Assembly (NCBI GenBank): GCA_964583675.1
Contig: CAZOVH010000002.1
Coordinates: 2,602-66,601 of the forward strand
Origin: an uncultured Candidatus Saccharibacteria bacterium
GTDB lineage: Bacteria; Patescibacteriota; Saccharimonadia; CAILAD01; GCA-016700035
DNA length: 64,000 bases
Reading direction: 5' to 3'
Part shown: piece by piece, positions 1 through 64,000 of the stretch
Position numbering within the stretch: the stretch's first letter is position 1
Layout: the number at the start of each line of letters is the position of its first letter
The notes under the pieces: generated by a model
What the model was told of the DNA's origin: nothing
Database searches by the model: none
Seen by the model: the letters and a program-made list of their open reading frames with translations, nothing else
Translations under genes and position numbers: made by a program

Positions 1-128
1 ATGATGCTTTCCAGCTCGGCAAAAAAATTGATGAACACAACCAAATGGTAGCTGAGCAGTGAGTAGTTAAGGATTGATCAATTCGAATAAGAGTAATATC
101 ATAACAGGAATAAGCAAGGTGAGGACCA

Positions 129-329
129 ATGAAAGACTATAAGGCAAATAAAAGAGTATGGGGAAGGATGTTTCTAGCCTTCTTGATAGTTCATATAATT
201 TTGCTATTTGGATTCAAAATTAGCACTGGAATTACTGAACTTATGATAATTATTAGCGGTATTATGTGGGCTATCAACGCTGTAAAAGCGAAAAGTAGTG
301 AAAAGCGGCAGTCAAATACTAAGGCCTAA
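129..329 (+). CDS. hypothetical small membrane protein (66 aa, one to two predicted TM helices)
   Basis: ORF with hydrophobic core FLAFLIVHIILLFGF and IIISGIMWAI; no recognisable family. Confidence 0.3.
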   Translation: MKDYKANKRVWGRMFLAFLIVHIILLFGFKISTGITELMIIISGIMWAINAVKAKSSEKRQSNTKA

Positions 330-359
330 AATTACTATACAGATGAATATGGGCTGTTC

Positions 360-956
360 TTAACTGCAATTTGCCTTTGCGATATTCGCATTCTTTGTAG
401 CTAGAAGTTGGGCGAGATTATTCTGATGTGTGGAATTTTCATATCCTTCTTCGTTTGCCCTATAACTCGAATCGCATAAGCCCCTACCACAATAGTATCC
501 TGCGATCCTTTGCATTTCTTTTTCATGGCGCGCATTTTCTTGTGCAACTGCTGCATTATAGCTATCAATATATGCTTGCTTTAAAGCCTCATTACAGCTT
601 GGGCCACTATTTGAAGCGCTAGATGAAGGAACCTGACTCTGGGTTGTGCTCTTTGGCGAGTTATTCTTATTTGTTTGAGGAGAAGATGCTGCTGGGCTGG
701 GACTTTCAGAGTTACTGGCGGTGGTGCTAGGAGATGCCAGGGGTGAAGCTGTGGTAGATTGTGAGGTTTCTACGGGTGTCGGCTTGTCATTATTTTTTGT
801 GGCGACTTTATTTGCATAGGCAAATCCTCCGATAGCGATAGCTATACCTAGTGTCAAGCCAACTAGCAGTTGAGCTTGTCCTTTGACTGCGGATAGGACC
901 TTAGCTTTCTTGCCGGCACTGTCAGGTTTTTGGACCGGTAGCTTATTCTCATTCAT
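360..956 (-). CDS. hypothetical membrane-anchored protein with Ser/Thr/Pro-rich low-complexity linker and Cys-containing C-terminal domain
   Basis: N-terminal TM segment LLVGLTLGIAIAIGGFAY followed by long S/T/P-rich region; no family recognised. Confidence 0.45.
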   Translation of the reverse strand: MNENKLPVQKPDSAGKKAKVLSAVKGQAQLLVGLTLGIAIAIGGFAYANKVATKNNDKPTPVETSQSTTASPLASPSTTASNSESPSPAASSPQTNKNNSPKSTTQSQVPSSSASNSGPSCNEALKQAYIDSYNAAVAQENARHEKEMQRIAGYYCGRGLCDSSYRANEEGYENSTHQNNLAQLLATKNANIAKANCS

Positions 957-963
957 ACACTAA

Positions 964-1308
964 TTATACATCAGCACTTGAACTCATACCTCCCAGAATT
1001 GGGAGAGGTATGATCTCCGTAACCGACTCATGCTTTTTTGGATATCCATACTTCATAAGTAGCTCTATAGCCCTCAAATCGCCATTGATTGCCTTGATAA
1101 CTACAGCTGACAATACTGCCTTCATAGGTGAACCTTCAAATAGCTGGCCATTCCTTAGATTACAGCTAAATGCCTCATCCTCAAGTAAGTTGGTGATATG
1201 TGTTGAGATATGGACCGTGCCCTTAGGTTTGCCATTAGGATTACCTGATACACCTGGTTGCCATTGAGTCTTAACGAGATGACTTGTTGTTGGTTGTGGG
1301 TTTGCCAT
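964..1308 (-). CDS. phage-related DUF5681-like protein (possible terminase small-subunit-like remnant)
   Basis: N-terminal motif QWQPGVSGNPNGKPKG typical of DUF5681/phage proteins; small size; sits beside repeats at window edge. Confidence 0.45.
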   Translation of the reverse strand: MANPQPTTSHLVKTQWQPGVSGNPNGKPKGTVHISTHITNLLEDEAFSCNLRNGQLFEGSPMKAVLSAVVIKAINGDLRAIELLMKYGYPKKHESVTEIIPLPILGGMSSSADV

Positions 1309-1451
1309 TGCGTGATATATGCCTGTTATTTATGTTCCTATTACTGTGGGGGAATAATGTAACAGGTTATTTACTCTAGAGAAGTTAATTAGAGTTTGAA
1401 TATCCCGTAAGATATAGTTCCAATTCGAAATAGTTTGGTTCACCAATGTAA

Positions 1452-1478
1452 GGCGCCGACTATAGTGTCGGCGTTTTG
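1452..1478 (+). terminator. rho-independent terminator-like hairpin (CGCCGAC-loop-GTCGGCG followed by TTTT)
   Basis: 7-bp perfect stem plus T-run read directly; no annotated upstream plus-strand CDS, so may end a small RNA. Confidence 0.4.
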
Positions 1479-1483
1479 CATTG

Positions 1484-1770
1484 GTTGCTCTCGTAGAGAG
1501 CCAGAACTCCGAAGGAGTTCGCTAAAGTCTCATACGAGATTTTATACAAAGTATTCTCCGTGGGATCACCATGAAAAACGTCCAAGCTCGTCTTGGGCTT
1601 TTTTCATGGTAGTTTTCTCGTGAAAACTGGACTCCGCAGGAGTTCGATAGATCAGTCCACGCACAGGAACTTGTTCCGAGCATGGCCGCAATCTGCACTC
1701 AGTATTCTCCGTGAGATCACCCATGTAAGCGCCGGAAATTAATTCCGACTCTCACATCGGAGAATACTTA
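1484..1770. repeat. tandem diverged repeat (two ~90-125 nt units) built of three hairpins plus conserved AGTATTCTCCGTGRGATCACC(C)ATG box; closing inverted copy CGGAGAATACT
   Basis: Units 1487-1573 and 1610-1725 align; stems differ in sequence but both copies stay perfectly palindromic (GCTCTC/GAGAGC vs GTTTTC/GAAAAC; ACTCCgaaGGAGT vs ACTCCgcaGGAGT). Confidence 0.55.
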
Positions 1771-1777
1771 ATTAAAT

Positions 1778-1820
1778 GAAAAAGACCCCGGTGCCGGACC
1801 CCCGAAGGGGTCCGGTCCGT
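1778..1820 (-). terminator. GC-rich rho-independent terminator for the 1832..2158 gene
   Basis: Minus-strand hairpin CCGGACCCC-TTCG-GGGGTCCGG followed by T-run (AAAAAG on plus strand). Confidence 0.6.
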
Positions 1821-1831
1821 TGGTCGTGGCG

Positions 1832-2158
1832 TCAGCCGAGGCGGCGTTCGCCGTTGACGCTCACAAAGCGGATGTCACCTGAGTGACCTCCGTTCACACC
1901 GATCCGCTCTCCCAACTGGAAGATGCGATCGACGCGAGTGCTCATCACATCGGCGGTGATCTGGCCGAACTTGCGGCTGTTGGTCATCACCGAGACGCCG
2001 ATGATCTGCGACTCGGTCGCCCGGCGCCCCTTGGCGAGGACGAATGTCCAACGCGAGCTCTTGGTGCTGACGGTGATGACATCCCCGTCCTCGAGCGTGC
2101 CGAGGTCGAGCATGGTTGCATTCCGGTTGCCCGGAGCCATGGATGTTTGGGTACTCAT
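1832..2158 (-). CDS. hypothetical protein encoded in GC-rich, GC3-biased insert (likely horizontally acquired)
   Basis: Codons almost all end in G/C (CTC GAC CTC GGC ACG...), unlike flanking genes; own terminator; no family recognised. Confidence 0.5.
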   Translation of the reverse strand: MSTQTSMAPGNRNATMLDLGTLEDGDVITVSTKSSRWTFVLAKGRRATESQIIGVSVMTNSRKFGQITADVMSTRVDRIFQLGERIGVNGGHSGDIRFVSVNGERRLG

Positions 2159-2179
2159 TGGAGCTCCTTGTCCAATATA

Positions 2180-2198
2180 ATACCGATCGGATCGGTAT
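2180..2198. promoter_or_regulatory. perfect 19-bp palindrome ATACCGATC-G-GATCGGTAT between divergent genes (putative operator)
   Basis: Read directly; centred in the 128-bp divergent intergenic region. Confidence 0.5.
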
Positions 2199-2286
2199 CT
2201 ACCTCTGCCGTGTGCAAAGATAAGTGTTATTATAGCACTATTATAGATTTATGTCAATCATTATATAATTGCCAAATCTATATTTT

Positions 2287-2701
2287 TATGATTAAATATG
2301 CAGTATTCAATCTCGACAGACGGAGAAGCACCTTGTACGCGATGCATGATGAAGTCGAACTCTTGGTGGTGGTGATGGATTCCACGGCACCGGAAGAGAT
2401 GGTCGAAAAGATGCTCTGTGAATTCAGGTTCGTTCGAAAAATCGACATCACAAAGATCCTGGAGAAAGTCGAGAAGAAGCTCCTTCCGCAACTTGAGCGG
2501 GGGAGAGTTGGCCTCCTAACCCAGATTCAACTCAGCATCGCCATGAGGAAGGCAGTGCACCAGACGACCGGCTTCATACAGGACGTTGGCGAGAAAACAC
2601 GCGTAATCGTCATTGCGCCGCCCTACATCGACCGAATGAGTCTTGGGGTGAACCTCACAATGACGTGCAAGAAACACATAACGGTGATTGGCAAGAGCTA
2701 A
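2287..2701 (+). CDS. hypothetical protein (138 aa) divergent from 1832..2158
   Basis: ATG at 2287 after AT-rich promoter region; followed by terminator hairpin; no family recognised. Confidence 0.5.
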
Positions 2702-2708
2702 TGATCAC

Positions 2709-2737
2709 CCCGGCTTTTACCAGCCGGCTTTTTATTT
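2709..2737 (+). terminator. rho-independent terminator (CCGGCT-tttacc-AGCCGG-CTTTTTATTT)
   Basis: Hairpin plus T-run directly after stop of 2287..2701. Confidence 0.6.
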
Positions 2738-3610
2738 ACTAGCAGCTTTTACGCACTTTGCGCAGGTCGCTGTGTCGGCACAGTTCTCACACACCAACAC
2801 TAAATCGTTACAGCTCACGTTATCGCAGTTAATGTAACGACTGGTTTTGTCACCGCAGTGACTACATTCACCAATATCGACAGACTTATCGCTAAAACGT
2901 TGTTCCATACGACCGTCAAAAATGTAAAGTGAACCTTCCCAGGCGCCCTCATCACCGTATTTTTCACCGTATTTTACAATACCGCCATCAATTTGATATA
3001 CCTCATTGAAACCACGATTTTTCATGAGTGCTGAAAGAATTTCGCAACGCACGCCACCTGTGCAATAGGTGACAACTGGTTTATCCTTAAGCTCATCATA
3101 CTTATTTGACTCAATTTCTTTAACAAAATCGTGCGTGGTGCGAGTCTTTGGCACAACAGCGTCGCGAAACCGACCAACCGCTGCTTCATACGCATTGCGG
3201 CCATCAAAAAAGACCACGTCATCGCCACGCTCCTCGAGCAACTTATGCAGCGCCTCGGGCTTGAGATGCTTGCCACTACCAATAACACCTTGCGCGTCCA
3301 CCTGAACTTCCTCAGGCACGCCAAAAGCCACCAGCTCTGACTTTACCTTCACGCTAAGACGAGGGAACTCATTACCGCCACCCTCACTCCATTTGTACGT
3401 AATGCCACGAAATATCGCTGAGCGGTTCATCTCGCGCTTGTATTCTTTGAGGTTCTCTAAATCTCCGCCGAGAGTACCGTTGATGCCATGCTTACTCACG
3501 ATAATTCGACCCTTAAGGTTCAAACGACGACACAGCTCACGCTGCCAACGCATCGCCATCGTTGGGTCTTGAACCGGCACAAATTTATAGTAAAGTATGA
3601 CTTTTTTCAT
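2732..3610 (-). CDS. trhO: tRNA uridine(34) hydroxylase / rhodanese-related sulfurtransferase (UPF0176, YceA/TrhO family)
   Basis: Rhodanese-like core with CTGGVRCE active-site Cys and C-terminal Cys cluster; start taken at MKKVILYY, the upstream ORF extension looks spurious. Confidence 0.8.
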   Translation of the reverse strand: MKKVILYYKFVPVQDPTMAMRWQRELCRRLNLKGRIIVSKHGINGTLGGDLENLKEYKREMNRSAIFRGITYKWSEGGGNEFPRLSVKVKSELVAFGVPEEVQVDAQGVIGSGKHLKPEALHKLLEERGDDVVFFDGRNAYEAAVGRFRDAVVPKTRTTHDFVKEIESNKYDELKDKPVVTYCTGGVRCEILSALMKNRGFNEVYQIDGGIVKYGEKYGDEGAWEGSLYIFDGRMEQRFSDKSVDIGECSHCGDKTSRYINCDNVSCNDLVLVCENCADTATCAKCVKAASK

Positions 3611-3651
3611 CGAGCTCACATTATAGCTCAAAAACCTGCTAGGATACAGAT

Positions 3652-4353
3652 ATGATACGCGTTCGCAAAGCATCCGAACGAGGCCAGTTCGACCACGGTT
3701 GGCTAAAAACCGCGCACACCTTCTCGTTTGCGGGCTACTATGACCCACGCCACATGGGCTTTTCCGCATTGCGAGTGATTAACGAAGACCATATCGCTGG
3801 CGATGGTGGCTTTCCGACGCACGGACATCGGGATATGGAGATCATAACTTATATCATGAAAGGCGAGTTGGCGCACAAAGACAGTATCGGTAACGAGGCC
3901 ACAATTAAGGCTGGCGAAGTACAGTACATGACAGCTGGGAGCGGTGTGATGCACAGCGAATACAACACCTCTAAAACCGAGCCGGTACACTTACTGCAAA
4001 TCTGGCTGGAAGCCGACCAACCAAATCGAAAACCTGGCTATGTTCAAAAAGAATTCTCTCGAGAAGAAAAGCTCAACAAACTTTGCCCGATTGCAACACC
4101 AGCCGGAGAGACGGGCAGTATGCAAGTACACCAGTCTGTTTCGCTTTATGCTTCGGTGCTGGAATCAACGAAAAAAATTAGCTATACATCATCTAGTGAT
4201 CGCTGCCAGTGGGTACAAGTGATCAGTGGAGAGGTGAGCGTTAACGGCTCAAAGCTACTAGCGGGCGACGGGGCAGCTATTACTGAAGAGACAAAAATTA
4301 CGCTATCAGCCAGAAAAGATGCTGAATTTCTACTCTTTGATTTGCCTCAATAA
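3652..4353 (+). CDS. pirin family protein (cupin, quercetin 2,3-dioxygenase-like)
   Basis: N-terminal RG...GWL..HTFSF and HGHRDMEIITYI metal-binding His motif typical of pirins. Confidence 0.85.
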   Translation: MIRVRKASERGQFDHGWLKTAHTFSFAGYYDPRHMGFSALRVINEDHIAGDGGFPTHGHRDMEIITYIMKGELAHKDSIGNEATIKAGEVQYMTAGSGVMHSEYNTSKTEPVHLLQIWLEADQPNRKPGYVQKEFSREEKLNKLCPIATPAGETGSMQVHQSVSLYASVLESTKKISYTSSSDRCQWVQVISGEVSVNGSKLLAGDGAAITEETKITLSARKDAEFLLFDLPQ

Positions 4354-4386
4354 AAAATGGCCACTCCAGGTGAGTGACCATGAACT

Positions 4387-4953
4387 CTAGTCGGAGCTCG
4401 GGTGGGGGAACCGACAATGCCAACCAAAGGCATCATGGATGCGTTCGATATTCCGGTCTACCACGCTCGATGAGAACCCACGCTCTGTCCAGCTCTGAAT
4501 GCAGGCATTCGCGGCAACCTGACACAGCAGACTGCCGTCCTCAACCCTAAGGGAGAGCACGCCAATCGCGTCTAGAAAAACAGCGTCGGCCAACTCTGTG
4601 ACGAGTGTCTCTTGCGCCTGTTTCCACGCACGCATACTATCAAGCCGCGATCCACTGATCCCTTCAGGAGAGAAGGCTTGCTGGATATGCTCAAGCATTT
4701 TGCGCCGCAACATTGGAATTCCGTGCAGGATGCACAATTCTGCCATCAAATAGCAGGTACTGCAGAGCTGAGTAGTGTCGTGTCGTGCCAGTTCGGTCTC
4801 TGGTACTCGTCGATGGAACCAGTTTCGCCAACCCGTACTCCCGAACGCTACAAGATGCGCATCGAAATCTGGATACTGCTCCCTGGGGTATTTCTCTTCC
4901 AGCTGTGCCCGGGCGGCATGCGGCGTTATCAAAGTGCTCTCGGTCTGAGTCAT
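4387..4953 (-). CDS. hypothetical protein in second GC-richer segment
   Basis: 188-aa ORF, elevated GC vs neighbours, His/Cys-rich; family not recognised. Confidence 0.45.
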   Translation of the reverse strand: MTQTESTLITPHAARAQLEEKYPREQYPDFDAHLVAFGSTGWRNWFHRRVPETELARHDTTQLCSTCYLMAELCILHGIPMLRRKMLEHIQQAFSPEGISGSRLDSMRAWKQAQETLVTELADAVFLDAIGVLSLRVEDGSLLCQVAANACIQSWTERGFSSSVVDRNIERIHDAFGWHCRFPHPSSD

Positions 4954-5015
4954 CGCTTACTCCATTGGTCGAGTTGACAGCTATTTTGCTATATAATTGT
5001 AAATTTGTCAATTAT

Positions 5016-5678
5016 TTAGTCGACGTCTGTCATCTCGCGCAATTTCGCCAAATTTATTTCAAACCCAGATTTGTGGTTACGAAATAGGCCAGATTTTGCA
5101 GGCTTGAGTACGCCACGCTTAGTCAGCTGACGCACCTGAACCGTCATTGTCTCGCGAGTGGTTCCAACCATACTGGCAAGCTGGGCGTGCGAAAGTGTGA
5201 AGGGGAGCGTAACTGTGCCCTCGGAAAGCTCCTGTCCGAAGCGCTGCACCAAAAGGGCGAGCATATTTATTAATTTCACATCCGCCTTGGCCTGCAAAAT
5301 ATTATCGAGCGTCTGTGCTAGCTCATCATTGCGCGTCATAAGGTAGCGCACCAAGCCGAAGAGCGCGGCCGAATCTTTTTCTAACTGCTTCTCGAGCGAT
5401 TTTGCTTCTAAGATTCGCACTTTGCCATCAGTCATAGCTTCGTAATAATACCTGTGGGTAACATCATTAAATAACGCGGCCTCCAAATTCATCACATCGC
5501 CAGGCCCAAGGATGGTAATCAATTTCTCATCACCATCGTCGGCAATGGTGTAGGTCTTCACAAAACCATCAGTAATAAAGAGAACATCCTCACCGGCTTC
5601 GCCCTGATGCAGCAGAACATCAGTACGTTTGTATTCTTGCTCGGGCTGATTCATAAAAAACGCGCGCATGTGCTTCAT
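5016..5678 (-). CDS. Crp/Fnr family transcriptional regulator
   Basis: cNMP-binding beta-roll region plus C-terminal HTH (SHAQLASMVGTTRETMTVQVRQL). Confidence 0.8.
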   Translation of the reverse strand: MKHMRAFFMNQPEQEYKRTDVLLHQGEAGEDVLFITDGFVKTYTIADDGDEKLITILGPGDVMNLEAALFNDVTHRYYYEAMTDGKVRILEAKSLEKQLEKDSAALFGLVRYLMTRNDELAQTLDNILQAKADVKLINMLALLVQRFGQELSEGTVTLPFTLSHAQLASMVGTTRETMTVQVRQLTKRGVLKPAKSGLFRNHKSGFEINLAKLREMTDVD

Positions 5679-5749
5679 GCCATGATTATCTCATTAAATG
5701 CCCTCTGGACGCTAGGCAAACACGAAAATTAGCCGTACAATTAAATCCT

Positions 5750-7537
5750 ATGAACGAACTTATTAAAATCCTCAAATTCTCCTCAAAACTCAAATGGTAC
5801 TACGCTGGCATCGCAATTTTGGTGGTAGTACTTGCTTTACTCAACCTCGTTGTTCCGTTTCTTACCAAGAACCTTGTGGACCTCATCACATCGTACTCGC
5901 AAGGAAACCCTGTTTCTTTCACCCAAGCACTTCCAGCTCTCAGTCTAATGCTCATAGCTTCACTCGTTGTAGCGCTACTTTCAAATGTGAATGGCTATCT
6001 GGGCGATATTATGTCGCAAAAGCTCAACACGCATCTTTCAACCAAGTACTACGAACACCTCATGAACTTGCCAATCGAATATTATGACTCTGAGCAAACA
6101 GGAAAAATCACCTCTCGCTTGGAGCGCTCAATTTCGAGCTTGTCACAACTTATGAATGCATTGGCAAACAATTTTGTGCAGTTCTTCCTTACTACTATCG
6201 TTACCCTAGTGGCGATCGCGATTTACTCATGGCCGGTTGCCTTACTGCTAGTCGTAATTTTTCCTACATATATCTGGATTACACATCTTTCAAGCGCTGC
6301 TTGGCAGAAAAAACAAGGCGACATCAATAAAACGCTCGATATCGCCAATGGCAGATTCGTTGAATCGATAGGGCAAGTGCGCGTAGTTAAGTCCTTTGTG
6401 CGCGAGATAGGCGAACTTGCCGACTTCCGCAGACGTCGCCAAAAGATCGAGTCTGTATCTCGCGAACAGTCCCGCGAGTGGCACGCCTATGACTTGGTGC
6501 GCCGGTTGGTATTGGGCGTAGTCTTTTTTGCTATTTTCGCCGTCATAGTCTGGCAGGCGCTCGAAGGTCAGTATTCAGTCGGTACCGCGGTCTTGCTTAT
6601 TACGCTAGCAAATCAAGCCCAATTCCCACTGTTTGGCTCCAGCTTTATTATTGAGGGTATCCAGCGAGCTCAAGCAGACAGTAAGGACTACTTTAAGGTA
6701 ATGGAGAAAAAGCCAACTATTCTCGATGAACCAGACGCAAAGACACTCAAGATCGACGGCGGAGAGGTGCGCTTTGAACACGTTTCGTTTGGCTATGAAA
6801 ACGGCAGCCAAGTCCTCAACGACGTGAGTTTTACTATTCCAGCCCATAGCAAAATTGCGCTTGTTGGTGAATCTGGAGAAGGTAAGTCTACCCTCGCGAA
6901 TCTCATTGTGCGCTTTTACGAAGCCAATGCTGGGACCATCACTATCGACGGCACACCAATCACCGATGTAACCCAAGCCAGCCTGCGCAAGGGGATAGGT
7001 ATTGTGTTCCAGGACCCTTCACTATTTTCTGGGACTATCGAAGACAATATTACCTACGGACTCAACCGTCGATACACACAAGAAGAGCTAGGAGAAGCCG
7101 CCAAGCTTGCGAATGCTGCAGATTTTATCGCCAAGCTAGAAAAAGGCTACAAAACCCAAGTGGGCGAGCGAGGCATTAAACTCTCTGGTGGCCAAAAACA
7201 ACGCATTATTATCGCCCGCGCCCTGCTGAAGAATCCTCCAATCCTGATACTAGACGAAGCTACCAGCTCGCTAGATGCTAAAGCCGAATCACAAGTGCAG
7301 CAAGCTCTGGAGCGTCTGATGAAGGGGCGTACCACTATCATTATCGCGCACCGACTGAGTACGATCTCGCACGTCGACATGATTATTGGTTTGCGCGGCG
7401 GCAAAATTGCCGAATCAGGCAGTCCCGATGAGCTGGCACACAAAAAGGGTGGTATTTACGCAGAGCTCTTGGAGCTCCAGACAGCTGGCGCCAAAGTAGC
7501 CAAGAAGAAGCTACAAAAATTTGATATCGCTGCCTAG
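5750..7537 (+). CDS. ABC transporter ATP-binding/permease fusion protein (MsbA-like exporter)
   Basis: Six-TM N-domain; Walker A GESGEGKST, signature LSGGQKQR, Walker B ILILDEATS. Confidence 0.9.
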   Translation: MNELIKILKFSSKLKWYYAGIAILVVVLALLNLVVPFLTKNLVDLITSYSQGNPVSFTQALPALSLMLIASLVVALLSNVNGYLGDIMSQKLNTHLSTKYYEHLMNLPIEYYDSEQTGKITSRLERSISSLSQLMNALANNFVQFFLTTIVTLVAIAIYSWPVALLLVVIFPTYIWITHLSSAAWQKKQGDINKTLDIANGRFVESIGQVRVVKSFVREIGELADFRRRRQKIESVSREQSREWHAYDLVRRLVLGVVFFAIFAVIVWQALEGQYSVGTAVLLITLANQAQFPLFGSSFIIEGIQRAQADSKDYFKVMEKKPTILDEPDAKTLKIDGGEVRFEHVSFGYENGSQVLNDVSFTIPAHSKIALVGESGEGKSTLANLIVRFYEANAGTITIDGTPITDVTQASLRKGIGIVFQDPSLFSGTIEDNITYGLNRRYTQEELGEAAKLANAADFIAKLEKGYKTQVGERGIKLSGGQKQRIIIARALLKNPPILILDEATSSLDAKAESQVQQALERLMKGRTTIIIAHRLSTISHVDMIIGLRGGKIAESGSPDELAHKKGGIYAELLELQTAGAKVAKKKLQKFDIAA

Positions 7538-7613
7538 CATAAGTACTTTGAGATTGTCTGAAATTAGGTCTACAATACTACTAGACAATAACTAAGTGTA
7601 GGAGAATCTCATT

Positions 7614-8081
7614 ATGGCAAAAGCCAAATCCAGCGACCTAATTTCTTTGCTGGAACCTTATTTCACCAAACAAGCACCATTCCAGATACCAAAAAAGTGG
7701 CGTGAGAATCTCGTCAATTGGATCCCGTGGATCAATCTCGTAATTGGAATTCTGCTCTTGCCAGCAGTTTTAGTGGTGGTCGGACTCGGCACCATTGTTG
7801 GCGTTGTAGCCCCAACCGTTGGAGTAAGTACAGGATTGTTCTACTGGTTTGGCATTATTCTCGCCGCTGCTACAATTGCACTACTCTTTGTTACATTCCC
7901 GGGCTTGCGAGCTCGTAAACTTGCAGCTTGGAAACTTGTTTTTTGGGCAGACATCATCTACTTCTTCTACGGTATCGTATCGGCGGTTTCCACTGGAGAT
8001 CTCATGGGGATCGTTACGCAGTTTATCGGCACCGCCGCTGGGCTCTATGTGCTCTTCCAAATTAAGAGCTACTACAAATAA
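7614..8081 (+). CDS. hypothetical integral membrane protein (4 TM)
   Basis: Hydrophobic segments throughout; followed by terminator. Confidence 0.5.
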   Translation: MAKAKSSDLISLLEPYFTKQAPFQIPKKWRENLVNWIPWINLVIGILLLPAVLVVVGLGTIVGVVAPTVGVSTGLFYWFGIILAAATIALLFVTFPGLRARKLAAWKLVFWADIIYFFYGIVSAVSTGDLMGIVTQFIGTAAGLYVLFQIKSYYK

Positions 8082-8104
8082 TATTGGGCGTCCAAACAAT
8101 ACAG

Positions 8105-8130
8105 CACCCCACGACAAACGGGGTGTTTTA
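8105..8130 (+). terminator. rho-independent terminator (CACCCC-loop-GGGGTG-TTTTA)
   Basis: Read directly downstream of 7614..8081. Confidence 0.6.
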
Positions 8131-8148
8131 TTGTAAAATAGCTCGGTT

Positions 8149-9219
8149 ATGAAAAAAGTCCTTAAAACTAACCACGGAGACGTGCAGTTGCCCGCATTTT
8201 TTCCAGATGCAACGCGGGCAACCATTAAGTCAGTGGATACACAGGCTGTACTGGCTACCCACACGCCTGGTATGGTCATGAACACGTATCACCTAGCTAA
8301 TCTCGGTCTTGTCGATATCATCTCCAAACAGGGCGGGCTACACACTTTTACTGGCTGGAACCGTCCTATCATCACCGACTCTGGTGGCTTTCAAGCCATG
8401 AGCCTGGTGCGCGAATTTAATACCGGCGGCCGCTTTACTGAGGACGGGGTGATTTTTCAGGATGCTGCTGGTAACAAATTGGAACTGACCCCTGAGAGCT
8501 GCATCGACTACCAACTCAAGCTTGGTAGCGACATCATTATGATTTTAGATGATTGTACAAAGCCGGATATGCCGATGCCCGAACAACTCAAAAGCGTGGA
8601 GCGAACCATCCGCTGGGCGAAGCGGGCTCGCATCCACTTTGATAAGGCTACAAAAAACATGCAAGCGAAGCCTCTTCTCTTTAGTATTGTGCAGGGTGGG
8701 GCAGACAGAGAGCTACGCCGCACCTGTGCTGTAGAGCTTACAAAGCTAGGTTTTGACGGGTACGCCTTTGGTGGATTTCCAATAAATGAGGCAGGCGAGT
8801 TACAGATTGAGACCATGCAGGCAGTAGTAGACGATACACCAGCCGAGGCATTCAAATACGCCATGGGTGTTGGTACACCCGATCAAATTGTTAAAAGTGT
8901 GGCCATGGGCTACGACTTGTTTGACGTAGTTATTCCAACCCGAGAAGCACGTCATCGCAAACTGTTTGTGTGGAAAGGTAAGCCTGAAGATTTAGATCTC
9001 AATGGTGATTTTTATTCGAGCATTACCATGAAGAATCTGGCTCTCCAAGAAGACTCAGGTCCTATTGATCCTCACTGTGACTGCCACACCTGCCAAAACT
9101 ACTCTCGTGCCTACGTGCATGCCCTATTCCGCGCCGACCAATCCGTTGCCGGACAGCTGGCATCGATTCACAACCTACGCTTCTACTCGAAACTTATGGA
9201 AGCCCAACAAGCCTTATGA
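8149..9219 (+). CDS. tgt: queuine tRNA-ribosyltransferase
   Basis: DSGGFQ catalytic motif and CDCHTC zinc-binding motif. Confidence 0.9.
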   Translation: MKKVLKTNHGDVQLPAFFPDATRATIKSVDTQAVLATHTPGMVMNTYHLANLGLVDIISKQGGLHTFTGWNRPIITDSGGFQAMSLVREFNTGGRFTEDGVIFQDAAGNKLELTPESCIDYQLKLGSDIIMILDDCTKPDMPMPEQLKSVERTIRWAKRARIHFDKATKNMQAKPLLFSIVQGGADRELRRTCAVELTKLGFDGYAFGGFPINEAGELQIETMQAVVDDTPAEAFKYAMGVGTPDQIVKSVAMGYDLFDVVIPTREARHRKLFVWKGKPEDLDLNGDFYSSITMKNLALQEDSGPIDPHCDCHTCQNYSRAYVHALFRADQSVAGQLASIHNLRFYSKLMEAQQAL

Positions 9220-9947
9220 TCTGCTCCCTCCATCTGCACTACTCCTGATCCATCACATCTAAGATCAGGAGTGTAAAATATATGATCCGGTCTCGTATAG
9301 ATCGAGTCGATATTTGGCTTTGTGGCCTCAGATGACACATCTCTCACGTGTTTGGCTTTTAAATTTTGGAGAAATTGCTCTGGGTGATTGTGGTTCCAGT
9401 CTCCGCACATCACGAGTTTCGAATCCTCAAGTCCGCTAAGCGCATCATTGATATGATTTGAGAAAACCCTTAAGTCAGTCGCTTCGTATCTTAACCCAAA
9501 GGAATGAACGGGTAGCAAATGTGTATTTAATACATAAATACCATTTTCCATTTTAAGCAGCTGATACCCCTTGGGATGCTTTTCGGCTGGCCGTCCATCC
9601 TGAAAAAATAAGTCAAACGTAGGCTGCTCATAATAGGCCTCCGTATAATTTTGTGCTGCTAACCTTGAAAGCACAGAGATGCCTAACTTTTTCCCTAGCT
9701 CAATGTGTGAATTTGAAAGCTGAAAAACAGATACATGCGCGTAGTTTAGCTCCAGAGCTATTTGCTCAGCCTGATTGCCACCATCCCAGCAATGCACTTC
9801 TTGCAAACAAACAATATCCGCATCAATGTCATGTAACACACGAATAAACTGCCCTATGTCTAGTCTAGGGTCATCAACTGCACTTGGTTGCACATAACCC
9901 CCACCGATATTCCAAGTAACTATTTTTACCAAATTTAGCCCTCCCAT
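9183..9947 (-). CDS. endonuclease/exonuclease/phosphatase (EEP) family protein
   Basis: N-terminal WN.GGG, LQEV, GDWN motifs of EEP fold; start ATG overlaps upstream gene by 13 nt. Confidence 0.7.
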   Translation of the reverse strand: MGGLNLVKIVTWNIGGGYVQPSAVDDPRLDIGQFIRVLHDIDADIVCLQEVHCWDGGNQAEQIALELNYAHVSVFQLSNSHIELGKKLGISVLSRLAAQNYTEAYYEQPTFDLFFQDGRPAEKHPKGYQLLKMENGIYVLNTHLLPVHSFGLRYEATDLRVFSNHINDALSGLEDSKLVMCGDWNHNHPEQFLQNLKAKHVRDVSSEATKPNIDSIYTRPDHIFYTPDLRCDGSGVVQMEGADHKACWASISFE

Positions 9948-10960
9948 TTCTGCGGCAAGCGCAAATCGATACCCTCAAGAGGAGCTTCAGGGTCCAAGTC
10001 TACACACGCCTTAAAATCAGCTTCTAGCTTTTTTGCATCAAAGTCTGAGCCTATAAACACCATTTGTGTTTTCTTTGGCTCGTCTTTTTGCCAATTATCC
10101 CAAAAAAGCTCTGAGCGTGTACCAACCAACTGAAAAACATACTTACGATCATGCCCCTTACTGCCGAGGTCAAGAAAACCCTTAGCGCGATACACTGTCT
10201 TAGGTATTTTAGAATTCGCGAACTCCTGGAACTTCATTGGGTGCAACGGTTTATCAAGCGCAAGCGAGACGTGCTTGAACTGTTCATGAAAATGTTCGTG
10301 ATCGTGTCTATCTTCATGTACATGTTTTTCCACGTGTACTTCATCCCACACGCGGTCCGGGTCGGTGAGTAGGCGAATATCTACATCCGCTCGAACTGCC
10401 TCAAAAATTCGGGCTCGTGGATTTGTCATATCAATAAGCTGACGAATTTCCACGATACGCTCCTCGCGAACAGTATCAGTCTTATTAATGATCACAAAAT
10501 CGGTGAATTCAATTTGATCGGCTGCGTTCTTATGTTTCTGAGCGTTCTCAATCACATGTTCTGCATCGATTAATGTGACAATTGCATCCAGACGAACACC
10601 AATGCCGATCATGTCCCGCAGGTTTAATGCTAAATCTCGCGGTTCAGCCAAGCCAGAAGCCTCGATTACAATGAGATCAATATCGCTCCCTACATAGGCA
10701 AACTGGGCAATTGCTTCTTGTACGTCTAAAGTCTCCAAGGAACAGCAAATACAACCATTGGAGAGCTCAAGCTTAGTGTCCGTCTTGCCAGCAACAAGCT
10801 CCGAATCAATATTAATTGCACCAAAATCATTCACCACCACACCAATCTTTAAGCCGTGTGGCTCGGCGAGCAAGTGATTTACAAACGTTGTCTTGCCGCT
10901 TCCTAAAAAACCGGTAACTGCCAATATCGGAATCTTTTTTGATGCCTTCTTCTCAACCAT
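9935..10960 (-). CDS. COG0523 (CobW/YjiA/ZigA-like) zinc metallochaperone GTPase
   Basis: P-loop GFLGSGKTT, CxCC motif NGCICCS, His-rich segment HVHEDRHDHEHFHE. Confidence 0.85.
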   Translation of the reverse strand: MVEKKASKKIPILAVTGFLGSGKTTFVNHLLAEPHGLKIGVVVNDFGAINIDSELVAGKTDTKLELSNGCICCSLETLDVQEAIAQFAYVGSDIDLIVIEASGLAEPRDLALNLRDMIGIGVRLDAIVTLIDAEHVIENAQKHKNAADQIEFTDFVIINKTDTVREERIVEIRQLIDMTNPRARIFEAVRADVDIRLLTDPDRVWDEVHVEKHVHEDRHDHEHFHEQFKHVSLALDKPLHPMKFQEFANSKIPKTVYRAKGFLDLGSKGHDRKYVFQLVGTRSELFWDNWQKDEPKKTQMVFIGSDFDAKKLEADFKACVDLDPEAPLEGIDLRLPQKWEG

Positions 10961-11007
10961 GTATTGTTCCTCTTATGCTACAATTAATCTGATAGTATCT
11001 CGTAATT

Positions 11008-12708
11008 ATGCCTACCGCCAAACAGCCCAACAAACCCGCCCGACAATACGTGGATGAACTTACGTATCGCTCGCTCGTGCGCCTCAGTACTGCCTTTGAA
11101 GTACTCGGGCTTGTTATTGCACTCATGATACAGATATTTCTGCCATCAGCACAGCTTGCTCCTCAATATTCTATCCCAGCCGTAGCATTGCTGGCGATAG
11201 GCCTAGGCTATAACGCTTTTGTATGGAAGGGCTGGCACAACAAGCGACCACAACTAGCCCTGCAAATCGCCGTTCTGCCACCAATTATTTCAATCCAGAT
11301 AGCCGCAGCAGCAACTGGTGGTATCAATTCCGATTGGTATTACCTGTGGCTTATCGCCGTGGTATGCAGCGGTATCGCCGGTACTGTTGGCGCATATGTA
11401 GCAACACTTTTAACTACCACATTCTGGCTGTACAGCTGGCTCTTTACATCCTCTGGGGTCAGTCTCGAGGAGAGCTTCTTTAAGCTCATCGCGACGCTCA
11501 TTGGCATCGCTGCAGCATTTTTTATTGGCCGTGGCGTGAATCGCATGATTAAAACCATGCGTGTTGCGGAAGGGCTCACACGACAACTCGATGGCGCCGA
11601 GATGCGCACGCAACTGATGATGAGCTCGATTGCTGATATCGTGGTGGCAGTAGATACCGATCGCAAAGTAATTATCTTTAACGAAGCTGCTCAAGCCGCC
11701 ACTGGATGGGACCAAAATAGTGCCATGGGTGTGGACTACAATCTTATTTTTAAGCTAAAGGACCAAAATGATGCCGAGCTCACCGAAGCGACCGATCCGT
11801 TCTTGCAAGTTCTTAAAACTGGCCAGGCTCAATCCGTAGACAAATATTATATGCTCAACAAAAATAATCAAAAAATTTCATTTTCTATCACCATCGCACC
11901 GTCACTTGACTCAAAAGGCCAAACAAGCGGAGCCATAGCCATCTTTCACGACATTTCAGACCAGAAAGCCGTTGCCCGTGAGCGCAACGAGTTTATCTCG
12001 ACCGCTTCTCACGAGATGCGCACACCTGTAGCTGCAATTGAAGGCTACCTCTCTATGGCAATGAACCCAACTCTAGCGACGATTGATGAGCGTGCCAAAA
12101 CCTTTATCGGTAAGGCACACGACGCTAGCTTGCACCTTGGTAAGCTATTTCGCGACCTCTTATCAGTCACAAAAATTGAAGATAACCGTATGATTATTAA
12201 TCGCCGGCGCTTTAATATAACCGAGCTCATGAACCAAGTTGTGGGTGAGATGGAAATGATCGCGAAGAATAAGAGCATTAAGATTCTGACGCATTTTGAC
12301 AGCGGCGGACTTGGGCGACAGCTCGTGGTAGCACCAAGCTACGAGGTAAATGCCGACCCAGACCGCATACGGGAAGTTATCTCAAACCTCATCGATAATG
12401 CCATCAAATACTCTAAAGAAAGCACCACAATCGATGTCTCACTGAAAGCTGATAAAAAGTTTATTACCTTTTCGGTAACCGACATGGGTATTGGTATTAC
12501 GCCAGAAGACCAGAAACATCTTTTTCAAAAATTCTACCGGGTTAACAATTCATTTACACGCGATGTTGGCGGCACCGGTCTGGGCCTCTACATTGCCCGC
12601 AATCTCATAGAACAATTCGGCGGCAAAATCTGGGTAAATTCACAAGAGGGGAAGGGAAGTACTTTCTCCTTCACCTTACCGCTAGATGCCGATGGGGTAG
12701 GGGTATAA
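11008..12708 (+). CDS. sensor histidine kinase (multi-TM N-domain, PAS, HisKA, HATPase_c)
   Basis: H-box SHEMRTPVAAI, G-boxes DMGIGI and GGTGLGLYI; about 5 TM helices N-terminal. Confidence 0.85.
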   Translation: MPTAKQPNKPARQYVDELTYRSLVRLSTAFEVLGLVIALMIQIFLPSAQLAPQYSIPAVALLAIGLGYNAFVWKGWHNKRPQLALQIAVLPPIISIQIAAAATGGINSDWYYLWLIAVVCSGIAGTVGAYVATLLTTTFWLYSWLFTSSGVSLEESFFKLIATLIGIAAAFFIGRGVNRMIKTMRVAEGLTRQLDGAEMRTQLMMSSIADIVVAVDTDRKVIIFNEAAQAATGWDQNSAMGVDYNLIFKLKDQNDAELTEATDPFLQVLKTGQAQSVDKYYMLNKNNQKISFSITIAPSLDSKGQTSGAIAIFHDISDQKAVARERNEFISTASHEMRTPVAAIEGYLSMAMNPTLATIDERAKTFIGKAHDASLHLGKLFRDLLSVTKIEDNRMIINRRRFNITELMNQVVGEMEMIAKNKSIKILTHFDSGGLGRQLVVAPSYEVNADPDRIREVISNLIDNAIKYSKESTTIDVSLKADKKFITFSVTDMGIGITPEDQKHLFQKFYRVNNSFTRDVGGTGLGLYIARNLIEQFGGKIWVNSQEGKGSTFSFTLPLDADGVGV

Positions 12709-12778
12709 CTTGCGCCATCTGGCTACATTCATCTAGAATAAGCGTAAGAAATTAGCAGACAACTAGAGAGGGAAATCC

Positions 12779-13216
12779 ATGACTAAAATTTTACTCGTCG
12801 AAGACGACGTTAACTTGCGAGATATTTACTTTGCTCGCTTTCAGGCAGAGGGCTACGAGCTTGCAGTCGCCTCGAACGGAGAAGAGGCGCTGGCAACAGC
12901 CGTAAAGGAAAAGCCAAATCTGATTATCCTAGATGTGATGATGCCGCGCATTTCAGGCTTTGATGTACTTGATATCCTGCGCTCAACACCAGAAACAGCC
13001 CACACCAAAGTAATTATGATGACAGCGCTATCCGAGCAGGCCGATAAAGACCGCGGCAAAAGCCTTGGCGTAGACGAATACCTCGTAAAAAGTCAGGTAA
13101 CCCTCGAAGACGTAGTTGCTACCGTAAAAAAGACACTTGGCAGTGAAGGTGGAGCAAAAGCAGCACCAGCTGACGGCACTGCGCCAAAAGACGAGACTAA
13201 GCCAACTGCTGCATAG
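12779..13216 (+). CDS. response regulator receiver-only protein (CheY-like)
   Basis: LLVEDD acidic pocket, phospho-acceptor D in LDVMMP, conserved K; no output domain, Ala/Pro-rich tail. Confidence 0.8.
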   Translation: MTKILLVEDDVNLRDIYFARFQAEGYELAVASNGEEALATAVKEKPNLIILDVMMPRISGFDVLDILRSTPETAHTKVIMMTALSEQADKDRGKSLGVDEYLVKSQVTLEDVVATVKKTLGSEGGAKAAPADGTAPKDETKPTAA

Positions 13217-13253
13217 CTTCGTTTTCAGATAACAATCTGGTAAAATAGGTGGC

Positions 13254-14573
13254 ATGAAAATAACACGTACTCTTGTACGCGACCTCGCCACACAAACTGA
13301 CAAAACGGTCACTATTCAAGGCTGGCTCCATAAGCGCCGATTGCTTGGTGGTTTAAATTTTATTGTAGTACGCGATCGCACAGGGATTGTTCAAATTTTG
13401 GTCGAAGAAAAAGCCGAAGTCGAAAAACTGCGCGGCCTGCAGGTAGGAACAGTACTGCAAGTAACAGGTGAAGTATGGAAAGACGATCGAGCACCTGGCG
13501 GTGTAGAAATTCACGAGCCTTCACTATTGGTTATGGTGCCCGTTATCGAAGAGCCAATTATTGAAATCGACAAGCCGATTAGTCACAAACCTGAACACCT
13601 AGAGACCCTATTTGATACTCGTGTAGTTGGTCTGCGCAATCTGCAAGAGCAAAAAATCTTTAAAATTCGTTCTGGCGTAAACGCCATTTTGCGTAACTAC
13701 CTCACAAGCCAAGAATATGTTGAAATCCAAACCCCCAAGCTGCTTGCCGAAGCAACTGAAGGGGGAGCTGAGGTTTTCAAATTAGACTATTTTGGAAAAG
13801 AAGCTACTCTAGCGCAAAGCCCACAGTTTTATAAGCAAATTATGGTAGGTGTTTTTGAGCGAGTTTTTGAGATTGGCCCGGTTTACCGCGCTGAGCCATC
13901 TGCCACCACGCGCCATGTCTCAGAAGTAACTATGCTCGACATCGAACTAGGATACATTACAAATCACAACGATGTACTCGAAGCCGTGCAAGCTATGACC
14001 CACAATGCCCTGACAGCAGTGTATGACCAGTTTGCAGACGAACTACGTAGCTTAAACGCACCGGCGCTGACGCTTACTGAGACATTCCCGCGCTATACCG
14101 TAGCTGAAGTACACGAACTCTACACCAAAGCCGGTAACGAAAGCACGGTTGGCGAAAAAGATCTGCGCCCAGACGAAGAACGCTTTATTTGCAACTACGC
14201 CAAAAAACATGATGGCTCCGAAGCCGTGTTTGTTACCGAGATGCCAATCGAAACACATAAGTTCTACCAAATGATTAACCCTGAAAATCCTCAGACGGTG
14301 CTCTCCGCAGACTTACTGTTTCGGGGTGTAGAAATTGCAACTTGCCCCATGCGCGAACACAACTACGATAAGCTTATCGCCCAGATGAAAGACAAAGGGC
14401 TAAATCCAAATGATGCTGGTTTTGCCCACTATTTAACTGCCTTTAAATTTGGCCTACCTCCGCACGGCGGCTGCGGCTTTGGCATTGATCGGTTCGTCGA
14501 AAAAATTATCGGCCTGGCTAACGTAAAAGAAGCCATCCTCTTCCCGCGCGATATTAACCGTCTAACTCCGTAA
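13254..14573 (+). CDS. aspS: aspartate--tRNA ligase, archaeal/type-2 (possibly non-discriminating)
   Basis: Class IIb synthetase: OB anticodon-binding N-domain, motif 2 YRAEPSATTRHVSEVTMLDIE, motif 3 GGCGFGIDRFV; 439 aa fits AspRS2 not bacterial AspRS. Confidence 0.7.
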   Translation: MKITRTLVRDLATQTDKTVTIQGWLHKRRLLGGLNFIVVRDRTGIVQILVEEKAEVEKLRGLQVGTVLQVTGEVWKDDRAPGGVEIHEPSLLVMVPVIEEPIIEIDKPISHKPEHLETLFDTRVVGLRNLQEQKIFKIRSGVNAILRNYLTSQEYVEIQTPKLLAEATEGGAEVFKLDYFGKEATLAQSPQFYKQIMVGVFERVFEIGPVYRAEPSATTRHVSEVTMLDIELGYITNHNDVLEAVQAMTHNALTAVYDQFADELRSLNAPALTLTETFPRYTVAEVHELYTKAGNESTVGEKDLRPDEERFICNYAKKHDGSEAVFVTEMPIETHKFYQMINPENPQTVLSADLLFRGVEIATCPMREHNYDKLIAQMKDKGLNPNDAGFAHYLTAFKFGLPPHGGCGFGIDRFVEKIIGLANVKEAILFPRDINRLTP

Positions 14574-14603
14574 TAGCATAACTCTTTTCGGTATACTATA
14601 ACT

Positions 14604-15290
14604 ATGACCACCGCCCAAAATTACACTGTGGCGCTACCTCACTTTGAGGGGCCACTAGAGTTGTTGCTCAATTTAATCGAACGGCGTGAATTGGAGATTA
14701 CCGAATTATCCATTAGTCAGGTAACTGGCGACTATCTCGCTACCATTACCGCGCTCGAAAAAGCCCACTCCGATGACTTACGTTGGTTTTTAGACATCGG
14801 TAGCAAGCTTGTAGCATATAAGACTCAAGCCATTCGAAAAGAGCAAAGTGACTCTGAAGAAGACCTACGGAATCTTGCCGATCTGACAGGCGAGCTTGAG
14901 CGTTACCAAATGTGGCGTTTGGCCGCACACAAACTCCAAACCCTGCTTGGTAGCCCATTAGCTGTGCGACCAGCGCAACCAACACATAACAAAACTACAC
15001 CGAAGAATCTTAACTTAGCATCACTCACATCGGCCTGGCGCAGTATAGCGGCTCAAAAACCTCGCAAAACTGCCCCCGTGCACAGAATCTCTATTTCGCG
15101 AGCCGATATTCAGCGCACCATGCAAGCACTGCTATCTCGTATAACCACTCGGCAAAGCCTCGAGGAAACTGTTCGCTCAGATAGCAGACGGACCAAAACC
15201 CTGAGCCTTTTAGCACTATTAGAGCTCGTCAAACAAGATTTAGTTGAACTTGTATTTGATCAAGAGAAAACCTATGTCAAAGCAGCCTAG
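14604..15290 (+). CDS. scpA: segregation and condensation protein A
   Basis: N-terminal FEGPLELLLNLIERRELEITELSISQVT characteristic of ScpA. Confidence 0.8.
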   Translation: MTTAQNYTVALPHFEGPLELLLNLIERRELEITELSISQVTGDYLATITALEKAHSDDLRWFLDIGSKLVAYKTQAIRKEQSDSEEDLRNLADLTGELERYQMWRLAAHKLQTLLGSPLAVRPAQPTHNKTTPKNLNLASLTSAWRSIAAQKPRKTAPVHRISISRADIQRTMQALLSRITTRQSLEETVRSDSRRTKTLSLLALLELVKQDLVELVFDQEKTYVKAA

Positions 15291-15801
15291 CATCACACAG
15301 CACATCGAAGCAGCTTTGTTTGTAAGTAGCAGCCCGGTTTCCCCAGCGGAACTCGCAAAGAAACTCCACTTACAAAAAGAAGATGTGCAACTAGCGCTTG
15401 GAGAGCTTAAAAAAACACTGCATGACCGAGGTATTTGCCTCGTAAAGAGCAGTCATGGCTACGAACTGGCAGTCATACCACAGCTACGAGACACCATAGC
15501 TCCTTTCACCGGCGATAGCGCACCCATACTTTCGCAGTCAAGCTTAGAGGTCCTCACTATCATTGCCTACGAGGGGCCCTGCACAAAATCTATCATTGAT
15601 GATATTCGCGGCACCCCCAGTGATAACTCACTTCGCGCCTTACTGAGTCGCGATCTGGCAACCCAAATAAAACCCCGGGGCGATGAAGCGGGTATTCGCT
15701 ACGAACTGACCAGCTTTGCTTGGCGCAGCCTTGGCATAACTGGTCGAGATGCGCTACCACCAAAACCACGCACCAAAAATCGAGATAGCTATGCGTCTTA
15801 A
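15274..15801 (+). CDS. scpB: segregation and condensation protein B
   Basis: EAALFVSSSPVSPAELAKKL winged-helix N-domain; follows scpA with 17-nt overlap. Confidence 0.75.
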   Translation: MSKQPSITQHIEAALFVSSSPVSPAELAKKLHLQKEDVQLALGELKKTLHDRGICLVKSSHGYELAVIPQLRDTIAPFTGDSAPILSQSSLEVLTIIAYEGPCTKSIIDDIRGTPSDNSLRALLSRDLATQIKPRGDEAGIRYELTSFAWRSLGITGRDALPPKPRTKNRDSYAS

Positions 15802-16474
15802 TAAATGGCTCGTGCTCGCTGGGGCTGCCAGTTCTCGACGTAAAGCTGATGAGCTGATCGCGGCCGGAAAAATCCTCCGCAATGGCCACGTAGCCGAGGC
15901 CGGCGAGCAAGCCCTTACCAAAGACACCATCACGCTAGATGGAGAAAACCTACGCATTACTGCAGAAGCCCCGCGAATCATCGCTTTTTATAAACCGCGC
16001 GATGTAATCTCCTCGCATACTCGACAAGGCAAGCGTAACAAAATTGTGTTTGATTTTTTGCCGCTTGGTTGGCATCGCGATATTATTGTTGGTCGCCTAG
16101 ATCGCGACAGTGAAGGGCTCATGCTTCTCACAAATGATGGGGCCCTCGCGCATGAGCTGATGCACCCATCATTTGGCGTGCAGCGCGTCTATCAAGTTAC
16201 CACCAAGCAGCCTCTTACCGATAATGACCTGGATTTGCTAGTCAGCGGCATTGAGCTTGAAGACGGCACCAGCCGTGCAGTCAGTGCCACGCGCGACGGC
16301 GAGAGGCGTGTGCGCATCACCCTCGAAGAAGGCCGCAATCGGCAAATCCGACGTAGCCTTGATGCGCTTGACCACACAGTAACGCGCCTTGTGCGCATTC
16401 AGCATGGCCCTTATCAACTTGAAGACCTACAGCCAGGCGAATGGCGCGAAATAAGCTTAGAGAAAATATCATGA
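15791..16474 (+). CDS. pseudouridine synthase, RsuA/RluB family
   Basis: S4 domain (MRLNKWLVLAGAASSRRKADELI) then catalytic GRLDRDSEGLMLLTNDG. Confidence 0.8.
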   Translation: MRLNKWLVLAGAASSRRKADELIAAGKILRNGHVAEAGEQALTKDTITLDGENLRITAEAPRIIAFYKPRDVISSHTRQGKRNKIVFDFLPLGWHRDIIVGRLDRDSEGLMLLTNDGALAHELMHPSFGVQRVYQVTTKQPLTDNDLDLLVSGIELEDGTSRAVSATRDGERRVRITLEEGRNRQIRRSLDALDHTVTRLVRIQHGPYQLEDLQPGEWREISLEKIS

Positions 16475-17346
16475 AGGAAATTTCTGCCGCGTTAATGTCA
16501 ATCAGTATTGCAGCACTCGGACTCTTGCCATTCACGCCAAACCCAAGTTCCACCGCAGTACAAACCGGCAATTACGCACCCGTCACCACCGAGCAAGCAC
16601 CGTCAGACTATAATGTAAATGCTCCATCTGCCTACATCGAAGACGCTCGCACAAGGGCAGTAATATTTGAAAAAACACCAGACGAAAAGCGACCAATTGC
16701 TAGCCTCACCAAACTCATGACTGTCTATCTGATTCTGCGTGATAAAAACCTCGACGATGTGGTTACAATCCCAAAAGATGCTTCATCGGTACAAGGTGGG
16801 GGATCGGCTGTGATCAACCTAGTTCCGGGCGATAAAATGACCGCTCGTCAGCTTGTGCAAGCAGCCCTCATACCTTCCGCTAATGATGCCGCCATCACAC
16901 TTGCAGTTTGGCATAGCGGCTCTGTAAATGAATTCGTTGCAAAGATGAACGATACAGCGCGAAGCCTCGGCATGGAGAGCACCAATTTCGAAAACCCCAC
17001 CGGCCTTGATACCGTTGGCCATGTTTCAACCGCTCAAGATTTAGCCTTACTCACACATTATTTGCTCGAAAATGATTTTTTCCGACAAACAGTAAGCACC
17101 GAGAGCGTCACCATTACATCCGAAAAAGGCCGGAGGTATCCTCTCAATACCACCAACGAGTTACTTCTCAATGCGCCTAGCGTGCGTGGTGTGAAAACTG
17201 GCTACACACAGACTGCTGGAGAATGCCTCGTAACTCTATCCGAACGGGAGGGAAGAGAGGTGATCACAGTGGTGCTTGGGAGCAGTGACCGTTTCGGAGA
17301 ATCAAGAAATATGATAAACTTGGCGTTCAGTTTAAATTATGAGTAA
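16471..17346 (+). CDS. D-alanyl-D-alanine carboxypeptidase (peptidase S11, low-MW PBP)
   Basis: Signal/TM then SxxK (ASLTKLMT), SxN (SAND), KTG (KTGYT) motifs. Confidence 0.8.
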   Translation: MKEISAALMSISIAALGLLPFTPNPSSTAVQTGNYAPVTTEQAPSDYNVNAPSAYIEDARTRAVIFEKTPDEKRPIASLTKLMTVYLILRDKNLDDVVTIPKDASSVQGGGSAVINLVPGDKMTARQLVQAALIPSANDAAITLAVWHSGSVNEFVAKMNDTARSLGMESTNFENPTGLDTVGHVSTAQDLALLTHYLLENDFFRQTVSTESVTITSEKGRRYPLNTTNELLLNAPSVRGVKTGYTQTAGECLVTLSEREGREVITVVLGSSDRFGESRNMINLAFSLNYE

Positions 17347-18679
17347 AACAACCCACATACCTGTCATTGCACTCGTCGGCGTACCGAATGTTGGTAAGTC
17401 GAGCTTAGTGAACCGACTTTTAGGCAGTCGAGCTACGATTATTCATGATCAAAGCCATACAACCCGAGACATAACTAGGCATATTGTCGAGTGGGAAGGG
17501 CGCACTGCCTACCTACAAGACACTCCAGGATTTGGCAGCACCAAAGATATCTTGACTCAAGCTGCACAAGGCCAACTTGCAGCATCACTGAAATCCGCTG
17601 ATCTCATCTTGTTTGTGGTAGATAGCACTCAAGCGCACATCACTGAGGCCGAAAAGAAACTCGCGCGCACCATCCGATCTCTAGATAAACCAACCTTTTT
17701 ACTCCTAAATAAATCGGACAAGACTCCAGTTGATACCAGTCATTTCCGGGCTCTTGGCATTGAAGACACACTATCAGTTTCCGCTAATCATGGTGAGGGA
17801 ATTGAAGAGCTTAAAATCCTTGTAGCAAAAAATCTCCCAACCTCTTCCAGTGGAGGGCAGGTGACTCCACACCTAAAAATAGCCATCCTTGGCCGCCCAA
17901 ACGTAGGCAAATCCAGCCTCATTAATAAACTCAGTGGCGAAGAAGCAGCCATCGTATCCGAAATCGCCGGCACCACCCGTGATCCGGTCAATATCACCAT
18001 TACTCACGAGGGCAAGCAGCTGCTTATTACAGATACAGCCGGACTGCGCAAACCAGGCAAAATTGGTCGCGATATCGAGTATTTTTCATTAGCCCGCACC
18101 CGCCAAGTCGTCAATGGTGCAGATGTATGCGTATTAATTGTGGACGCCACAGAAGCAGCAACCAGCCAAGACCAACGCATCGCCGGAATTATTCGCGAAT
18201 CTGGTAAAGGCCTCGTTCTCGCCGTAAATAAATCGGATGAGCTCACCGGAGAAGACCGTCAAAGCATGCGCCTGGAACGACGACTCCAGCGTGAATTCGA
18301 ATTTGTGTGGTGGGCACCGTATGTGCTTATTTCCGCCCAAACCGGCAAAAACCTCGACAAACTTATCGAGCAAATCTGTGAGGTTGGCGAAAAAACTCAG
18401 CAAAAACTCCGCACTAAGGAGATAAATGATGCGTTGCAGGCCGCTATGAGCTCCAAGCCACCAGCCGCAACCGGCAATTTGCGCCCTAAACTCAACTACG
18501 CCACTCAAACTGGCAATTTACCGCTTGAGATTACCATCTATGGCACGCATCCAGATGCCATCCACTTTAGTTATCGTCGTTATCTAGAAAACCAGTTACG
18601 CGAAAAATTCGATTTGCATGGTGTGCCCATAAAGCTTATCTTTAAGAGTAAGTATGGCCACAAACTCGACAACGACTAA
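17339..18679 (+). CDS. der: ribosome biogenesis GTPase Der (EngA), tandem GTPase domains plus KH-like C-domain
   Basis: Two G1 motifs GVPNVGKSS and GRPNVGKSS with DTxG motifs. Confidence 0.9.
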   Translation: MSKTTHIPVIALVGVPNVGKSSLVNRLLGSRATIIHDQSHTTRDITRHIVEWEGRTAYLQDTPGFGSTKDILTQAAQGQLAASLKSADLILFVVDSTQAHITEAEKKLARTIRSLDKPTFLLLNKSDKTPVDTSHFRALGIEDTLSVSANHGEGIEELKILVAKNLPTSSSGGQVTPHLKIAILGRPNVGKSSLINKLSGEEAAIVSEIAGTTRDPVNITITHEGKQLLITDTAGLRKPGKIGRDIEYFSLARTRQVVNGADVCVLIVDATEAATSQDQRIAGIIRESGKGLVLAVNKSDELTGEDRQSMRLERRLQREFEFVWWAPYVLISAQTGKNLDKLIEQICEVGEKTQQKLRTKEINDALQAAMSSKPPAATGNLRPKLNYATQTGNLPLEITIYGTHPDAIHFSYRRYLENQLREKFDLHGVPIKLIFKSKYGHKLDND

Positions 18680-19211
18680 ACCTCGACCAGCACTGATTGT
18701 AGGGCTGGGAAATCCAGGTAAAAAATATACGTATACCCGCCATAATGTTGGTTTCTTAGCGGTAGAAGCGCTCGCCAAGCAACATCATGCGAACTGGCAC
18801 GACAAACCCGCCTGGTGCGCTGAAGTAGCCGAGCTAGCCCCGCAGGTATTTGCAGTAAAACCCACCACCTATATGAACGAATCAGGAAGGGCAGTACGCG
18901 CGCTAGCCGACTACTACGACATTCCACAGAGTCACATCTGCCTAATCTATGACGATCGAGACCTGCCATTTGGCAAGCTGCGATGGACGAATGGCTTTCG
19001 CACTGGGGCCAGCCATAATGGAGTTCGATCCGTAGCCCAGCTAGTTGGTAAAAGCTTCTCCAGGCTTCGCTTTGGAGTAGGGAATGCGACTATGCATCAT
19101 ATGCCGCTCGATAAATTTGTCTTGCAAGAGTTCAATGCTTTTGAAAAATCTGTACTCGATGAACAAATTGCGCTCACCACGACCGAGCTGACCAGTCACT
19201 TCCAGCTATAA
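18654..19211 (+). CDS. pth: peptidyl-tRNA hydrolase
   Basis: LIVGLGNPGKKYTYTRHNVGF N-terminal signature. Confidence 0.9.
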   Translation: MATNSTTTKPRPALIVGLGNPGKKYTYTRHNVGFLAVEALAKQHHANWHDKPAWCAEVAELAPQVFAVKPTTYMNESGRAVRALADYYDIPQSHICLIYDDRDLPFGKLRWTNGFRTGASHNGVRSVAQLVGKSFSRLRFGVGNATMHHMPLDKFVLQEFNAFEKSVLDEQIALTTTELTSHFQL

Positions 19212-19274
19212 ACCGAGAGTATGCCACTCATGCTCGCTTTTTGTTCGCATTGTTTGCTACACTGGTTTTCAGAT

Positions 19275-19320
19275 AAATGAAAAGACCACACCAGTCGAAA
19301 CCAATGTGGACTTTTCATTT
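19275..19320 (+). terminator. terminator-like hairpin AAATGAAAAG...CTTTTCATTT downstream of pth
   Basis: 10-bp outer stem plus inner stem read directly. Confidence 0.45.
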
Positions 19321-19571
19321 ACCCCTTCCATATCACCATAAAGGATTTTGCGGCCGTCACTAAATATTCTATACAGCCGTGACTATGGAAGAGAGCGATC
19401 TGCTAACGCGGTTGAACCTAAAGGAGGGTGAGTTTTAGGATATGGCCCCGCAATTAGCAGATCGCTCGCTTCCAGAACAAAAGGTAAGTTGTTGCGGTAC
19501 GGATGTATACTATCACGTTATGATAATTTTGTCAATAGTATTTGTCAGAGGAATTTAAGTTTACAGAATAT

Positions 19572-20459
19572 ATGACAGATAATGCAAGCACTACTACTAT
19601 GCAAGTAATACAACTCTCTAGCAAGAATTATCCTGCTGATCTCAAAGCTATCTACAGCCCACCTAAAAAGCTCCACATATATGGAGCACTTCCAGTCCAG
19701 CCGATGGTGGCGATTGTTGGCTCCAGAAAACCCACTTCCTATGGAGAGATGGTGGCGTATCGGATAGCTTCAGACCTCGCAAAAGCAGGCGTGTGTATCG
19801 TGAGCGGCTTAGCCTACGGCATTGATAGTATCGTGCATCAGGCGGCGCTCGAAGCTGGCGGTACAACAATTGCGGTGCTCGGATCTGGTATAGACAAACT
19901 CTATCCTGCAGCCCATAAGCCTTTAGCGCGGCAAATAGTTCGGGCGGGCGGCGCGATCATCACCGAATATCCCAACGGAACCCCACCACTCAAACATCAT
20001 TTTCCGGCACGCAATCGTATTATTGCCGGATTATCAGCAGCTACCGTGGTGCCTGAAGCGGATGCAAAATCTGGCTCACTCATTACTGCTCAACTAGCGC
20101 TGGAAGAAAATCGCGTAGTTTGCGCTGTGCCTGGCCCGATTACCAGCGCACGTTCGGCTGGCCCAAATAATCTCCTGAAGGCTGGAGCTGTTGCCACAAC
20201 CTCGGCGGCCGATGTCTGCTCGCTCCTTGGCATCGATGCCGATACAGGCATGCAAAAACATCCTTCTACTACAGAACTGAGTCAATATGCCAAAGACATC
20301 CTCACAGCCCTCCAGTCTGGTGCTGCCACCACAGAAGATTTAGCGGCTTCTACCAAAATTGCCGTTCCAGCTCTCTTGAGTACACTCACACTACTCGAAA
20401 TGCAAAACTATGTACGTAGTTCAAGCGGCAATTCTTGGATGAGTACGATTGAAATTTGA
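19572..20459 (+). CDS. dprA: DNA processing protein DprA (Smf)
   Basis: Rossmann-like core GSRKPTSYGEMVAYRIASDLAKAGVCIVSGLAYGIDSIVHQAALEAGG; track start at 19542 is TTG, first ATG at 19572 preferred. Confidence 0.8.
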   Translation: MTDNASTTTMQVIQLSSKNYPADLKAIYSPPKKLHIYGALPVQPMVAIVGSRKPTSYGEMVAYRIASDLAKAGVCIVSGLAYGIDSIVHQAALEAGGTTIAVLGSGIDKLYPAAHKPLARQIVRAGGAIITEYPNGTPPLKHHFPARNRIIAGLSAATVVPEADAKSGSLITAQLALEENRVVCAVPGPITSARSAGPNNLLKAGAVATTSAADVCSLLGIDADTGMQKHPSTTELSQYAKDILTALQSGAATTEDLAASTKIAVPALLSTLTLLEMQNYVRSSSGNSWMSTIEI

Positions 20460-20520
20460 CAAGCCCAAGCTTCGCCCCGTACAATCGGCGAGCTACGTAC
20501 TACAAACGTAACTATTTTTT

Positions 20521-22503
20521 ATGGCCAAATCTTCAAGCAAAAAAACCGTCCTTATAGTAGAAAGCCCTGCAAAGGGTAAGACAATTGAGTCTTACCTCGG
20601 CAAGGGCTATAAAGTCGTGGCCAGCTACGGCCATGTCCGTGACCTGCCCAAATCTAAGCTTGGAATTGATGTAGAAAACGACTTTGAGCCACAATATATG
20701 GTTCCACGCGGCAGCGCATCTCGCATTAAAACGCTGAAGAACGCCACTAAGGATGCTGACACAATCTTACTCGCAACCGACCTTGACCGCGAAGGAGAAG
20801 CCATTGCTTGGCACTTAGCCGCTATCTTGGAGCCCACCGAAAAACAAGAGATGAAGCGCATTACGTTTTCCGAAATTACCAAACCCGCATTAGAAGACGC
20901 AGTGGCACATCCGCGCGACATCAATCAAAACCTTGTAGACGCCCAGCAGGCCAGGCGCGTACTCGATAGACTCGTAGGCTATTCACTCTCACCAGTACTC
21001 TGGAAAAAAGTCCGCTACGGACTCTCGGCAGGACGCGTACAGAGCGTAGCGCTTAAATTTATTACCGACCGTGAAAAAGAAATCGAAGCCTTTAAAACTG
21101 AAGAATATTGGAGTATTTCGGCTCAGTTCAAAGCTCAAAAAGGTGAATTCAGCGCCAACTTAATCAGCGTCGCCGGCGATAAGATCGCTCTAGACAACTC
21201 AAAAGATACTGAGGCAATCGTCACCAGTCTAAAAACCGACGACTACACCGTACTCGACGTAGAAAAGAAGCCTCTTCGACGTACGCCGCCAGCACCATTT
21301 ACTACCAGTACTCTCCAGCAAGATGCCTATCGCCGGCTTGGTTTTGGCGCTCGCCGTACCATGCGCGCTGCACAAAGCCTCTACGAAGCCGGTCTTATCT
21401 CTTATATGCGTACCGACTCGGTAACGCTTTCTGAGCAAGCCTTGGTAGCAATTTCTACCTACATCACAGGCGAGCTCGGTAAAGAGTACGGCCTCGCAAA
21501 GCCACGTGTACACAAAACTAAATCTCGGGGTGCACAGGAAGCACACGAAGCCATCCGCCCAACCAATCCCGAGCGCGCACCACATACCATTCAAGATATA
21601 GGTGGCGATGAGGCAAAACTGTATAACTTAATTTGGCAGCGCACATTAGCCTCCCAGATGGCAGTAGCTGAATTTGAGCAGACCAAAATCAATATTCAAG
21701 CCCAAAAAACTGATGCGCTACTACGTGCCAGTGGGCGAGTCCTCGTATTTGACGGTTTCACAAAGGTATACCCGCCACAGAGCAAGGAAGAAGCACCACT
21801 TTTGCCGGATGTCGCGGCCAAAGAAAATCTCACTCTTATTGATGTCGCCGGTGAACAACACTTTACTCAACCGCCAGCTCGCTATAGTGAAGCTACCCTG
21901 GTGAAAAAACTCGAAGAGGCCGGCATTGGTCGCCCAAGTACCTATGCGCCAACAATTGCCACTATCATTTCGCGTGGCTATGTATTAAACGAAGATAAGC
22001 GCCTAGTTCCACAGCCAGTAGGTATGGTTGTTTCTGATTTGCTCGCCGAAAACTTCGATTTTGTTACCGAGCCAGAATTTACGGCTGAGATGGAAGACAA
22101 GCTCGATGAAGTGGCTGCCGGAAAGCAAACCTGGAAGCCGGTTATCCGTGATTATTACGAACCAATGCATAAACTCATTGAAGAAAAAGAGCAATCCATT
22201 AAAAAAGTCGAATTGCCAGTTATTGAAACCGATGAGAAATGCGAATTATGTGGCAAGACAATGGTCATTAAATCTGGTCGTTTCGGTCAATTCCTAGCTT
22301 GTTCTGGATGGCCAGACTGTAAAAATGCCAAGCCTATCCTCAAGAAAACTGGCGTTGAATGCCCTCAGTGTAAGGAAGGGGAGGTAGTAGAACGTAAAAC
22401 GAAAAAAGGTCGTCGTTTCTGGGGCTGCTCTAGATACCCTGATTGCGACTACGCAACCTGGACGAAACCAAAAAATCCTGACGCCGAAGAGGCTAGTGAC
22501 TAG
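20521..22503 (+). CDS. topA: DNA topoisomerase I with C-terminal C4 zinc ribbons
   Basis: TOPRIM N-domain (LIVESPAKGKTI, DLDREGEAIAWH), catalytic Tyr region (SYMRTDS), C-terminal Cys4 pairs. Confidence 0.95.
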   Translation: MAKSSSKKTVLIVESPAKGKTIESYLGKGYKVVASYGHVRDLPKSKLGIDVENDFEPQYMVPRGSASRIKTLKNATKDADTILLATDLDREGEAIAWHLAAILEPTEKQEMKRITFSEITKPALEDAVAHPRDINQNLVDAQQARRVLDRLVGYSLSPVLWKKVRYGLSAGRVQSVALKFITDREKEIEAFKTEEYWSISAQFKAQKGEFSANLISVAGDKIALDNSKDTEAIVTSLKTDDYTVLDVEKKPLRRTPPAPFTTSTLQQDAYRRLGFGARRTMRAAQSLYEAGLISYMRTDSVTLSEQALVAISTYITGELGKEYGLAKPRVHKTKSRGAQEAHEAIRPTNPERAPHTIQDIGGDEAKLYNLIWQRTLASQMAVAEFEQTKINIQAQKTDALLRASGRVLVFDGFTKVYPPQSKEEAPLLPDVAAKENLTLIDVAGEQHFTQPPARYSEATLVKKLEEAGIGRPSTYAPTIATIISRGYVLNEDKRLVPQPVGMVVSDLLAENFDFVTEPEFTAEMEDKLDEVAAGKQTWKPVIRDYYEPMHKLIEEKEQSIKKVELPVIETDEKCELCGKTMVIKSGRFGQFLACSGWPDCKNAKPILKKTGVECPQCKEGEVVERKTKKGRRFWGCSRYPDCDYATWTKPKNPDAEEASD

Positions 22504-22557
22504 CCCTTCTTTAACACAAGCTTTTTGACGAATCTCCAAAAAAGTCCTCTAGTTTTA

Positions 22558-22586
22558 TTGACCTATCTAACTTGCGATGATATAAT
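22558..22586 (+). promoter_or_regulatory. consensus sigma-70 promoter (TTGACC -17 nt- TATAAT) driving 22631..23728
   Basis: Perfect -35/-10 hexamers with 17-nt spacer read directly; SD AAGAGGGTGAGG precedes ATG at 22631. Confidence 0.6.
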
Positions 22587-22630
22587 ATCTTCCAAGACCA
22601 ATACTTATAGGTTTAAAGAGGGTGAGGAAT

Positions 22631-23728
22631 ATGTCTACTCAAGCTATGACGAAAACTACTACTATTGATGTTCGCCCTCTCGTCGAATCGTTGATCGACG
22701 AGAGTTTGCGTGTACTCAAAAAAGATCGCGATCGCGAAGTTGTGGCCAAGCGCCACGGCCTTAAAACCTACCAACCCCACACTCTGGAGCAAATCGGTAG
22801 TGAGCTTGGCATTACCCGCGAACGCGTTCGCCAGATTGAAAAAGCTGCTTTTCAGAAGATTCGCGAACAAGGTCTCACTGAAAGCGAGCTCCACACCGCT
22901 ATGCTCGACTCAATTCAGGAGACCGGCGGTATCATCCAGCTTGACCGTCTTTTGAGTGCGCTCGAGCTTGATACTAACGAGCGCCCCAATGTCACTTACC
23001 TGGTGCGAATTATGCCGGACCTCGAACTAGTTGAGCAGAACGAAGAGCTGTCACCAGTCGTATCACTCGCTGATCCATACAGCCGCCAAACTGTTATCCA
23101 GCTCCACAGTCAGCTACACGATGCTACCAAGTCTCATGGCAAGCCTGTAAAGTTTGATAAAATCGCTGGCGCCATCGATGGACCACATGCTCGCACCGCG
23201 CTCGAAGAGCTGGCAGTTGCCTCGAAGCTCGTAACCGATCTTGATGGTCATTGGGGCTTGGCTGTGTGGCCAGAGGTAAACCCTCGCAGTATTCGCGATA
23301 AAACCTATCTGGTACTCAAAAAAGCTGGTCGGCCAATGCACTTCACTGAAATTGCCGATAAAATCTCTAAACTCGATGCCAACCCAAAGCAGGTAACCAC
23401 TCAAGCTGTCCACAACGAGCTTATTAAAGACGCCCGTTTTGTGCTGATTGGCCGCGGTATTTACGCTCTCGCCGAATGGGGTTACCAGGCCGGAACTGTT
23501 TCAGATATTATTGAGCAAATCTTGCGTGAAGAAAGCCCACTCACACGTGAAGAAATTATTAAGCGCGTATTAGCTCGTCGTCAGGTAAAAGTTGCCACAA
23601 TTGCCTTAAACCTCCAGGAAAAGCCGCAGTTTGAACGCGTAGGCAAGGGCCTCTATAAGCTGCAGGATGGCTATGTTGCTGAACCACGCAAACGTCGCGG
23701 TCGACCACGCAACAACGCTACTGCGTAA
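22631..23728 (+). CDS. DNA-binding protein: N-terminal sigma-70 region-4-like HTH followed by three HARE-HTH-like winged-helix repeats and a C-terminal AT-hook
   Basis: LEQIGSELGITRERVRQIEKAAFQKIR matches sigma-70 region 4.2; repeats ending GHWGLAVW, GRGIYALAEWGY, GKGLYKL resemble RNAP delta/HARE-HTH; tail RKRRGRPRNN. Confidence 0.55.
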   Translation: MSTQAMTKTTTIDVRPLVESLIDESLRVLKKDRDREVVAKRHGLKTYQPHTLEQIGSELGITRERVRQIEKAAFQKIREQGLTESELHTAMLDSIQETGGIIQLDRLLSALELDTNERPNVTYLVRIMPDLELVEQNEELSPVVSLADPYSRQTVIQLHSQLHDATKSHGKPVKFDKIAGAIDGPHARTALEELAVASKLVTDLDGHWGLAVWPEVNPRSIRDKTYLVLKKAGRPMHFTEIADKISKLDANPKQVTTQAVHNELIKDARFVLIGRGIYALAEWGYQAGTVSDIIEQILREESPLTREEIIKRVLARRQVKVATIALNLQEKPQFERVGKGLYKLQDGYVAEPRKRRGRPRNNATA

Positions 23729-23792
23729 CACTATAAAACACCGAGAGAAAGAGCGTACTGCATATAAAGTGCGGTACAATAGAACCTAATCC

Positions 23793-26465
23793 ATGGAAGC
23801 ATTATTTTCAGTAATTGGCGCCGTTTTTTCGATAATCGGCATAGCATTGTTTCAGTACTGGGGCTGGACGCTTATTGCTGCATATCTCATTTGGCAAATC
23901 TGGCAAAATAAGCGCAAAGTCGCCTATGTAGAGACTACTGAGCACACTATGCTCCAGATTATCGTACCGAAAAATAACGATAAAAAAGAACTTTCCGCCG
24001 AGCAACTTTTTGCCAGTCTTCATGGTATCTTACGGCCAAAATCGGAGATTGAAAAAGAAGGCTCAATTCAAGAACACATTAGTTTTGAGATTGTCTCTGA
24101 GCAGAATGTTATCAATTTTTATGTATGGGTACCGGTCCATCTTAAGGACTACGTCGAAAGCCAAGTGTACGCTCAGTACCCGACAGTCCAAATCTTGGCC
24201 GATGCCGAAGACTACGCCAAGCGAGATATTGGCGATCAGCTGAGCGTTATTGGCGAAATCACCACCACCAAAGACTTTATTTTTCCGATTAAGACCTTCA
24301 CCACGTTCGAAGTCGACCCGCTAGCCGGCATAACAACCGTTCTTGCCACCCTAAACCCAAATGAACAAATCTGGGTTCAGTACCTCATGCGCCCGGTTGA
24401 CGACTCCTGGCACGCCCGCAGTCTCTCGTATGTCTCAGAGCTGAAAAACGGCAAGAAGAAGGGGCTCCTCGACGGCTGGGAACAAAAACTCTTCTTGCTT
24501 CCGCTGGAAGCCATCCTATACTTCATTCAGGCTCTGGTTAATCCTCCGCAACCAAAAGAAAAGAAGGACGAACCAAAAAAGGAGCTGTCGCCAGGGCAAA
24601 CGACTGTCGCTTCGGCTATCGAGACCAAAGCTGAAAAAATTGGCTACGAAGTAAAAATTCGCGTTGCCTATGTAGGTGACTCTGCAGACCTCGCCAAGCA
24701 ACGCATGCAGGCACTCTATGGTGGCTTCAAGCAATTCAACACTATTAACCTGAATGGTTTAAACGGCGGGGGATACGACACTACTCCTGAAGGCCTTCAA
24801 GAATATCGTGCGCGCTACTTTGAGGGCGGCGGTTTTATCTTAAATGTAGAAGAACTCGCCAGCCTGTATCACTTGCCACATACCAGTGTTGAAACGCCTA
24901 ATATTGCCTGGACCACTACCAAAGTAGGGGAGCCGCCAACCAACCTCCCAACCCTGGCAAATACACCGCAAGAGGCGCTCTCACTCATCGGCACTACCAC
25001 ATTTAGACAAACTAACGTAAAGTTTGGCATTAAACGTGACGACCGCAAGCGCCACCTCTACGTTATTGGTAAATCCGGCTCTGGTAAAAGTTTTGCGCTC
25101 CTCCTTTTAACGCTATCAGACATCTACCATAATCAGGGCTTTGCTATTGTAGACCCTCACGGTGACTTCGCTCAGGATGCGCTGAAATATATTCCAGCGC
25201 ACCGCCACCAGGATGTAGTCTACTTCAACCCGTCTGACTTCGAGAACCCGATTGCTTTCAATCCAATGGAGAACGCCGACCCAAACATGCGCGCCTCAAT
25301 TGCCTCAGAAATTATTGGCGTATTAAAAAAGATGTTTGCCGAGTCCTGGGGCCCTCGCTTAGAACATATTTTACGTTTTACGCTACTAGCACTCCTTGAG
25401 ACACCAGATGCCAACCTGATGGGCATTACTAGAATGCTCACAGATAAAAACTTCCGTAAGAAAGTCGTTGATCAGCTCACCGACGTCACCGTAAAATCCT
25501 TCTGGGTAAATGAATTTGCAAGCTGGAATGACAAGTTTGCCACCGAAGCTGTGGCGCCAATTCTCAATAAGGTAGGGGCTTTTACGGCCAACCCGTTGGT
25601 ACGAAACGTAATTGGGCAAAAGCAATCTAGCTTCGATATCCGCCAAATTATGGACGAAGGGAAGATTCTTATTTGCGACCTCTCACGCGGTCGACTCGGA
25701 GAAGATAACGCCGCCACGCTTGGAGCTCTTTTGATTACTAAAATCCAGCTAGCTGCAATGAGTCGTGCTAATATACCCCTCGATCAACGTCGTCCATTCT
25801 ACCTATACGTCGACGAATTCCAAAACTTTGCTACCGACTCATTTGCCGTAATTCTCTCCGAAGCCCGTAAGTATGGACTCTACCTCACCGTTGCCAACCA
25901 ATACGTAGCCCAGATGCAACAAGAAGTACGTGATGCTGTCTTTGGTAACGTCGGCTCTATGATTACCTTTAGGGTAGGGGCGGACGATGCCACTGCACTT
26001 GCGCGCTACTTTGAGCCAATTTTTGAGCCAAATGACCTCACTAATTTGTCTCTCCAAAACATTTACGTCACCATGTCCATTGATGGGGAAACAAGCATAC
26101 CATTCTCTGCTAAGACCCTCCGTGTACCGGATCCAGAAGCTGATAATGCTCGAACTATCATTGAGCTCTCTAGAAAGCGCTTTAACAGCAACAGGGAAGA
26201 GGTGGAGCAAGTAATCGCCGAATGGAATAACATGGCTGAAAAACCAGAAGATAAGCAGGGAAGACACTCAACTGAAAACATCCCGACACCCGGGGAAGCC
26301 AGCCCCCAGGCAGCTCACGTACAAAACCGCCCTACTCCTGCGGTGGCTGGAGCGCAGCCCAAGAACTACTCCGAGTTGATGCGCCAGAACTCTTCAGGTC
26401 AAAAAACCCATAGTGACCGCAAGCCGTCCGGATCGAATTCGAATCGCAAACGTAAACGTCGTTAA
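23793..26465 (+). CDS. TraD/TraG/VirD4-like type IV coupling-protein-family P-loop ATPase (membrane-anchored) with basic C-terminal tail
   Basis: Two N-terminal TM helices, Walker A VIGKSGSGKS followed by IVDPHGD (cf. T4CP DPKGE), Walker B LYVDEFQNF; tail ...SNSNRKRKRR. Confidence 0.55.
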   Translation: MEALFSVIGAVFSIIGIALFQYWGWTLIAAYLIWQIWQNKRKVAYVETTEHTMLQIIVPKNNDKKELSAEQLFASLHGILRPKSEIEKEGSIQEHISFEIVSEQNVINFYVWVPVHLKDYVESQVYAQYPTVQILADAEDYAKRDIGDQLSVIGEITTTKDFIFPIKTFTTFEVDPLAGITTVLATLNPNEQIWVQYLMRPVDDSWHARSLSYVSELKNGKKKGLLDGWEQKLFLLPLEAILYFIQALVNPPQPKEKKDEPKKELSPGQTTVASAIETKAEKIGYEVKIRVAYVGDSADLAKQRMQALYGGFKQFNTINLNGLNGGGYDTTPEGLQEYRARYFEGGGFILNVEELASLYHLPHTSVETPNIAWTTTKVGEPPTNLPTLANTPQEALSLIGTTTFRQTNVKFGIKRDDRKRHLYVIGKSGSGKSFALLLLTLSDIYHNQGFAIVDPHGDFAQDALKYIPAHRHQDVVYFNPSDFENPIAFNPMENADPNMRASIASEIIGVLKKMFAESWGPRLEHILRFTLLALLETPDANLMGITRMLTDKNFRKKVVDQLTDVTVKSFWVNEFASWNDKFATEAVAPILNKVGAFTANPLVRNVIGQKQSSFDIRQIMDEGKILICDLSRGRLGEDNAATLGALLITKIQLAAMSRANIPLDQRRPFYLYVDEFQNFATDSFAVILSEARKYGLYLTVANQYVAQMQQEVRDAVFGNVGSMITFRVGADDATALARYFEPIFEPNDLTNLSLQNIYVTMSIDGETSIPFSAKTLRVPDPEADNARTIIELSRKRFNSNREEVEQVIAEWNNMAEKPEDKQGRHSTENIPTPGEASPQAAHVQNRPTPAVAGAQPKNYSELMRQNSSGQKTHSDRKPSGSNSNRKRKRR

Positions 26466-26908
26466 ATACAAAAAACCGCACGATAAAACGCATTTAACCC
26501 AGTCATCTACGCGCCGCTCAGAACGAATGGAGTAATAGCAAGCCAAAGTAGCATAACAAAGATGAACAAGTATACGTCTTTGTTTATTAAAAGCTATGTC
26601 GCACAATGTATATTTTGCGTCGTAAACCCAGTTTTGTTTTTTGGCGGCTAACATAGGTACTTACACGTCTTATAAGGCCTTCATTGCCGATTCTATGCAC
26701 TAAGCCAACAATAAGATCCACCACCAAACTATCTGACACTAACTCATGATGTACACAGCAAAAATACATATTAAACGGAACATTATAATGCTTAAAGCCT
26801 AGCCTCAAATAGCAAAACAATCAACAGGCTAAGCACTAGAGCACCCTGAGCAAGTCCAACCACCAAAATTAGTTATTGATACTTTGCTCATGTGTTTTTT
26901 ATGTCGCA

Positions 26909-26948
26909 AATCCTGTGAAACAAAAAAGTTTCACAGGATTGACTTTTA
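26909..26948 (-). terminator. perfect 13-bp hairpin AATCCTGTGAAAC-aaaaaa-GTTTCACAGGATT (terminator of ftsQ; bidirectional character)
   Basis: Read directly, immediately beyond ftsQ stop. Confidence 0.55.
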
Positions 26949-27767
26949 TTTATAATATGTCCTGCCTACTACTCGCACATCAACGTACTCGCGGATCGTC
27001 TTCCCTTCTTTCTTAGCTGTCTCGATTGTTTTCAGATAAGCTTCCATCTGCTCCCCCGCCCCACGCTCTACGGCCATTTTAATAACTACGCCGCCCTGCA
27101 CAGCAACCAAAATTTCTCGAGTAGTATCTCCTATAGAAACCTGCTCGATTGCCACACCTTTTTCCTCAGCAGCTCGATAAATGCCACGAGTAAAGCCAAC
27201 AAAGTTCTGGTCTGCCACTCTATCGCCAACGCCTACATCTAATTGTGCGGTATCAATTACTCGCCCAAAACTCACGTCCCCCTCCTCTGCCTCTCGCAAT
27301 ACTCGCCCATCCTCACCAATCAACCAGGCTTTTGACCCACTTTGCCAGATGAGCGCCGGCTGGCTCTCGGTAATTACCACATTTACGCCAAGAAACAATG
27401 TTCGGTTTATGTTCACTTTTTGTAAAGTGGGGTGTTGTTGCTGAATATAAGTAGCTAGTTCTCGGGGCTGCAAAAATAGCACATTGCGCTGAGTTGGAAA
27501 GCGCTCTAAATAATCCTTAACATCACTCGCCACAGTATCTTGAGTAAGTGAATGCTTGCCCTGCAATGTAATACTCCGCATATTCAACCAGCCAGAAAAG
27601 AATACGACCCAGGCCAACGCCACGGCCAGTAGTGCCAATCCAGCACGTTTCATATACGTGCGCCACTGAAACGGCTGCTTTGGGGCTTCGTCGGCTGCAG
27701 GAGCGCATACTACTTGCCGAGCACCACGATGCACCTGCCTTTCTTTCTGGGTGGTTTCTTCGTTCAC
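26946..27767 (-). CDS. ftsQ: cell division protein FtsQ/DivIB (POTRA domain)
   Basis: Single TM then POTRA-like region; position after murG in dcw cluster. Confidence 0.7.
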   Translation of the reverse strand: MNEETTQKERQVHRGARQVVCAPAADEAPKQPFQWRTYMKRAGLALLAVALAWVVFFSGWLNMRSITLQGKHSLTQDTVASDVKDYLERFPTQRNVLFLQPRELATYIQQQHPTLQKVNINRTLFLGVNVVITESQPALIWQSGSKAWLIGEDGRVLREAEEGDVSFGRVIDTAQLDVGVGDRVADQNFVGFTRGIYRAAEEKGVAIEQVSIGDTTREILVAVQGGVVIKMAVERGAGEQMEAYLKTIETAKKEGKTIREYVDVRVVGRTYYK

Positions 27768-28909
27768 GACGCTTCCCCTAAACTTATTACGAGTTCCGCC
27801 AAACGATCAGCAGCATCGACCTGGGCTAGCCGATGAAGTGCAGCTCCCAAATATCTGCGATCGGAATCTGATTCCGCCAGTCTATCAATAGCTGCGCGCA
27901 ACGCCAGTGGGGTGAGTGTATTTTGCTCTAAAATTCGAGCCGCACCACGTTGTAATAAAAATCTAGCGTTATGTAGTTGATGGTTGTTGGCAGATGTCGG
28001 CAGCGGTATGAGCAATGCTGCTTTTTTTAAGGCAGCTAGCTCGGCCAATACATTTGCCCCGCATCGAGTAATGACGATATCTGCAAGTGCATAGGCATCT
28101 GCCAGTTCAGACTGGAAGAAAGCCTGAGGTACGTAGCAGTCGCGGCGGTCCTTTACCAATCGCTGGCGTCGGAACATCGCTGCATCAATATCTTTTTCTC
28201 CAGTTTGGTGCAATATATTATAGCTTTCCACTAAGCTAGGCAGCGCCTCAAATAGCGCCTCATTGATGGCGTGAGCACCTTGCGAACCACCAATGAACAG
28301 CAGAGTTGGGCGGTCGCCCATAAACCCAAAATGTCGCAGACCGCGCGTTCGGTCTCCACGCAGAAGCTCTTGCCTAATTGGATTGCCAGTGGGCACGAAC
28401 TGAGCTTTGGTTTTAACGTTTTGGAAGTGGTCCACCGGAAAACCAGTGGCTACAATACGCGCACTCGGAGCGAGTAAACGATTGGTGAGCCCCATCATCG
28501 TATCCGATTCGTGGATGATCAGGGGTAGCTTAAGCCTGCGTGCGGCCATACCTACTGGTAGCCCAACATATCCGCCTTTCACAAATACCACATCCGGCTG
28601 CAGTTCCCGAAGTATTTTGCGAGCATCAGATAACCCGCGAGAAAAACGCCAGGCATCCCGAGTATTAGCCGTAATGGTCCGAATATCAAAAAACTCACCA
28701 GCACCACGGCCATAGCGACGTAGTTTACCGCTACGCACGGCGTGATAGCGCAAACCATTCTCTTCTACGAGCCTTCGCTCCATCTCCGAGCCAGAGCCAA
28801 TAAAATCTATGGTTACGGCCTTCTCAGAATGACTTCTGAGTGCCGCGCACAGGGCCAAAACCGGTGTGACGTGACCGGCGGTCCCGCCGCCCGATACGAC
28901 TATCCGCAT
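27764..28909 (-). CDS. murG: undecaprenyldiphospho-muramoylpentapeptide beta-N-acetylglucosaminyltransferase
   Basis: N-terminal GGGTAGHV signature; start chosen at MRIVVSGGG (overlaps ftsW 3' end by ~85 nt; longer ORF to 28993 exists). Confidence 0.85.
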   Translation of the reverse strand: MRIVVSGGGTAGHVTPVLALCAALRSHSEKAVTIDFIGSGSEMERRLVEENGLRYHAVRSGKLRRYGRGAGEFFDIRTITANTRDAWRFSRGLSDARKILRELQPDVVFVKGGYVGLPVGMAARRLKLPLIIHESDTMMGLTNRLLAPSARIVATGFPVDHFQNVKTKAQFVPTGNPIRQELLRGDRTRGLRHFGFMGDRPTLLFIGGSQGAHAINEALFEALPSLVESYNILHQTGEKDIDAAMFRRQRLVKDRRDCYVPQAFFQSELADAYALADIVITRCGANVLAELAALKKAALLIPLPTSANNHQLHNARFLLQRGAARILEQNTLTPLALRAAIDRLAESDSDRRYLGAALHRLAQVDAADRLAELVISLGEAS

Positions 28910-30068
28910 AGGACTGCTCCCTTTCTGTATAGCGTGAAATATTCTGCAAAATCCCGACTCCAACCATGGTAGCCAGGAGACTTGTGCCTCCATAGCTAAT
29001 AAACGGGAGCGGGATACCGGTAAGTGGAATAATGCTGAGCATAGCTGAGATATTTACAAAAGCCTGCGTGAGAAGCCATACCGTTATGCCAACCGCGACC
29101 ATACGGCTGAATCGATCGGGGGCCATTTTTGCGATCCTAAAACCACGCCAACCCAACAAGCCGAAAATCACCACGACTCCCGTGGTACCCCACATACCAA
29201 ACTGCTCGCCAATAATGGCATACACCGAGTCGTTAGTAGCCTCCGGTAAATACCCGTACGACTGCAAGCTATTACCCAGCCCACGACCAATTAAGCCGCC
29301 ACTACCGAGAGCAATCAGAGCCTGATTGATGTGATAATCAGCGCCCGTAACATCGTCTTTGTGATTTAAAAAAGTCGCCAAGCGCGCCAAGCGATACGGG
29401 AACATCACAATAGTTAAGACAGCGGCGCTCAACACTGCCCCTACCCCAGCTCCAAAGATCCACAAGGGTGCATCAGAAACCAACAAAACCGAAAGCGCGA
29501 TACTCATAAGTACAATACCGGTACCGAGGTCTCGCTGGAGAACAACCACCAGAATCATGGTGACAGCCAAAACAGCTAGAAATGGTAACAGGCCTTTAGC
29601 TACGGACCGCAGACTATCTCGCCGATCTTCTAGCCAGGCTGCGAGATAGAGTACGAGTGAGAGCTTAAGAAACTCAGCTGGTTGAAAACTAAATGAGCCC
29701 AGCTTAATCCAGCGACTGGCACCATTCACGTTAAGCGATAAGCCCGGCACGAATACTAAAAGCATCATCACAAACGAGACAATCAGCATTGGTAGCGCCC
29801 ATTTGCGCCAGTGGCTATAATGCACGCGCGAAGCAATCACCCAGCCAACCACGCCAATGCCGACACTTATTAACTGTTTTTGAAAGAAAGAGTTACGATC
29901 ACTCGCTCCGCCGGTGATGTTAAAGTTTACAATTGAGCCCGTGGAGTAGATTACGATCATCCCGATGCCGATAAGCGCCAACACCAGCAATCCCAAAAGA
30001 TAGTCTGGCCGGTGATGCGGCCGCTCGCGTACTTCTTCAATAAGTCTTGCGACTTTAACCACGCGCAA
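28824..30068 (-). CDS. ftsW: SEDS family peptidoglycan glycosyltransferase FtsW
   Basis: 10-TM FtsW/RodA/SpoVE protein; dcw context. Confidence 0.85.
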   Translation of the reverse strand: MRVVKVARLIEEVRERPHHRPDYLLGLLVLALIGIGMIVIYSTGSIVNFNITGGASDRNSFFQKQLISVGIGVVGWVIASRVHYSHWRKWALPMLIVSFVMMLLVFVPGLSLNVNGASRWIKLGSFSFQPAEFLKLSLVLYLAAWLEDRRDSLRSVAKGLLPFLAVLAVTMILVVVLQRDLGTGIVLMSIALSVLLVSDAPLWIFGAGVGAVLSAAVLTIVMFPYRLARLATFLNHKDDVTGADYHINQALIALGSGGLIGRGLGNSLQSYGYLPEATNDSVYAIIGEQFGMWGTTGVVVIFGLLGWRGFRIAKMAPDRFSRMVAVGITVWLLTQAFVNISAMLSIIPLTGIPLPFISYGGTSLLATMVGVGILQNISRYTEREQSYADSRIGRRDRRSRHTGFGPVRGTQKSF

Positions 30069-31095
30069 TCAGCCCGATAAGCAACCCCAAACAGCCCATA
30101 ATGGCGCCAATCACCCATAAGCGCATAGTTACCTTAGTTTCCGGCCAGCCAATGGCTTCTAGGTGATGATGGAGTGGTGCCGAACGGAATATTTTCCTAC
30201 CCAAAACCTTCTTAGAAAAAATCTGAATGGCACTCGAACCAGCCTCGAGCACAAATATCATCCCAATGATTGGCAATACAAACACCGAATCGGTTAGCAT
30301 CGCAATCACACCAAGCATCGCCCCGAGTGCCGTTGATCCGACCTGCCCCATAAAGAAGCGGGCAGGATAAATATTAAACCAAGTATAGGCCAAGACAGCG
30401 CCGACTACAGTCGCACAGAAGGCCGCCAGAGCGTAAAGCCCTGAGAAAAATGCAATGATAGCATACGAGCCGTAAGCGATTGAAAGAAGGCCGCCAGCTA
30501 GACCATCTAAGCCATCTGTAATTGAGACCGATTTTGCGGTTGAAAAGACAACTACCACAAATAACGGAACATACAGCCAGCCAATTGAAAAATCACCAAC
30601 GGCTGGAACATGCAAAATATCATAGCCTAACTTCACATAAAACCACCAGGCACACATCAGCGACAAAATAATCAGAGCCAAAGCCTGAGTCCGCGCCTTT
30701 AATCCGCCACTTCTGTTGGCAAAGCCAAGGATGTTCGAGAGGTCATCGACTAGCCCGAGCGCACCAAATAATGCCAATGAGGCGAGCGGCAACCAAGTCT
30801 CTGCACGATTCATATTCGCTGCGAGTGTAATAATAGCGACTGCGATGAGCACAATCGAGCCAGCCATAGTTGGGATATTACGCTTATGTTTTTCGGCATG
30901 GAGCTTAGCGAAAACTTTGGCTTTTTCCCCGGTCACTGTTTCGGTTCGCTGCTTTCGCCACCATTTATAACGAAATGCCAGGGTTGTAAAAATTGGTGTT
31001 GCTACCATAGCCAGTACAAAGCCGGCAAACGCGAAGCCGAGCACCGGTAAAAGAAGATTGGTCATTGAATCAAACTGCATAAGGTTACCTTTCAA
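30055..31095 (-). CDS. mraY: phospho-N-acetylmuramoyl-pentapeptide-transferase
   Basis: Multi-TM; DDLSNILGF and GLDGLAGG motifs; alternative starts at 31080/31065. Confidence 0.85.
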   Translation of the reverse strand: MKGNLMQFDSMTNLLLPVLGFAFAGFVLAMVATPIFTTLAFRYKWWRKQRTETVTGEKAKVFAKLHAEKHKRNIPTMAGSIVLIAVAIITLAANMNRAETWLPLASLALFGALGLVDDLSNILGFANRSGGLKARTQALALIILSLMCAWWFYVKLGYDILHVPAVGDFSIGWLYVPLFVVVVFSTAKSVSITDGLDGLAGGLLSIAYGSYAIIAFFSGLYALAAFCATVVGAVLAYTWFNIYPARFFMGQVGSTALGAMLGVIAMLTDSVFVLPIIGMIFVLEAGSSAIQIFSKKVLGRKIFRSAPLHHHLEAIGWPETKVTMRLWVIGAIMGCLGLLIGLIARG

Positions 31096-31110
31096 GCGTC
31101 CATTATATCA

Positions 31111-32841
31111 CTAGCTCCCCGCCGGAGGCACCTGATAATAACTAAACAGCTGCTTTGCAATCTCAGCAAACGCCGGCACAGCACTACGTTCGGCGTACGT
31201 ATTGGTCTGCGGATAATCAACCCTCACCAGCATAATAAACTTGGGATCCCCTACAGGTGCAAAGCCGATAAACGTACCAATATTCTTGTTTTCTTCATAC
31301 CCTTGACCGTTTGCTTTCGGCACCTGGGCCGTTCCTGTTTTTCCGGCAATCTTATAGCCTGGCATGCGCGTTAAATAGCCCGAACCACCTTCCACTACAC
31401 CGATCATCATATTGGCCACCGTATCGGCGGTCTCTTCGCTCATAATTCTCTCGGTAGAAGGGCCCTTCCTCACCGCCTCGAGCTCACCATTTGGCAAAAC
31501 TTTTTTTGCCAGGACGTGAGGCTCAACTTTTGTACCACCATTCGCTATTGAGGCCACCGCAGTAATCATCTGTAAGCTGGTTGTAGCGATACCTTGGCCA
31601 AACGTCATGTTGGCGTAATCAATGTCTGCAGCCTTGGTATCTTTTACTTTGCCTGCCGCTTCACCCGCGAGTTCCACGCCAGTTTTTTGTCCAAAACCAA
31701 ATTTCTGGATACCGGCGTAAAGCATCTCTTTGCCGGCCTTTGTAATTTCGTTTGGATTCCCACCCATTAGTTTCAATATGTACACCATGCCAGTATTAAT
31801 GGAGTTTTTTATGACCAACGACATATCAACCTGCCCAAACTTTTTCTTGTCGGCATTATGAATAGTGTATTCACCAATCACCACTTCGCCCGTATCGTTA
31901 AAGCCGGTATTTGCCTCAACCTTGTCATTTTCTATACCAATCGACATGGTGAGCGGCTTGAAACCTGAACCTGGTTCAAATTGACTCGAAACCGCGCTAT
32001 TAATAAAGCTTGCATAATTCTCCGGCTTCACCTGAGCATAGTTATTCGGATCATAGTCTGGTGTGTTCACTAATGCCTTAATCGCACCAGTGTAAGGGTC
32101 CATTACAATCACACTACCACTGGCCGCCTTATTGTCGTCTACAGCTTTCTTGAGCGCTTTTTCGGCGATACCCTGAATGTAGCGGTCTACAGTTAGTACG
32201 TACGAGGTGCCGTTGCGCGGCTCCTCGATAATATTATCTTGTGTCGAGAGCGGCACGCCCTGACTATCTGTAATCGCCTTAAGCTGCCCGTTGCGGCCGG
32301 AAAGATCTGCATTAAGGTATTCCTCAAGGCCGTATTGCCCCCTACCATCACTGTTTACGTACCCAGTCAGGTGACCAAACAATGCCCCCTCTGGATAGGC
32401 CCGGTAATCACGATCACTCAACACTACTCCCCTAATTTTCGCTTCGATGATTCTTTTTGCGAGGTCTTTATCTATTTGCTGCTTGAGTTCAACATAGCGA
32501 TTCTTGCCAGTATACGTAAGTTTTTTTTCAAGATCAGTTTGATTTGCCCCCAAAAGAGGTGCCAGCTTTTCAGCGGCCTCCTTCGGATTCTCAATAAGCT
32601 GGGGATCTGCGTACATGTACTTTAGGGAGTTGTTTAACGCTACCGGATATAGTTCACCATTCTCTTCAACATACAGCTCACCCCGACTAGCTGGTATTTC
32701 AAATTGTCGAGATTGCTGAGCCGAGGCTTTTTCGGCATAAAAATTGTGCTTAAAAATCTGTACCGTCACCAAACGGCCAAAGATGATAATTGCTGGCAAC
32801 AAAAATACTCCGGCTAAGACATAGAGCCGGATATTGCTCAT
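31111..32841 (-). CDS. ftsI: penicillin-binding protein 2/3 (FtsI-type transpeptidase)
   Basis: N-terminal TM, dimerisation domain, SxxK (SGFK), SxN (SINTG), KTG (KTGTA). Confidence 0.85.
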   Translation of the reverse strand: MSNIRLYVLAGVFLLPAIIIFGRLVTVQIFKHNFYAEKASAQQSRQFEIPASRGELYVEENGELYPVALNNSLKYMYADPQLIENPKEAAEKLAPLLGANQTDLEKKLTYTGKNRYVELKQQIDKDLAKRIIEAKIRGVVLSDRDYRAYPEGALFGHLTGYVNSDGRGQYGLEEYLNADLSGRNGQLKAITDSQGVPLSTQDNIIEEPRNGTSYVLTVDRYIQGIAEKALKKAVDDNKAASGSVIVMDPYTGAIKALVNTPDYDPNNYAQVKPENYASFINSAVSSQFEPGSGFKPLTMSIGIENDKVEANTGFNDTGEVVIGEYTIHNADKKKFGQVDMSLVIKNSINTGMVYILKLMGGNPNEITKAGKEMLYAGIQKFGFGQKTGVELAGEAAGKVKDTKAADIDYANMTFGQGIATTSLQMITAVASIANGGTKVEPHVLAKKVLPNGELEAVRKGPSTERIMSEETADTVANMMIGVVEGGSGYLTRMPGYKIAGKTGTAQVPKANGQGYEENKNIGTFIGFAPVGDPKFIMLVRVDYPQTNTYAERSAVPAFAEIAKQLFSYYQVPPAGS

Positions 32842-32915
32842 TCCATAAACGACAGTACGTTGTCGTGTGCTGCGCAGTACACCCTCCTAAGAAATACTTC
32901 TAAAAGTTAAAAATG

Positions 32916-33239
32916 CTAACGCTGTGCGTAACTTACATTTTGCACTGGTGTCATGGCTTGTGCAACCTGTGAGTTACGTGCCTCAGCAATAGACTGTAAA
33001 CGAGCGGCATCAATACGGAGCTGCTCCTTCTCTGCCTGAAGAGAATTTCGCTTCGCTTCCAGGGTAGAAAGACGATAATTAAGAGTCGAAGATTTAGATA
33101 CTTGATTGAGATACAAAAGTGAGAGCAGCACCACAAGTGCAATCAACATAAATGAAACAGATATCGGTCCAGCCTGCACACGAGCTTCAACGCGAGTAAG
33201 ATTTTGATTGCGCACTAATCGAGAAGTACTTGGGTACAT
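32916..33239 (-). CDS. ftsL: cell division protein FtsL-like (single TM + coiled coil)
   Basis: TM ISVSFMLIALVVLLSLLYL then heptad-rich segment; position between rsmH and ftsI. Confidence 0.6.
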   Translation of the reverse strand: MYPSTSRLVRNQNLTRVEARVQAGPISVSFMLIALVVLLSLLYLNQVSKSSTLNYRLSTLEAKRNSLQAEKEQLRIDAARLQSIAEARNSQVAQAMTPVQNVSYAQR

Positions 33240-33409
33240 GTAGTCTCCTTTTTGTATTTTTGGTGTGTTTTTGTGTTTGTTTTTTAGAATACAGTGAATC
33301 AGGGCTGTTACACCCTGATTGCAATTATTTGATTACGCGAACCTTGAGTCGGGTAGCGCGTGGGCTCATATTTCGTACTGATACGGTCATAAGACCTCCT
33401 TTTTTTGTG

Positions 33410-34318
33410 TTATTTTTTCTTTTCGACGGCTCGGAGCTTTGCACTCCGGGCGCGTGGATTGTAATCAATCTCATTGGGTGCCGCAGTGAGCGGCTTTTTG
33501 GTAACCAAGCTAAACTGTGATTCCTGTAATGCTTGTCCTGTAATAGTATCGCATATATCACGCGTAATGTCACGCATTTTTCGCTTAATTATGCGATCTT
33601 CTAGCGAGTGAAAGCTAACTACTGCCAATCTCCCGCCCGGGGCTAAGGCCTCCAATGCAGCATCGAGCATCGCATCGATTACTTCTAGTTCGCGATTGAC
33701 GGAAATTCGCAGGGCTTGGAAGGTGCGGGTAGCAGGATCAATCCGATGGTAACCCTTGGGATACTGAGCTCTTACAATGTCAGCTAACTGCAGTGTTGTT
33801 TGGATTGATTGAGTCGCCCGCGTCTGAACAATTGCCCGTGCAATGTGGCGAGAGCGCTTCTCTTCTCCATAACGCCAGAGCAGATCGGCGATATCTCGCT
33901 CATCTAGCTCAGCAAGTAATTCTGCAGCTGTCTGCCCTTTGGTTTGATCCATGCGCATATCCAGCGGAGCATCTTGTTGAAACGAGAAACCCCGTTCGCT
34001 GTCATCTAGTTGCGCACTACTCACACCAAGATCGGCCAAAACCATATTTGGACTCGGAATACTCTTCCAGTCAATGTCCGCAAAGTTTGAGCGGTATACA
34101 TGGACACGAGCATCACCTTTGAAGCTATTATGGAGTGCTTGGAGAGCTACTTGATCTTGGTCCACAAGATAGGCCTGCCCTTTCGGGCCAAGCTTATCAA
34201 GCACCAAACTAGCGTGCCCACCGAATCCCGCCGTTAAATCAACGTAGGTATCGCTTTCAGTCGGTTTCAGTACTTCCAAGACTTCTTGCTGCAATACAGG
34301 AATGTGTCGCTGTGTCAT
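33410..34318 (-). CDS. rsmH: 16S rRNA (cytosine1402-N4)-methyltransferase
   Basis: HIPVLQQEVLE...YVDLTAGFGGHA SAM-binding signature. Confidence 0.9.
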   Translation of the reverse strand: MTQRHIPVLQQEVLEVLKPTESDTYVDLTAGFGGHASLVLDKLGPKGQAYLVDQDQVALQALHNSFKGDARVHVYRSNFADIDWKSIPSPNMVLADLGVSSAQLDDSERGFSFQQDAPLDMRMDQTKGQTAAELLAELDERDIADLLWRYGEEKRSRHIARAIVQTRATQSIQTTLQLADIVRAQYPKGYHRIDPATRTFQALRISVNRELEVIDAMLDAALEALAPGGRLAVVSFHSLEDRIIKRKMRDITRDICDTITGQALQESQFSLVTKKPLTAAPNEIDYNPRARSAKLRAVEKKK

Positions 34319-34633
34319 GATGTCAAGGTTACCTATTTAGCAGCCAACTGTCTATATGTGTTTTTATTTTTGAAAGTTGTGAGGTGTGTTCCACTAATTT
34401 AGTGGATGTGGCAAGGACCAGTCATGTGATTAGTCCTTGTTTTGAACTGTATGTTCAAAGAGTTGAAAGTTTGTGAGGTGGAGTTTTTGAAAAACAAGAA
34501 TGTACATGTCTCTATTTGGATACGCCGAGACGACTGAAAGCGCCGTTGACTGCCAAATAGCTAACCTGATTTTTATTTTTATGTCTATTTCAAAGTTCTG
34601 ATTTGAATTGTCTCAAATCCCCTCATCTAGATG

Positions 34634-35008
34634 CTACTTAGCCGTAATGCGAAAGTAGCGACCAGCGCGGACAGCGACAATATCGCGACCTATGCCGGCA
34701 TAAGCCAGATGATGGGGTTCGAGAGTAATGCGGCCTTGCTTAGAATCAAGCTTGGCTTCTACTCGACCAGTACGGAATTTTACATTGAGATCGGCAATTC
34801 TCTCATCGAGAATGTCACCGCGCAATGCTTGCTCCATTTCCTGATCCCAAATCTTTTTTGGATACACGTGAAGGTACTGACCAAAGCCCCGGGTTATTAC
34901 CACTTCCCCGCCAAACTCTTCGTGTAAAGCTGTCGGGATTGTGAGTCGGTTCTTGGTGTCAAGGCGTCGTTCGAAGTAATCCATGGGTCCCATTGTGCTC
35001 CTCGTCAT
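34634..35008 (-). CDS. mraZ: transcriptional regulator MraZ
   Basis: Two DxxxR-like modules (LDTKNRLTIP, LDSKQGRITL); start ambiguous (ATGs at 35008, 34993, 34984). Confidence 0.8.
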   Translation of the reverse strand: MTRSTMGPMDYFERRLDTKNRLTIPTALHEEFGGEVVITRGFGQYLHVYPKKIWDQEMEQALRGDILDERIADLNVKFRTGRVEAKLDSKQGRITLEPHHLAYAGIGRDIVAVRAGRYFRITAK

Positions 35009-35035
35009 TTGCGTTGTGTGAAGCAGTATCACACT

Positions 35036-35078
35036 TACCCACTACCATAACTATATTACCCACAAATACCCACGTCAA
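35036..35078 (-). promoter_or_regulatory. mraZ promoter (TTGACG -17- TATAGT) overlapped by three direct GTGGGTA MraZ-box repeats
   Basis: Minus strand reads TTGACGTGGGTATTTGTGGGTAATATAGTT...GTAGTGGGTAAG; repeat spacing 10 and 21 nt. Confidence 0.6.
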
Positions 35079-35140
35079 CACATTTACATAAGTTTTTTGG
35101 TGTTATCCACAAGAATATGTAATACTAGAGCGTAACAACC

Positions 35141-35656
35141 ATGCCTCGACACAAAAAACACCGTGCAAAACAGAAAATTAGATCAAATTACATACGATCA
35201 AGTTTTTTTGGTATCGAAGACAGCCTGGTCTCCACCACAGGCCTCATTGCCGGGATCTCAGTAGGTACCCAGGAAGTTCGGTTCATCTTGCTAGCTGGAT
35301 TCGTGGCTGTGGCAGTTGAGGCAATCTCGATGGCCGCCGGAGAATTTTTATCTGAAGAGACTGAGCAAGATTTAAACAGATCAAAACAACACTCCAACCC
35401 GATAATTGGTGGTGCGATTATGTTTGTGTCCTATTTTGCAGCCGGCATGATCCCAATATTACCGATTCTATTCTTCCCCATAAATTACGCTATATACGTT
35501 TCGATGGCAGCAGCGCTCGTGGGCCTTTTCCTATTAGGCCTCATGAAAGGTGCTCTAACAAAACGCAATATACTTAAAAGCGGTATACAAGTACTGGTAG
35601 TTGGTGGAACTGCCGCGCTCATTGGGGCAGCGGTTGGTATCTTCTTTAAAGTTTAG
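35141..35656 (+). CDS. VIT1/CCC1 family (iron/manganese transporter-like) membrane protein
   Basis: FFGIEDSLVSTTGLIAGISVG and SMAAGEFLSEETE motifs typical of VIT family; short version. Confidence 0.55.
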   Translation: MPRHKKHRAKQKIRSNYIRSSFFGIEDSLVSTTGLIAGISVGTQEVRFILLAGFVAVAVEAISMAAGEFLSEETEQDLNRSKQHSNPIIGGAIMFVSYFAAGMIPILPILFFPINYAIYVSMAAALVGLFLLGLMKGALTKRNILKSGIQVLVVGGTAALIGAAVGIFFKV

Positions 35657-37027
35657 CTAGTTTTCGCGGTAAAATTTTTCAATATAGCTAGTGAGCTCAC
35701 TGATTGAGACACGCTCTTGGCTCATACTGTCGCGCTCACGAACCGTTACAGCCTTATCTTCAAGAGATTCAAAATCTACCGTCACACACAGTGGCGTGCC
35801 AATTTCATCCTGCCGACGATAGCGGCGACCGATCGACTGAGTATCGTCATATTCACAGCGCCAACTATCGGCAAGCTGACTAAATACTTCTTGTGCCAAG
35901 CCTGATAGTTCTGGCTTTTTCGAGAGTGGTAAGACCGCCACCTTAATTGGCGCGATGCTTGGCTTAAGACGCAACACCACGCGCGTATCACCATTCACCT
36001 CTTCTTCGCTATAGGCATCTGTGAGTGCAGCAATAAATAAGCGTCCGACGCCCATTGATGACTCAATTACGTTAGGCACGTAGCGCTCACCAGTCTCCTG
36101 GTTAAAGAACGTCAGATCTTTACCACTCGCTGCCATGTGCGCCTTCAGGTCGTGGTCGGTGCGATCATGTATACCTGCCAGCTCCTTAGAACCATGTGGA
36201 AATGCAAAGTACACATCGTGAGCTGCAGCCGCGTAATGAGCGCGCTCATCCTCATCGTGCTCATGCCAATCCAGACTCGATTCCTGCAAACCAACATCTT
36301 CGAGCAAAAAATTGCGTGTGGTAGTGCGCCAGTTCTCATATTCTTCCTTGCGTGTATCTGGCGCAATAAAATACTGCATCTCCATCTGCTCCAATTCGCG
36401 CACTCGAAAAATAAAGTCACGCGGGGTGATTTCATTGCGAAACGCCTTTCCTATTTGCGCAATACCAAAAGGAATCTTTGCACGTGTAGTCTCACGTACA
36501 GTTTCATAATTTACATAGATTCCACCAGCAGTTTCTGGTCTGAGATAAGCTCTAGTAGAGTCATCCACCACTGCTCCTAAATGGGTTGTGAGCATCATAT
36601 TAAATTGTCGGGGTGGTGTAAAAGAGTCCTTTTTGCCGCAATTCGGACATGCCTTTCCCTCTAGTAACTTGGCGAGTTCATCCAGGTTGGTCGAATCAAC
36701 TCCAGCGACGTGATCTGCACGGAAACGATGTTTACAGGCCCTGCAATCAATCATTGGGTCTACAAACCCTGCCACATGACCGCTCGCCTCCCACAGCTTA
36801 GGATGCTGGATAATCGCACTGTCGAGCCCATGAATATTGGCGTGGCGATTCACAAACGCCTTCCACCAAGCACCCTTTAAATTGTTAACCAGCTCCACGC
36901 CGTACGGTCCATAATCCCAAAAACCAGCTAGGCCTCCATAAATCTCACTTGCCTGAAAAACGAAGCCCCGTCGCTTCGCAAAACTGGTGATTTCTTCTAA
37001 TGTGAGTCGCTGGTTTTTTTCTGCCAT
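35657..37027 (-). CDS. glyQS: glycine--tRNA ligase (dimeric alpha2 type)
   Basis: Class II motifs; N-terminal RRGFVFQASEIYGGLAGFWDYGPYG signature. Confidence 0.9.
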   Translation of the reverse strand: MAEKNQRLTLEEITSFAKRRGFVFQASEIYGGLAGFWDYGPYGVELVNNLKGAWWKAFVNRHANIHGLDSAIIQHPKLWEASGHVAGFVDPMIDCRACKHRFRADHVAGVDSTNLDELAKLLEGKACPNCGKKDSFTPPRQFNMMLTTHLGAVVDDSTRAYLRPETAGGIYVNYETVRETTRAKIPFGIAQIGKAFRNEITPRDFIFRVRELEQMEMQYFIAPDTRKEEYENWRTTTRNFLLEDVGLQESSLDWHEHDEDERAHYAAAAHDVYFAFPHGSKELAGIHDRTDHDLKAHMAASGKDLTFFNQETGERYVPNVIESSMGVGRLFIAALTDAYSEEEVNGDTRVVLRLKPSIAPIKVAVLPLSKKPELSGLAQEVFSQLADSWRCEYDDTQSIGRRYRRQDEIGTPLCVTVDFESLEDKAVTVRERDSMSQERVSISELTSYIEKFYREN

Positions 37028-37058
37028 AATGCGACTTATTATATCAGATTTTCCAGAT

Positions 37059-37763
37059 TTAGAAACCAGTCAGTGAGCGTGAGCGCAGTCGTTCAACACC
37101 TGTTTGCATGCTCCAAAAAGCCTGAACAATCGGCTCTAACTCAACCAAAGGCTCCTCTACCCCGTTAATCTGCACCAACTGCTCAATTCCATAGTCACGA
37201 CAGACTCGCCACAGCTTAACAGCTGCCGCACTCAACTCAACGCCATCGGAGCTACTAAAAACTCCTTCCCGCATCTGCAGGTAGCGCAAGTCTGGTTGCA
37301 GGACTGGAGATATGCCCTGATTATGCAGATTCTTAATCAGGGCCGTTACCCAAACTAGCCGCCGCACGTTCGCATCTTGAGGATGAGCCGACATAATACC
37401 AAGTGCAGCGCGCAAAAACCCATACCAGGATGGCTCGGAGCTGTGCTCGGCCAATGTTTTTTCGGTGACCTCCAAAATACCCTGCGCGGCTACTAGTGCA
37501 TCATAATCATGCATGAGAGGCTCATGTGGCTCGAGTAACGTCGCGCCAGTCACTACTGATAAGCCCTTTGATTCAACGCACTGTAGCTCTACCTCCATAG
37601 TTGGCTCCAACATACCTCGCAGCTTGGCTTGCGGTTTCCGTACGCCCCGAGCTGAAACGGCTTCGCGTCCGCGATCTTCAAAAAAAACGCGCAAAATCCT
37701 ATCGGCTTCACCAACATCACGACGCGACAATATAATTGCCCTGCCTCGAAAATGCCCCTTCAT
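37059..37763 (-). CDS. recO: DNA repair protein RecO
   Basis: N-terminal OB fold (GRAIILSRRDVGEADRILRVFFEDRGREAVSARGVRKPQAKL) typical of RecO. Confidence 0.75.
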   Translation of the reverse strand: MKGHFRGRAIILSRRDVGEADRILRVFFEDRGREAVSARGVRKPQAKLRGMLEPTMEVELQCVESKGLSVVTGATLLEPHEPLMHDYDALVAAQGILEVTEKTLAEHSSEPSWYGFLRAALGIMSAHPQDANVRRLVWVTALIKNLHNQGISPVLQPDLRYLQMREGVFSSSDGVELSAAAVKLWRVCRDYGIEQLVQINGVEEPLVELEPIVQAFWSMQTGVERLRSRSLTGF

Positions 37764-38152
37764 GGGGTCGTTAAGCTGTAATTTACAGCCGCGATTAACT
37801 CATCTGGTGTGGATTTTTGTTTTACTAAATAGGCTCGCACACCCAATGTCTGCTGCAAACTTTGATACAAACCAATGTCTGCAGCCTCCAATACTGTTAA
37901 TAAAATAATCGGCTTAGCATTACTCTGCGTGCGTACACGGATATCTTTTAAAAGCTTGAGTCCGTTTTTGCCAGGCAAGAGTACTTCCGAAACCACTGCA
38001 TCTATCTCGAGCGCATCTAATTGAGCTAACGCCGCACTAGCACCATCTGCATGCGCTATCTCATATCCAGCCGCTTCTAGGGCTCTCGCATACACGGTGC
38101 GGAAGATCTCATCCTCATCAACAAGCAGTACCGTAGGTTTTTTCATCCTCAC
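37760..38152 (-). CDS. response regulator receiver-only protein
   Basis: VLLVDED, phospho-acceptor D in IDAVVSE, conserved T/K positions; no output domain. Confidence 0.75.
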   Translation of the reverse strand: MRMKKPTVLLVDEDEIFRTVYARALEAAGYEIAHADGASAALAQLDALEIDAVVSEVLLPGKNGLKLLKDIRVRTQSNAKPIILLTVLEAADIGLYQSLQQTLGVRAYLVKQKSTPDELIAAVNYSLTTP

Positions 38153-38180
38153 TATTGTATCACTGGCAGCTTAGATCTCC

Positions 38181-38795
38181 TTAAAATGGCATTTTCAGCT
38201 GACGGAAAATTTGAAAATGCATATGTATAGCCGTACCAACCACCACAATCCGCACGCCTGCCGAATGTCCTCGACGAGCTAAAATATAGCCCCGTATTGC
38301 TGCCAGTGATGGCTGCCTAGCCGCGGCGAATAACGCATGACGGCTACCGGCAATCGTCAATTCGCTCGGCAATTCATCACCGCCCCGTAATGAGACGATG
38401 AGCTCTTCCCCACGCCTCCGGAAACCCACACTACAGCGTGCTACATGCATTACTGCACGGATTTCACGCAATAATTCGAGCTGAACTCGAGCATTACCCT
38501 GAACATATGGAAGCCGTTTTTTTCGCTGAATAATTACATCTGGATCGCGCTGTAGCTCCTGCATAAGTAGTCCCCAACTATGGTTCTGCTCTGTACTACG
38601 AAATCCAAAATCTTCATAGTCACAATAGAGCTCCCGTGAGACATCCGCTACCGACATGTAGTTCTGTGCGGCGCGGTATGAAAGCTCTACATCACGCAAC
38701 TGCAAGGCTGCCTCCATTGCAGCCAGCCCAGACTGTAGCTGCGCTGAAACATAACCAACTAGCACTTTTTTTGCACGCTCTTCATCACCCACCAT
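38181..38795 (-). CDS. hypothetical protein (204 aa)
   Basis: Clean ORF next to receiver-domain gene; no family recognised. Confidence 0.4.
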   Translation of the reverse strand: MVGDEERAKKVLVGYVSAQLQSGLAAMEAALQLRDVELSYRAAQNYMSVADVSRELYCDYEDFGFRSTEQNHSWGLLMQELQRDPDVIIQRKKRLPYVQGNARVQLELLREIRAVMHVARCSVGFRRRGEELIVSLRGGDELPSELTIAGSRHALFAAARQPSLAAIRGYILARRGHSAGVRIVVVGTAIHMHFQIFRQLKMPF

Positions 38796-38855
38796 ATGTT
38801 TTAGCTTACCTGCGGCATGAGGCTGGCGGCAAGCATGTACTACTTTTAGCAGTAA

Positions 38856-39626
38856 CTATGGGAGAATAACGCTATTGAGGGTGTTTTTATAGGCTTCATA
38901 CAGTGTGGTATTTTCATTGCTATCAGCCTTAAAGAGGATTGTCTTATCTAGATATTTCACCAAGACGAGAGTGCCTACCTTCTCTGCTCGATCGATTTTT
39001 CCAACGTAGCGCACAGCGTCTCGATCAGAAACTTTAATTTCTTCGCTCGACTCAATACCATTACGTTTTTCTTTAGCATCACGATCATACTTCTCGCGTG
39101 CCTTTGTAAATAATTCATCCCGCACCGTCACTCGAATTGCCAGTTCTTTAGCATTTGTATCTACTTTGTCTGGATGTGCCAAAAGTATAAGCTGGTCTTT
39201 ACCGTTCTTTGACGTAGATATACTAAAGCTCTTCGGTATACGCATCTGAAATGCGCCGAGTTCTTCTGGAGCTATATAATCACGAGTATCGCTCAAACTG
39301 GCCTTAATGGCTTCGTCTTCATCTTTCTTCTTTTGTTCTTCAGCCCCAACACCGTAGCCTTCATCATACTTTTTTGAGTTTGCAACTGAAGCATTCGCAT
39401 AGAGGACGCCAAACGTAATTGCCGCAATCAGCGCTACAGAACCGAGACCAATCACGATGTAGAGAAGTGTCTTGGTGCGCTTATACTTATCTTCGGTTGT
39501 TTTGAGGTTATTCTGCACCTTCTGCTGTTCAGCAGCGGCCACTCCCGCACCAAAGCCAGTCGGCGCAACATTTTGTGGCTGTTGCGCAGGCTGAGGCTCT
39601 GGTTGCTGTGGTGTGGTCGGCGGCAT
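38856..39626 (-). CDS. hypothetical membrane-anchored protein with Pro/Gln-rich N-terminus
   Basis: PQQPEPQPAQQPQ low complexity, one TM (LYIVIGLGSVALIAAITFGVLYA), extracytoplasmic domain. Confidence 0.5.
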   Translation of the reverse strand: MPPTTPQQPEPQPAQQPQNVAPTGFGAGVAAAEQQKVQNNLKTTEDKYKRTKTLLYIVIGLGSVALIAAITFGVLYANASVANSKKYDEGYGVGAEEQKKKDEDEAIKASLSDTRDYIAPEELGAFQMRIPKSFSISTSKNGKDQLILLAHPDKVDTNAKELAIRVTVRDELFTKAREKYDRDAKEKRNGIESSEEIKVSDRDAVRYVGKIDRAEKVGTLVLVKYLDKTILFKADSNENTTLYEAYKNTLNSVILP

Positions 39627-39660
39627 CTATCTCTAAACTTCTTATGCTAGCTAGTATACC

Positions 39661-40191
39661 CTATTTTTTCTCGACAAGCTTCTCACCCGGATGCCAATCA
39701 ATTGGGCAAAGACCACCAGTTTGTAATGCCTTTACTACGCGCAACGTTTCAGTAACAGAACGCCCAACATTACCATCTGAAAGTACTACGTAACGTACGT
39801 TTTGTTCTGGGTCAATGATAAATAGACCTCGCTCGGCTTGCCCATTGTCCTCATCCAGCACTTCATATGCCCTAGAGATTTTATGTGAAGGATCTTCCAG
39901 AATTGCATACTCTACATCTTTAAGGTCGCGCTCAAACCAAGCCTTGTGGCTCTGAATAGTGTCGGTTGAAGCTGCTAAAACTTCGCAATCTGCTTCCTGG
40001 AATTCTTTGTAATGTTTTTGGAATCCTTCAATTTCTGTTGGGCACACAAAGGTAAAATCACGTGGATAAAAGAAGAGCACAAGCCACTTGCCGGCGTAAT
40101 CTTTTAAGCTCACTTCTTTATAATCTTCTGACAGTCCTTTTTGATAGACACTGGCAGAAAATTCTGGTGCTGGTTTATTGAGTTGAATCAT
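39661..40191 (-). CDS. peroxiredoxin (AhpC/TSA/Prx family)
   Basis: FFYPRDFTFVCPTE peroxidatic Cys motif. Confidence 0.85.
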   Translation of the reverse strand: MIQLNKPAPEFSASVYQKGLSEDYKEVSLKDYAGKWLVLFFYPRDFTFVCPTEIEGFQKHYKEFQEADCEVLAASTDTIQSHKAWFERDLKDVEYAILEDPSHKISRAYEVLDEDNGQAERGLFIIDPEQNVRYVVLSDGNVGRSVTETLRVVKALQTGGLCPIDWHPGEKLVEKK

Positions 40192-40210
40192 ATAATTCTC
40201 CTGGTTAAAA

Positions 40211-40798
40211 TTACTTACTTGTTTTTGCCAAACGAGCGTTTACAGCTTGCCAATTAATAAGCTTCATAAACTCATCAATGTACGCCTTACGAGCCGTAGC
40301 ATAATCGAGGAAGTAGGCGTGTTCATACACGTCAAGCACTAAGAGTGCCTGAGTATTCCATACGCCTCCTTGGTTATGAGCATCGCAGATGTAATTTTCG
40401 AGCTGCTGGTTTTCATAATCCCAGGCAAGCACTACCCATCCACGGGCCGAAAGTCCGAGGGCAGCAAAATCTGTCGCCCACTCCTCAATACTTCCCCACT
40501 GCTTTTCGATAAGTTGCGCGATATCACCACTGCACTCTTGTGTTTCGGCAGTCATATTCTCAAAATAGGCTTCGTGCAAACGAATAGCGTTGAGCGCAAA
40601 TACTTTTTCGAGATTTACTTCTCGAATTTCCGCATAGGTACCATTGCTAGCGGCTGGATCTACCTTACGAGCTAACGCTGAAAGTTCATTGTATTTTTTT
40701 ACATATCCCTCGTAGAGCTTATAGTGCTCAGCGAGCTGCTTCTCCGTTATACCGGGTAATTCGCTATAACCAAGAGGCTTGGCGGTTACTTCTGTCAT
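40211..40798 (-). CDS. sodA: superoxide dismutase [Fe/Mn]
   Basis: Metal-ligand His motifs and C-terminal DVYEHAYFLDY signature. Confidence 0.9.
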   Translation of the reverse strand: MTEVTAKPLGYSELPGITEKQLAEHYKLYEGYVKKYNELSALARKVDPAASNGTYAEIREVNLEKVFALNAIRLHEAYFENMTAETQECSGDIAQLIEKQWGSIEEWATDFAALGLSARGWVVLAWDYENQQLENYICDAHNQGGVWNTQALLVLDVYEHAYFLDYATARKAYIDEFMKLINWQAVNARLAKTSK

Positions 40799-40815
40799 AT
40801 TTTCCTCCTCAAAGG

Positions 40816-41331
40816 TTACTCTTCTACTTTACCAAAGCTTGCCAGCTCATACAAAAAGCTATTGCGAGTGGTTTTGACTGGAGCCACCCCCTCAAAAGCA
40901 AACATATATGAGATCACTTTTGCTTCAGGCTCTAATTGACGTATCAGCTGCGCACGCATCCGCGGCATATGATGATGAATTAGATAGAAATACACCACAT
41001 CAAACTTTCCGATATCTACCGCCCAAAAACTACGCAAGTAAACTTTGGCGCGTTTACCATAGCGCAGAAGCCTAACACGAGCGATCAACCACAAGAGCGG
41101 ATTTACTTCAAATCCAGTTACGATTGCTCCTCGTCGAGCTGCAGCTGCGAGTACTTTTCCATCGCCGCAACCCAAGTCCACAAACTTTGTGCCTTTTTTC
41201 ACGCCGGCCAGATCGAATAGCTCATCAAAATCCTGGCGAAAAGCCGGCACCCAGGGAGCTCCAAGAAAAGCACCCAAGCCAAAGCTCAGTACTACAATCG
41301 AGGCAATTATCCAGAACCAGTTCACTGTCAA
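40816..41331 (-). CDS. class I SAM-dependent methyltransferase (membrane-anchored)
   Basis: Motif I VDLGCGDGKVL; N-terminal TM. Confidence 0.65.
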   Translation of the reverse strand: MTVNWFWIIASIVVLSFGLGAFLGAPWVPAFRQDFDELFDLAGVKKGTKFVDLGCGDGKVLAAAARRGAIVTGFEVNPLLWLIARVRLLRYGKRAKVYLRSFWAVDIGKFDVVYFYLIHHHMPRMRAQLIRQLEPEAKVISYMFAFEGVAPVKTTRNSFLYELASFGKVEE

Positions 41332-41769
41332 CTAAGCTTCGCCGTGCTCCAGCGCCTCTGCAGCATCAGCCTCTTCCTTAGTTTTATGGATCGTGCCTGG
41401 TGCATGTTCAGCAGGACTGTAGAGCGAATACACCTTTAAGTCACTGTCGCCAATATTTACTACGTTGTGCCAAGTACCAGCAGGGATCAGTACTGCATGA
41501 TCTGGCTGTAATTCGGCAGTATCTGCTACCTCTTCCTTGGTTGCGCCAGTTACAAGCTTAGCGGCACCAGCCTCTACTCGCAGAAACTGATCTACATCAC
41601 CGTGAACTTCTAAGCCAATTTCACTGCCCGCAGGAATCGACATCACTGTGAGTTGAGTATATTCACCAGTCCAAAGAGTAGTACGAAAATTTGTGTTATT
41701 CTTCGTCTCAGCTTCGATATCTAATACATACACTTTCTTGTCATGTTCTGTCATAGTTTTTTCTCCCAT
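41332..41769 (-). CDS. cupin domain protein
   Basis: Two-His cupin motifs (GLEVHGDVDQFLRV ... PAGTWHNVVN). Confidence 0.65.
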   Translation of the reverse strand: MGEKTMTEHDKKVYVLDIEAETKNNTNFRTTLWTGEYTQLTVMSIPAGSEIGLEVHGDVDQFLRVEAGAAKLVTGATKEEVADTAELQPDHAVLIPAGTWHNVVNIGDSDLKVYSLYSPAEHAPGTIHKTKEEADAAEALEHGEA

Positions 41770-41844
41770 TACCTCCTTCTATTATAGCGCGAATTGTCTA
41801 CCGTTCCTATCTGGAATCTGCTATAATTACGGCTATTGCTATAA

Positions 41845-41921
41845 AGGGGTGTAGCTCAGCTGGCTAGAGCGTCGGTCTCCAAAACCGAAGGCCGCGGGTT
41901 CGATTCCTGCCACCCCTGCCA
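41845..41921 (+). tRNA. tRNA-Trp (anticodon CCA)
   Basis: Cloverleaf read manually: acceptor AGGGGTG/CACCCCT, D-arm GCTCAGCTGGCTAGAGC, anticodon stem TCGGT/ACCGA loop CTCCAAA, T-loop TTCGATT, encoded CCA. Confidence 0.85.
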
Positions 41922-41925
41922 AACT

Positions 41926-41950
41926 TCCACCATCATGGTGGTTTTTTTAT
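41926..41950 (+). terminator. rho-independent terminator (CCACCATcatGGTGG-TTTTTTT)
   Basis: Directly after tRNA-Trp. Confidence 0.7.
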
Positions 41951-41987
41951 TGGCTAAATACACAACATAACAGCTATAATACCTAGC

Positions 41988-43661
41988 ATGAGCAGCGAAG
42001 AAATCAACCAACAGCTCAATGAACACACTGTAGAAGCCAAAATTGCCGGGCCACTCGTCTTCACAATTGTAGTAATTATTCTGTTGGATTTTTTACTTGG
42101 TAAAACTTATTCCACCAATCCCTGGGTCATTGGCGGAATCCTGGCTGGCAGCTTACTCTTCTCGCTCAGTCATAGCATTCCGGCACTCAAATTTGTCAAA
42201 CGTCATGGAGTGTACCTCCTCCTGTATCACTTTCTCCTAGCCGCTTCCCTCATATTTATTGTGCCTACGCTATCTTACTACTTGCTTATCTGGACTATAT
42301 TGGCCTATTTAAGTGAGTATTACTACCAAGCGAAAGGCATATATGTAAGTCTTACTGGGCTACTTTTGACGATTGCTGCCGGTACCTGGTACCAATACAA
42401 GCCGGTAACGACCGACGAACTTTGGGGCGCCATCACCTGGTTTGTTGTGCTTTCAGTTATTATTCTTATGCTAAGTCGCGTCATGCTCGGTAATCGCACG
42501 AAAAGACTTGAGCTTTCTGAAAAAATTATTCATGCCGAATACGAACACGAACGCATGATCAACCTAATAAATAGCATGAGTGAAGCCGTGCTGGCTATGG
42601 ATGAAAAAGGCACAATCAATATCTATAACGCTGCGGCTATGGACCTTCTAGACACCAATGTGGAGCTGGCTGGGAAAAATATAGACGAGGTCGTACACTT
42701 GTATGATGCACAAAAGCACCCGATTAGTGCCCTGCAGATCTCGCAAGAAACTCGTTACCTGCAAAAGCGTTCTGATGTCTTTTTACACTTTGGCGAAAAT
42801 GATGAAGTCGCTCTCGAACTTAATATCAGTCGTACTTCTCTCCAATCGGCTCTTTCCAAGAAGCAAGGTTTCACTTTACTACTACGCGACATAACTCAAC
42901 AAAAGAGCTTGGATGAAGAGCGTGATGAATTTATCTCAGTGGTTAGCCATGAACTACGCACTCCAATTACTATTGCCGAAGCCAATGTGTCGATGGCCGA
43001 ACTTCTTGTTAAAAAGTCTGATAAGAAACCTGAAGAAGTGCACGCTGCCCTTGATAAGGCTCACAAGCAAGTGCTTTTTCTGTCAGATATGGTTAATGAT
43101 CTCTCCACTCTCTCACGCGCAGAAAGAACCGATAAAGAGATGGAACTCGAAACCTTTGATATTGGAGATATTCTAACGGAGCTAGCCAGTACGTATCGCC
43201 CACAAGCTGAGGCAAAATCTTTGTATCTCAAACTAGATGCCGATCAAAACTTCCCCAAGGTTACCACTTCTCGCCTTTATTTAAAGGAAATTCTTCAAAA
43301 CTTCATCACTAACGCCATTAAATATACTCAAGCCGGGGGCATAACCGTAGTGGCCCATGGTGAGAATGGGCTCCTAAGGATTAGTGTTGCCGACACCGGT
43401 ATAGGTATTTCTAAGAGTGAACATGAGAAAGTTTTTGATAAATTCTGGCGTTCGGAAGATCCACTTACCCGCCAAACTGGCGGAACTGGTCTTGGGCTCT
43501 ACATTACGGCCAAGCTTGCTCGACGTATCGGTGCTCAAATAGATTTCCGAAGTGAACCAAAAAAAGGCTCCGTCTTTACCCTGAGCCTACCAGTCGTTGC
43601 GGTACAAGATATTGATAAAAAGAACGTCGTCAAGAAAGAGGTAGAAAATATACTCGACTAA
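41988..43661 (+). CDS. sensor histidine kinase (multi-TM N-domain, PAS-like, HisKA, HATPase_c)
   Basis: H-box SHELRTPITI, G-boxes DTGIGI and GGTGLGLYI. Confidence 0.85.
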   Translation: MSSEEINQQLNEHTVEAKIAGPLVFTIVVIILLDFLLGKTYSTNPWVIGGILAGSLLFSLSHSIPALKFVKRHGVYLLLYHFLLAASLIFIVPTLSYYLLIWTILAYLSEYYYQAKGIYVSLTGLLLTIAAGTWYQYKPVTTDELWGAITWFVVLSVIILMLSRVMLGNRTKRLELSEKIIHAEYEHERMINLINSMSEAVLAMDEKGTINIYNAAAMDLLDTNVELAGKNIDEVVHLYDAQKHPISALQISQETRYLQKRSDVFLHFGENDEVALELNISRTSLQSALSKKQGFTLLLRDITQQKSLDEERDEFISVVSHELRTPITIAEANVSMAELLVKKSDKKPEEVHAALDKAHKQVLFLSDMVNDLSTLSRAERTDKEMELETFDIGDILTELASTYRPQAEAKSLYLKLDADQNFPKVTTSRLYLKEILQNFITNAIKYTQAGGITVVAHGENGLLRISVADTGIGISKSEHEKVFDKFWRSEDPLTRQTGGTGLGLYITAKLARRIGAQIDFRSEPKKGSVFTLSLPVVAVQDIDKKNVVKKEVENILD

Positions 43662-44380
43662 GTCTTCTTGTCGGGCCGGATGAAGAATGTAATAGCCATA
43701 AATATACCTAAGAGTGAAATACCTACCATAAGCTGTATGGACTGTGCAATTGTCAAAACTCCATCGCTACCAGCGCTGCTGAATGGCAGTAAGCCAAGAA
43801 CGACAAATACGACGGCGAACATCACGCTTAGCACCCTCAGTCGAACTTTATCGCGCTGTATACTCACAGCCCTACTCTGACGCCAAAACGCGATCGACAA
43901 GAATAAACTGCTCATATACTGCAAAGATAGAACGCTTGTGTATACTCGAGAAACTGGGCTATACAATATGTATGTAGCTCCATCCTGCACTAGAGTTACC
44001 GGAATAAGCATCAAGTCTCGAAGCGCTAAATACGCCGCGGCTAGAGCAGCTACGACGCTTAATGAAACAATTACGCCGCGGGCAAAATCTGACTTAGGTG
44101 CATAGAGACGTGCAACTAACACCCAGAGCGTGACACCTGCAATCAGCTCAAAGAATGAACCAATCATCATCGCTAGCGTCAGAACTTTCGTGTTCTGTGT
44201 AATTACCGCTGGAAAGGCCGAAAGTGAGAGCGTAACCGTATAGCACACCACCGCGACACCCAAATACAGCGTAACTTTATTTTTAGTTTTCACATAGGAG
44301 CGAATGCTGGCAATTGCGAAGACAATAAATAGCGGGACTGCTAAAAGCGCATGAACATAATTCGCTGGAAAATTACTCAC
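43658..44380 (-). CDS. hypothetical polytopic membrane protein (paralog of 44377..45102)
   Basis: ~7 TM; shares VAR(L/I)Y(A/F)P motif and overall topology with neighbour. Confidence 0.5.
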   Translation of the reverse strand: MSNFPANYVHALLAVPLFIVFAIASIRSYVKTKNKVTLYLGVAVVCYTVTLSLSAFPAVITQNTKVLTLAMMIGSFFELIAGVTLWVLVARLYAPKSDFARGVIVSLSVVAALAAAYLALRDLMLIPVTLVQDGATYILYSPVSRVYTSVLSLQYMSSLFLSIAFWRQSRAVSIQRDKVRLRVLSVMFAVVFVVLGLLPFSSAGSDGVLTIAQSIQLMVGISLLGIFMAITFFIRPDKKT

Positions 44381-45102
44381 GCAGCTCCTTGTCTTCTACG
44401 CTGCAGCCAAAATGCTGAGAATAAGAACACAACGCCAAGCAAGAAGGCGGCTGCCAAGACGTAAGAAGTGCTGTTAAGGTTCGCACTAAAATCAAAAATA
44501 GGCCTTAAGACATAAAGTCCACCAACTATCAAAAACAAGATTGCTAACACAAATAATCGAATTTTTTTTGCAACGTCCTGAGTTCCCCACCCTTGTGCAA
44601 GAAAGCGAGCAGCAATCAAGGGTAAACTAAGATATTGAACCGCTGTAACGAGCTGATACCCTCGAGAAAAAGCAAACTCTATCTGCCAGGCCCCATTAAC
44701 ATACTGCATAATTACTGGGTTTGCCAGATTTTCCTGAACGGAAAACCACATGCCGATACAAATAACAATTGCATCCAGGGCCGCGACAACATACATAACA
44801 CCCTTGCGGTCTGGGAAATAGATACGAGCGACAGCCAACCAGATCCAGAACAACGCCAGAAATTGCAGAGCATCACCAATAATAGTAGCATACGTAAGCA
44901 GTATGCTTGTCTCAGGAACGACTAGTGGAGTAATTCCGTAGAAAACTAGTGAAAAAAAGAATGTGATGGCACTTAGACCAAAAAAAGTGTTCAGTAGATT
45001 AGGTCCACTTTTTTGAGACTGAAAGCTCTTATATGCCACAAAGGCTAAAAGTGGCAAAGCTACATACCAATGTATTGCATTAAGCGGAAGACGCATCTGC
45101 AT
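44377..45102 (-). CDS. hypothetical polytopic membrane protein (paralog of 43658..44380)
   Basis: Tandem paralog, 4-nt overlap with downstream gene. Confidence 0.5.
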   Translation of the reverse strand: MQMRLPLNAIHWYVALPLLAFVAYKSFQSQKSGPNLLNTFFGLSAITFFFSLVFYGITPLVVPETSILLTYATIIGDALQFLALFWIWLAVARIYFPDRKGVMYVVAALDAIVICIGMWFSVQENLANPVIMQYVNGAWQIEFAFSRGYQLVTAVQYLSLPLIAARFLAQGWGTQDVAKKIRLFVLAILFLIVGGLYVLRPIFDFSANLNSTSYVLAAAFLLGVVFLFSAFWLQRRRQGAA

Positions 45103-45133
45103 GGATTATAGCACTTATGCTTCCTAAATAAAA

Positions 45134-45209
45134 TGGAGCCCGCGAAGGGACTCGAACCCATAACCTACGGTTTACAAAACCGTTGCTCTACCAATTGAGC
45201 TACGCGGGC
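45134..45209 (-). tRNA. tRNA-Thr (anticodon UGU)
   Basis: Reverse complement folds: acceptor GCCCGCG/CGCGGGC, D-arm GCTCAATTGGTAGAGC, anticodon stem ACGGT/ACCGT loop TTTGTAA, T-loop TTCGAGT (one U-U mismatch in T-stem), CCA encoded. Confidence 0.75.
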
Positions 45210-45572
45210 TGGTGCAGCATCCTAGCCGAAGTTAGAACTTTGCTACTCAACTATTCTATAACCTAACCTGATATGGCGCAACAGATTATTTGTACCCCCT
45301 ACCCTTTCCTATATATTGAATGATATCTTTCAATTACCATTATCCTATATCGGTAAAGTAGACTAGCTTATTGTGTATGTTTTTATATGTAGTTGTGCTA
45401 AGTAGCCACTTTCATATTTTGTTATGTTTTGTTAGGTTTTTTGAGGTTATATGTGCCATACGTAATTGAGGATATTAATAATCAAAATAGATTGAAGATT
45501 AGAACTATATTCAAACTTGAAAGGTAGGTTGATAACAAGACTATCAATCATATCGCTATTCTAAAAGATACC

Positions 45573-45794
45573 TTACCTCTTAGAATTTTTTAGGGCATTT
45601 ATTTGCTTCTGCAAGCTTTCTAGCTCTTCTTTAATATTTTCAATATCATCCTCTATACTTTCCTGGTCACCACCAAGCAACCTGACTGCCTCCTCTAGCT
45701 TTACGTCTGCTCGTGCATTATTAGTGAGGTTTTGATCAGTTTTATATAGCCAAATAACCAATAAAACGATTACTACTGCCAATACGAACTCCAT
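45573..45794 (-). CDS. hypothetical small membrane-anchored coiled-coil protein (island cargo)
   Basis: N-terminal TM LAVVIVLLVIWLY then acidic coiled coil. Confidence 0.4.
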   Translation of the reverse strand: MEFVLAVVIVLLVIWLYKTDQNLTNNARADVKLEEAVRLLGGDQESIEDDIENIKEELESLQKQINALKNSKR

Positions 45795-45894
45795 TTAAAA
45801 CTCCTTTTTATTATGGGTACCTAATTGTAATCATCACTACTCAAACCTCATCCGTTGGTCAACTTCCATCTATATAATAACTACAGAGCCGTAG

Positions 45895-46461
45895 CTACAG
45901 TGCACTCTCCATAACTTTTAGCATTTCCTGCTGCTGGGTCGCAGTATAGTTGCTAGATACACGCAAAACTACATTACCATTCACCTTATAAGCGCCTGCA
46001 CTAATTGCCCCTGTCTGGAATTGTTCAAGATATTCACCCCTTGTTGCTGCATCTGCCCCAGAAGCAAATACTTCTATTGTGCCACCAGCATCTGTCCCAT
46101 AATTATCCTTACTGATGTCTATTTGGTTTCCATTCTCGTCGACAGGCTGATAGCCAGTACGTGTGTCATAGAAGCTCCCAGCGTATTGATACTCACCCTT
46201 TTTACCAAGTAAGTTGTTTGAGTCTGTAGCCTCAGTTACAACATAAACAGATTGAACTGTTGGGGTTTCAGCTTTTACTTTATCTAATACATCTTGTACT
46301 AATTCATTACCAGTCTTATTTTCTGCCTCGTTTTGAGTTTGATCTGTAGTTACAGAGCGAGGTTGCACGCTATTATTATTTGTATTGAAGTAGTACATCC
46401 CCGCGACCGCAGCTACAACTACCACCAAAACTACCACGCCTACTAGTACTTTCTTATTCAT
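45895..46461 (-). CDS. hypothetical secreted/membrane-anchored protein (island cargo)
   Basis: N-terminal TM/signal anchor VLVGVVVLVVVVAAVAGMYYF; Thr/Asn/Gly-rich ectodomain. Confidence 0.5.
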   Translation of the reverse strand: MNKKVLVGVVVLVVVVAAVAGMYYFNTNNNSVQPRSVTTDQTQNEAENKTGNELVQDVLDKVKAETPTVQSVYVVTEATDSNNLLGKKGEYQYAGSFYDTRTGYQPVDENGNQIDISKDNYGTDAGGTIEVFASGADAATRGEYLEQFQTGAISAGAYKVNGNVVLRVSSNYTATQQQEMLKVMESAL

Positions 46462-46562
46462 ACAACACTCCTATAATTTACAATTTCATTGCTTACTCTA
46501 TCATGCATGATTTTCTTTTCAAATATCTACTGCATTCTAATCACCAATATACTAAGGTCGAA

Positions 46563-47240
46563 TTAATATGACTCACAGCCATATCCATCTCCATCTCTAT
46601 CAAAGCGATGCTTATCGACACCGATAACAGTTACGCTGAAACCAATGTCTCCACAATCGAGATCGTATGAAACATTCGGGACACAGGGACTGTAGTTTGG
46701 ATCACAATTTCCCGCTGGTACTTGAGCTTTGGGCTGTGTCGCTGGCTGCTGGGTAACTGGGGCTGGCGGTGCTTGAGGAGTAGGAGTTGCAGCTGGCGTT
46801 ACTACAGCTGCAACCTTAGTACCCTTAGCAATACGCTTTACCGAGGGCTGCTCTACAATGACCTCACCTACTCTTTCTTTTTCTTCTTCAACTCCACCCG
46901 ATATTAGTACTCTATATGTAACTGCTTTCTTCCCTTCACGACCTTCCTGTAAAACTTTCGTTGTGCCTTCTTCTAGGTTCGAGTCATCTACTGTTTCAGT
47001 CGCATATCCAACTGTCTCGAAATCTGTATATTCCTTAAAACTATCTGGAGAAGACCCTGCGAACATACCTAGATAGAAAAGCATCATGATGGCAGACAAT
47101 ACGCTCAACGATACTTTTTGCCAAGTTGGCCGCAAAGACACGATCCATAAATACCAGAGAATAAATGGCGGGAAAAAGACGATCGCAGCTATGAACCCTG
47201 CAGGTCGTAAGTACCAAGGTCTTTTACTTTGAGCGTTCAT
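46563..47240 (-). CDS. membrane protein with G5 domain and C-terminal Excalibur calcium-binding domain
   Basis: Two N-terminal TM; G5-like LEEGTTKVLQEGREGKKAVTYRVL...VKRIAKGTK; Pro-rich linker; Excalibur motif DRDGDGYGCE. Confidence 0.55.
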   Translation of the reverse strand: MNAQSKRPWYLRPAGFIAAIVFFPPFILWYLWIVSLRPTWQKVSLSVLSAIMMLFYLGMFAGSSPDSFKEYTDFETVGYATETVDDSNLEEGTTKVLQEGREGKKAVTYRVLISGGVEEEKERVGEVIVEQPSVKRIAKGTKVAAVVTPAATPTPQAPPAPVTQQPATQPKAQVPAGNCDPNYSPCVPNVSYDLDCGDIGFSVTVIGVDKHRFDRDGDGYGCESY

Positions 47241-47953
47241 CTATCTACCTTTCCGTTACAGGTGTTTGCAGCCCAAAGCCCTCTAGTAGCATCTTTTGCC
47301 TGTTGCTCCAAGCTTATAAAATCATTTAGCTTAGCAGTAGGATATTTTCTGTACGCAAAAGCATAACCTTCCTCGACCATTACTGCATTGACTAAAGTTC
47401 CATCGGCTAGATATACATACCGCAACAAGCGACCGTATTTGTCTTTATCGCCCTGGCTCTCATCTACTACCAATACAACTGGCTTACCCTCTACGAGCTC
47501 TTTCATCTTGCGAGAAGCTTCAAACCCATAGCACTGCACTGGCTTCCGAGGATCTTTTGTCTCTGGAGTGTCGATTCCTAGCAACCTAACCTTATAGGTT
47601 ACGCCATCTGAGACCACTGTTATCGTGTCGCCATCCACAACGTTTTTGACGACCGCAGAAGAATCGGGCAGAGACTGATCAATTATCGCCTTGTCCTGCT
47701 TCTCTAAGACTTGGCTACTTGCCTCTTTCTCTAGACTAGCTATAGGTTGAGATGATATGGATTTATCATCTGGGGTTTCATATTCATCAGGGTCAGTAGT
47801 AAGAGAGCTGGCGTACAGTTGATTCATTTGAGCAACTTCTCTGGGTTGAAGCACAAAACTATACCATATGGTGTATAGTGTCATAACTAATATTAAGTGA
47901 AATACCAACATTAGCCATATTGTTGCTTTATGCTTTTTCCGACCTCGTGCCAT
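47237..47953 (-). CDS. membrane-anchored thermonuclease (staphylococcal nuclease homolog)
   Basis: N-terminal TM; SNase core VVDGDTITV...VRLLGIDTPE and downstream Arg/Glu/Tyr catalytic region. Confidence 0.75.
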   Translation of the reverse strand: MARGRKKHKATIWLMLVFHLILVMTLYTIWYSFVLQPREVAQMNQLYASSLTTDPDEYETPDDKSISSQPIASLEKEASSQVLEKQDKAIIDQSLPDSSAVVKNVVDGDTITVVSDGVTYKVRLLGIDTPETKDPRKPVQCYGFEASRKMKELVEGKPVVLVVDESQGDKDKYGRLLRYVYLADGTLVNAVMVEEGYAFAYRKYPTAKLNDFISLEQQAKDATRGLWAANTCNGKVDR

Positions 47954-48096
47954 TAATTGAATTCTACCCCTATATACTCAAATCGTATACTAAATGCGTT
48001 ATTGGTATAGCCACCCGCAGTTAAAGATACTCCTTCCGCTCCGCTTATATATAGACTGGAGGAGTAGCTATTAAGAGCTGCTGTGACGGGGGGTGT

Positions 48097-48582
48097 TCAT
48101 CTGCAGGTAGTTGTCCAGCCCCCAAACGGATTATAGGTGGAGTTACAGGTTGTGGACGGTACAGGTGATGGACTAGGCAAGGGTTGTAGTTGTAATGGAG
48201 CCGTGTAACTCGGTTGGGCTTGAGAAGTGCTGGTTGGTTTAGTGTTTGCATCATTTAGTAGCTGCCAGTAACCCTTCTTAAGGTCGGCCAGCTCCGTACC
48301 ATATTTGGCAATTAAATTATTCCTAGCATCCACTGTCTTTATTAATTGTTCGTTCTCCGCTGTCGCCTTTTCTTTTTCCGCAGTTATCTTAGATAGCTGG
48401 TCCAGTCCAGTCTTCTGGAGTCTGACAGTGTATACCGATAAACCCAACAAAGATACTAGTAATACATAAAAGCCGATCTGGTAAAATTTTGTTGTCCTGC
48501 TAGATTTTCTGGGATCCGAATTCCTTTTCAGCTCGGCAACTTCCGCCTCAAGTTTTTCAATATTTACTCGTTGGCCCTTCAT
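48097..48582 (-). CDS. hypothetical membrane protein with flanking coiled coils and Pro/Ser/Thr-rich Cys-pair tail
   Basis: Central TM FYQIGFYVLLVSLLGLSVYTV; heptad-rich segments; tail TTCNSTYNPFGGWTTTCR. Confidence 0.45.
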   Translation of the reverse strand: MKGQRVNIEKLEAEVAELKRNSDPRKSSRTTKFYQIGFYVLLVSLLGLSVYTVRLQKTGLDQLSKITAEKEKATAENEQLIKTVDARNNLIAKYGTELADLKKGYWQLLNDANTKPTSTSQAQPSYTAPLQLQPLPSPSPVPSTTCNSTYNPFGGWTTTCR

Positions 48583-48657
48583 AGCGCGTTCTCTCTAGTG
48601 CTTGATAAATGTAAATAAAAAATATTGGATATATACGACATTCGCATATGAACACTG

Positions 48658-49263
48658 CTACTCATCCAGCGACTCACTCAGCTTTTTTAACCCTTTTTTA
48701 TAGTATTTCATTTGGGTGTCTTGTGGCAGTTTTTGAATATCATCATCAGAGATATTAATTTTATTCACCTCTCGAAATCCTAGGCGAATAACGCTCATCT
48801 TCGCTAGGTCTTCATCGTTATGCGGACCGCTTTCTGTAGCAGTATTTTTCTTATCTATCAAGCCAGTCGAAGAGTTGCTAATACGACTCTTTGGCATCTT
48901 GGCTAACTGCTTGTTTTTATTGTAATACGCTACCCAACTAAGTAATGGCAATACCCAAATCGAGAAGCCACCCAAAAGAAATAAAATCATATTTGCTATT
49001 GCTGCAATGTTCTCCATCAGAGCTCGTGAATCAGCTGATTCACTACTATTTTGACCAAGTATAAAGTTGATTAGAGCATACAGTGCCACTGTAAGGCCAA
49101 ACATTATAAAAGGAGACCACAACCACCTATACATGCTGGTTACGAGCCTCTTTCTATCGGGTTGCATCTTAGAGAGTTGGCCAGCCGTGAAAGCCAGCTG
49201 AAACAATAAGAATATGTTTACGAAGAGCGCAACTATAATCATGGGGAAAGAGGAGTTTTCCAT
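48658..49263 (-). CDS. hypothetical multi-TM protein, short member of island paralog family (single C-terminal KLGF..VN..DI.K.P...KYY..GL repeat)
   Basis: N-terminal membrane domain and C-terminal repeat both align to 50565..51647. Confidence 0.5.
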   Translation of the reverse strand: MENSSFPMIIVALFVNIFLLFQLAFTAGQLSKMQPDRKRLVTSMYRWLWSPFIMFGLTVALYALINFILGQNSSESADSRALMENIAAIANMILFLLGGFSIWVLPLLSWVAYYNKNKQLAKMPKSRISNSSTGLIDKKNTATESGPHNDEDLAKMSVIRLGFREVNKINISDDDIQKLPQDTQMKYYKKGLKKLSESLDE

Positions 49264-49323
49264 GCACTGAATTATACACCACCAAGATCTAAGCGCTGAA
49301 TGCTATCTATCTACAAACAGCTT

Positions 49324-49677
49324 TCACTTGTTGATCTTTTTGCGATACTCGATTTGGTGATATAAAGCTACCAGAGTATAAAAAAACCCACCGATAAGGA
49401 AAGCGAAGCCGCCTGCCCAGAAAAATGAGATTACAATTGCAATTGCAAAAGCACTTAATCCAACCTTCAATTCCCTATTAGCTTTTTCCTTAATTAATGA
49501 AGGATTATCCGTTTCTTCTTTTTTCGTTTCATTGGTGACAATACTAATATACTCAAGGGCCTTCTCTTTTGATCCAGCCTGTTTCTTAATTGCTCTGACT
49601 ATGCTTCCTTTTGAATAAAACTGTGATTTTAAACTTTTTATTTTCTCTTCGATCTCTGGTGGCACTGATTGATTCAT
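49324..49677 (-). CDS. hypothetical protein with C-terminal double TM hairpin
   Basis: Soluble Lys/Glu-rich N-domain then GLSAFAIAIVISFFWAGGFAFLIGGFFYTLVALY. Confidence 0.4.
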   Translation of the reverse strand: MNQSVPPEIEEKIKSLKSQFYSKGSIVRAIKKQAGSKEKALEYISIVTNETKKEETDNPSLIKEKANRELKVGLSAFAIAIVISFFWAGGFAFLIGGFFYTLVALYHQIEYRKKINK

Positions 49678-49694
49678 GATGTAATCCTTACCTC

Positions 49695-50120
49695 CTATTC
49701 ACCCTTACGAAATGTAGAAAACTCACCCAGGTTTGCCAATATATCTCTATCTATCGATTCGATAAATGCACCGAACATCTTTTTATCATATCCGTAGTAT
49801 TCAGACTCTACTACCAACGTAAGGTCCTCAGGGTCACCATCATCCTTTGACTCTTCATAAAACCATTTACTATATACTGCTTGATTAACCGTATTTATTG
49901 CATTAAAAAAATCTTTACTTCCTAGCGCCTTAGGGTTGAAGCCCGACCATCTCATCGTGACAGTAAGCATATCGCCATTAAAATTTAATAGATAGGAAGC
50001 TCCACGGTCTCGCTCAGCAAAATACAATGATCCTTTATTTTTGCCTATATCTTCGGTTTCAAAACCTAAAAACTCCATGTGTTCAAGAATCTTGTCTTTG
50101 TTGCTTGCCTTATCTGTCAT
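49695..50120 (-). CDS. hypothetical cytoplasmic protein (weak YbjN-like resemblance)
   Basis: Only soluble protein in cassette; start chosen at MTDKA to avoid overlap; family call tentative. Confidence 0.35.
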   Translation of the reverse strand: MTDKASNKDKILEHMEFLGFETEDIGKNKGSLYFAERDRGASYLLNFNGDMLTVTMRWSGFNPKALGSKDFFNAINTVNQAVYSKWFYEESKDDGDPEDLTLVVESEYYGYDKKMFGAFIESIDRDILANLGEFSTFRKGE

Positions 50121-50568
50121 TACCTTGTCCTTTCTTAATCGTGTCCCAGTCACGCAATTTTTCACTTGGGCGGATAGTTTTTAGATTATCATTTTTTACA
50201 GCTTCGGAAGAGTGCTTTTTGCTGGACGCCTGAAAGTCATCTTGTCCCTCTAAATAATCTCTACGCTCGTCCCCTGCTAAATAACTTTCAATAGCCTCCG
50301 CCTTAAGCTTATTAACACTAAATATGATCATTATCCCCGCCCATAAGCTACCATACATGAACGTAGTAGAAAATGCAGAAACGACTATTAGTACAAGGCT
50401 AGACCATACAATTGGGACTATAATAACTGGCCAATTCATTTTTTTTATCTCCCCCGTTCTAAGAAGTTTCCTTCTAAGGGGCAGTGTTGCAAATATACTT
50501 CCCAATATATTTGACCATAAGAATAAACCGACGACCCAACCAATAAAACCTATTAATAGACCTGTCAC
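50110..50568 (-). CDS. hypothetical membrane protein (3-4 TM) with charged C-terminal tail
   Basis: ORF with hydrophobic N-terminal two-thirds. Confidence 0.4.
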   Translation of the reverse strand: MTGLLIGFIGWVVGLFLWSNILGSIFATLPLRRKLLRTGEIKKMNWPVIIVPIVWSSLVLIVVSAFSTTFMYGSLWAGIMIIFSVNKLKAEAIESYLAGDERRDYLEGQDDFQASSKKHSSEAVKNDNLKTIRPSEKLRDWDTIKKGQGNDR

Positions 50569-51647
50569 TTCAGCATCCTCAATCCAGCTTGATAATATTT
50601 ATCTAGTTCCTTTTCTGGCATTTTTTCGATATCTTCAGTAGCTACAGAAAAATTATTCACATGCTTAAATCCCAGTTTAATTATTTCTAGCTTTACCCGT
50701 AACTCATCTCCACTGATCTTTTCTTCATTTGTCGGGCTTAGCGCGTGTTTTCTATAGTTACTAACCCTCATGCCTTCTTCCAGGTATGATTCTAGCTCTC
50801 TCTTGGAAAGATTTTCTAATACCTCTGGAAAAACATTCTTTACATTGTGACGATGCGAATAACCGCGCCTAATTAGCATTTCCTTCTCATCCACTGTCAA
50901 GCCTGCAGCCGCTGCCCTATCCAGCTTAGCTACTCTCTTTTCAAGAGCTGAGGCATCCAATTTTTTGATTTTATGAACTGAGTGTATGGCAATTATCGTC
51001 CACACTAAAACTATCAAGGGTATAATTCCTCCCGAAACTAGAATTGTAGACATTAACAAAATCCACAGTTTCGCTAGCAAGAATTGATTATTGCTGCGAA
51101 TTGAACGTCCAAGCATTATGAAGTAGGTTCCTAGAAGCAAGATAATAATAAATGCAACTAAATAGCTCGGCAAATCACCCCCTTCAGGACCTGAAAGCAA
51201 CAATAACCCTGACGATATAATAATTATTGCAAACCCCATTTGATAACTTCCATCTCCCGCCCGAGTTATCAAACGTAAATAACGCTCCACCTTTTTTTCT
51301 TCTGGTGATAATGCCCTTATAGGCTGTTTCAAGGGCTCATTCAGTTCACGTAGTGCCTGGTAGGTTACATACCAGCTATAAAACGGCAATATAAATGCCG
51401 CTATGAAGCCCAGGAGAAACAGTATTGTGTTCAGAATTGTGCTGATGTTCGCACCCAAATCACTATCAGCATCAATGACCGCATTGGTGAAGCCATATAA
51501 TAACAAGCAAGACAAAACGATAATTATTGGAAGCCAAAGCCAGAAGTAAGCCTTTTTCAATCGTTTTCGCTGAATTGGGTTTTTCTTCTTCTGTACTAAA
51601 GACCTAAACTCTAGAACTACAAGGATTATCAGATTTATTAAAAACAT
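50565..51647 (-). CDS. hypothetical multi-TM protein, long member of island paralog family (two copies of C-terminal ~35-aa repeat)
   Basis: RKRLKKAYFWLWLPIII... aligns with 48658..49263 N-domain; repeats GYSHRHNVKNVFPEVLENLSKRELESYLEEG and GFKHVNNFSVATEDIEKMPEKELDKYYQAGL. Confidence 0.5.
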   Translation of the reverse strand: MFLINLIILVVLEFRSLVQKKKNPIQRKRLKKAYFWLWLPIIIVLSCLLLYGFTNAVIDADSDLGANISTILNTILFLLGFIAAFILPFYSWYVTYQALRELNEPLKQPIRALSPEEKKVERYLRLITRAGDGSYQMGFAIIIISSGLLLLSGPEGGDLPSYLVAFIIILLLGTYFIMLGRSIRSNNQFLLAKLWILLMSTILVSGGIIPLIVLVWTIIAIHSVHKIKKLDASALEKRVAKLDRAAAAGLTVDEKEMLIRRGYSHRHNVKNVFPEVLENLSKRELESYLEEGMRVSNYRKHALSPTNEEKISGDELRVKLEIIKLGFKHVNNFSVATEDIEKMPEKELDKYYQAGLRMLK

Positions 51648-51749
51648 TCTAGTTATTCCTACATCTAACTATATACCCAGTAAACCAAGCATACAATTAT
51701 ACTTGATATGGTGTTAAGACCAGCCTTAAGCTGATATCATTGCTTCGAG

Positions 51750-52340
51750 ATGACTCCACAGCCCAATAAACAGTATATGCCAAGCTTAAAGTACAGGAGC
51801 GATTGGCACAGGTATTTGGTCTTCAATGACCCCGAGTTTATTAATGCTTATAATTCGATTGATCAAGACGATAAGCAAAGTATGTATCAGAAATCTTGTG
51901 CATTCGAGCTGCTTGCCAGATCTTTCGCACTCACGACTTCCGATATGAACATTTTTAAATTATCTAAATCTATATACATAGAGGGTAAAACCACGGGAGC
52001 TAACTTAGAGTTTGATCCGATGTCTGGAAAGTATTCAATTGTTTTTCAGCCAGATACTCCTCTAGTCGAAATACAGGATGAGCTAAACAAATTTAAAAAC
52101 TTGAGAGACTCACTCTTCCCGATTAAGCAAACTAAGCGAAAGCCACCACACGACCCTGCACTTATATATGCCATCTTCAAAGCTCGGCAACAAAAGCTAA
52201 CTTTCAATAAAATTTTCGAGCTATATGAGAACAGCACACTGCCCTACTATGGCGGCGACAATCAAAAGTATCAGAGCCGTGAAGATCTCGAGAAGTACTA
52301 CGACAACAATAAGCCAATAAGAACTTTAAACAAATCTTAG
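51750..52340 (+). CDS. hypothetical protein (196 aa), first plus-strand gene of island replication/integration module
   Basis: Clean ORF, Lys/Tyr-rich, no family recognised. Confidence 0.4.
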   Translation: MTPQPNKQYMPSLKYRSDWHRYLVFNDPEFINAYNSIDQDDKQSMYQKSCAFELLARSFALTTSDMNIFKLSKSIYIEGKTTGANLEFDPMSGKYSIVFQPDTPLVEIQDELNKFKNLRDSLFPIKQTKRKPPHDPALIYAIFKARQQKLTFNKIFELYENSTLPYYGGDNQKYQSREDLEKYYDNNKPIRTLNKS

Positions 52341-52478
52341 ATTGGTTATACAACTAGTTTTCCACCTGCTTTAATGGCATCTGAGATGACATTGGTAGTC
52401 CCCTGAGAAATAGTCATCTCCTCGGGGGACTACCTATTAACAATAGGTATCAGACGTAGCCTAGCCACGGGGAAAGCT

Positions 52479-52688
52479 ATGAAACTTAGCGATGATAATA
52501 TCACTCAGCTTCAACACATACTGAAAAGCCAAAACGATATTGATGCAACCGACTTGGAGGCTCAGCAAATTGGCCTGGCAGTAATGCGCTTCGTGTTAGC
52601 CAAGCATCTAAATACTTTCAAGGATACCTCGGAGGAAAAGAGAGATGAAAATAACGCCGTTGAGCATCCTACAAAGCCAACATATTGA
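52479..52688 (+). CDS. hypothetical small acidic protein (69 aa) overlapping start of primase gene
   Basis: ORF only; could be regulator/excisionase-like, unverified. Confidence 0.25.
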   Translation: MKLSDDNITQLQHILKSQNDIDATDLEAQQIGLAVMRFVLAKHLNTFKDTSEEKRDENNAVEHPTKPTY

Positions 52689-54765
52689 GTACCAAGAAAT
52701 ACAAAACGAGTTAGTCATTAAATGTCAGTTTAGTGATTGCGACGATGACAGTAGGGGCAAAGAAGCTCATATGTATGTAAATAAAGATTCAGGCGCATAC
52801 TACTGTCATAAGTGCTATGCAAAGGGCGGCTTGCAAGATCTATTGGAGCACTTCGGTATAGATGCTAAATCCATTGGGAGTGATCCTAAGAATGACCTGA
52901 AACAAACCGCAATCAAATACCACCTCGGCCTGCCTCCGTATATAAAAGATTACTTAGTGAAAGATAGGCTTCTTCATGATGAAGAGATCAATGATCGATT
53001 ACTTGGTTTTATGGTAGACCAATCTGGAGTTGGCTGGATTACCATTCCTGTGTTTAGTCAGCATAACGATATATTATTCATCAAAATGAGAAAAGACCCA
53101 TCGTTGCCCAATTCCATTAGCCCCAAATATAAGTCGTCTGGTGGATCAGCAGCCATATATAATGCGCAAATCATCAATGATCAGCCAGAACGACTAGTTA
53201 TCTGTGAGGGTGAATTTGACTGCATGCTTTTGTCATCCCTTGGCGTTCCAGCGATTAGCTCAACTGCTGGCGCAGGTACCTTTAAGGATCAGTGGGTAGA
53301 CCAACTGTCATTCGTACGTGAGTTCTATGTAATTATGGATAATGATGACCCAGGAAGAAAAGGAGCTGAAGCCTTAATTCAGAAGCTACATGCAGCGCAT
53401 CCCGACGCATCGATTATGAACGTCCAGTTGCCGTCCGTTTTAGGGAAAGGTGGAGATATTACTGACTTCATCAAGCATGAACTTGGAGATATCGATGATT
53501 TACTCAGTCCAGATAGTAAGCTTGTGAGTCTCGCAGCTGGATCAAGACCGATTAACCCCTCCTCTTTTAGTGAAATGAGTCTAGATGAGCTAGTTGAGAT
53601 ATTATCCATGACTATCAAATTCGATCGAGAAAACAAACTTATAACTTTTTTCGCATGCCTATCAGCTTACACCCTCTCAGATCAGATCAATGTTAGCTAT
53701 AACGCACCAAGCTCATCGGGCAAAACATATATCGTCAACGAAGTGGCTAAACTATTTCCAGATGCCGATAAAATCGAATCAAATGGTGCAAGCCCAACTT
53801 CCTTTTTCCACGGTTCAGGCAAAATCGATGAGAAAAGAAATGCAAAAATCATTAACCTCTCTCGGAAAATCCTTATCTTCTACGAACTCCCAAACCCAAT
53901 ACTGCAATCTAAACTGCGATCCGTTTTATCCCATGACAGCTGGGAGATAAATCACCGTATTACCAATAAAGACAAAAAGGGTGCCCATCGAGTCGAACAT
54001 ATAATTCTTGAGGGCTTCCCTGCCACTATATTTTGCTCTGCCAATATGCGGCTAGACGAACAAGAAGCAACCAGAGCAATACTCTTAAGCCCTGAAGTAA
54101 GCCAGGAGAAGTTGAGCGAAGCTGTGCATCTACAAGCTCTAAAAGCCGCAAACCCCGAAAAGTACCATACAGACCTTGACTCCGATCCAAGACGGAAGTT
54201 ACTTAAAGATCGCATACTCGCGATCAAGCGTGAGCGAGTAGATCATGTAACTCTAAACCCCTCAAGTACTAGAGAAATAGAAAAACGTTTTATGGCGAGC
54301 TTCCATAGATTTAAGCCAAGACACATGAGAGATGTTGGGCATTTGATACAACTCATTAAAGCTATTACCCTACTGAATATTTGGCACAGACAAGATTCTG
54401 ATGGGAAAATTGTCGTGTCACAAATAGACATTGAACAGGGATTAAACCTTTGGATGCACTATCGAGAAAGCCAGGATCTTAATATTAGCCCTATTGCCAC
54501 CTCATTCTACAAGCAATATATATTACCAGCATATTTAGAAAAACGTGGAGACAATTATGAGTTCAGTGAAGGTGTCACACGGCAAGAAGTATGTAAATAC
54601 TATCTCAAAATTGAGCGCGCTCCATACAACGATGAGTACCTAAGAAAACAAATCCTGCCCCAGCTTGAGAATAGCGGACTAGTATCGCAAGAACAGCCGC
54701 AGAGCGGCGATAAGCGTACAAAGCACATCATTCCTAAGTGGTTCTTCCGCGATGAAGATATATAG
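52645..54765 (+). CDS. DnaG-type primase (CHC2 zinc finger + TOPRIM) fused to C-terminal P-loop NTPase domain (replication initiator of the element)
   Basis: Zinc finger CQFSDC...YYCHKCYAKGG; TOPRIM LVICEGEFD and IMDNDDPGRKG; Walker A NAPSSSGKTYIV in C-terminal half. Confidence 0.7.
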   Translation: MKITPLSILQSQHIEYQEIQNELVIKCQFSDCDDDSRGKEAHMYVNKDSGAYYCHKCYAKGGLQDLLEHFGIDAKSIGSDPKNDLKQTAIKYHLGLPPYIKDYLVKDRLLHDEEINDRLLGFMVDQSGVGWITIPVFSQHNDILFIKMRKDPSLPNSISPKYKSSGGSAAIYNAQIINDQPERLVICEGEFDCMLLSSLGVPAISSTAGAGTFKDQWVDQLSFVREFYVIMDNDDPGRKGAEALIQKLHAAHPDASIMNVQLPSVLGKGGDITDFIKHELGDIDDLLSPDSKLVSLAAGSRPINPSSFSEMSLDELVEILSMTIKFDRENKLITFFACLSAYTLSDQINVSYNAPSSSGKTYIVNEVAKLFPDADKIESNGASPTSFFHGSGKIDEKRNAKIINLSRKILIFYELPNPILQSKLRSVLSHDSWEINHRITNKDKKGAHRVEHIILEGFPATIFCSANMRLDEQEATRAILLSPEVSQEKLSEAVHLQALKAANPEKYHTDLDSDPRRKLLKDRILAIKRERVDHVTLNPSSTREIEKRFMASFHRFKPRHMRDVGHLIQLIKAITLLNIWHRQDSDGKIVVSQIDIEQGLNLWMHYRESQDLNISPIATSFYKQYILPAYLEKRGDNYEFSEGVTRQEVCKYYLKIERAPYNDEYLRKQILPQLENSGLVSQEQPQSGDKRTKHIIPKWFFRDEDI

Positions 54766-54948
54766 GAATGCATGGTGGGTACCCTTACCGAAAGATAAAT
54801 AAACGGATATAATGGCTATGTTGAAACACCCAGTAATTATGCGTGAAGTCTTTTTATTTCCGCTCGTTAAGGGCGGCTTGGTACGGAAAGTGGCTTTGTG
54901 CTACTGGATGTTTCAACAGCCGAGCCGTCCTTTTTGATTGGAGAAATT

Positions 54949-56586
54949 ATGAGTAATTTAAAGTATATCGCTTATGTACGCAAGTCTACCGAAGATGAAG
55001 AACGGCAAGTTCTATCCAGAGCTGCTCAACGAGACAAGATTAATGAAATATTCGGCGAACTTACTATAATTGACTACCTCGATGAGAGTAAAAGTGCGTT
55101 TGAGCCAGGGAAAAGGCCTATTTTTGATCAAGTTTTGGCCAAGTTAGATTCTGGCGAAGCTGATGGGATAATTGCTTGGCATCCAGATCGACTTTCACGA
55201 AACGCCATAGATGCTGCTGCCATAAGCCATCGTATTAGCAAAGGAACAATTAAGGATCTGAAGTTCGCGAGCTTCAGCTTTGACAACTCACCAGAAGGCA
55301 TCATGATGCTTCAGATGACGATGTCTCAATCTCAATACTTTTCAGCAAAGCTGAGTAAAGATATTAGACGAGGCAATGAAAAAAAGCGTCAGCTAGGTGG
55401 CTTAACAGGAAAAGCTATGGAGGGCTACCTGAATGATCGCATGAATAAGACAACCATTATTGATCCAGCTCGATTCCCGTTAATCCGTAAGGCGTTTGAC
55501 CTATATTTAACTGGAGAATATAGCGTCCAAGCAATTCTACGTATACTCAATGATGAATGGGGCTATACGACCCTTAAGCGAAAAAGGACTGGAGGGGGCC
55601 CACTCTCTCGAACATCTCTATACAATATATTTCGAAACGTGCGATACGCTGGACTAATACCAGACCCTTACGACCCAGAAAAGCTGTATAAATCTGAGTA
55701 TCCAGCAATGATTACGATTGAAGAGTATGACCAAGTTCAGCTACTGCTAGGTAGAAAAGGACTTCCTCGATTGGTAGCAAAGAAAGAATTTGCACTACGT
55801 GGGCTAATTCGCTGTGGTGAATGTGGATGCAGCATTACCGCTCAAACCAAAAAGAAGAAAATGAAGTGCGGGACGATAAAGCCTTATACGTACTATCATT
55901 GTACTGGTAAACGACCTGGCTGCAGCCAAAAAAGTATATATGTAAGAGAAGAGCAGCTATATAAGGAGCTGACAATTCTACTAGATAAATATCAGCTAGA
56001 CGAACGTCTATTTGACTGGGCCCTAGAGGCCTTTAAGGATATGGCGGCAGCTGAAGTGACTGAAAGAAATCATGTGCAATTGATACAGGACAATAAAATC
56101 CATGATACTCAACGTCAACTGGATAAACTGCTAGATTTAGCAACCAAAGAACTTATAACTACTGAAGAATATTCACTGAAAAGCGAACAGTTGAAAGCAG
56201 CACTAAATACACTTCAGAAAGATCAAACAAATACTGCAGCCCGCACTAAGAACTGGTATGAGTTTGCTACAAATACCCTACACACACTCTGCGATGCTGA
56301 AAATAGGTTCATTAACGGAGATATAGTGGTAAAGAAAGAAATACTACTGGCTATTGGTCAGAACCCTACCTTATTGGATGGAAAATTGCATATCACACCA
56401 GTAAAATGGTTGAATCCAGTCGCAAACTCAACTGAGCATATTACAAAGGAGCTTAATAAGGTTAGAACCTTATCTCTACAGATGCAAAAAGCCTCCGAAG
56501 AGGCTGTTCGTCATCAATGGTGCAGGGGGAGGGATTCGAACCCCCGAAGGCATAAAGCCGACAGATTTACAGTCTGTTGCGTTTGA
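54949..56586 (+). CDS. large serine recombinase (resolvase/invertase catalytic domain + recombinase domain + zinc ribbon)
   Basis: N-terminal YVRKSTEDEERQ with catalytic Ser, DGIIAWHPDRLSRN; Cys4 CGECGC...CTGKRPGC; SD GGAG 7 nt before ATG at 54949; 3' end overlaps tRNA-Tyr on opposite strand. Confidence 0.8.
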   Translation: MSNLKYIAYVRKSTEDEERQVLSRAAQRDKINEIFGELTIIDYLDESKSAFEPGKRPIFDQVLAKLDSGEADGIIAWHPDRLSRNAIDAAAISHRISKGTIKDLKFASFSFDNSPEGIMMLQMTMSQSQYFSAKLSKDIRRGNEKKRQLGGLTGKAMEGYLNDRMNKTTIIDPARFPLIRKAFDLYLTGEYSVQAILRILNDEWGYTTLKRKRTGGGPLSRTSLYNIFRNVRYAGLIPDPYDPEKLYKSEYPAMITIEEYDQVQLLLGRKGLPRLVAKKEFALRGLIRCGECGCSITAQTKKKKMKCGTIKPYTYYHCTGKRPGCSQKSIYVREEQLYKELTILLDKYQLDERLFDWALEAFKDMAAAEVTERNHVQLIQDNKIHDTQRQLDKLLDLATKELITTEEYSLKSEQLKAALNTLQKDQTNTAARTKNWYEFATNTLHTLCDAENRFINGDIVVKKEILLAIGQNPTLLDGKLHITPVKWLNPVANSTEHITKELNKVRTLSLQMQKASEEAVRHQWCRGRDSNPRRHKADRFTVCCV

Positions 56587-56604
56587 CCGCTTCGCTACCC
56601 CTGC
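56518..56604 (-). tRNA. tRNA-Tyr (anticodon GUA), type II with long variable arm
   Basis: Reverse complement: acceptor GCAGGGG/CCCCTGC, anticodon loop CTGTAAA, long variable arm CGGCTTTATGCCTTCG, T-loop TTCGAAT, CCA encoded. Confidence 0.85.
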
Positions 56605-56614
56605 ATGCTTGATC

Positions 56615-56689
56615 TGGAGCCCAAACCGAGGATTGAACTCGGGACCTCTTCCTTACCATGGAAGCGCTCTACCACTGAGCTATTTGGGC
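56615..56689 (-). tRNA. tRNA-Thr (anticodon GGU)
   Basis: Reverse complement: acceptor GCCCAAA/TTTGGGC, D-arm GCTCAGTGGTAGAGC, anticodon stem CTTCC/GGAAG loop ATGGTAA, T-arm CCGAG-TTCAATC-CTCGG, CCA encoded. Confidence 0.85.
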
Positions 56690-56749
56690 GTGCATTTACT
56701 CCGAGTAAACAGAGCCTAGTCTATCATTTTTGCTCATGATTTTCAATGC

Positions 56750-57355
56750 TTACGCTGCAAATCGAGCAGCCTGCTTCTTCACTGCTGAACTATCAGGATC
56801 GAGCCGACGGGCTTCATCTAGTGCTCCAGCAATTTTATCGTTTCTGCCTGTCGCCTCATAGAGCCTTACTAGTGCCAGCAGTCTACTAACCGATGCCTCT
56901 AGCCCATTCGCTTTTTCCATAGCCACAATCGCCTCTTCATAGCCCTTCTCGCGATACAATACGGTAGCTAAATTCTGCCAGTCAGAAGCTGTGTTTTGTG
57001 ATTTTGCGACCATTTCAAAACACTCCGTGGCATCCTCATAATTTTGCACATGTGAATACACCATGCCAAGGCGACGATATGCCAAGATGTTTTTATGATC
57101 TAGCTTTAACACCTTTAAGTAGGCCTTCTCGGCAGCGACCCATTTACGCTCATCATAATAACGTCCTGCCGCTGAGAGCAGCCGCTCCAACTGACTTTCG
57201 TGCGTAATCGCCTCATTATCCATGCCGGCATTTAAATAATGGGCAAGCTGGTTGTAGTTTGAGCGAATAATGCGCCAAGTTACAAAAGCCACAAGCATAA
57301 AAGCTATCAGCTCAAACACGACTCTCACCTCCCGCTTGTACTGCGCTAGCTTCAA
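56750..57355 (-). CDS. membrane-anchored tetratricopeptide (TPR) repeat protein
   Basis: N-terminal TM then TPR-like W/Y/A/L pattern (AEKAYLKVLKLDHKNILAYRRLGMVY...). Confidence 0.6.
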   Translation of the reverse strand: MKLAQYKREVRVVFELIAFMLVAFVTWRIIRSNYNQLAHYLNAGMDNEAITHESQLERLLSAAGRYYDERKWVAAEKAYLKVLKLDHKNILAYRRLGMVYSHVQNYEDATECFEMVAKSQNTASDWQNLATVLYREKGYEEAIVAMEKANGLEASVSRLLALVRLYEATGRNDKIAGALDEARRLDPDSSAVKKQAARFAA

Positions 57356-58001
57356 GTAAGAGTCTCATGTTGCCACTTTTTTGTGTCTTTACAAATTTTT
57401 CTTGCAGCCAGGCCGCTAAGGAATAATTCTTGCGCTGCTGACTATAAAATAAAAGTCCTTCTGCAAAAGCCAGCTGTTCTCCTCTATCTGTCAGTTGAGC
57501 GATTTGCGCAAACCTTCCCGGAATACCCTGTGTAAAAAAATGCGTTGCAGCCGATGACATCACCTCATCCTGCGAGGATGTCATCACTCCAGCAGATACT
57601 ATCTGAGATCTAGAACGTAGCGTTGGCATGAGTCGTGCAACGGTAGGGGTCAGCAACATAAATACCACATGTTCAGAAGGCTCTTCTAACGACTTAAGCA
57701 GCGCATTCCCAGCCTCGGGCGTGAGCTGCTCAGCACCTTCTATAACAATAATTCGGTAGTCGCCGCCAAACGCAGTCATTGATAGATCATGTAAGACGCC
57801 GGCAATGCGCTCCCGCGAGATACTCTTTTCGGGAACAACATAAGTAAATGCGGTTGGGGCTACGGCCTGCCCCGCGCGAGCTAAAATTTCACCCGCTAAA
57901 GCCTCGGCCCGCGCACGCCGATTAGTCTCGTCACTGCCCGTAATAATATAAGCGTGTGTCGTCGTATGCGACTTACTCATTTGGTTCATACTCGCAATCA
58001 T
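57312..58001 (-). CDS. holB: DNA polymerase III delta-prime-like subunit (short HolB-like clamp-loader subunit)
   Basis: AAA+ lid elements: IIVIEGAEQLT, ALLKSLEEP, TLRSRSQI (sensor-2-like SRC motif). Confidence 0.6.
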   Translation of the reverse strand: MIASMNQMSKSHTTTHAYIITGSDETNRRARAEALAGEILARAGQAVAPTAFTYVVPEKSISRERIAGVLHDLSMTAFGGDYRIIVIEGAEQLTPEAGNALLKSLEEPSEHVVFMLLTPTVARLMPTLRSRSQIVSAGVMTSSQDEVMSSAATHFFTQGIPGRFAQIAQLTDRGEQLAFAEGLLFYSQQRKNYSLAAWLQEKFVKTQKSGNMRLLLEASAVQAGGESRV

Positions 58002-58896
58002 ATACTCTCATTGTAGCCCGAAAGTCATCTGGTAGAGAAGCATAAAATGTTTTGCGTTCACCGCTTGGGAGCACTAGCCCCAAACTATACGCATGCAACA
58101 TATGCCGTACCACATTATCGCGTCGTCCATAGGTAGCATCTCCAAGAATAGGGTGACCAATTGCGGCTAAGTGAACACGAATTTGATGCGTGCGGCCAGT
58201 TCGCGGCTTTGCTTCGACCAACGAAACCCCGTCACCGTACACTAACTGACGCACTAATGTTTCGGATGGTTTACCGAGCGGATCCACGCGCATTGTACCA
58301 ACCCGCTTACCTGCCGGTGACAGCGCAAACTGCAAGCGCTTAACACCAACGCCAAACTCTCCCCAGGCTAGTGCCCAATACGTCTTCTCAACCCGTCTTG
58401 CCCGAAAAGCCGCTTCAAGGTGGCTCCGGGCTTCAGGGTTTCTTGCTAGTATCGTAACCCCAGATGTATCTCGATCAAGGCGATGAATGATACCGGGTCG
58501 CATTGGCCTATCATCAATTACTTCACCTGCAAACGTGCCAGCCAAGCTTGGCTCCTCTTTCCCCGGCTTAGGATGCGCAATCATGCCTGCAGGCTTATTG
58601 ACAACAATCACATCATCATCTTGGTAGATAATTTCGGGGCGCAAATCGGCGACCAATTTAACTACTTCATGTTGCGGCCGCTTGAGAATGGTAAGCCTCG
58701 AACCAAATAGTACTTTTTGTGATGCACGCGAGGTACGGCCGTCAAGCAATACTTCTCCATCACTAATGGCCCGCTGCCAAAGGTTTCGACTTATCTGCGG
58801 CACTAAACTAGCTAGGACACTATCAAGACGCTGCCCGGCCTTACTTCCGTCGATAACGAAAGTCTCTTCCCCCTGAACTTTTCCCCCAGCCATCAA
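57973..58896 (-). CDS. rluD: RluA family 23S rRNA pseudouridine synthase (RluD-like, S4 domain)
   Basis: S4 N-domain then catalytic HRLDRDTSGV. Confidence 0.8.
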   Translation of the reverse strand: MMAGGKVQGEETFVIDGSKAGQRLDSVLASLVPQISRNLWQRAISDGEVLLDGRTSRASQKVLFGSRLTILKRPQHEVVKLVADLRPEIIYQDDDVIVVNKPAGMIAHPKPGKEEPSLAGTFAGEVIDDRPMRPGIIHRLDRDTSGVTILARNPEARSHLEAAFRARRVEKTYWALAWGEFGVGVKRLQFALSPAGKRVGTMRVDPLGKPSETLVRQLVYGDGVSLVEAKPRTGRTHQIRVHLAAIGHPILGDATYGRRDNVVRHMLHAYSLGLVLPSGERKTFYASLPDDFRATMRVYDCEYEPNE

Positions 58897-59873
58897 ACTA
58901 AGCCGTTCACCTCAGCTAGCTGGTCCTTATTACCCAGTACAATGAGTGTATCGCCAGCGTAAATAACTTCGTGCCCAGAAGGATTCACTTTACTGAGTCC
59001 ATCCGCTGAGTTCATCGCCAATACAGTTGCACCTAATTTATTCGCATACATATGGCTCAGCTGCTTGCCAGCCAAAGCACTGTGCTCATCAATTTTTATT
59101 TCCTGCACTGCAAGCTCACTGTTATTATTTGTAGCCAAAATTTCTAAGAAATCCACAACACTTGGACGAGTTAGGGTTGTTGCCATGTGATAGGCGCCAA
59201 TTTGATATGGCATGGTGGTACGGTCGGCACCGGCCCGCAACATTCTGTCGCGGTTCTCGTCGCGATTTACACGCGCCACGATGAAGATATTTGGATTGAG
59301 CTGCCGACTAGCGAGTACGATAAATAAATTCGCACTATCAGAGCCTAATGATGCCACAATCCCCTTCGCGCGCTCGATGCCACAACTTTTAAGTACTTCT
59401 TCTTTGGTTGTGTCGCCAACTATAGCTGTGTACCCCTTGGCAATCATTGCCTTGACGCGTTCTTCATCCTTATCAACGCACACAAATGGTACGCCGTCAT
59501 CGGCTAGCTCTTCAGCTACCTGAGAGCCAACTCGACCGAGGCCACAAATAATGTAGTGATTATGGATTTTTGCTGTGATTCTTTTCATATGCTTCCGACG
59601 TAAACCATCGCCTAAACTCACTATATAGTCCGCCAGCACTTTGAGCAAATAGGCCACAACAACAAAGGAGCTTAAAACCAGGAAGAGAACCATCCACCGA
59701 CTTTGCGGATCCTTAAAGCCATAATGATCAAAGTGCGATAGAAGAATAAGCACTGTCTCATAAAGCGCCTCAGTAAATGAAAGGCCTGCAGTCGACATAA
59801 ACGTAACCGTTCCCAACAAAATGAGCCCAAGAGTTACCAATACAATATTACGAAGGAGTCGCCGGTCTAACAC
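58893..59873 (-). CDS. TrkA/RCK-domain potassium channel/transport protein (2-TM pore-like N-domain + TrkA-N + TrkA-C)
   Basis: Rossmann GxGxxG IICGLGRVGSQVA; N-terminal TMs; no canonical GYG filter seen. Confidence 0.65.
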   Translation of the reverse strand: MLDRRLLRNIVLVTLGLILLGTVTFMSTAGLSFTEALYETVLILLSHFDHYGFKDPQSRWMVLFLVLSSFVVVAYLLKVLADYIVSLGDGLRRKHMKRITAKIHNHYIICGLGRVGSQVAEELADDGVPFVCVDKDEERVKAMIAKGYTAIVGDTTKEEVLKSCGIERAKGIVASLGSDSANLFIVLASRQLNPNIFIVARVNRDENRDRMLRAGADRTTMPYQIGAYHMATTLTRPSVVDFLEILATNNNSELAVQEIKIDEHSALAGKQLSHMYANKLGATVLAMNSADGLSKVNPSGHEVIYAGDTLIVLGNKDQLAEVNGLV

Positions 59874-59930
59874 GCTAAAATCTTTTTTATCATAACCATT
59901 ATACGGGTTTTTGTCGCCAGAAGCAGTACT

Positions 59931-59962
59931 AAAAAAAGAGGTCCACGCGGGCCTCTTTTTTG
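59931..59962 (-). terminator. bidirectional rho-independent terminator after rpsI (A-run, AGAGGTCC-acgc-GGGCCTCT, T-run)
   Basis: Read directly between rpsI stop and next gene. Confidence 0.65.
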
Positions 59963-59965
59963 AAC

Positions 59966-60364
59966 TTAACGCTTTGAGAACTGTGGAGCTTTTCGAGCCT
60001 TCTTAAGGCCGTATTTCTTGCGCTCTTTTTCGCGCGGATCGCGAGTGAGAAGCCCAGCTTTTTTCAGGGTAAGCTTAAAATCTTCACTCATTTCAACAAG
60101 TGCACGCGCAATGCCAAGACGAATGGCGTCAACCTGACCGCGCTTACCGCCACCTTCAACACGCACCACTGCATCTAAGGCTCCAGCCTTACTAACAAGC
60201 TCTAAAGGAGCTGCGATGAGCTTAGAAAGTGCCGTATTATTAAAGTACTCGCCCGATGGCTGACCATTCACAGTTATTACACCCTTGCCGTCCATTAAAC
60301 GCACAGTTGCTACTGCAGTTTTGCGTCGCCCAACGGCGTAGTAGTAGTTCTTCTTTTCTGCCAT
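59966..60364 (-). CDS. rpsI: 30S ribosomal protein S9
   Basis: YYAVGRRKTAVATVRL...C-terminal KKYGLKKARKAPQFSKR. Confidence 0.95.
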   Translation of the reverse strand: MAEKKNYYYAVGRRKTAVATVRLMDGKGVITVNGQPSGEYFNNTALSKLIAAPLELVSKAGALDAVVRVEGGGKRGQVDAIRLGIARALVEMSEDFKLTLKKAGLLTRDPREKERKKYGLKKARKAPQFSKR

Positions 60365-60804
60365 TATTTCACCTTCAATTCCTTAGGCTGCTGTGGTGCA
60401 TGTGGGTGCTCGGTGCCAGGATATACATGCAATCGACCCATCATGTGTCGAGCTAGTTTGTTTTTAGGAAGCATGCCACGAACCGCATGCTCAATAACGC
60501 GACGCGGATCTTTTTCAAGTTGCTCTTCCAAAGTAGTCTCAGTCAAGCCACCTGGATAACCGCTATGACGGTAATACTTCTTATCGGTCATCTTGGCGCC
60601 TGTTACAGCAATTTTTTTTGCATTAAGCACAATAATACTGTCGCCAGTGAGAACATGAGGGCTGTACTGCGGCTTGTCTTTGCCAGTTAACTTAGTGGCG
60701 ATGATAGTAGCTAAGCGACCCAGAACTACATCGCTGGCATCGATGACGTACCAATCGGATGAAACTTCACCAACCTTAGCCTGATATGTTCGTGTAGTGG
60801 TCAT
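60364..60804 (-). CDS. rplM: 50S ribosomal protein L13
   Basis: WYVIDASDVVLGRLATIIATKLTGK N-terminal signature. Confidence 0.95.
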   Translation of the reverse strand: MTTTRTYQAKVGEVSSDWYVIDASDVVLGRLATIIATKLTGKDKPQYSPHVLTGDSIIVLNAKKIAVTGAKMTDKKYYRHSGYPGGLTETTLEEQLEKDPRRVIEHAVRGMLPKNKLARHMMGRLHVYPGTEHPHAPQQPKELKVK

Positions 60805-61259
60805 TACTTAGTCCCCTTTTCTTGCTTTGCGGGCTTCTTAGCGGCTTGAGCTTCGCTAGCTTTAGTTTCCTGAAGCTTTTTGAGCTTGTCTTCAAAGTCT
60901 GTATCTAATACTAGTTCTACAAGCACCATCTCTGCAGCATCACCTCGACGCCATCCTGTTTTCGTAAGACGAGTGTAACCAGAGTTGCGACTCTCAAAAC
61001 CATGCACCAATTCTTGGATCATCTTATCGGCTGCAACCTTAGAGCCGAGCTCAGCGTGGATGGTACGAATGTCGTGCAGACTCCCTCGCTTGGCCTTAGT
61101 TACCAACTTATCAAAAGCTGGCTTGACAGCCTTGGCCTTAGCCTCGGTTGTCTCGATGCGTTCATACAAAACCAATGATTCGAGAAGACCTTTCATAACG
61201 GCCTTGCGCGGTCCAATCTTGCGAGACAGCTTTGATGTTGTGTGGTAGTGAGCGTGCAT
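60804..61259 (-). CDS. rplQ: 50S ribosomal protein L17
   Basis: KLSRKIGPRKAVMKGLLESLVLYERIETTEAKAK signature. Confidence 0.95.
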   Translation of the reverse strand: MHAHYHTTSKLSRKIGPRKAVMKGLLESLVLYERIETTEAKAKAVKPAFDKLVTKAKRGSLHDIRTIHAELGSKVAADKMIQELVHGFESRNSGYTRLTKTGWRRGDAAEMVLVELVLDTDFEDKLKKLQETKASEAQAAKKPAKQEKGTK

Positions 61260-61279
61260 AATAAATTCCTTGGCGGCTT

Positions 61280-62218
61280 TTAGGTAAGCTTAATGCCAAT
61301 CTCCTCGAGTTTTTCCAATACTTCTTCAAAAGCCTTCTGGCCAAATCCCTTGAGAGACTTCAGCTCCATCTTGGTAAGCTGACTCAAGTCGCCAACAGTT
61401 GCGATGTCGTTATTGATTAGGGCATTTGTAGTGCGCTGAGAGAGTGAAAGCTCCTCAATCGCTACGGCACCATGTTCCGCTTCAGCCTTAGCCTCGGCGG
61501 TCATAATACCTTCAGCCCCAACAGATACTACATCCATTCCAGCAATTACCTGGAAGTGACCAACTAGGATTTCACCAGCCTGACGCATTGCAGCCTCCGG
61601 AGTAATCGACCCATCGGTCTCGACTTCCATCACAAGACTATCGAGGTTTGTCATCTGACCAACACGAGTGTTCTCAATATTGAAGCGTACGCGCTTGATT
61701 GGAGTATAAATAGCGTCAACCGCAATCCAACCTACTGGAAGACTATCTGCCTGGCGAGTTTCAACTGGGCTATACCCACGTCCCTGCTCAACCTTAAATT
61801 CAATCTCGAGCTTTGTTTTAGCATTGTCGATTGTGCAGAGCTCGAGGCTCTTATTCACAACTTCCATATCGCCCGTAGTCTTGATGTCGCCCGCAGTAAC
61901 CACTCCTTTGCCACTCTTGGAGAGTGTCATGGTGGCTGGTTCTGTGCCGGTGTAACTTACCTTTAGCTGCTTGATATTTAGAATAAGATTAATTACATCT
62001 TCCTGAATGCCATCAATAGTGGTGAATTCATGATCTACACCTTCAATGCGGACTGCAGTCACTGCAGAACCAGCGAGGCTAGAAAGAATAACACGACGCA
62101 TCGAGTTACCGATGGTCATACCGTAACCTGGGTATAGCGGAGCAATCGTAAAGCGACTAGTGCTTTCGTTTACTTGCTCTTCTTTCATTTCTGGAAGGTT
62201 GATATCGTATAAGGCCAT
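61280..62218 (-). CDS. rpoA: DNA-directed RNA polymerase subunit alpha
   Basis: N-terminal dimerisation domain (GYGMTIGNSMRRVILSSLAGSAVTAVRIEGV) and C-terminal alpha-CTD. Confidence 0.95.
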   Translation of the reverse strand: MALYDINLPEMKEEQVNESTSRFTIAPLYPGYGMTIGNSMRRVILSSLAGSAVTAVRIEGVDHEFTTIDGIQEDVINLILNIKQLKVSYTGTEPATMTLSKSGKGVVTAGDIKTTGDMEVVNKSLELCTIDNAKTKLEIEFKVEQGRGYSPVETRQADSLPVGWIAVDAIYTPIKRVRFNIENTRVGQMTNLDSLVMEVETDGSITPEAAMRQAGEILVGHFQVIAGMDVVSVGAEGIMTAEAKAEAEHGAVAIEELSLSQRTTNALINNDIATVGDLSQLTKMELKSLKGFGQKAFEEVLEKLEEIGIKLT

Positions 62219-62240
62219 GATGACTCCTCTTATTACTTAC

Positions 62241-62858
62241 TTAGCGCGAGTAGAACTCGATGATTAATTGCTCTTCAATGAAATTGTCACTATCTTCACG
62301 AACTGGTTGACCCGTGACAGTGCCTACCATTTTCTTTGCATCTAGCTTGAGCCAGCTTGGCATCTCGCGAGCGTCATTCTTAAGCTGCTCAGCCAATTCT
62401 GCAAACAAAGCTTTCTTCTTGCTAGACTCTTTAATGGTAATGATGTCACCAGCTTTAACCTGAATGGATGGCACATCAACCTTTTTATCGTTAAGGCGAA
62501 TATGCGCATGAGTTACCATTTGGCGTGCTGCCTGACGTGATGGCGCAAGACCCAAACGATATACTACATTATCGAGGCGCTGCTCCAAAAGACGGAGCAG
62601 ATTTTCACCAGAGACACCTTCACGGCGCTCAGCTTCACCAACGTAACGACGGAATTGTTTTTCCATCACGCCATATAATCGCTTTACCTTCTGCTTTTCA
62701 CGCAGCTGCACCGCATAGTCTGATGGCTTTGGTCGACGAGCCTGTCCGTGCTGGCCTGGAGCAAAGTTACGCTTAGCGAGAGCTTTTGCAGCCTTTGGGT
62801 GCAGCTGAACACCTTCACGGCGAGATAGTTTACTAATTGGAGTAAGATTACGTGCCAT
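62241..62858 (-). CDS. rpsD: 30S ribosomal protein S4
   Basis: MARNLTPISKLSRREG...S4 domain. Confidence 0.95.
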   Translation of the reverse strand: MARNLTPISKLSRREGVQLHPKAAKALAKRNFAPGQHGQARRPKPSDYAVQLREKQKVKRLYGVMEKQFRRYVGEAERREGVSGENLLRLLEQRLDNVVYRLGLAPSRQAARQMVTHAHIRLNDKKVDVPSIQVKAGDIITIKESSKKKALFAELAEQLKNDAREMPSWLKLDAKKMVGTVTGQPVREDSDNFIEEQLIIEFYSR

Positions 62859-62860
62859 GA

Positions 62861-63253
62861 TTAATTCCTCTTTGCCTTACGTGGACGGCAGCCATTGTGT
62901 GGCACACCAGTAATATCGCGAATTGAAGTAACACCTACGCCAGTGTTCTGTAGCGCACGAATGGCGCTTTCTCGACCAGAACCAATGCCCTGTACGATAA
63001 CCGATACTTGCTTCAAGCCAAAGTCCTTAGCCTTCTCGAGTGCTTTTTCTGTAGCAATTTGAGCCGCATATGGAGTACTTTTACGTGAACCCTTAAATCC
63101 AGCCGACCCAGAAGAAGCCCAGCTTACCACATTACCTGTCTCATCGGTAACACTAATAATAGTGTTATTAAATGTAGACTGAATGTGCACCTGTCCCTTA
63201 GGGAGATTGCGCTTGATCTTACGACGTCGAGTTTTTGCTTTCGCTTGTGCCAT
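62861..63253 (-). CDS. rpsK: 30S ribosomal protein S11
   Basis: [27 protein letters not shown] signature. Confidence 0.95.
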
Positions 63254-63280
63254 GATATTCCGTTTCCTCTAGTCTTACCG

Positions 63281-63667
63281 CTACGTCTTAGACGCTGCCT
63301 TCTTACGTCCTGAACCCTGAGTCTGCTTGCGCCCTCGGCGGGTTCGTCCATTTGTTTTTGTACGCTGACCGCGACTTGGCAGTCCAGCATTGTGACGTAG
63401 GCCACGATAGGCCTTAATCTCTTTGAGACGCTTGATGTTAAGCATTACCTTACGAGCAAGATCGGCTTCCACTTCGTAGTTCACATCGATTTCGTTACGT
63501 AAAGCAGTTAGTTCTGCTTCTGTTAAATCCTTCACGCGTGTGTCGGGATTAATCTTGGTATTTTCCAAAATCTTATGACTTGAAGTCAGCCCAATACCTT
63601 GCACATATGTCAAAGCAATCTCGATGCGCTTTTCATTTGGAATGTTTGTACCTGCAATACGTGCCAT
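63281..63667 (-). CDS. rpsM: 30S ribosomal protein S13
   Basis: [26 protein letters not shown] signature. Confidence 0.95.
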
Positions 63668-63669
63668 AT

Positions 63670-63783
63670 CTATCCCTGCCGCTGCTTATGTTTAGGATTT
63701 TCACAGATAACCCGCACTACACCTTTACGGCGTACTACTTTGCACTTGGCGCACATTGGCTTAACTCCTGCTCGTACTTTCAC
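63670..63783 (-). CDS. rpmJ: 50S ribosomal protein L36 (GTG start)
   Basis: Manual translation: (M)[36 protein letters not shown]; below the 60-aa ORF-track threshold. Confidence 0.85.
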
Positions 63784-63810
63784 GGGTATCTGTTCTTTCC
63801 TTAATTTCGC

Positions 63811-64000
63811 TTATCTGTGCCGATACGTAATTCTTCCCTTATTGAGATCGTATGGTGTCATTTCAATAGTCACCTTATCTCCAGGAAGAATTTTTATATA
63901 ATGCATCCGCATCTTACCCGATACATGAGCAAGAACAACATGACCATTCTCGAGCTCGACCTTAAAGGTCACATTTGGGAGCGCTTCGAGAACAGTCCCT
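63811..64000 (-). CDS. infA: translation initiation factor IF-1 (5' end beyond window)
   Basis: Manual translation ...[62 protein letters not shown]. Confidence 0.85.

Follow-up and report, generated by a model that had tools for sequence, protein, structure and literature searches.

Hairpin-bearing units closed by copies of a tRNA-Glu tail suggest an accretion array at an integration hotspot of Saccharibacteria

Near one end of a 64-kb stretch of DNA from an uncultured Candidatus Saccharibacteria bacterium (the window, that is, all 64,000 nucleotides analysed here), positions 1484-1770 hold two diverged units with hairpins, a common box of 21-24 nt, an inverted partial copy of this box and a terminator between the units. 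What are these units, and how did they come to lie one behind the other? A sequence-only reading had proposed a structured non-coding RNA. We find that the box closing each unit is a copy of a tRNA-Glu tail. The explanation that we favour, with a probability of about 55%, is an accretion array of small insertion modules that bear attachment sites, built up at a tRNA-Glu integration hotspot.

Both units are present in place, with all the features that had been described for them. From left to right, the locus contains:

1442-1485, both strands: terminator-like palindrome 0, ACCAATGTAAGGCGCCGAC / GTCGGCGTTTTGCATTGGT (inverted-repeat search)
1487-1501, plus strand: unit 1 hairpin 1, GCTCTC-gta-GAGAGC (read in the sequence, fold, covariation)
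1504-1520, plus strand: unit 1 hairpin 2, GAACTCC-gaa-GGAGTTC, a sequence-conserved palindrome (repeat finder, pattern scan)
1524-1545, plus strand: unit 1 third hairpin, AAAGTCTCA-tacg-..., a short variant (fold)
1550-1573, plus strand: box 1, a tRNA-tail copy and also a recombination junction in sister strains
1568-1610, both strands: bidirectional terminator palindrome 2, ACCATGAAAAACGTCCAAG / CTTGGGCTTTTTTCATGGT (palindrome and terminator scoring)
1611-1628, plus strand: unit 2 hairpin 1, AGTTTTC-tcgt-GAAAACT, with the core GTTTTC-tcgt-GAAAAC at 1612-1627 (fold)
1629-1645, plus strand: unit 2 hairpin 2, GGACTCC-gca-GGAGTTC (repeat finder, pattern scan)
1655-1686, plus strand: unit 2 hairpin 3, subfamily A (outer and inner stems covary and enclose unpaired C, R, A / A, A, which are conserved)
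1701-1725, plus strand: box 2, with the tRNA-tail copy at 1704-1721
1746-1769, minus strand: inverted partial box copy, CGGAGAATACT at 1758-1768, extended by TCTCA (inverted-repeat search)

The first hairpin had been said to differ in sequence between the units while staying complementary, and so it reads at 1487-1501 and 1612-1627. In the second, the stem is kept and the loop changes from gaa to gca, again as described: its pattern, ACTCCGNAGGAGTTCG, is found at 1506-1521 and 1631-1646, two matches in 64 kb against 0.03 expected from shuffles, within a repeat (1506-1524 and 1631-1649) that is 89% identical according to the repeat finder. The box, AGTATTCTCCGTGRGATCACC, stands at 1550-1570 and 1701-1721 with 95% identity between its copies (repeat finder); its pattern occurs twice in the 64-kb window and never in 100 shuffles (0.00 expected). 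Downstream of unit 2, positions 1758-1768 are perfectly complementary to 1701-1711 over 11 nt, 46 nt apart, and close the expected 68-nt stem-loop. The GGAGAATAC arm of this inverted copy forms, in relatives such as L143, a fourth hairpin with the start of the box.

Between the units, the palindrome at 1568-1610 has arms of 19 nt with 89% complementarity, and terminator scoring picks it up on both strands, which bears out the element of A-run, hairpin and T-run recognized there before. Palindrome 0, absent from the earlier list, has the same composition of A-run, GC stem and T-run, and carries a third TCACCAATG motif. The fold of the whole region, proposed as a check, is far more stable than that of shuffled sequence and equally good on the two strands (z = -7.1 and -7.2).

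The origin of the box becomes clear outside the window. In longer versions of the same contig (L001 and L011, extended leftward and found through contigs with the exact neighbouring proteins), ARAGORN places a tRNA-Glu(CUC) at L001 9611-9685, just beyond the window's left end; the gene ends with ...CGGAGTTCGATTCTCCGTGGGATCACCA. Positions 1553-1571 of box 1 reproduce its last 19 nt at 19/19 positions (ATTCTCCGTGGGATCACCA) and in the same orientation, comprising the 3' part of the T-loop, the 3' strand of the T-stem, the 3' strand of the acceptor, the discriminator and CCA. In box 2 the copy at 1704-1721, ATTCTCCGTGAGATCACC, matches at 17/18 positions, with an inserted C and a G to A change relative to the resident tRNA. 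As a copied tRNA tail, the conserved 24-nt box is not an RNA motif in its own right. The other four tRNAs of the window have neither tail copies nor units behind them. The exact box with its AGT prefix was found in none of the viral contigs or GTDB genomes searched, and the plain box in none of the viral contigs.

Two further observations concern the tRNA-Glu gene itself. A 14-nt copy of its 5' end and leader (CTACTCGGTCCCAT) lies ~78 nt upstream (L001 ~9690-9780; also in L153), and because of this copy the 5' side of the gene may hold a repeat or scar too. On the other side, the terminator of tRNA-Glu genes nearly always has its stem extended to pair (C)ACCA with TGGT(G), in most loci from L017 to L135 as in the window, even in unit-free genomes. 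This pairing is more than an intrinsic terminator needs and may relate to 3'-end processing or to recognition of an attachment site.

Between the tRNA-Glu gene and window position 1446 lies an integrated element of ~3.75 kb (L001 ~5873-9619), which enters the window with its right-hand part:

1-1446, minus strand: right-hand part of the element (66-aa TM protein, 198-aa protein, DUF5681 protein)
1437-1446, plus strand: attR-type junction, GGTTCACCAA, whose core common with the tRNA end is TCACCAA, 1440-1446

Beyond the window's left end, its cargo comprises a TM2 protein, a 61-aa ORF and a large serine recombinase with Resolvase and Recombinase domains, split by a stop in the window's contig (409 + 103 aa). 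Strain L013 is without the element: there, the 3' end of the tRNA (GGGATCACCA) is directly joined to ATGTAAGG (...ATGTAAGGCGCC), which corresponds to 1437-1446, and palindrome 0 is the tRNA-Glu terminator, pairing with the ACCA end. In seven metagenome contigs (L003-L008, L010), the identical upstream region of DUF5681 runs instead into the recombinase gene at its 3' end, and homology of the L003-L010 set to the window stops at 1445/1446. This junction is the attP of a circular or tandem form. Three marks of an att core are found here: a repeat of the tail of an upstream tRNA in the same orientation, recombinase-bearing DNA between the two, and empty and attP forms. Most metagenome contigs with an identical DUF5681 protein show the attP junction, suggesting that the element is active elsewhere. 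The recombinase ORF reads across attP. With the element free or in tandem, the protein has 539 aa; once the element is integrated, 12 aa read antisense to tRNA-Glu stand in for the last 38.

In L018, L034, L116 and L121, large serine recombinases related to this one lie directly beside tRNA-Glu. Elements of this kind share only TCACCA(A), ~7 bp, with the tRNA and are without hairpins 1 to 4 (hp1-hp4) at their ends; they therefore do not explain the tail copies of 18-24 nt. A search of a phage database gave no match to phage DNA for 1300-2300. Upstream of the tRNA gene, the window's contig (L001 9998-12345) also has Replic_Relax, MazE/PemK and an IS1595 transposase.

Sister strains mark a second junction, at the box. 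In L012 and L015, from 98% identical strains, homology to the window begins at 1566/1570, inside box 1; upstream of this breakpoint stands a different insertion, ending with ...GTTCACCA or ...ACGGTAGTTCACCA. Either box 1 was used there as an attachment site or unit 1 was never present, and under both readings the alignments put the crossover point at the end of the box. The insertion in L012 (6594-8224) encodes an Erm/KsgA-like rRNA adenine methyltransferase of 297 aa that starts with MKASIKYSQNFIKD, possibly a cargo of the macrolide-resistance type in a Saccharibacteria genome.

On the other side, the array is bordered by an island and the gene trhO:

1776-2709, strand not assigned: island of ~0.95 kb with p108 and p119, ending in GATCACC at 2703-2709 (outer boundary inferred)
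1832-2158, minus strand: p108, a gene of 63% GC, 108 aa (ORF)
2342-2701, plus strand: p119 (ORF)
2710-2727, strand not assigned: terminator directly after GATCACC and before trhO (terminator scan)

The heptamer GATCACC may mark the outermost old junction. Relatives at the locus were traced through homologues of TrhO. In L140-142, a species at 80% TrhO identity, trhO is followed by a 40-nt terminator and a convergent tRNA-Glu, and no unit is present. In L143, a relative at 92%, tRNA-Glu(CUC) and a terminator precede a single homologue of unit 1, rearranged and with its box truncated, behind which stands a homologue of p108; unit 2 and the 3.75 kb element are both missing. In an 87% relative, L139, a single unit with hp3 of subfamily A precedes other genes or cargo. 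The JGI contig L153 starts with the window's terminator 0, hp1 and hp2, continues with a fuller body (hp3 and a T-stem-like hp4) and ends with a different downstream terminator. The single units of L153 and L139 differ, and in L012 the break lies at box 1. From the tail of tRNA-Glu to trhO, the locus is thus hypervariable; among the relatives compared, no clean pair with and without a unit was found at near-identity.

The units belong to a family. A scan for the tail, with one genome per species, returned mostly MAGs of Candidatus Saccharibacteria. In roughly one fifth of the Saccharibacteria genomes sampled, a tRNA-Glu (UUC or CUC) is followed by one to three tail copies that are not part of a tRNA. 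The order within a unit is fixed: terminator palindrome, hp1, hp2, one or two variable hairpins (hp3 and hp4 subfamilies) and the tail copy. The palindrome has an A-run and a T-run, and its stem includes ACCA...TGGT; hp1 usually ends in a C-GNA-G triloop; hp2 reads (C)GAACTCC-GNA-GGAGTTCG, at times with a nested hairpin at its tip. In place of the short third hairpin of unit 1, relatives L153 and L146 have hp3 plus the T-arm-like hp4.

A covariance model of hp1 and hp2 matches only at positions of this tRNA-tail unit architecture, including unit 1 (1483-1527, 50.5 bits) and unit 2 (1608-1652, 41.7 bits) of the window. With a model of the full unit, unit 2 scores 98 bits (1610-1722) and unit 1 scores 62 bits, against ~22 bits for a bare tRNA tail; 20 units, in 16 of 100 sources, exceed 30 bits. 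About 80% of related genomes have no unit, and between close relatives the number of units varies. Neighbours in an array are poorer matches to each other than to units of other loci in 7/7 cases: unit 2 of the window, for example, is 0.72 identical to the third unit of L113 and 0.55 identical to unit 1. A recent tandem duplication of units was rejected, as array neighbours are never closest relatives (7/7).

Arrays also take up larger DNA. In L053, 2.3 kb of cargo separates two modules of unit plus box; in L145-L148 and L019, several element ends (GGTCACCA/GGTTCACCA) precede one terminator plus unit. Different large elements stand upstream of the same unit across strains: serine-recombinase mini-elements, an insertion bearing Mrr, and an element with VirD4-like protein, reverse transcriptase and Replic_Relax. 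In L146 (2000-10700), an insertion at the tRNA-Glu tail encodes DUF3800, a VirD4/TraG-like coupling protein, a reverse transcriptase and Replic_Relax.

The pairing pattern is conserved in related genomes, where hp1 and hp3 keep their stems through compensatory changes. For hp1, 25 cells show a change on both sides versus 8.3 in shuffles (0/500), and slid controls are at most 57% paired. In subfamily A of hp3, 94.7% of the cells are paired, 8/11 pairs are compensatory (0/500 shuffles) and slid controls reach at most 42%; its five unpaired positions are invariant or nearly so. Being conserved in sequence, hp2 is uninformative on compensation. The hairpins are real structures under structural constraint and not chance palindromes. 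The sequence-only reading had further held that compensatory change points to structure at the RNA level rather than to protein-binding palindromes. Nested insertions at the hp2 tip leave the basal stem intact, which favours folding within one strand over a duplex site of fixed spacing. The strand asymmetry is weak. Across 25 unit bodies, the tRNA-sense strand folds at -36.0 versus -33.9 kcal/mol and better in 16/25 (p = 0.076), and the G.T to A.C count on the plus (tRNA-sense) strand is 14 vs 5 in an alignment that was fitted to that strand.

How would such an array arise? Each unit may have been inserted as a small module, of which a stump may be all that is left, made up of a terminator palindrome, a hairpin body and a tRNA-Glu tail copy that belongs to it. 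When the resident tail recombines at its TCACCA end, the incoming terminator would come to stand behind the tRNA and the older tail copy and terminator would be pushed outward, so that newer insertions would lie nearer to the tRNA. The order that results would be tRNA, 3.75 kb element, unit 1, unit 2, GC-rich island and the original flank by trhO, and the tail copies could still serve as secondary attachment sites. The hairpins probably act in cis within their modules, folding within one strand. We infer this entry as modules and this order of events from four traits, which together favour serial insertion: neighbouring units are not closest relatives, box 2 differs from the resident tail, cargo lies between modules, and the elements upstream vary. 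The divergence of box 2 also fits a tail copy that arrived with its unit.

No recombinase tied to the units themselves was found in the loci compared, nor any free, circular or excised unit. A tblastn search with E. coli XerD, a weak probe, gave no tyrosine recombinase near units and matched only two unit-less Peribacteria loci. Recombination between two attB-like sites is not what one would expect of a serine integrase. Differential loss from an old array, instead of repeated gain, also fits the distribution of units. Somewhat bolder, and to our mind unlikely, is an undescribed family of ~100-190 nt structured modules, specific to tRNA-Glu loci of Saccharibacteria/Patescibacteria: a mobile mini-cassette, dependent on a recombinase and recognized as folded single-stranded nucleic acid, or a cargo small RNA tagged with a tRNA tail. 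A mini-cassette would amount to an integron-like capture platform built on a tRNA tail.

The proposal of a structured non-coding RNA deserves to be weighed against the accretion array. The units would be transcribed in the tRNA sense, for instance by read-through, fold into hp1-hp4 and carry a tRNA-like 3' tail that may be processed or protected. A functional RNA would show just what hp1 and hp3 show, strong compensatory change together with invariant unpaired bases in hp3; the nested inserts at the hp2 tip keep the stem, G.T prevails over A.C on the plus strand, and each unit is followed by its own terminator. Moreover, in L146, L153 and L143, hp4 pairs GGAGA with TCTCC of the box, forming a T-stem-like helix beside the acceptor strand. 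However, a sigma-70 scan, which may not fit Saccharibacteria promoters, found no promoter-like sites above chance in the arrays of the window or L113, and every unit has bidirectional terminators directly before and after it, too close to leave space for a promoter. It is therefore unlikely that the units are transcribed independently, and an RNA of theirs would have to come from read-through of the tRNA. Between the strands, the difference in fold energy is not significant. No unit has a 5' acceptor strand, hence no cloverleaf with a paired acceptor stem, and for this reason the tail is unable to form a tRNA-like minihelix; ARAGORN finds no tRNA or tmRNA in the units, only the true tRNA-Glu, and the Rfam tRNA model rejects them. 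A covariance search, suggested earlier as a check, yielded no family for the units: with Rfam 15, at gathering and permissive thresholds, the window and eight other loci gave only tRNAs or unrelated hairpins below threshold. The tail usually tracks the neighbouring tRNA, and with units missing from ~80% of related genomes and variable in copy number, we consider a non-coding RNA unlikely. What stands of the proposal is that the hairpins are selected, folded structures; the free-standing RNA gene is not supported, given the tRNA-Glu origin of the box, the recombination junctions at its ends, the enclosing terminators, the want of promoter and Rfam match, the weak strand asymmetry, and a presence in ~20% of genomes. 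Small coding ORFs were rejected as well: the minus-strand ATG of the box lies in different frames (1-nt indel), and the ORFs are not conserved.

The same hairpins could serve as recombination sites in folded single-stranded DNA, like integron attC or the CTX-phage attP hairpin, in a cassette array anchored at the tRNA. Conservation of structure above sequence, the invariant extrahelical or mismatched bases of hp3 and the weak strand bias agree with this idea, as do the C-GNA-G triloops in most hp1 and hp2 loops, such triloops being exceptionally stable in DNA. The arrays repeat periodically, cargo separates modules both in L053 and in the window, and the ACCA of every tail pairs with TGGT at the base of the next palindrome. 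Yet most units are free of cargo, neither integron-type nor other tyrosine recombinases turned up nearby with the weak XerD probe, GTTRRRY/RYYYAAC cores are lacking, and the only recombinases seen are large serine enzymes, which act on duplex DNA; folded sites of this kind seem distinctly improbable. Only a little less credit is due to inert scars, that is, decaying leftovers of old integrations whose hairpins are terminators and chance palindromes without function. Unit 1 of the window and the unit of L143 do look like shortened or rearranged versions of the fuller unit of L153, and boxes are degenerate in several units (L055, L094, L129), but random deletion scars would vary in size and content, whereas the four-hairpin order recurs with compensatory substitutions across many divergent genomes. 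Finally, degenerate pseudogenes from tandem duplication of the tRNA-Glu gene come close to being refuted. Their 3' 18-24 nt are identical to tRNA-Glu, hp2 contains GGAGTTCGA, the 5' half of the T-arm, and in L118 a unit stands between tRNA-Glu(UUC) and tRNA-Glu(CUC); against this, nothing apart from the tail and GTTCGA resembles the tRNA, neither ARAGORN nor Rfam detects one, the 5' acceptor strand is missing, and the number and sizes of the hairpins are unlike a cloverleaf. A related idea, that the unit is a T-arm split by an insertion (GGAGTTCGA in hp2, ATTCTCCG in the box), is weakened by L113 (third unit), L134 and L118, which keep only GTTCGA.

The accretion array has counterparts in known systems. 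As Williams reportedly described in 2002, direct repeats of tRNA 3' ends flank genomic islands and prophages, in tandem accretion arrays at one tRNA gene. The present locus is alike in its same-orientation tail copies downstream of an intact gene, its insert junctions exactly at the copies, its several insertions stacked at one tRNA and its occupied, empty and attP forms. It differs in that the stacked items are of 120-190 nt, mostly gene-free, with a conserved covarying four-hairpin body, and in that the recombinase is a large serine enzyme with ~7 bp in common, not a tyrosine integrase with a long identity block. In the literature, we found nothing specific on integration at tRNA-Glu in Saccharibacteria or on tandem att arrays. 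The hotspot itself is ordinary in kind; what is new is the variant, with its conserved module of hairpins.

Integron cassette arrays resemble the units in their structured, site-like modules, with structure conserved over sequence, conserved unpaired bases and occasional cargo. Unlike them, the array here is anchored at a tRNA, has no IntI, attI or R/L core boxes, and consists mostly of empty modules: no IntI-type recombinase was found nearby, with the low-sensitivity XerD probe, and no RYYYAAC/GTTRRRY cores in the unit sequences. Elements integrated at dif by XerCD (IMEX; CTX/TLC/RS1 arrays) likewise insert repeatedly at one short site, regenerating a copy of it, and include small non-autonomous satellites among larger elements; here the target is a tRNA tail instead of dif, with no known link to Xer. 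From tRNA-like 3' modules (tmRNA, YrlA, mascRNA, viral tRNA-like structures), with which they share a T-stem-like hairpin, the 3' acceptor strand and ACCA, the units differ by having no 5' acceptor strand or acceptor helix and no covariance-model match. Their palindromes are like intrinsic (bidirectional) terminators in A-run, GC stem and T-run, except that the stems also pair the ACCA of the tRNA. The unit body falls outside the known families tested: it is not a tRNA, not an Rfam RNA and not an attC site. It behaves most like the small satellites or empty cassettes of dif/IMEX and integron arrays, a resemblance and not a membership.

Saccharibacteria are epibionts with reduced genomes, whose routes of gene gain are poorly known. 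One tRNA-Glu tail is a shared landing site here, for serine-recombinase mini-elements, conjugative-type elements, the insertion with the Erm-like methyltransferase and GC-rich foreign genes. Should the module turn out to act as a folded site of recombination or as a functional RNA, it would constitute a new cis element or RNA class in the candidate phyla radiation and, once proven functional, could offer a handle for genetic tools in bacteria that are hard to manipulate. For annotation, the locus is a warning: repeats of tRNA tails can pass for the "conserved boxes" of non-coding RNA candidates.

Lastly, we note some properties of the flank. At 63% GC, p108 stands out from a genome of ~45% GC and had no match in Pfam, PHROG or plasmid searches; its homologue in L143 is 85% identical in nucleotides. 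Behind the units of L094, L129 and L056 the DNA is GC-rich as well, and such DNA could have been acquired from high-GC (actinobacterial) hosts. The longest trhO ORF (2732-3769, minus strand, 345 aa) overlaps the start of the pirin gene; the true start is probably the internal MKKVILYYKF, giving a protein of 292 aa (2732-3610), as in the gene calls of related contigs.

Follow-up and report, generated by a model that had tools for sequence, protein, structure and literature searches.

An orphan gene of Saccharibacteria with a GC3-rich coding sequence and a putative three-hairpin mRNA leader

Described systems and the layout of the locus

Structured 5′-UTR leaders that gate translation include the autoregulatory leaders of ribosomal-protein genes, RNA thermometers and stabilising hairpins at the 5′ end, as in the ompA leader. 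Phage morons are autonomous promoter-gene-terminator units of deviant GC content that reside in prophages. Saccharibacteria and other Patescibacteria have tiny genomes in which many genes are unannotated. To our knowledge, the regulation of gene expression in Patescibacteria is almost wholly undescribed, and few cis-regulatory RNAs have been characterised in the phylum. The locus described here is a concrete case in which an orphan small-protein family is combined with the strongest promoter signal in 64 kb and with a covarying leader motif that is absent from Rfam.

The window, by which we mean the whole stretch of DNA that was analysed (64 kb), has a moderate GC content of 46.1% and is not the AT-rich background that the initial annotation took it to be. 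That annotation described a GC-rich, GC3-biased pair of divergent genes (here A and B) with a perfect 19-bp palindromic operator, and supposed that the organism is an epibiont. The latter view agrees with the affiliation of the only GTDB species representative that carries an A homologue, which is named "uncultured Candidatus Saccharibacteria bacterium". It carries A at a single locus, as determined by a genome scan with the A alignment, and is 82% identical to the window in DNA across the syntenic block. The features of the locus are as follows.

1832..2158, minus strand: gene A, 108 aa, from the list of open reading frames and composition
2229..2257, minus strand: predicted promoter of A, TTGACA (2257..2252), 17 nt, TG-n-TATAAT (2234..2229)
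2164..2169, minus strand: Shine-Dalgarno sequence AAGGAG of A, from sequence and fold, in the loop of leader hairpin P3
~1776..1826, minus strand: predicted intrinsic terminator of A, from a terminator scan and a fold of the whole mRNA
2288..2701, plus strand: gene B, 137 aa, clade-restricted, GC3 0.67
2710..2737, plus strand: terminator-like hairpin after B, CCGGCT-TTTACC-AGCCGG and then a T run

We favour the reading, with a probability of roughly 0.6, that A is a self-contained single-gene unit consisting of a sigma-70 promoter, a three-hairpin leader, a GC3-rich coding sequence and a terminator, in which the palindrome is the second leader hairpin (P2) and the codon bias is maintained within the gene family. 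The transcript would begin at a perfect sigma-70 consensus promoter, run through a leader of ~64 nt and the GC3-rich coding sequence, and end at a strong intrinsic terminator. The promoter scores 12/12 in the promoter scan and has an extended -10 box. No other perfect TTGACA-N16-18-TATAAT occurs on the two strands of the 64 kb. Near-consensus promoters stand upstream of A homologues. The GC-rich terminator that had been proposed to follow A was found again. It consists of nested GC-rich stems, the inner one, CCGGACCCC-UUCG-GGGGUCCGG (1794..1815), being capped by a UUCG tetraloop, with an outer stem around it and then a U run. The 35-nt core of the terminator occurs once in the window and is identical in the related loci L004, L005, L011 and L021; a metagenome scan with this core matched one contig, L025.

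The palindrome and the leader of gene A

The palindrome ATACCGATC-G-GATCGGTAT is real, and was found at 2180..2198 with perfect 9-bp arms and a 1-bp centre; zero such palindromes are expected in shuffles. It lies 22-40 nt upstream of the A ATG, 31-49 bp downstream of the A -10 box and ~90 bp from the B ATG. Given the position of the predicted promoter, from which the transcript start is inferred, the palindrome would occupy roughly +24..+42 of the A transcript. Earlier it had been placed at the centre of a 128-bp spacer; the spacer measures 129 bp, with the start of B corrected from 2287 to 2288, and its centre is at 2223. The predicted leader folds into three hairpins.

2200..2222, minus strand: hairpin P1, UAUCUUUGC-ACACG-GCAGAGGUA, at the predicted 5′ end of the transcript
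2179..2199, minus strand: hairpin P2 (the palindrome), an RNA stem of 9 bp with a loop of 3 nt
2156..2177, minus strand: hairpin P3, UAUUGGA / UCCAAUG, whose 8-nt loop holds the Shine-Dalgarno sequence and whose 3′ arm contains the paired AUG (2158..2156)

The P1-P2-P3 fold has a z-score of -3.96 against shuffles. When 12 leaders from divergent loci were folded separately, 9-10 of them showed the same architecture. P1 contains G.U pairs, which are possible on the sense strand only, so the fold is strand-specific. In a covariation alignment that was fitted to the model and comprises 8 sequences from ~7 lineages, pairing is kept in 97.1% of cells, compared with 30-46% when the partners are slid, and both-sided changes are seen in 17 of the 25 leader pairs (9/9 in P1, 7/9 in P2), a count that 0/500 shuffles reached. 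A first covariance model, made from six close leaders, detected the leaders of L022 (E 6.5e-7) and L014. A second model detected those of L016 (0.002), L024 (3.9e-7) and L026 (9.3e-8). Each of the five newly detected leaders immediately precedes an A homologue. An unfiltered covariance search of 90 kb returned 8 matches in as many loci, with no further match at E <= 0.01, and the motif is unique within the window. We did not find an Rfam 15 family for the minus strand of 2153..2228, either at the gathering score or at E <= 10, and a permissive run gave noise.

The stem at the place of P2 varies among relatives. The palindrome arms compensate in L021, where AUAC/GUAU has become CCCU/AGGG and the stem reads CCCUCGAUC/GAUCGAGGG. 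Stems unrelated to the palindrome take its place in L022 (AUCUGUUAG/CUGACAGAU), L024 (CUCUCGG/CCGAGAG) and L016, and in L014 and L026 the P2 stem is missing. Thus, the palindrome is most likely hairpin P2 of a conserved A mRNA leader and not a DNA operator shared with B.

The initial annotation read the palindrome as an operator and likened the layout to a small autoregulated module, possibly of the toxin-antitoxin or regulator-plus-effector kind. In the corresponding rival reading, the palindrome would be a DNA operator bound by a dimeric regulator of divergent A and B promoters. Arms as perfect as these are unexpected by chance and any palindrome could, by its nature, serve as a DNA site, but these arms change with compensation, carry two mismatches in L005-type relatives, and give way to the different hairpins of L022, L024 and L016. 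A core, CGATCCGATCG, is kept in the window clade and in L021/L025; the sequence as a whole is not conserved. The palindrome does lie within a divergent intergenic region, yet it stands downstream of the A promoter, inside the covarying leader, and neither overlaps nor separates the core promoter elements. As for the module, two small unannotated genes beside a palindrome and near mobile DNA resemble a type II toxin-antitoxin module. Unlike such modules, A and B are divergent across the spacer and do not form a co-directional operon, they co-occur in one clade only, and the palindrome belongs to a predicted transcribed leader. Neither protein matches a helix-turn-helix, ribbon-helix-helix, toxin, antitoxin, defence or other DNA-binding model. 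B is limited to a narrow clade and is missing beside A homologues outside it, and A occurs elsewhere with other neighbours. Nothing connects the regulation of B to the palindrome. We therefore find an operator highly doubtful.

If the palindrome is hairpin P2 of the A leader, then P1 at the 5′ end and P2 after it may jointly stabilise the A mRNA, and P3, with its Shine-Dalgarno sequence in the loop and its start codon paired, may act as a gate. Because P3 pairs the start codon, initiation of translation would need P3 to open. The opener could be a bound factor, possibly the A protein itself, or temperature. P3 has a free energy of -4.6 to -9.4 kcal/mol, and its sequence CAUUGG...GGAG...CCAAUG is kept family-wide. 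With its conserved, non-covarying sequence, P3 might just as well serve recognition by a protein or by the ribosome.

The A leader has much in common with the structured leaders mentioned above. It lies between a predicted promoter and a start codon on the sense strand, contains several covarying hairpins of which the last involves the ribosome-binding region, and is tied to one gene family. It differs from known leaders in having no Rfam family and in its optional middle stem. It is also unlike classic thermometers that sequester the Shine-Dalgarno sequence, since the A leader exposes this sequence in a loop and pairs the AUG instead. If the leader is regulatory, it would be a new cis-regulatory RNA class for the phylum, and the A protein would probably be abundant and worth characterising in cultivable strains. 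A more specific proposal takes the leader, with its three hairpins, to be a novel class of cis-regulatory RNA particular to Saccharibacteria (Patescibacteria), controlling a small, highly expressed, lineage-restricted beta-barrel protein whose synonymous sites are selected, with unusual strength and in this gene specifically, for G/C-ending (mainly C-ending) codons, with codon choice as part of the regulation. Codon choice might then couple A translation to a particular tRNA or to the physiological state of the epibiont on its host. We regard this proposal as speculative and unlikely.

Two other roles of the palindrome were considered. P2 is rejected as an attenuator-terminator because the P2 of L021 lacks a following U run. 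Avoidance of GATC or CGATCG was dropped as a reason for the palindrome, with counts near expectation.

Codon bias, relatives and the origin of gene A

The compositional claim for the A/B pair held up, as the two genes are the top two outliers among the 69 open reading frames of the window. Gene A has 61.8% GC (GC1 0.55, GC2 0.50, GC3 0.81) and gene B has 50%; GC3 for the window is ~0.45. Of all 330-bp stretches in the window, the one richest in GC lies in gene A (0.645; the mean is 0.461 and the sd 0.044). A and B rank first and second both in GC at four-fold sites (0.80 and 0.71, with 0.48 for 14 long background open reading frames pooled) and in C/(C+T) at Y-ending codons (0.79 and 0.68, with 0.57 for the next open reading frame). 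The preference is visible in individual codons of A, e.g., ATC 7/7, CTC 5/6, CGC 7/11 and GTC/GTG 10/10. The GC excess begins at the ATG of A: across 12 loci, the promoter and leader have 0.33-0.45 GC versus 0.47-0.65 in the coding sequence. In 9 of the 11 distinct lineages the A homologue has a higher GC3 than its own flanks, the exceptions being L019, level with its neighbours, and L014, slightly above them. At four-fold sites the window is 46% identical to L021 and 54% identical to L024, where chance is ~38%, and a C-rich make-up is common to all. A bias that is confined to the coding sequence and has survived the near-randomisation of synonymous sites among orthologues points to a maintained property of the family. 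Thus, by these sequence comparisons, the G/C- and C-ending codon bias of A appears to be a long-kept gene-family property and not the fading imprint of a recent actinobacterial transfer. It may be kept by selection, or by biased conversion that opposes AT-biased mutation. A bias of the coding sequence only, outlasting the saturation of synonymous sites, adds to the interest of the locus.

Host-to-symbiont transfer had been suggested from the composition. On this view an actinobacterial host would have donated the A-B block, recently or moderately long ago, and GC3 would be the mutational signature of that donor. The codon usage of A does resemble that of a high-GC organism and A and B are the strongest outliers, but the excess ends at the ATG, the AT-rich promoter and leader are kept family-wide, and the amino acids of A are only slightly GC-shifted (GARP 0.28 vs 0.24). 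Third-position changes on terminal branches are mostly GC->AT (13, with 1 AT->GC), which, taken alone, is also compatible with the slow decay of a foreign gene. The block lies ~260 nt from a tRNA-Glu integration hotspot, and a surface-protein gene of 64% GC, whose product bears an LAVTG sorting signal, stands divergent to A in L021/L025; both observations would suit an acquisition. Against this, no actinobacterial homologue was found, and searches of 5.8 billion protein clusters and 1.84 billion representatives gave no A homologue outside contigs of 44-52% GC, the range of 9/9 distinct distant A loci that were examined. The family comprises 9 close clusters and, among the 1.84 billion representatives, only 37 distant members, the latter 25-50% identical and none with a source annotation beyond "hypothetical protein". 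The sole match among GTDB species representatives is to Saccharibacteria, and so far the A family has been seen only in Saccharibacteria wherever it can be placed, most distant homologues being on contigs without established taxonomy. In all relatives found, which make up four related lineages, the A-B pair keeps this locus and this composition, an outcome that the initial annotation had itself named as refuting its view. We consider an actinobacterial donor quite unlikely, and A may still have an old foreign origin. For screens of horizontal gene transfer the locus is a caution, since a composition outlier in an epibiont need not derive from the host.

The surroundings of A speak to its mobility. 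The order rhodanese-B-A-(tRNA-Glu) is common to the L001, L005 and L004/L011 lineages. In L021/L025, A occupies the syntenic spot, and its flanking proteins are 70-80% identical to those of the window whereas A is only 50% identical. Elsewhere, homologues of A are found in the rnc-rpsP interval, ahead of bipA, next to tRNA-Glu in both orientations, and in the gap separating two tRNA-Ser genes. These unrelated contexts, the faster evolution of A than of the flanking genes, and its own promoter and terminator in a composition unlike the flanks would fit a moron-like mobile cassette that comes from an unsampled GC-rich pool, moves between Saccharibacteria and inserts variously, often beside tRNA genes. 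Like phage morons, A has a strong promoter, an intrinsic terminator and a deviant composition, and adjoins an integration hotspot. Unlike them, A lies outside any prophage or integrated element, occupies the same chromosomal locus in element-free relatives, and has no phage homologues. We did not find a recombinase, repeat or target-site duplication around A, and tblastn searches of phages and plasmids with A and B gave no match. A is vertically stable in the four syntenic lineages, and paralogues of A were not found in the window or related loci, except for one marginal match in L017. A circulating cassette is thus improbable in our view.

Apart from its origin, the GC-rich coding sequence could be kept for a structural or regulatory role of the mRNA, e.g., as a message of exceptional stability or an RNA with a dual function. 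The whole A transcript folds far better than shuffles (z = -5.37), and the GC excess is persistent and specific to the coding sequence, but the coding sequence alone has a modest score (z = -2.33), no Rfam family matches, and a GC3 far above GC1 and GC2 with a preference of C over G indicates a constraint at the level of codons, not of pairing. We rate such a role as very unlikely. Translational selection was rejected as the cause of the bias because GC4 is low in ribosomal-protein genes (0.27-0.37). An effect of queuosine at NAC codons, considered with a tgt gene 6 kb away, was rejected because the bias at other Y-ending codons exceeds that at NAC codons.

Proteins A and B and the adjoining integrated element

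Both proteins had been left unassigned, and both remain so in family libraries: neither A nor B has a match in Pfam, PHROGs, PADLOC or NCBIfam, and sequence-profile searches of the PDB gave no significant match for either family. Both genes are under purifying selection. For A, dN/dS against relatives is 0.35-0.42, and the differences are mostly at third positions. A description of the A family or its leader was not found in the literature.

The AlphaFold models of both proteins were built from shallow alignments. That of A is all-beta (pLDDT 68), and suggests a small, weakly SH3-like orphan protein. Compared with bacterial SH3 (SH3b) and other small beta-barrel domains, A has no above-threshold Pfam SH3 match, and it has neither a signal peptide nor a catalytic partner domain. 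All SH3 matches in a Pfam search of 36 A family members were sub-threshold, the best being SH3_3 in one member (E 0.022). The SH3 likeness of A was reached indirectly, via repeat proteins. The second half of A is similar to G5 repeats through repeat-amplified weak matches only.

B appears from the sequence comparisons to be a clade-specific neighbour of A with a milder form of the same codon bias; its profile matches are confined to the close clade. Its start is ambiguous, as ATG 2288 lacks a Shine-Dalgarno sequence, TTG 2333 has GGAG 7 nt upstream, and ATG 2342 is possible too. The AlphaFold model of B is a poor alpha/beta fold (pLDDT 56) that gives a weak lead towards nucleotidyltransferases or RsfS. 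As regards RsfS and minimal (Pol-beta-like) nucleotidyltransferases, B has an acidic strand, DEVELLVVV, but the G[SG] that should stand ahead of it in a G[SG]...DxD motif is missing, and the RsfS and NTP_transf models were among those that gave no match. The terminator-like hairpin after B overlaps the 3′ end of a convergent rhodanese/UPF0176 gene, whose stop is at 2732.

On the other side of A, two partial tRNA genes were found.

1550..1572, plus strand: 3′-end fragment of tRNA-Glu(CTC), GTATTCTCCGTGGGATCACCA, from the junction alignment
1701..1724, plus strand: second, degenerate copy of the tRNA-Glu 3′ end, AGTATTCTCCGTGAGATCACCC, present in L001 too

The first appears to be the attR-like right-hand junction of an integrated element, which occupies the window from 1 to ~1553, as judged from the alignment. 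Similarity to the insert-free relative L001 begins at 1553. L001 and L005 have an intact tRNA-Glu here; in L011 the intact gene is at the element's far end. The boundary at ~1553 is roughly 280 nt beyond the 3′ end of A, which places the A/B unit outside the element; A and B are present in relatives without it. The second copy is probably the scar of an older integration.

Composition and ancestry of the A/B pair

The two divergent genes considered here are:
1832..2158, minus strand: A, 108 aa
2288..2701, plus strand: B, 137 aa

The window has a moderate GC content (46.1%), not the AT-rich background first described. ORF A is 61.8% GC (GC1 0.55, GC2 0.50, GC3 0.81) and contains the highest-GC 330-bp stretch of the 64 kb (0.645 vs. 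a mean of 0.461, sd 0.044), and ORF B is 50% GC with a GC3 of 0.67. They rank first and second among the 69 ORFs of the window in four-fold-site GC (0.80 and 0.71; 0.48 pooled over 14 long background ORFs) and in C/(C+T) at pyrimidine-ending codons (0.79 and 0.68; third-ranked ORF 0.57). The palindrome, ATACCGATC-G-GATCGGTAT at 2180..2198, exceeds chance expectation, and A has its own GC-rich terminator, a UUCG-loop hairpin followed by a U run. The compositional block, palindrome and terminator reported in the initial annotation are thus confirmed. Its geometry required correction: B starts at 2288 rather than 2287, the spacer is 129 bp rather than 128 bp, and the palindrome is not central but 22–40 nt upstream of A's ATG. 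A third compositionally odd gene, variable among relatives, is found within 3 kb of A. This 188-aa orphan ORF (4387–4953, minus strand; GC3 raised to 0.60) has no match in Pfam, NCBIfam or PADLOC, and is present in the close syntenic lineages L001 and L005 and missing from L004/L011, in which the Crp gene directly adjoins the Pirin gene.

Judged from sequence, A and B are both real genes and both orphans. Their differences from three related lineages are concentrated at third codon positions (dN/dS 0.35–0.42 for A, 0.14–0.21 for B), and AAGGAG precedes A at the right distance. A functional RNA within the A coding sequence is a conceivable but less likely reading of the block; it fails at least one test, as do three other readings of similar standing (an old foreign origin, a moron-like cassette and a DNA operator). 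Both proteins remain unassigned, with no match in Pfam, PHROGs, PADLOC, NCBIfam or PDB sequences. Among 5.8 billion protein clusters A has nine relatives and B five. Searching 1.84 billion representatives with a profile yielded only 37 A-family members, nearly all of 94–149 aa, whose sole source name is "hypothetical protein".

The pair had been proposed as an actinobacterial, host-to-symbiont acquisition carrying an operator, which it most probably is not. The sole match among GTDB species representatives is "uncultured Candidatus Saccharibacteria bacterium", with 82% DNA identity to the window over the shared block. The gene order rhodanese/UPF0176–B–A–tRNA-Glu(CTC)–nrdAB is common to relatives, and GC3 in every one of them is 0.82–0.86 for A and 0.62–0.69 for B. 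In a more distant syntenic lineage (L021/L025), with flanking proteins 70–80% identical to those of the window, the A orthologue is kept at 50% identity, with a GC3 of 0.80–0.84 depending on the start codon chosen and a terminator identical to that of the window's A. The same locus with the same composition in relatives is precisely the outcome named in the initial annotation as refuting horizontal acquisition.

The divergent neighbour of A in L021/L025 is a 249-aa secreted protein (L025 2183–2932, plus strand; L021 4876–5625, minus strand) of 64% GC and GC3 0.80. The protein combines a Thr-rich linker with a C-terminal LAVTG signal that precedes a hydrophobic tail and basic residues, resembling a class E sortase substrate, and may itself be of foreign origin. 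Ahead of nrdA and the ribonucleotide reductase operon in L001 (8900–9080) and L005 (6840–7000), in DNA not covered by the window, are two close copies of ACGCTATATATAGTGT-like palindromes, which look like NrdR boxes.

The suggestion of a TA-like or regulator+effector module is unsupported. The B profile matches the close clade only, A homologues outside that clade have different neighbours in every case, the genes are divergently oriented, and neither contains a DNA-binding or toxin/antitoxin domain. No convincing promoter or SD was found upstream of the B start at ATG 2288. An alternative start, TTG 2333, has GGAG 7 nt upstream, and the B start varies among gene callers in relatives.

A predicted leader RNA upstream of A

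The elements upstream of A, all on the minus strand, are:
TTGACA 2257..2252, 17 nt, TG-n-TATAAT 2234..2229: promoter, score 12/12
2200..2222: P1, first leader hairpin
2179..2199: P2, the palindrome hairpin
2156..2177: P3, third leader hairpin

No second perfect consensus promoter occurs anywhere in the 64 kb, and the position of this one places the palindrome at about +24..+42 of the predicted A transcript. The predicted leader of ~64 nt forms three hairpins when folded (z = −3.96), and P3 places the SD AAGGAG in its loop and pairs the AUG within its 3′ arm. Distant homologues share this hairpin plan in their upstream regions and differ in stem sequence: for example, the P2 stem is CCCUCGAUC/GAUCGAGGG in L021, AUCUGUUAG/CUGACAGAU in L022 and CUCUCGG/CCGAGAG in L024. 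The P3 sequence is retained (CAUUGG...GGAG...CCAAUG). A covariance model built from six close leaders matched L022 (E 6.5e−7) and L014, and when rebuilt it matched L016, L024 and L026 (E 0.002 down to 9e−8), in all cases directly upstream of an A homologue. With filters off, 90 kb gave eight matches in eight loci and no other at E ≤ 0.01; the motif occurs once in the window. In an alignment of few sequences, fitted to the covariance model, 97.1% of cells are paired (30–46% with slid partners) and 17/25 pairs show changes on both sides (P1, 9/9; P2, 7/9), a count reached by 0/500 shuffles. No Rfam family matches the leader.

A DNA operator, as first proposed, is an unlikely reading of the palindrome. 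With its G·U pairs the fold is sense-strand-specific, and the palindrome is better read as one of the hairpins that a conserved leader RNA forms in the predicted transcript. P2 is absent in L014 and L026 and is therefore an optional stem. P1 and P2 may stabilise the A message. P3 could gate initiation by pairing the AUG, to be opened by a factor, possibly the A protein itself, or by temperature. The public call of the L011 A orthologue (7547–7939, NCBI MAG) is 130 aa and translated through the leader, probably a start-codon mis-annotation.

GC3 bias across the A family

DNA was recovered for eight further A homologues of 25–50% identity in unrelated contexts, including between rnc and rpsP (690-kb contig), upstream of bipA, beside tRNA-Glu in opposite orientation and between two tRNA-Ser genes. 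Such scatter might suggest a moron-like mobile cassette; the phage and plasmid collections searched contained no homologue of A or B. A ~390-aa PIF1/AAA_30/UvrD_C_2 helicase is located within 0.1–2.5 kb of the A homologue in two unrelated lineages (L014 6456–7631; L024 3732–4901), which may be coincidence or weak linkage.

All contigs carrying these homologues are 44–52% GC, and GC3 of A is above that of flanking genes in 9 of 11 distinct lineages. Values include 0.82 in L024 for the called ORF (0.75 from an upstream ATG) vs. ~0.44 in the flanks, 0.76 vs. ~0.50 in L016, 0.72 vs. ~0.55 in L026, and 0.78 in L017. L022 is a weak case (0.48 vs. ~0.39), L014 is just slightly above its neighbours, and L019 is at their level. 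At 12/12 loci the coding sequence is 47–65% GC vs. 33–45% for the 110 nt upstream (promoter and leader), and the GC excess therefore starts at the ATG. By these comparisons, the bias is an A-family trait confined to coding sequence. Four-fold-site identity at codons shared with the window's A is 46% for L021 and 54% for L024 (~38% expected from base frequencies alone), and C at these sites is 0.53–0.56 in all three, the same C-rich make-up. These sites have largely turned over with their composition kept.

GC4 in the window's ribosomal-protein genes is just 0.27–0.37, so the bias is not the genome's ordinary expression-linked codon bias. Recent third-position changes comprise 13 GC→AT and one AT→GC. 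This excess is consistent with AT-biased mutation that a longer-term force counteracts; by itself, it could equally reflect a foreign gene slowly decaying. The persistently high GC3 might be maintained by selection or biased conversion. A is best described as a predicted monocistronic unit (consensus promoter, covarying leader, GC3-rich CDS, strong terminator), conserved in a family whose placeable members are all Saccharibacteria: a new family of orphan genes whose leader RNA is a candidate new motif. The motif and the compositional persistence of A are the parts worth following.

Integration at tRNA-Glu

At the left end of the window, an element occupying 1..~1553 has integrated into the tRNA-Glu(CTC) 3′ end. 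It encodes:
129..329: 66-aa holin-like ORF
360..956: 198-aa Ser/Thr-rich membrane protein
964..1308: DUF5681 gene

The junction (1550–1572) bears the tRNA 3′ fragment GTATTCTCCGTGGGATCACCA, and similarity to the insert-free relative L001 begins at 1553. Relatives bearing on this site are L011 and L004/L012; L011 has a different 5.7-kb element there (1763–7500) with a 510-aa large serine recombinase. A second, degenerate tRNA-Glu 3′-end copy (1701–1724) is also present in L001, T-arm-like pieces are duplicated at 1506–1524 and 1631–1649 (ACTCCGNAGGAGTTCG), and a related GGAGAATACTTTGTAT scar is found in L005. All resemble remnants of earlier integration and excision at this hotspot. Directly after the tRNA fragment, a 19-nt inverted repeat (1568–1610; ACCATGAAAAACGTCCAAG / CTTGGGCTTTTTTCATGGT) resembles a bidirectional terminator. 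The 59 nt spanning it (1563–1621) are 97% identical to 5602–5660 inside the different element of L011.

Follow-up and report, generated by a model that had tools for sequence, protein, structure and literature searches.

A conserved structured small RNA gene predicted in the spacer between pth and dprA of Saccharibacteria

Saccharibacteria live as ultra-small epibionts; their genomes measure about 1 Mb or less, with a coding density of about 94%, and a hairpin-bearing gap of 360 nt in front of dprA raises the question of what such a spacer encodes, and on which strand. A 2022 preprint on the TM7x transcriptome states that not one small RNA has so far been validated in that organism. We analysed a stretch of 64,000 nucleotides (the window) from an uncultured Candidatus Saccharibacteria bacterium, whose nearest genomes are those of uncultured Saccharibacteria (TM7). 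Its plus strand carries, in this order, a rluB-like gene, a dacA-like gene, der, pth, the 360-nt gap, dprA, topA and a Sigma70_r4/HARE-HTH gene. A preliminary description had noted in the gap a perfect stem enclosing an ideal Shine–Dalgarno (SD) motif, followed by a 38-aa open reading frame, and had proposed either a leader or small protein under translational control or a structured RNA in front of dprA.

The elements of that description are present in the sequence. The 12-bp stem consists of GCGATCTGCTAA at 19395–19406 and its exact reverse complement at 19454–19465, neither of which occurs elsewhere in the window; a GGAGG-type motif, AAAGGAGGG, lies in the loop at 19420–19428; the 38-aa ORF runs from an ATG at 19442 to a TAA at 19558; and the gene directly downstream, at 19572 on the plus strand, is confirmed as dprA by its match to Pfam DNA_processg_A (PF02481, E = 8e-76). 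Some of the distances need correction. The ATG follows GGAGGG by 13 nt rather than 9, which is long for a functional SD, the 3′ arm of the stem falls within codons 5–8 rather than 4–7, and 13 nt, not 14, separate the stop codon from the dprA ATG.

It is the interpretation that changes. Read as reverse complement, the hairpin and its presumed SD become the central helix and loop of an unannotated structured small RNA, so that AAAGGAGGG is the complement of the apical loop of a minus-strand RNA. The pth–dprA spacer very probably encodes this RNA as an independent gene, with a predicted transcript from 19500 to 19275. The features of the locus, in the order of the RNA and then of the plus strand, are as follows.

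19507–19535, minus strand: small-RNA promoter, with −35 TTGACA at 19535–19530, a 17-nt spacer and an extended −10, TGaTAGTAT, whose hexamer is at 19512–19507
19275–19500, minus strand: predicted primary transcript of about 226 nt, its start (G19500) inferred from the promoter and its end from the terminator U tract
19474–19500, minus strand: variable, pyrimidine-rich 5′ leader, whose C/U patch forms the closing helix P0 with S3 in the closed conformer
19465–19473, minus strand: purine strand S1, GGAAGCGAG, which pairs with X and extends P1 (conformer A)
19387–19473, minus strand: long hairpin P1, comprising P1a, P1c, an internal loop, the apical stem P1b and the loop; supported by covariation and fold statistics
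19420–19432, minus strand: apical loop CUCACCCUCC (19432–19423) followed by UUU, unpaired in all minimum-free-energy (MFE) and constrained folds
19379–19393, minus strand: pyrimidine strand X, CUCUUCCAUAGUCAC, which pairs with S1 (conformer A) or with S3 (helix P4, conformer B)
19351–19379, minus strand: hairpin P2, CGGCUGU ... ACGGCCG with an A/U-rich loop; pairs 1–5 form in 22 of 22 sequences, in 12 helix variants
19350–19345, minus strand: conserved junction CAAAAU after P2
19336–19344, minus strand: short hairpin P3, CC..GG in the window, CCC..GGG in most relatives and CUCU..AGAG in L010
19323–19335, minus strand: S3, the 3′ strand of P4, UGAUAUGGAAGGG, a purine run like S1
19275–19320, minus strand: intrinsic terminator, with core stem CCACAUUGG/CUGGUGUGG at 19309–19286, then UCUUUUCAUUU
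19442–19558, plus strand: 38-aa ORF, judged not to be a gene, its length, frame and start codon not being conserved
19217–19245, plus strand: terminator of the upstream neighbour pth, outside the RNA, with CATGCTCGCTTTTTGTTCG conserved in close relatives
19542–19569, plus strand: apparent promoter of dprA itself, TTGTCA-16-CAGAAT, predicted downstream of the element

Conservation of the spacer and of its small reading frames

Relatives of the locus were collected in two ways. L004–L011 were gathered through DprA homologs of 76–47% identity, and one DNA-pattern scan of JGI metagenomes returned 120 matches, of which about 20 were true homologs and about 100 were chance matches to a loose pattern, removed by requiring the flanking apical stem. 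About 20 of the 33 loci were thus found by the DNA pattern alone, with gene order not used. Because every search pattern required the apical loop, homologs with a variant loop could not be recovered.

The element lies between a divergent dprA and a convergent pth in all 33 loci examined, across which identity is as low as 43% for DprA and 34% for Pth. This gene order is kept despite insertions on the pth side, namely a NUDIX gene in L011 and extra DNA in L009, and in L090 the RNA element is retained where dprA is apparently degraded. The spacer is conserved more than the genes on both sides of it. For example, positions 19276–19475 are 100% identical across L001–L003, save one compensatory double change in the L003 stem that turns a G–C pair into an A–U pair (GCGATC/GATCGC to GCAATC/GATTGC), while the DprA of L003 is 71% identical to that of the window despite this near-identical 200-nt stretch. 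A noncoding locus of about 360 nt that outconserves its essential neighbours in all sampled relatives indicates an important role. A repeat or mobile element of the REP or MITE kind is not suggested by these data, as neither the stem nor the loop motif has a second copy in the 64-kb window and the location is fixed in the 33 loci; a search of IMG/VR for a phage origin returned no copy.

The small reading frame does not follow the hairpin. It measures 38–46 aa in the closest relatives only and exceeds 63 aa in L004, whereas just 14 aa remain in L003 and 4 aa in each of L006, L007 and L063; its tails in L005 and L036 are unrelated to that of the window. Of 29 homologous sequences, 19 have no start codon of any kind at 3–15 nt past GGAGGG. 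The hairpin and loop persist where the ORF is truncated or absent. The condition set in the preliminary description for refutation thus applies to the small ORF, whereas the stem is kept in relatives. The ORF has no Pfam match, and no conserved ORF was found on the dprA strand of the spacer among the homologs compared. The ORFs that gene callers place in the spacer (for example, 70 aa in L004, 59 aa in L005 and 59 aa in L007) are spurious, and the annotation is corrected on this point. On the minus strand, a 40-aa ORF at 19318–19196, which begins just past the SD-like S3, was rejected; it extends across the terminator, and L003, L007 and the L008 group lack its AUG.

The minus-strand transcription unit

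The promoter of the predicted RNA scores 10 of 12 in a consensus scan and carries the additional TG. Of 26 distinct homologs, 24 carry a motif of the form TTGAC[AT]-17-TAnnnT, with GTGA in front of it in 19; between the two boxes the sequence varies, and a conserved start region, ACnnnCGT, then follows. Since a consensus-strength promoter implies an abundant product, the RNA is probably abundant. The terminator is retained in function while its sequence turns over: the hairpin is replaced in the L008–L011, L022 and L090 lineages, always by a G+C-rich stem with a U tract on the minus strand, and its G·U pairs are valid on that strand only. Between these two signals the predicted homologous RNAs measure 217–269 nt. 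The predicted RNA is an independent unit, with pth convergent downstream in most loci; the exception is L011, where the NUDIX gene lies downstream on the RNA's own strand. We rejected a minus-strand riboswitch or cis-acting leader given this convergent arrangement of pth and the lack of an anti-terminator on inspection.

The folding data point to the same strand. The folding energy is −93.6 kcal/mol (z = −8.0) for the minus strand, compared with −73.7 kcal/mol (z = −4.6) for the plus strand. In P2, 22 G·U cells become A·C mismatches if read on the dprA strand, and P4 is 97.5% paired on the minus strand versus 93.1% on the other. P1a was rejected as strand evidence, for C·A mismatches in a sublineage are G·U pairs on the other strand.

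Running away from dprA, from a promoter of its own to a terminator of its own, the predicted RNA is not a 5′ leader of dprA. The part of the preliminary description that spoke of a structured RNA therefore holds in that the RNA is structured, and fails in that it is encoded opposite to dprA; the reading as a leader or small protein does not survive the variation of the ORF in length, frame and start codon. That a hairpin on the dprA strand would sequester or present the SD of a 38-aa leader peptide or small protein controlling dprA is accordingly, in our estimate, extremely improbable. The stem, the GGAGG, the ATG and an ORF that ends just short of dprA are all there in the window, as this model would have them, but the ORF shrinks to 4–14 aa in four relatives and lacks any start in 19 of 29 sequences while hairpin and loop remain, and the SD-to-ATG spacing is 13 nt. 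Moreover, the consensus scan predicts no plus-strand promoter between the pth terminator and 19542, dprA apparently has its own promoter downstream of the element, and the G·U pairs, promoter, terminator and fold energies all belong to the minus strand. A hairpin so far beyond chance is explained by a conserved RNA helix of the other strand, not by an SD or an ORF. A type I toxin–antitoxin pair, in which the hydrophobic plus-strand ORF would be the toxin and the minus-strand RNA the antitoxin, can account for the hydrophobic stretch at the C-terminus of the ORF (VMIILSIVFV), for the overlap of the ORF with an antisense RNA driven by a strong promoter, and for a hairpin that encloses the SD of the ORF. 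We give it next to no probability, given that the ORF is not conserved, with the hydrophobic tail missing or altered in L003, L005, L006, L007, L036 and L063, that the RNA is conserved far past the overlap with a complex covarying structure of its own, and that a single copy in a fixed gene order is unlike mobile toxin–antitoxin loci.

Secondary structure and alternative conformers

The stem first described is the middle of a longer hairpin at 19386–19475, which comprises about 25 pairs and an inner 6-bp stem. It folds at −44.6 kcal/mol (z = −5.9), and none of 200 shuffled sequences folded as well. Given a 23-sequence alignment, RNAalifold picks P1a together with a long-range helix, P4. In these two helices 96.6% of the cells are paired and 11 pairs are changed on both sides; none of 500 shuffles reached the observed pairing, the number of both-sided changes or the covariation score, and sliding the 3′ partner of P1a and P4 by one to three columns reduced pairing to 41–48%. 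Taken singly, P1a reaches 95.7% pairing and contains 5 covarying pairs; the values for P4 are 97.5% and 6. As MAFFT alignments misalign P1c, P1b and the P2/P3 region between sublineages, these helices were scored by anchored extraction. The P1c variants recovered in this way all pair (GCGG/CCGC, CGCGAG/CUCGCG, GUUGAG/CUCAC and UUUAAG/CUUAA), and the base of the apical stem alternates between C–G and U–A. Within the P1 helix, CUGCU/AGCAG is invariant. By these comparative sequence data, P1, P1c, P2 and P4 are covariation-supported helices; P3 is tentative, since it is short and covaries in one lineage only.

The strand X has two possible partners. In conformer A it pairs with S1, which reads AAGGGAG in most relatives with an invariant AAG; alignment columns 4–10 pair with 84–90, and columns 4 and 90 covary (G–C in 10 sequences, U–A in 10). 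In conformer B it pairs with S3, forming P4 around P2 and P3. Column 90 covaries both with column 4 and with column 159 (C–G in 13, A–U in 10). When the two folds were enforced, their energies differed by −1.0 to +8.2 kcal/mol, and by 2–4 kcal/mol in about half of the 26 full-length RNAs, differences that fall inside the error of the folding model. The terminator forms in A and B alike. We infer from these predicted folds that S1, X and S3 constitute a conserved capacity to switch.

In conformer A, the pyrimidine patch of the leader tends to pair with S3 and so to close the molecule by a short helix, opposite a long terminal stem and with structure on the 3′ side. The 3′ domain in which P4 encloses P2 and P3, however, is a covarying branched unit. 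By eye, in MFE folds of the 26 RNAs, the paired patches of leader and S3 are UUCACCCC/GGGGUGAA in L063, ACACCC/GGGUGU in L028 and L090, UUCCC/GGGAA in L014 and UACC/GGUA in the window. The position of the paired patch is not fixed, and P0 is therefore tentative.

Rfam 15 contains no family that matches at its gathering threshold, either in the whole window or in 20 metagenome loci. Searches by E-value with the region and nine divergent homologs returned only spurious sub-threshold hairpins of the microRNA and snoRNA kind, for example MIR7486 at 34.8 bits against a threshold of 67. ARAGORN found four ordinary tRNAs elsewhere in the window and no tmRNA. SRP RNA, tmRNA and RNase P RNA were rejected as identities for lack of any match in Rfam or ARAGORN, and because a 10-nt apical loop, CUCACCCUCC, stands where SRP RNA would have the GNAR tetraloop of its domain IV. 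The literature searched contains no description of the RNA. The RNA represents a new family within a known kind, the bacterial small RNAs, in which the depth of its conservation, its bistable design and its full mimicry of the anti-SD are unusual. It provides a bounded RNA gene with a covariation-supported secondary structure, together with parts that lend themselves to testing, namely the invariant anti-SD-like loop, the predicted conformational switch and a candidate target. Genetics has recently become possible in Saccharibacteria.

The apical loop, a candidate target and possible modes of action

The 10-nt loop is identical in all 33 homologous loci, a count to be read with the fact that the search patterns required it. 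We take its sequence, CUCACCCUCCUUU, to be the usual 3′ tail of bacterial 16S rRNA, UCACCUCCUUU, with one inserted C. The likeness extends to the 5′ arm of P1, which in several lineages reads AACCUGC, presumably as in helix 45 of E. coli (GGGGAACCUGCGG). In contrast to the 16S 3′ end, the motif here is held in a closed hairpin loop rather than at a free 3′ end, and the motifs are spaced differently; the likeness may reflect convergence or chance.

A loop composed of an anti-SD tail and an extra C should pair with purine-rich ribosome-binding sites. For 81 candidate gene starts within the window, we compared the sequences lying upstream. The Sigma70_r4/HARE-HTH gene (ATG at 22631) has the ribosome-binding site AAAGAGGGUGAGGAAU-AUG at 22615–22633, and its positions 22618–22626 form a perfect 9-bp duplex with the loop, calculated at −18.1 kcal/mol, compared with −10.7 kcal/mol for a 16S-type tail. 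It is the sole outlier of the 81, with a difference of −7.4 kcal/mol against −2.8 for the next best, and the only start with GGGUGA upstream. The same site recurs in L001, L002, L004, L005, L006, L063 and L091, and is absent from the homologous genes of L010, L034, L085 and L106, though the loop is invariant there. A single mRNA target thus cannot explain the invariance of the loop, which points to an invariant partner, such as a protein, rRNA or the whole class of SD sequences. The Sigma70_r4/HARE-HTH gene, three genes away, may be regarded as a lead for a lineage-specific candidate target, as judged from complementarity.

As a whole, we lean towards an independent small RNA whose anti-SD-mimic loop acts on ribosome-binding sites as the best explanation of the locus. 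Its identity is the well-supported part: a near-consensus sigma-70-type promoter with an extended −10 very probably drives the RNA divergently from dprA, and the intrinsic terminator facing the 3′ end of pth stops it. The rigid hairpin P1 presents the invariant unpaired loop CUCACCCUCC(UUU), which could act in trans by pairing with purine-rich ribosome-binding sites of the type GAGGGUGAG and thereby block access of the 30S subunit. The structured body might confer stability, bind a protein or gate the activity through the A/B switch. The pairing mechanism itself is proposed tentatively, and we put it at somewhat less than an even chance: conservation of the body far exceeds what base-pairing small RNAs usually show, and such a body, in which CUGCU/AGCAG is fixed within a helix, agrees at least equally well with a protein partner.

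This scheme recalls the SD-pairing small RNAs with C-rich loops of Gram-positive bacteria, RsaE/RoxS and the streptococcal csRNAs, which are likewise stand-alone genes with their own promoter and an intrinsic terminator, and which likewise expose an unpaired C/U-rich loop complementary to ribosome-binding sites of the GGAGG type. The streptococcal csRNAs repress comC, which links them to competence. However, the RNA described here has no sequence or Rfam match to these RNAs and is two to three times longer; one loop copies the whole anti-SD tail in place of several CCC motifs, the body is branched and covarying with two alternative conformers, and conservation extends over a class-level lineage rather than a genus or family. 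Another group of comparable RNAs consists of the raiA motif RNA, OLE, HEARO and ROOL/GOLLD, which were also found by conservation and covariation only and which share a multi-helix structure, a restricted range and an unassigned function. Rfam 15 indicates no homology to them; the present RNA is smaller than OLE, ROOL and GOLLD, and differs from the group in its clear promoter, terminator and fixed genomic neighbourhood.

The main competitor to a loop acting on ribosome-binding sites is a protein-binding housekeeping RNA, either a highly divergent 6S-like RNA or a decoy for some factor with affinity for the 3′ end of 16S rRNA. We regard it as unlikely overall, though it would explain why a single candidate mRNA leaves the invariant loop unaccounted for, and it agrees with the extreme sequence conservation over the whole body, with the invariant CUGCU/AGCAG within a helix, which suggests a protein contact, with the abundance implied by the consensus-strength promoter, and with a single-copy gene (one copy in the window) present in every lineage examined. 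Like 6S RNA, the molecule is about 200 nt long, has a strong promoter of constitutive appearance, and in conformer A its 5′ and 3′ regions are predicted to pair round a long stem. In the 6S-like version, the long terminal stem of conformer A would be joined to the closing helix through a bubble bearing a hairpin on its 3′ side, and a conserved refolding to B would free the protein. Both alternative helices are conserved and the conformers are nearly equal in predicted energy in every lineage; the predicted, conserved capacity to refold into an alternative helix through a released 3′ strand recalls 6S RNA, which undergoes a rearrangement induced by its product RNA. Against this, neither 6S, SRP RNA, RNase P RNA nor tmRNA is matched in Rfam even at E ≤ 10 in the window, and RF00013 and the related 6S models remain unmatched at E ≤ 5 in nine divergent loci. 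The fold also appears to be of a different kind: P4 encloses P2 and P3 in a branched 3′ domain where 6S RNA is a simple rod opened by a large two-sided bubble at its centre, the closing helix, at 4–8 bp, is very short and not fixed in position, the 3′ end keeps its terminator hairpin, and the apical loop is invariant, whereas the terminal loops of 6S normally vary in sequence. Less probable still, and in our view rather improbable, is a bistable mimic of the 16S 3′ end acting on the translation apparatus rather than on a single mRNA, or alternatively the missing, radically reshaped 6S-type RNA of the lineage. By titration, such a mimic might act on SD sequences across the genome, or on a factor that recognises the anti-SD tail (a biogenesis or quality-control protein of the Era, KsgA or YbeY type), and the S1/X/S3 switch would toggle it on and off.

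Finally, the act of transcription rather than the RNA could matter, with promoter competition or local supercoiling tuning dprA. The strong minus-strand promoter stands back to back with a weak dprA promoter, their −35 boxes (19535–19530 and 19542–19547) are 6 nt apart, and the divergence from dprA is kept in 33 of 33 loci, even in L009 and L011 with their insertions on the pth side. Nevertheless, this explanation leaves 180 nt of covarying structure and an invariant loop unexplained, and L090 keeps the RNA though its dprA appears degraded; as the sole explanation of the locus we judge it very unlikely. An effect of transcription on dprA could hold alongside a function of the RNA itself.

RBS and start of the candidate target gene

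The invariant, anti-SD-like apical loop of the small RNA has a candidate target in the Sigma70_r4/HARE-HTH gene, three genes away:

22556-22633, plus strand: promoter and RBS region of the Sigma70_r4/HARE-HTH gene, which is located after topA

The predicted promoter of this gene, TTGACC-17-TGATATAAT, is strong, and the sequence AAAGAGGGUGAGGAAU-AUG forms its RBS, which includes a perfect 9-nt complement of the loop. Across the window, 81 candidate gene starts were compared, and only this one has an RBS with the 9-nt complement; the true start of the gene is ATG 22631 rather than the GTG 22622 given by the ORF tool. When homologous loci were compared, the loop-complementary RBS was found to be kept in seven others and missing in four.

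The 5′ arm of P1, the long hairpin of the small RNA (window 19423-19462, minus strand, and its homolog in L008, one of the compared loci), reads AACCUGC in several lineages and AAUCUGC or GAUCUGC in others. The AACCUGC form resembles GGGGAACCUGCGG, part of helix 45 in E. coli 16S rRNA; this segment sits upstream of the anti-SD tail, the same tail that the small-RNA loop resembles. Some chance pattern matches in metagenome loci (L041, L096, L121, and L123) resemble 23S rRNA of other bacteria read in reverse complement, an assignment made by eye against the E. coli sequence. The sense orientation of this 23S-like region reads AAAGGAGGGUGAGAAUCCCUCC and includes the exact complement of the loop.

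Helix P1a and overlapping ORFs

A C.A mismatch was found in P1a, the outer helix of P1, in one sublineage (L008, L011, L044, and L106), where relatives have U-A:

19448-19462 and homologs, minus strand: P1a C.A mismatch site (columns 13/81 and 16/78 of the 23-sequence alignment of the small RNA)

Pairing in P1a amounts to 97.6% on the dprA strand versus 95.7% on the small-RNA strand, and this slight advantage of the dprA strand is due to the sublineage mismatch together with a few others. The mismatch probably arose once and was inherited, or else forms an A+.C wobble.

Several ORFs lie over or beside the RNA gene:

19196-19318, minus strand: 40-aa ORF, its AUG 3 nt past the SD-like GGAAGGGG in the 3′ purine strand of helix P4
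L004 2347-2559, L005 2055-2234, L007 2070-2249: hypothetical ORFs of 59-70 aa from public gene calls

The 40-aa ORF crosses the terminator and extends beyond the predicted 3′ end of the small RNA. It is probably spurious, because its AUG is replaced by UUG in L003 and is missing in L007 and the L008 group. The 59-70-aa ORFs, which lie in or adjoin the pth-dprA spacer and overlap either the RNA gene or the sequence flanking it, gave no hit in Pfam, and these calls are probably mis-annotations.

dprA start and gene neighborhood

An apparent weak promoter of its own was predicted for dprA (TTGTCA-16-CAGAAT; promoter and start region at window 19542-19601, plus strand), back-to-back with that of the small RNA, the −35 boxes being separated by 6 nt. 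Since transcription from it is predicted to start at or past ATG 19572, the real dprA start may be ATG 19599 (MQVIQL...), preceded by a short SD-less leader; this start agrees with homologs of 283-286 aa.

In metagenome contig L090 (1800-2520), the small RNA is kept and topA is only ~400 nt away. Between them are two ORFs, one of 64 aa and one of 70 aa, and the DprA match by tblastn is limited to 35 aa there. It seems that dprA was degraded there while the small RNA was retained, an assembly artefact being the alternative. In L011, a NUDIX hydrolase gene (1579-2097, minus strand in locus coordinates) lies on the same strand directly downstream of the small-RNA terminator, between the small RNA and pth. 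Its close relative L008 is without this gene, and L009 has ~300 additional nt and a 109-aa ORF at that place.

Follow-up and report, generated by a model that had tools for sequence, protein, structure and literature searches.

The gene examined here lies within a window of 64,000 nucleotides, the whole stretch of DNA that was analyzed, from an uncultured Candidatus Saccharibacteria bacterium. An open reading frame on the forward strand covers positions 22622-23728, and the likely start codon is the ATG at 22631, which has AAAGAGGGTGAGG just before it and gives the MSTQ N-terminus common to close homologs. The resulting coding sequence (22631-23728) specifies 365 residues comprising a sigma-70 region 4 domain (sigma-4), four HARE-type winged helices, and a basic tail. 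A Shine-Dalgarno region, read from the sequence as AAGAGGGTGAGG, lies upstream of this ATG at 22617-22627. On the same strand, dprA (19542-20459) precedes topA (20521-22503), the upstream neighbor, and the downstream neighbor (23793-26465) encodes a DUF8128-like membrane domain (residues 1-390) fused to a TrwB/VirD4/HerA-like ATPase (residues 393-850). A gap of 64 bp, free of terminator-like sites, separates the coding sequence from this downstream gene. Neither rpoB nor rpoC is present in the 64-kb window.

A sigma-70-type promoter occupies positions 22558-22586 of the forward strand, with a -35 element of TTGACC (22558-22563), a 17-bp spacer containing a TG at 22578-22579, and a -10 element of TATAAT (22581-22586). 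The preliminary description had called this promoter a perfect consensus; the strong TTGACC-17-TATAAT arrangement is present, but "perfect" overstates a score of 11/12 plus an upstream TG extension. Three sites scoring at least 11/12 were found on both strands of the 64 kb compared with 1.1 ± 1.0 in shuffles, and the match is more than chance. At orthologous loci, a promoter of at least 11/12 is kept in 60 of 75 non-identical cases with a spacer of 17 bp in nearly all, and this retention suggests high expression. A second TTGAC at 22525, 33 bp upstream of the -35 element, was considered as an autoregulatory site and dropped, given that an extra TTGAC or GTCAA within 70 nt upstream occurs in 3/75 orthologous loci. 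Four promoters of at least 10/12 stand upstream of the listed open reading frames in the window, which is too few to seek an accompanying motif beyond the -35 and -10 elements.

The sigma-4 domain (22670-22876, residues 14-82) was matched by Pfam Sigma70_r4 (PF04545) at residues 32-79 with an E-value of 6.6e-15 and 54.8 bits against a cut-off of 24.1. The claim that the protein has a sigma-70 region 4 without regions 2 and 3 holds: Pfam and NCBIfam identify region 4 as the sole sigma part, NCBIfam and PDB matches are confined to the C-terminal ~60 residues of RpoS, RpoD, and SigA, and regions 1.2, 2, and 3 were found neither in the protein nor in any family member examined. The RpoS equivalog scores 53.7 bits against a cut-off of 394, and RpoD_Cterm scores 49.6 against 354. 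Because just ~14 residues precede the sigma-4 domain and topA sits upstream, a truncated sigma gene is excluded. In a sigma factor, core RNAP binding and -10 melting are the work of regions 2 and 3, so a protein without them cannot be a sigma factor. What is shared with group 1/2 sigma-70 factors is the fold of region 4 (4.1-4.2), with ~40-48% identity in a stretch of ~60 residues. The recognition helix TRERVRQIE (residues 62-70) is identical to that of the aligned RpoS chain, with the -35-contacting residues kept, and PDB 1KU7 is among the structural matches returned by Foldseek. In contrast to RpoD, SigA, and RpoS, region 4 is here N-terminal and free-standing, with no C-terminal helix after 4.2 and four winged helices behind it.

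Conservation across the family has two peaks, one at the sigma-4 recognition helix (residues 61-70, 0.89) and the other at helix 3 plus the wing of the third winged helix (residues 261-290, 0.73-0.89). These are the canonical DNA-contacting elements of the two folds. Among 143 representatives at 50% identity, the equivalents of E. coli sigma-70 R584, E585, R586, R588, and Q589 are each present in 142, L573 in 143, R562 in 141, and R554 (as Arg or Lys) in 137; this residue mapping agrees with the RpoS alignment. The candidate -35-reading residues in the present protein would be R63, E64, R65, R67, and Q68. Long Foldseek alignments to sigma-4/flap-tip chimeras, together with a DPAM parse that treats residues 6-155 as one domain (PMC10633639), hint that the helix after sigma-4 may fill the β-flap-binding groove.

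The winged helices make up most of the remaining protein. Three such repeats had been described from the quoted motifs, which are all present (GHWGL at residues 206-210, GRGIYAL at 274-280, and GKGLYKL at 338-344), but the number was wrong, as a fourth, more divergent winged helix lies at residues 84-149. The order is therefore winged helix 1 (WH1, 22880-23077, residues 84-149), a divergent HARE-like copy; winged helix 2 (WH2, 23078-23275, residues 150-215), HARE-like and ending in GHWGLAVWPE; HARE1, the third of the four (23276-23488, residues 216-286), which is basic; and HARE2, the fourth (23489-23668, residues 287-346), which is basic across the family. WH1 and WH2 were delimited by AF2 secondary structure and hhalign. 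The proposed likeness of the repeats to the HARE-HTH of RNAP delta was borne out by Pfam HARE-HTH (PF05066), which matches the whole protein with an E-value of 6.1e-12 and 46.2 bits against a gathering score of 25.9. Residues 214-288 alone match the same model with an E-value of 3.5e-8 (34.2 bits), and residues 286-348 alone match it at 4.4e-4 and DUF3320 at 4.1e-5. Comparison of family sub-alignments by hhalign gave probabilities of 97.8% for HARE1-HARE2, 97.1% for WH2-HARE1, 93.7% for WH1-HARE2, and 79.8% for WH1-WH2, which indicates that all four winged helices are mutually homologous and of the HARE type. Conservation in the family is highest in HARE1 (VHNELIKDxRFVLIGRGIYALxEWGY). Averaged over the family, net charge is +4.8 for sigma-4, +5.4 for HARE1, and +4.6 for HARE2, compared with -1.3 for WH1 and -0.4 for WH2; WH1 of the present protein carries -11.

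In the Foldseek comparison, the row of winged helices comes nearest to the tandem arrays of RPC62/Rpc82, TFIIE, SelB, and Dcc1. This is generic fold likeness alone (TM 0.16-0.23, 9-14% identity), and neither homology nor a common function is supported; a weak Pfam TFIIE_beta match (E = 0.0033) falls below the cut-off. Domain homology does extend to the HARE-HTH of ASXL, HB1, and restriction-endonuclease fusions, which are thought to bind DNA, although the partner domains differ, with deubiquitinase regulators and nucleases there and sigma-4 here. In the full-text literature that was searched, no description of tandem HARE-HTH fused to sigma-4 was found.

The basic tail RKRRGRPR (23687-23710, residues 353-360) has an R-G-R-P core with basic flanks and by this pattern is an AT-hook, while the Pfam search reported no AT_hook match. 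The AT-hook tail had been put forward as part of the architecture; the RGRP is real but is a lineage-specific addition that does not define the family, present in 18/120 close homologs and 0/90 representatives at 50% identity, most of which stop right after the last winged helix.

Family members share a collinear arrangement of sigma-4 and four winged helices in ~330-390 residues. At least 8000 clusters at 90% identity were found, with at least 597 at 50% identity (E ≤ 1e-30), nearly all full-length. The preliminary description had proposed a survey of phylogenetic distribution, and among the matches listed the family spans several CPR phyla, with full-length members only in Saccharibacteria (including Nanosynbacter), Peregrini-, Doudna-, Kaiser-, and Parcubacteria. 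Among these matches the family appears large and CPR-restricted, which is supported by the flag "Patescibacteria-enriched" on the ortholog from Southlakia epibionticum (PMC10633639), and the gene can be assigned by full-length collinear similarity to a large, uncharacterized, Patescibacteria-wide family. Two other origins were rejected. A single match in 2.9 million viral contigs speaks against phage, and a role in anti-phage defense was set aside since the PADLOC matches are domain-level with none full-length (sigma-4 alone to MzaA with E = 1.8e-7, and the P-loop region of the neighbor alone to HerA/mad8) and the gene is core and essential.

Essentiality comes from the literature on S. epibionticum, whose ortholog SEML1_0294 agrees with the present gene in Pfam architecture, in size, and in its dprA-topA-x-T4CP synteny. 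SEML1_0294 is annotated "RpoS" by PROKKA and is listed as core, Patescibacteria-enriched, and essential by Tn-seq (ES/ES/ES; Tables S1/S2), with 24 insertions in input DNA falling to 1, 1, and 2 after selection; the text of the study does not discuss it (PMC10633639). The ATPase SEML1_0293 is non-essential (NE/NE/NE), with 82 input insertions and 87, 120, and 110 after selection (PMC10633639). RpoD is the one complete sigma of the S. epibionticum genome and carries a region 4 itself, so the family protein is an addition and not a replacement. Pipeline annotations as RpoS or as the delta subunit are misleading, and the practical result is a corrected annotation: the gene encodes neither a sigma factor, RpoS included, nor RNAP delta. 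To our knowledge, the S. epibionticum Tn-seq is the only such data set for CPR.

The reading that we tentatively prefer, and regard as quite possible, is that the family protein is abundant, binds DNA by reading -35-like hexamers, and has a global action on promoters or the nucleoid. Sigma region 4 in isolation is able to bind -35 DNA, and the sigma-4 domain here would dock on -35-like TTGACA hexamers through the same residues as the housekeeping sigma. Adjacent DNA would be bound by the two C-terminal HARE domains, which are basic and highly conserved, the RGRP AT-hook could add minor-groove contacts to AT-rich DNA in the present lineage, and the two poorly conserved middle winged helices may be spacers or protein-contact modules. 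Action at many promoters or promoter-like sites would make the protein a global transcription or nucleoid factor, and a global role would account for essentiality. We infer DNA binding, the -35-like target, abundance, and the global role from the architecture, family, distribution, residue and promoter conservation, and neighborhood described here, together with the published essentiality of the ortholog. The preliminary description had suggested an unusually built protein that could be associated with RNAP or belong to the nucleoid, and this possibility would fit all of these findings. Some points bear against -35 reading. TRERVRQIE could be kept for reasons besides TTGACA, and a competitor of sigma-A at every -35 would need a means to avoid poisoning transcription.

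Other readings draw on the same domains. The intact sigma-4, which is closest to group 1/2 sigmas, and the pipeline label of RpoS could point to an alternative sigma or to one subunit of a sigma split in two, with region 2 on another protein, for which Bacillus SigO-RsoA is the precedent. This reading is very improbable and largely refuted by domain content: regions 1.2, 2, and 3 are missing throughout the family members examined, the RpoS equivalog is far from its cut-off, and the split form was rejected when the S. epibionticum annotation showed no Pfam Sigma70_r2 (PF04542) outside RpoD and hence no orphan region-2 protein. A further reading looks to RNAP delta. The HARE-HTH of delta binds RNAP rather than DNA, with the N-terminal domain of Bacillota delta docking on β′, and for this reason the HARE domains of the family might bind RNAP as well. 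The family shares with delta (RpoE; S. aureus delta, PDB 8x6g chain E) the HARE-HTH, including the ...DxRF...G..W.L..W hairpin signature. The protein could thus be an accessory subunit of CPR RNAP, with one or more HARE domains on β′ and sigma-4 on the β flap tip, modulating initiation or recycling as part of the enzyme and not as a free DNA-binder. We consider this somewhat unlikely. The delta equivalog TIGR04567 (RNAP_delt_lowGC) reaches 33.1 bits against a threshold of 42 and covers residues 223-283 only. In delta, a single N-terminal HARE domain is followed by a long, disordered acidic tail, and Bacillus can dispense with the subunit, whereas the family protein has four HARE-like domains behind a sigma-4, the C-terminal ones basic, a tail that is absent or basic, and an essential ortholog. 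The flap tip is also taken during initiation by region 4 of RpoD, which RpoD retains, and the invariant residues are the DNA-reading ones.

The conserved neighborhood hints at a different or additional role. In 12/15 GTDB species-level loci from Saccharibacteria, Doudnabacteria, Parcubacteria, and Kaiserbacteria, the next gene downstream, on the same strand, is a DUF8128 homolog despite differing upstream genes (topA, secDF, or leuS; the dprA-topA context is Saccharibacteria-specific). The same arrangement occurs in 38 of 66 metagenomic loci whose sequence extends far enough downstream, and in 35 of these 38 the ATPase is present too. DUF8128 and the ATPase form one fused gene in Saccharibacteria and two separate genes in other CPR phyla, and the 64-bp gap in the window contains no terminator-like site. 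In Patescibacteria, VirD4-like genes mostly lie away from virB4, and what they do is an open question (PMC12102498). From this association, the family protein could be a DNA-recognition adaptor or regulator of the DUF8128 and VirD4/TrwB-like ATPase, selecting DNA or delivering it to this FtsK/HerA-superfamily motor. TraM and TrwA serve conjugative coupling proteins and the γ domain serves FtsK, and the common point is a DNA-binding protein, putative in the present case, that is encoded beside a membrane ATPase of the FtsK/HerA superfamily or is joined to it. Their folds, a ribbon-helix-helix or one winged helix, are unrelated to that of the family protein, and here it is the ATPase that is dispensable and the putative DNA-binding protein that is essential. 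Since SEML1_0293 is non-essential while SEML1_0294 is essential, the key function of SEML1_0294 is independent of the ATPase. The gene is also kept without the DUF8128/ATPase neighbor in 27/66 metagenomic and 3/15 GTDB loci, and the presence in S. epibionticum of a canonical, essential FtsK that includes a γ domain weakens the idea of a substitute for FtsK γ. Overall, we find the adaptor reading unlikely.

There is also a more far-reaching reading, which we think decidedly unlikely. The family protein would be a basal transcription factor that has gone unrecognized in Patescibacteria, essential and in stoichiometric partnership with RNAP. Its sigma-4 would act in trans as a second head for reading the -35, with the HARE domains as the tether to the enzyme or promoter DNA. 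If this were true, CPR promoter recognition would consist of sigma-A plus the family protein, and we know of no such division of labor between sigma-A and a separate -35-reading partner in other bacteria. The question raised is whether a factor absent from other bacteria takes part in CPR promoter recognition or nucleoid organization. Patescibacteria represent a large share of bacterial diversity with tiny genomes and very few recognizable regulators, and next to nothing is known of their control of transcription and the cell cycle. The family provides a concrete, testable entry point, and its recurrent link to an orphan VirD4-like ATPase supplies a second connection that can be tested.

The gene under study lies in an open reading frame on the plus strand (22622-23728), and its product is 365 residues long. 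The start is most likely ATG 22631, which is favored because it is preceded by AAAGAGGGTGAGG and because the closest homologs likewise start with MSTQ. A preliminary description had read the product as sigma-70 region 4 (sigma-4) without regions 2 and 3, followed by three HARE-HTH-like repeats and an AT-hook, and this domain reading is good overall; the finding is real. Pfam places a Sigma70_r4 match at residues 32-79 (E = 6.6e-15), with ~14 residues ahead of region 4 and nothing in the protein similar to sigma regions 1.2, 2, or 3. Searches of NCBIfam and PDB sequences matched RpoS, RpoD, and SigA over their last ~60 residues only, and the scores fall far under every cut-off of the NCBIfam sigma-factor models, so this is not an ordinary full-length sigma factor. 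HARE-HTH, the winged-helix domain of RNAP delta type, is matched in the whole protein (E = 6.1e-12) and in two segments scored alone (residues 214-288, E = 3.5e-8; residues 286-348, E = 4.4e-4). An AlphaFold2 model built with 28 homologs as input (mean pLDDT of 82.9) has a sigma-4 domain of four helices (residues 15-80) and then four winged-helix-type helix/strand units, WH1, WH2, HARE1, and HARE2 (residues 86-146, 152-210, 221-280, and 290-344). The HARE-HTH repeats were thus correctly recognized, but they number four rather than three. Profiles made from family sub-alignments of each segment, when compared with one another, paired HARE1 with HARE2 (97.8%), WH2 with HARE1 (97.1%) and HARE2 (94.9%), and WH1 with HARE2 (93.7%), WH2 (79.8%), and HARE1 (78.8%). 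Judged by these profiles, the four segments are homologous to one another; none of them showed any likeness to sigma-4 in the same comparison. The tail RKRRGRPR (residues 353-360) does have the proposed AT-hook core, but the hook is not a family-wide feature: it occurs in only 18 of 120 close homologs and in 0 of 90 distant representatives, and the distant proteins mostly end directly after the last winged helix.

At least 8000 related clusters came up in a word-indexed search; every one carries this pair of Pfam domains and is ~340-390 residues long, and their database names include "hypothetical protein," "sigma factor-like helix-turn-helix DNA-binding protein," and "DNA-directed RNA polymerase delta subunit." When 1.84 billion representatives were scanned exhaustively with HMMER, 597 clusters at 50% identity reached E ≤ 1e-30, nearly all of which align collinearly over the full length. 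Among the matches listed, full-length relatives in GTDB species genomes came from Saccharibacteria, Nanosynbacter, Peregrinibacteria, Doudnabacteria, Parcubacteria, Kaiserbacteria, and "Patescibacteria group," and the only hits in non-CPR genomes were to the sigma-4 motif of ordinary sigma factors. A single relative was found in 2.9 million viral contigs. The family would appear, among the matches listed, to be restricted to Patescibacteria (the candidate phyla radiation, CPR), a distribution that agrees with a Patescibacteria-enriched flag in earlier work (PMC10633639). Two representatives from the scan, P0218 (659 residues) and P0244 (479 residues), depart from the common form. One has a SecF-like membrane region fused ahead of sigma-4/HARE, which may reflect faulty gene calling or read-through because secF is the upstream neighbor in Parcubacteria; the other has repeated HARE-like units and no recognizable sigma-4 domain. 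The gene in the window is a typical representative of this large and already catalogued family. It is the family itself that is noteworthy: it extends across CPR, pipelines mis-annotate it, and it is essential in the single organism in which this was tested.

We found no description or discussion of this architecture in the searched literature, and yet Wang et al. 2023 (Cell, PMC10633639) list an ortholog in their supplementary tables. SEML1_0294 of Southlakia epibionticum ML1 is a 349-residue protein labeled "RNA polymerase sigma factor RpoS" by PROKKA, with PF04545 at residues 27-72, PF05066 at residues 225-283, and a DPAM parse of one "tri-helical" and three "winged" domains. It is flagged as a core family and as Patescibacteria-enriched, and its context matches that in the window (dprA - topA - x - T4SS-DNA-binding-protein). 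The gene was essential at all three time points: the input DNA had 24 insertions in it, and 1, 1, and 2 were left after selection. The same organism has one complete sigma factor, the essential RpoD (regions 1.2, 2, 3, and 4), a normal RpoA that includes the C-terminal domain, and an FtsK that is canonical and has its gamma domain (PMC10633639). PF04545 occurs three times in Table S2 of that study, with RpoD and SEML1_0294 among the rows listed; the genome may encode a third region-4 protein.

On its sequence, the protein has homology to sigma region 4 and to the HARE-HTH of delta type and would work like these parts of known proteins, but it is an example of neither parent family. Region 2 is absent and the RpoS model, with its cut-off of 394 bits, gives only 53.7, which rejects a sigma factor. 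A broken sigma gene is ruled out by the ~14-residue N-terminal segment and by topA being the gene upstream. Half of a split sigma was also rejected, as a partner protein is not evident in the S. epibionticum annotation, where no protein other than RpoD carries Pfam sigma region 2 (PMC10633639). As a delta subunit the protein scores 33.1 bits, below the cut-off of 42, and it has the wrong architecture, its end being basic where that of delta is acidic. A known defence-system component was rejected as well.

Conservation was mapped on 143 representatives at 50% identity, using an assigned E. coli sigma-70 numbering that is consistent with the RpoS alignment of the PDB search. The sigma-4 reading head is nearly invariant: R584, E585, R586, R588, and Q589 of the recognition helix, which contact the -35 hexamer, are each kept in 142 of the 143, L573 in all 143, R562 in 141, and R554 as R or K in 137. 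Conservation peaks in this helix (0.89) and again in helix 3 and the beta-wing of HARE1 (VHNELIKDxRFVLIGRGIYALxEWGY, 0.73-0.89); WH1 and WH2 are poorly conserved (0.2-0.4). Net charge parallels this pattern, with family means of +4.8 for sigma-4, +5.4 for HARE1, and +4.6 for HARE2 as opposed to -1.3 for WH1 (-11 in the protein studied here) and -0.4 for WH2. Sigma region 4 in isolation binds -35 DNA, so the simplest reading is a multi-HTH DNA-binding protein with a -35-like target. The sigma-4 module would read TTGACA hexamers of -35 type, HARE1 and HARE2 would touch further DNA, and the RGRP hook of this lineage may contribute a contact to the AT-rich minor groove. From the conserved strong promoters described below, the essentiality, and the CPR-wide presence, we infer that the protein is more likely an abundant factor that acts globally, at promoters or on the nucleoid, than a local regulator. 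That the protein is a CPR-specific basal transcription factor supplying RNA polymerase with a second -35 reader is a more ambitious proposal that we regard as improbable.

The promoter of the gene (22558-22586, plus strand) consists of TTGACC, a 17-bp spacer with TG, and TATAAT. It is present as previously described, although "perfect consensus" is slightly too strong for 11 of 12 positions. It is exceptional within the window, where three sites reach at least 11/12 on both strands (1.1 ± 1.0 in shuffles). Among 75 non-identical orthologous loci, 60 have a promoter of at least 11/12 ahead of the gene, nearly always with a 17-bp spacer and commonly with a 12/12 match, which points to conserved selection for strong transcription. 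A TTGAC(G) at 22524-22529 (plus strand), 33-34 bp 5′ of the -35 hexamer, is not conserved; an extra upstream TTGAC/GTCAA is present in only 3 of the 75 loci. Many Saccharibacteria orthologs (within loci L087-L164; e.g., L098, L103, and L151) have a second promoter-like element about 20-45 nt 5′ of the main -35, with a TTTACC-like hexamer, ~17 nt, and an extended -10 (tGTGCTAtAAT), which suggests conserved tandem promoters. This second element is absent from the region upstream of the gene in the window.

The next gene (23793-26465, plus strand) begins 64 bp 3′ with no terminator-like site in between, and its 890-residue product joins an N-terminal membrane/DUF8128-like half to a TrwB/VirD4/HerA-type ATPase half. 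In Saccharibacteria the two are joined in one ORF of 880-1010 residues. In Doudnabacteria, Parcubacteria, and other CPR they are two consecutive genes 3′ of the sigma-4/HARE gene (5067-8399 in L012, 4210-7277 in L014, and 5062-8160 in L015), encoding, in several CPR phyla, a DUF8128-like membrane protein of ~415-550 residues and an ATPase of ~575-630 residues; the upstream genes there are secD-secF or leuS, as against topA in the window. The Parcubacteria-type ATPases of L014 and L015 end in a treble-clef zinc finger (zf_Tbcl_2), and that of the window in a disordered tail with KRKRR as its last residues. Of 15 GTDB species-level loci, 12 have a DUF8128 homolog as the next gene downstream. Among 66 metagenomic loci with enough downstream sequence it is found in 38 (35 of these also with the ATPase) and absent in 27. 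Two loci without it, L087 and L149, keep topA upstream and have murG further downstream, and L087 also keeps dprA upstream. The linkage is real but facultative. The ATPase is ruled out as the basis of the essential function because the organism that requires the sigma-4/HARE gene can do without the ATPase: insertions in the VirD4-like SEML1_0293, downstream of SEML1_0294, went from 82 in the input to 87, 120, and 110 (PMC10633639). A regulatory or accessory link between the two proteins is possible. A 2025 survey of 2,918 Patescibacteria genomes counted 5,713 VirD4-like genes, only 148 of them near virB4, and its authors suggested exaptation (PMC12102498).

TTGACA is rarer in the window than expected: the two strands together have 19 occurrences, and dinucleotide-preserving shuffles gave 35.6 ± 6.1 (at least 19 in 100 of 100). 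This scarcity is consistent with selection against stray sites of -35 type, be they for sigma-A or for the sigma-4/HARE protein. Several of the 19 occurrences sit just 5′ of gene starts. The only 12/12 promoter on either strand (TTGACA-17-TATAAT, 2257-2229, minus strand) faces a 108-residue ORF at 2158..1832 (minus strand) that begins MSTQTSMAPGNRNATMLDLG; this region has no tRNA or Rfam match, and the overlapping 272-residue plus-strand ORF (1883-2701) is probably spurious. The topA promoter (TTGACA-18-TACAAT, 20456-20484, plus strand) matches at 11/12, and its -35 hexamer overlaps the final codons of dprA.
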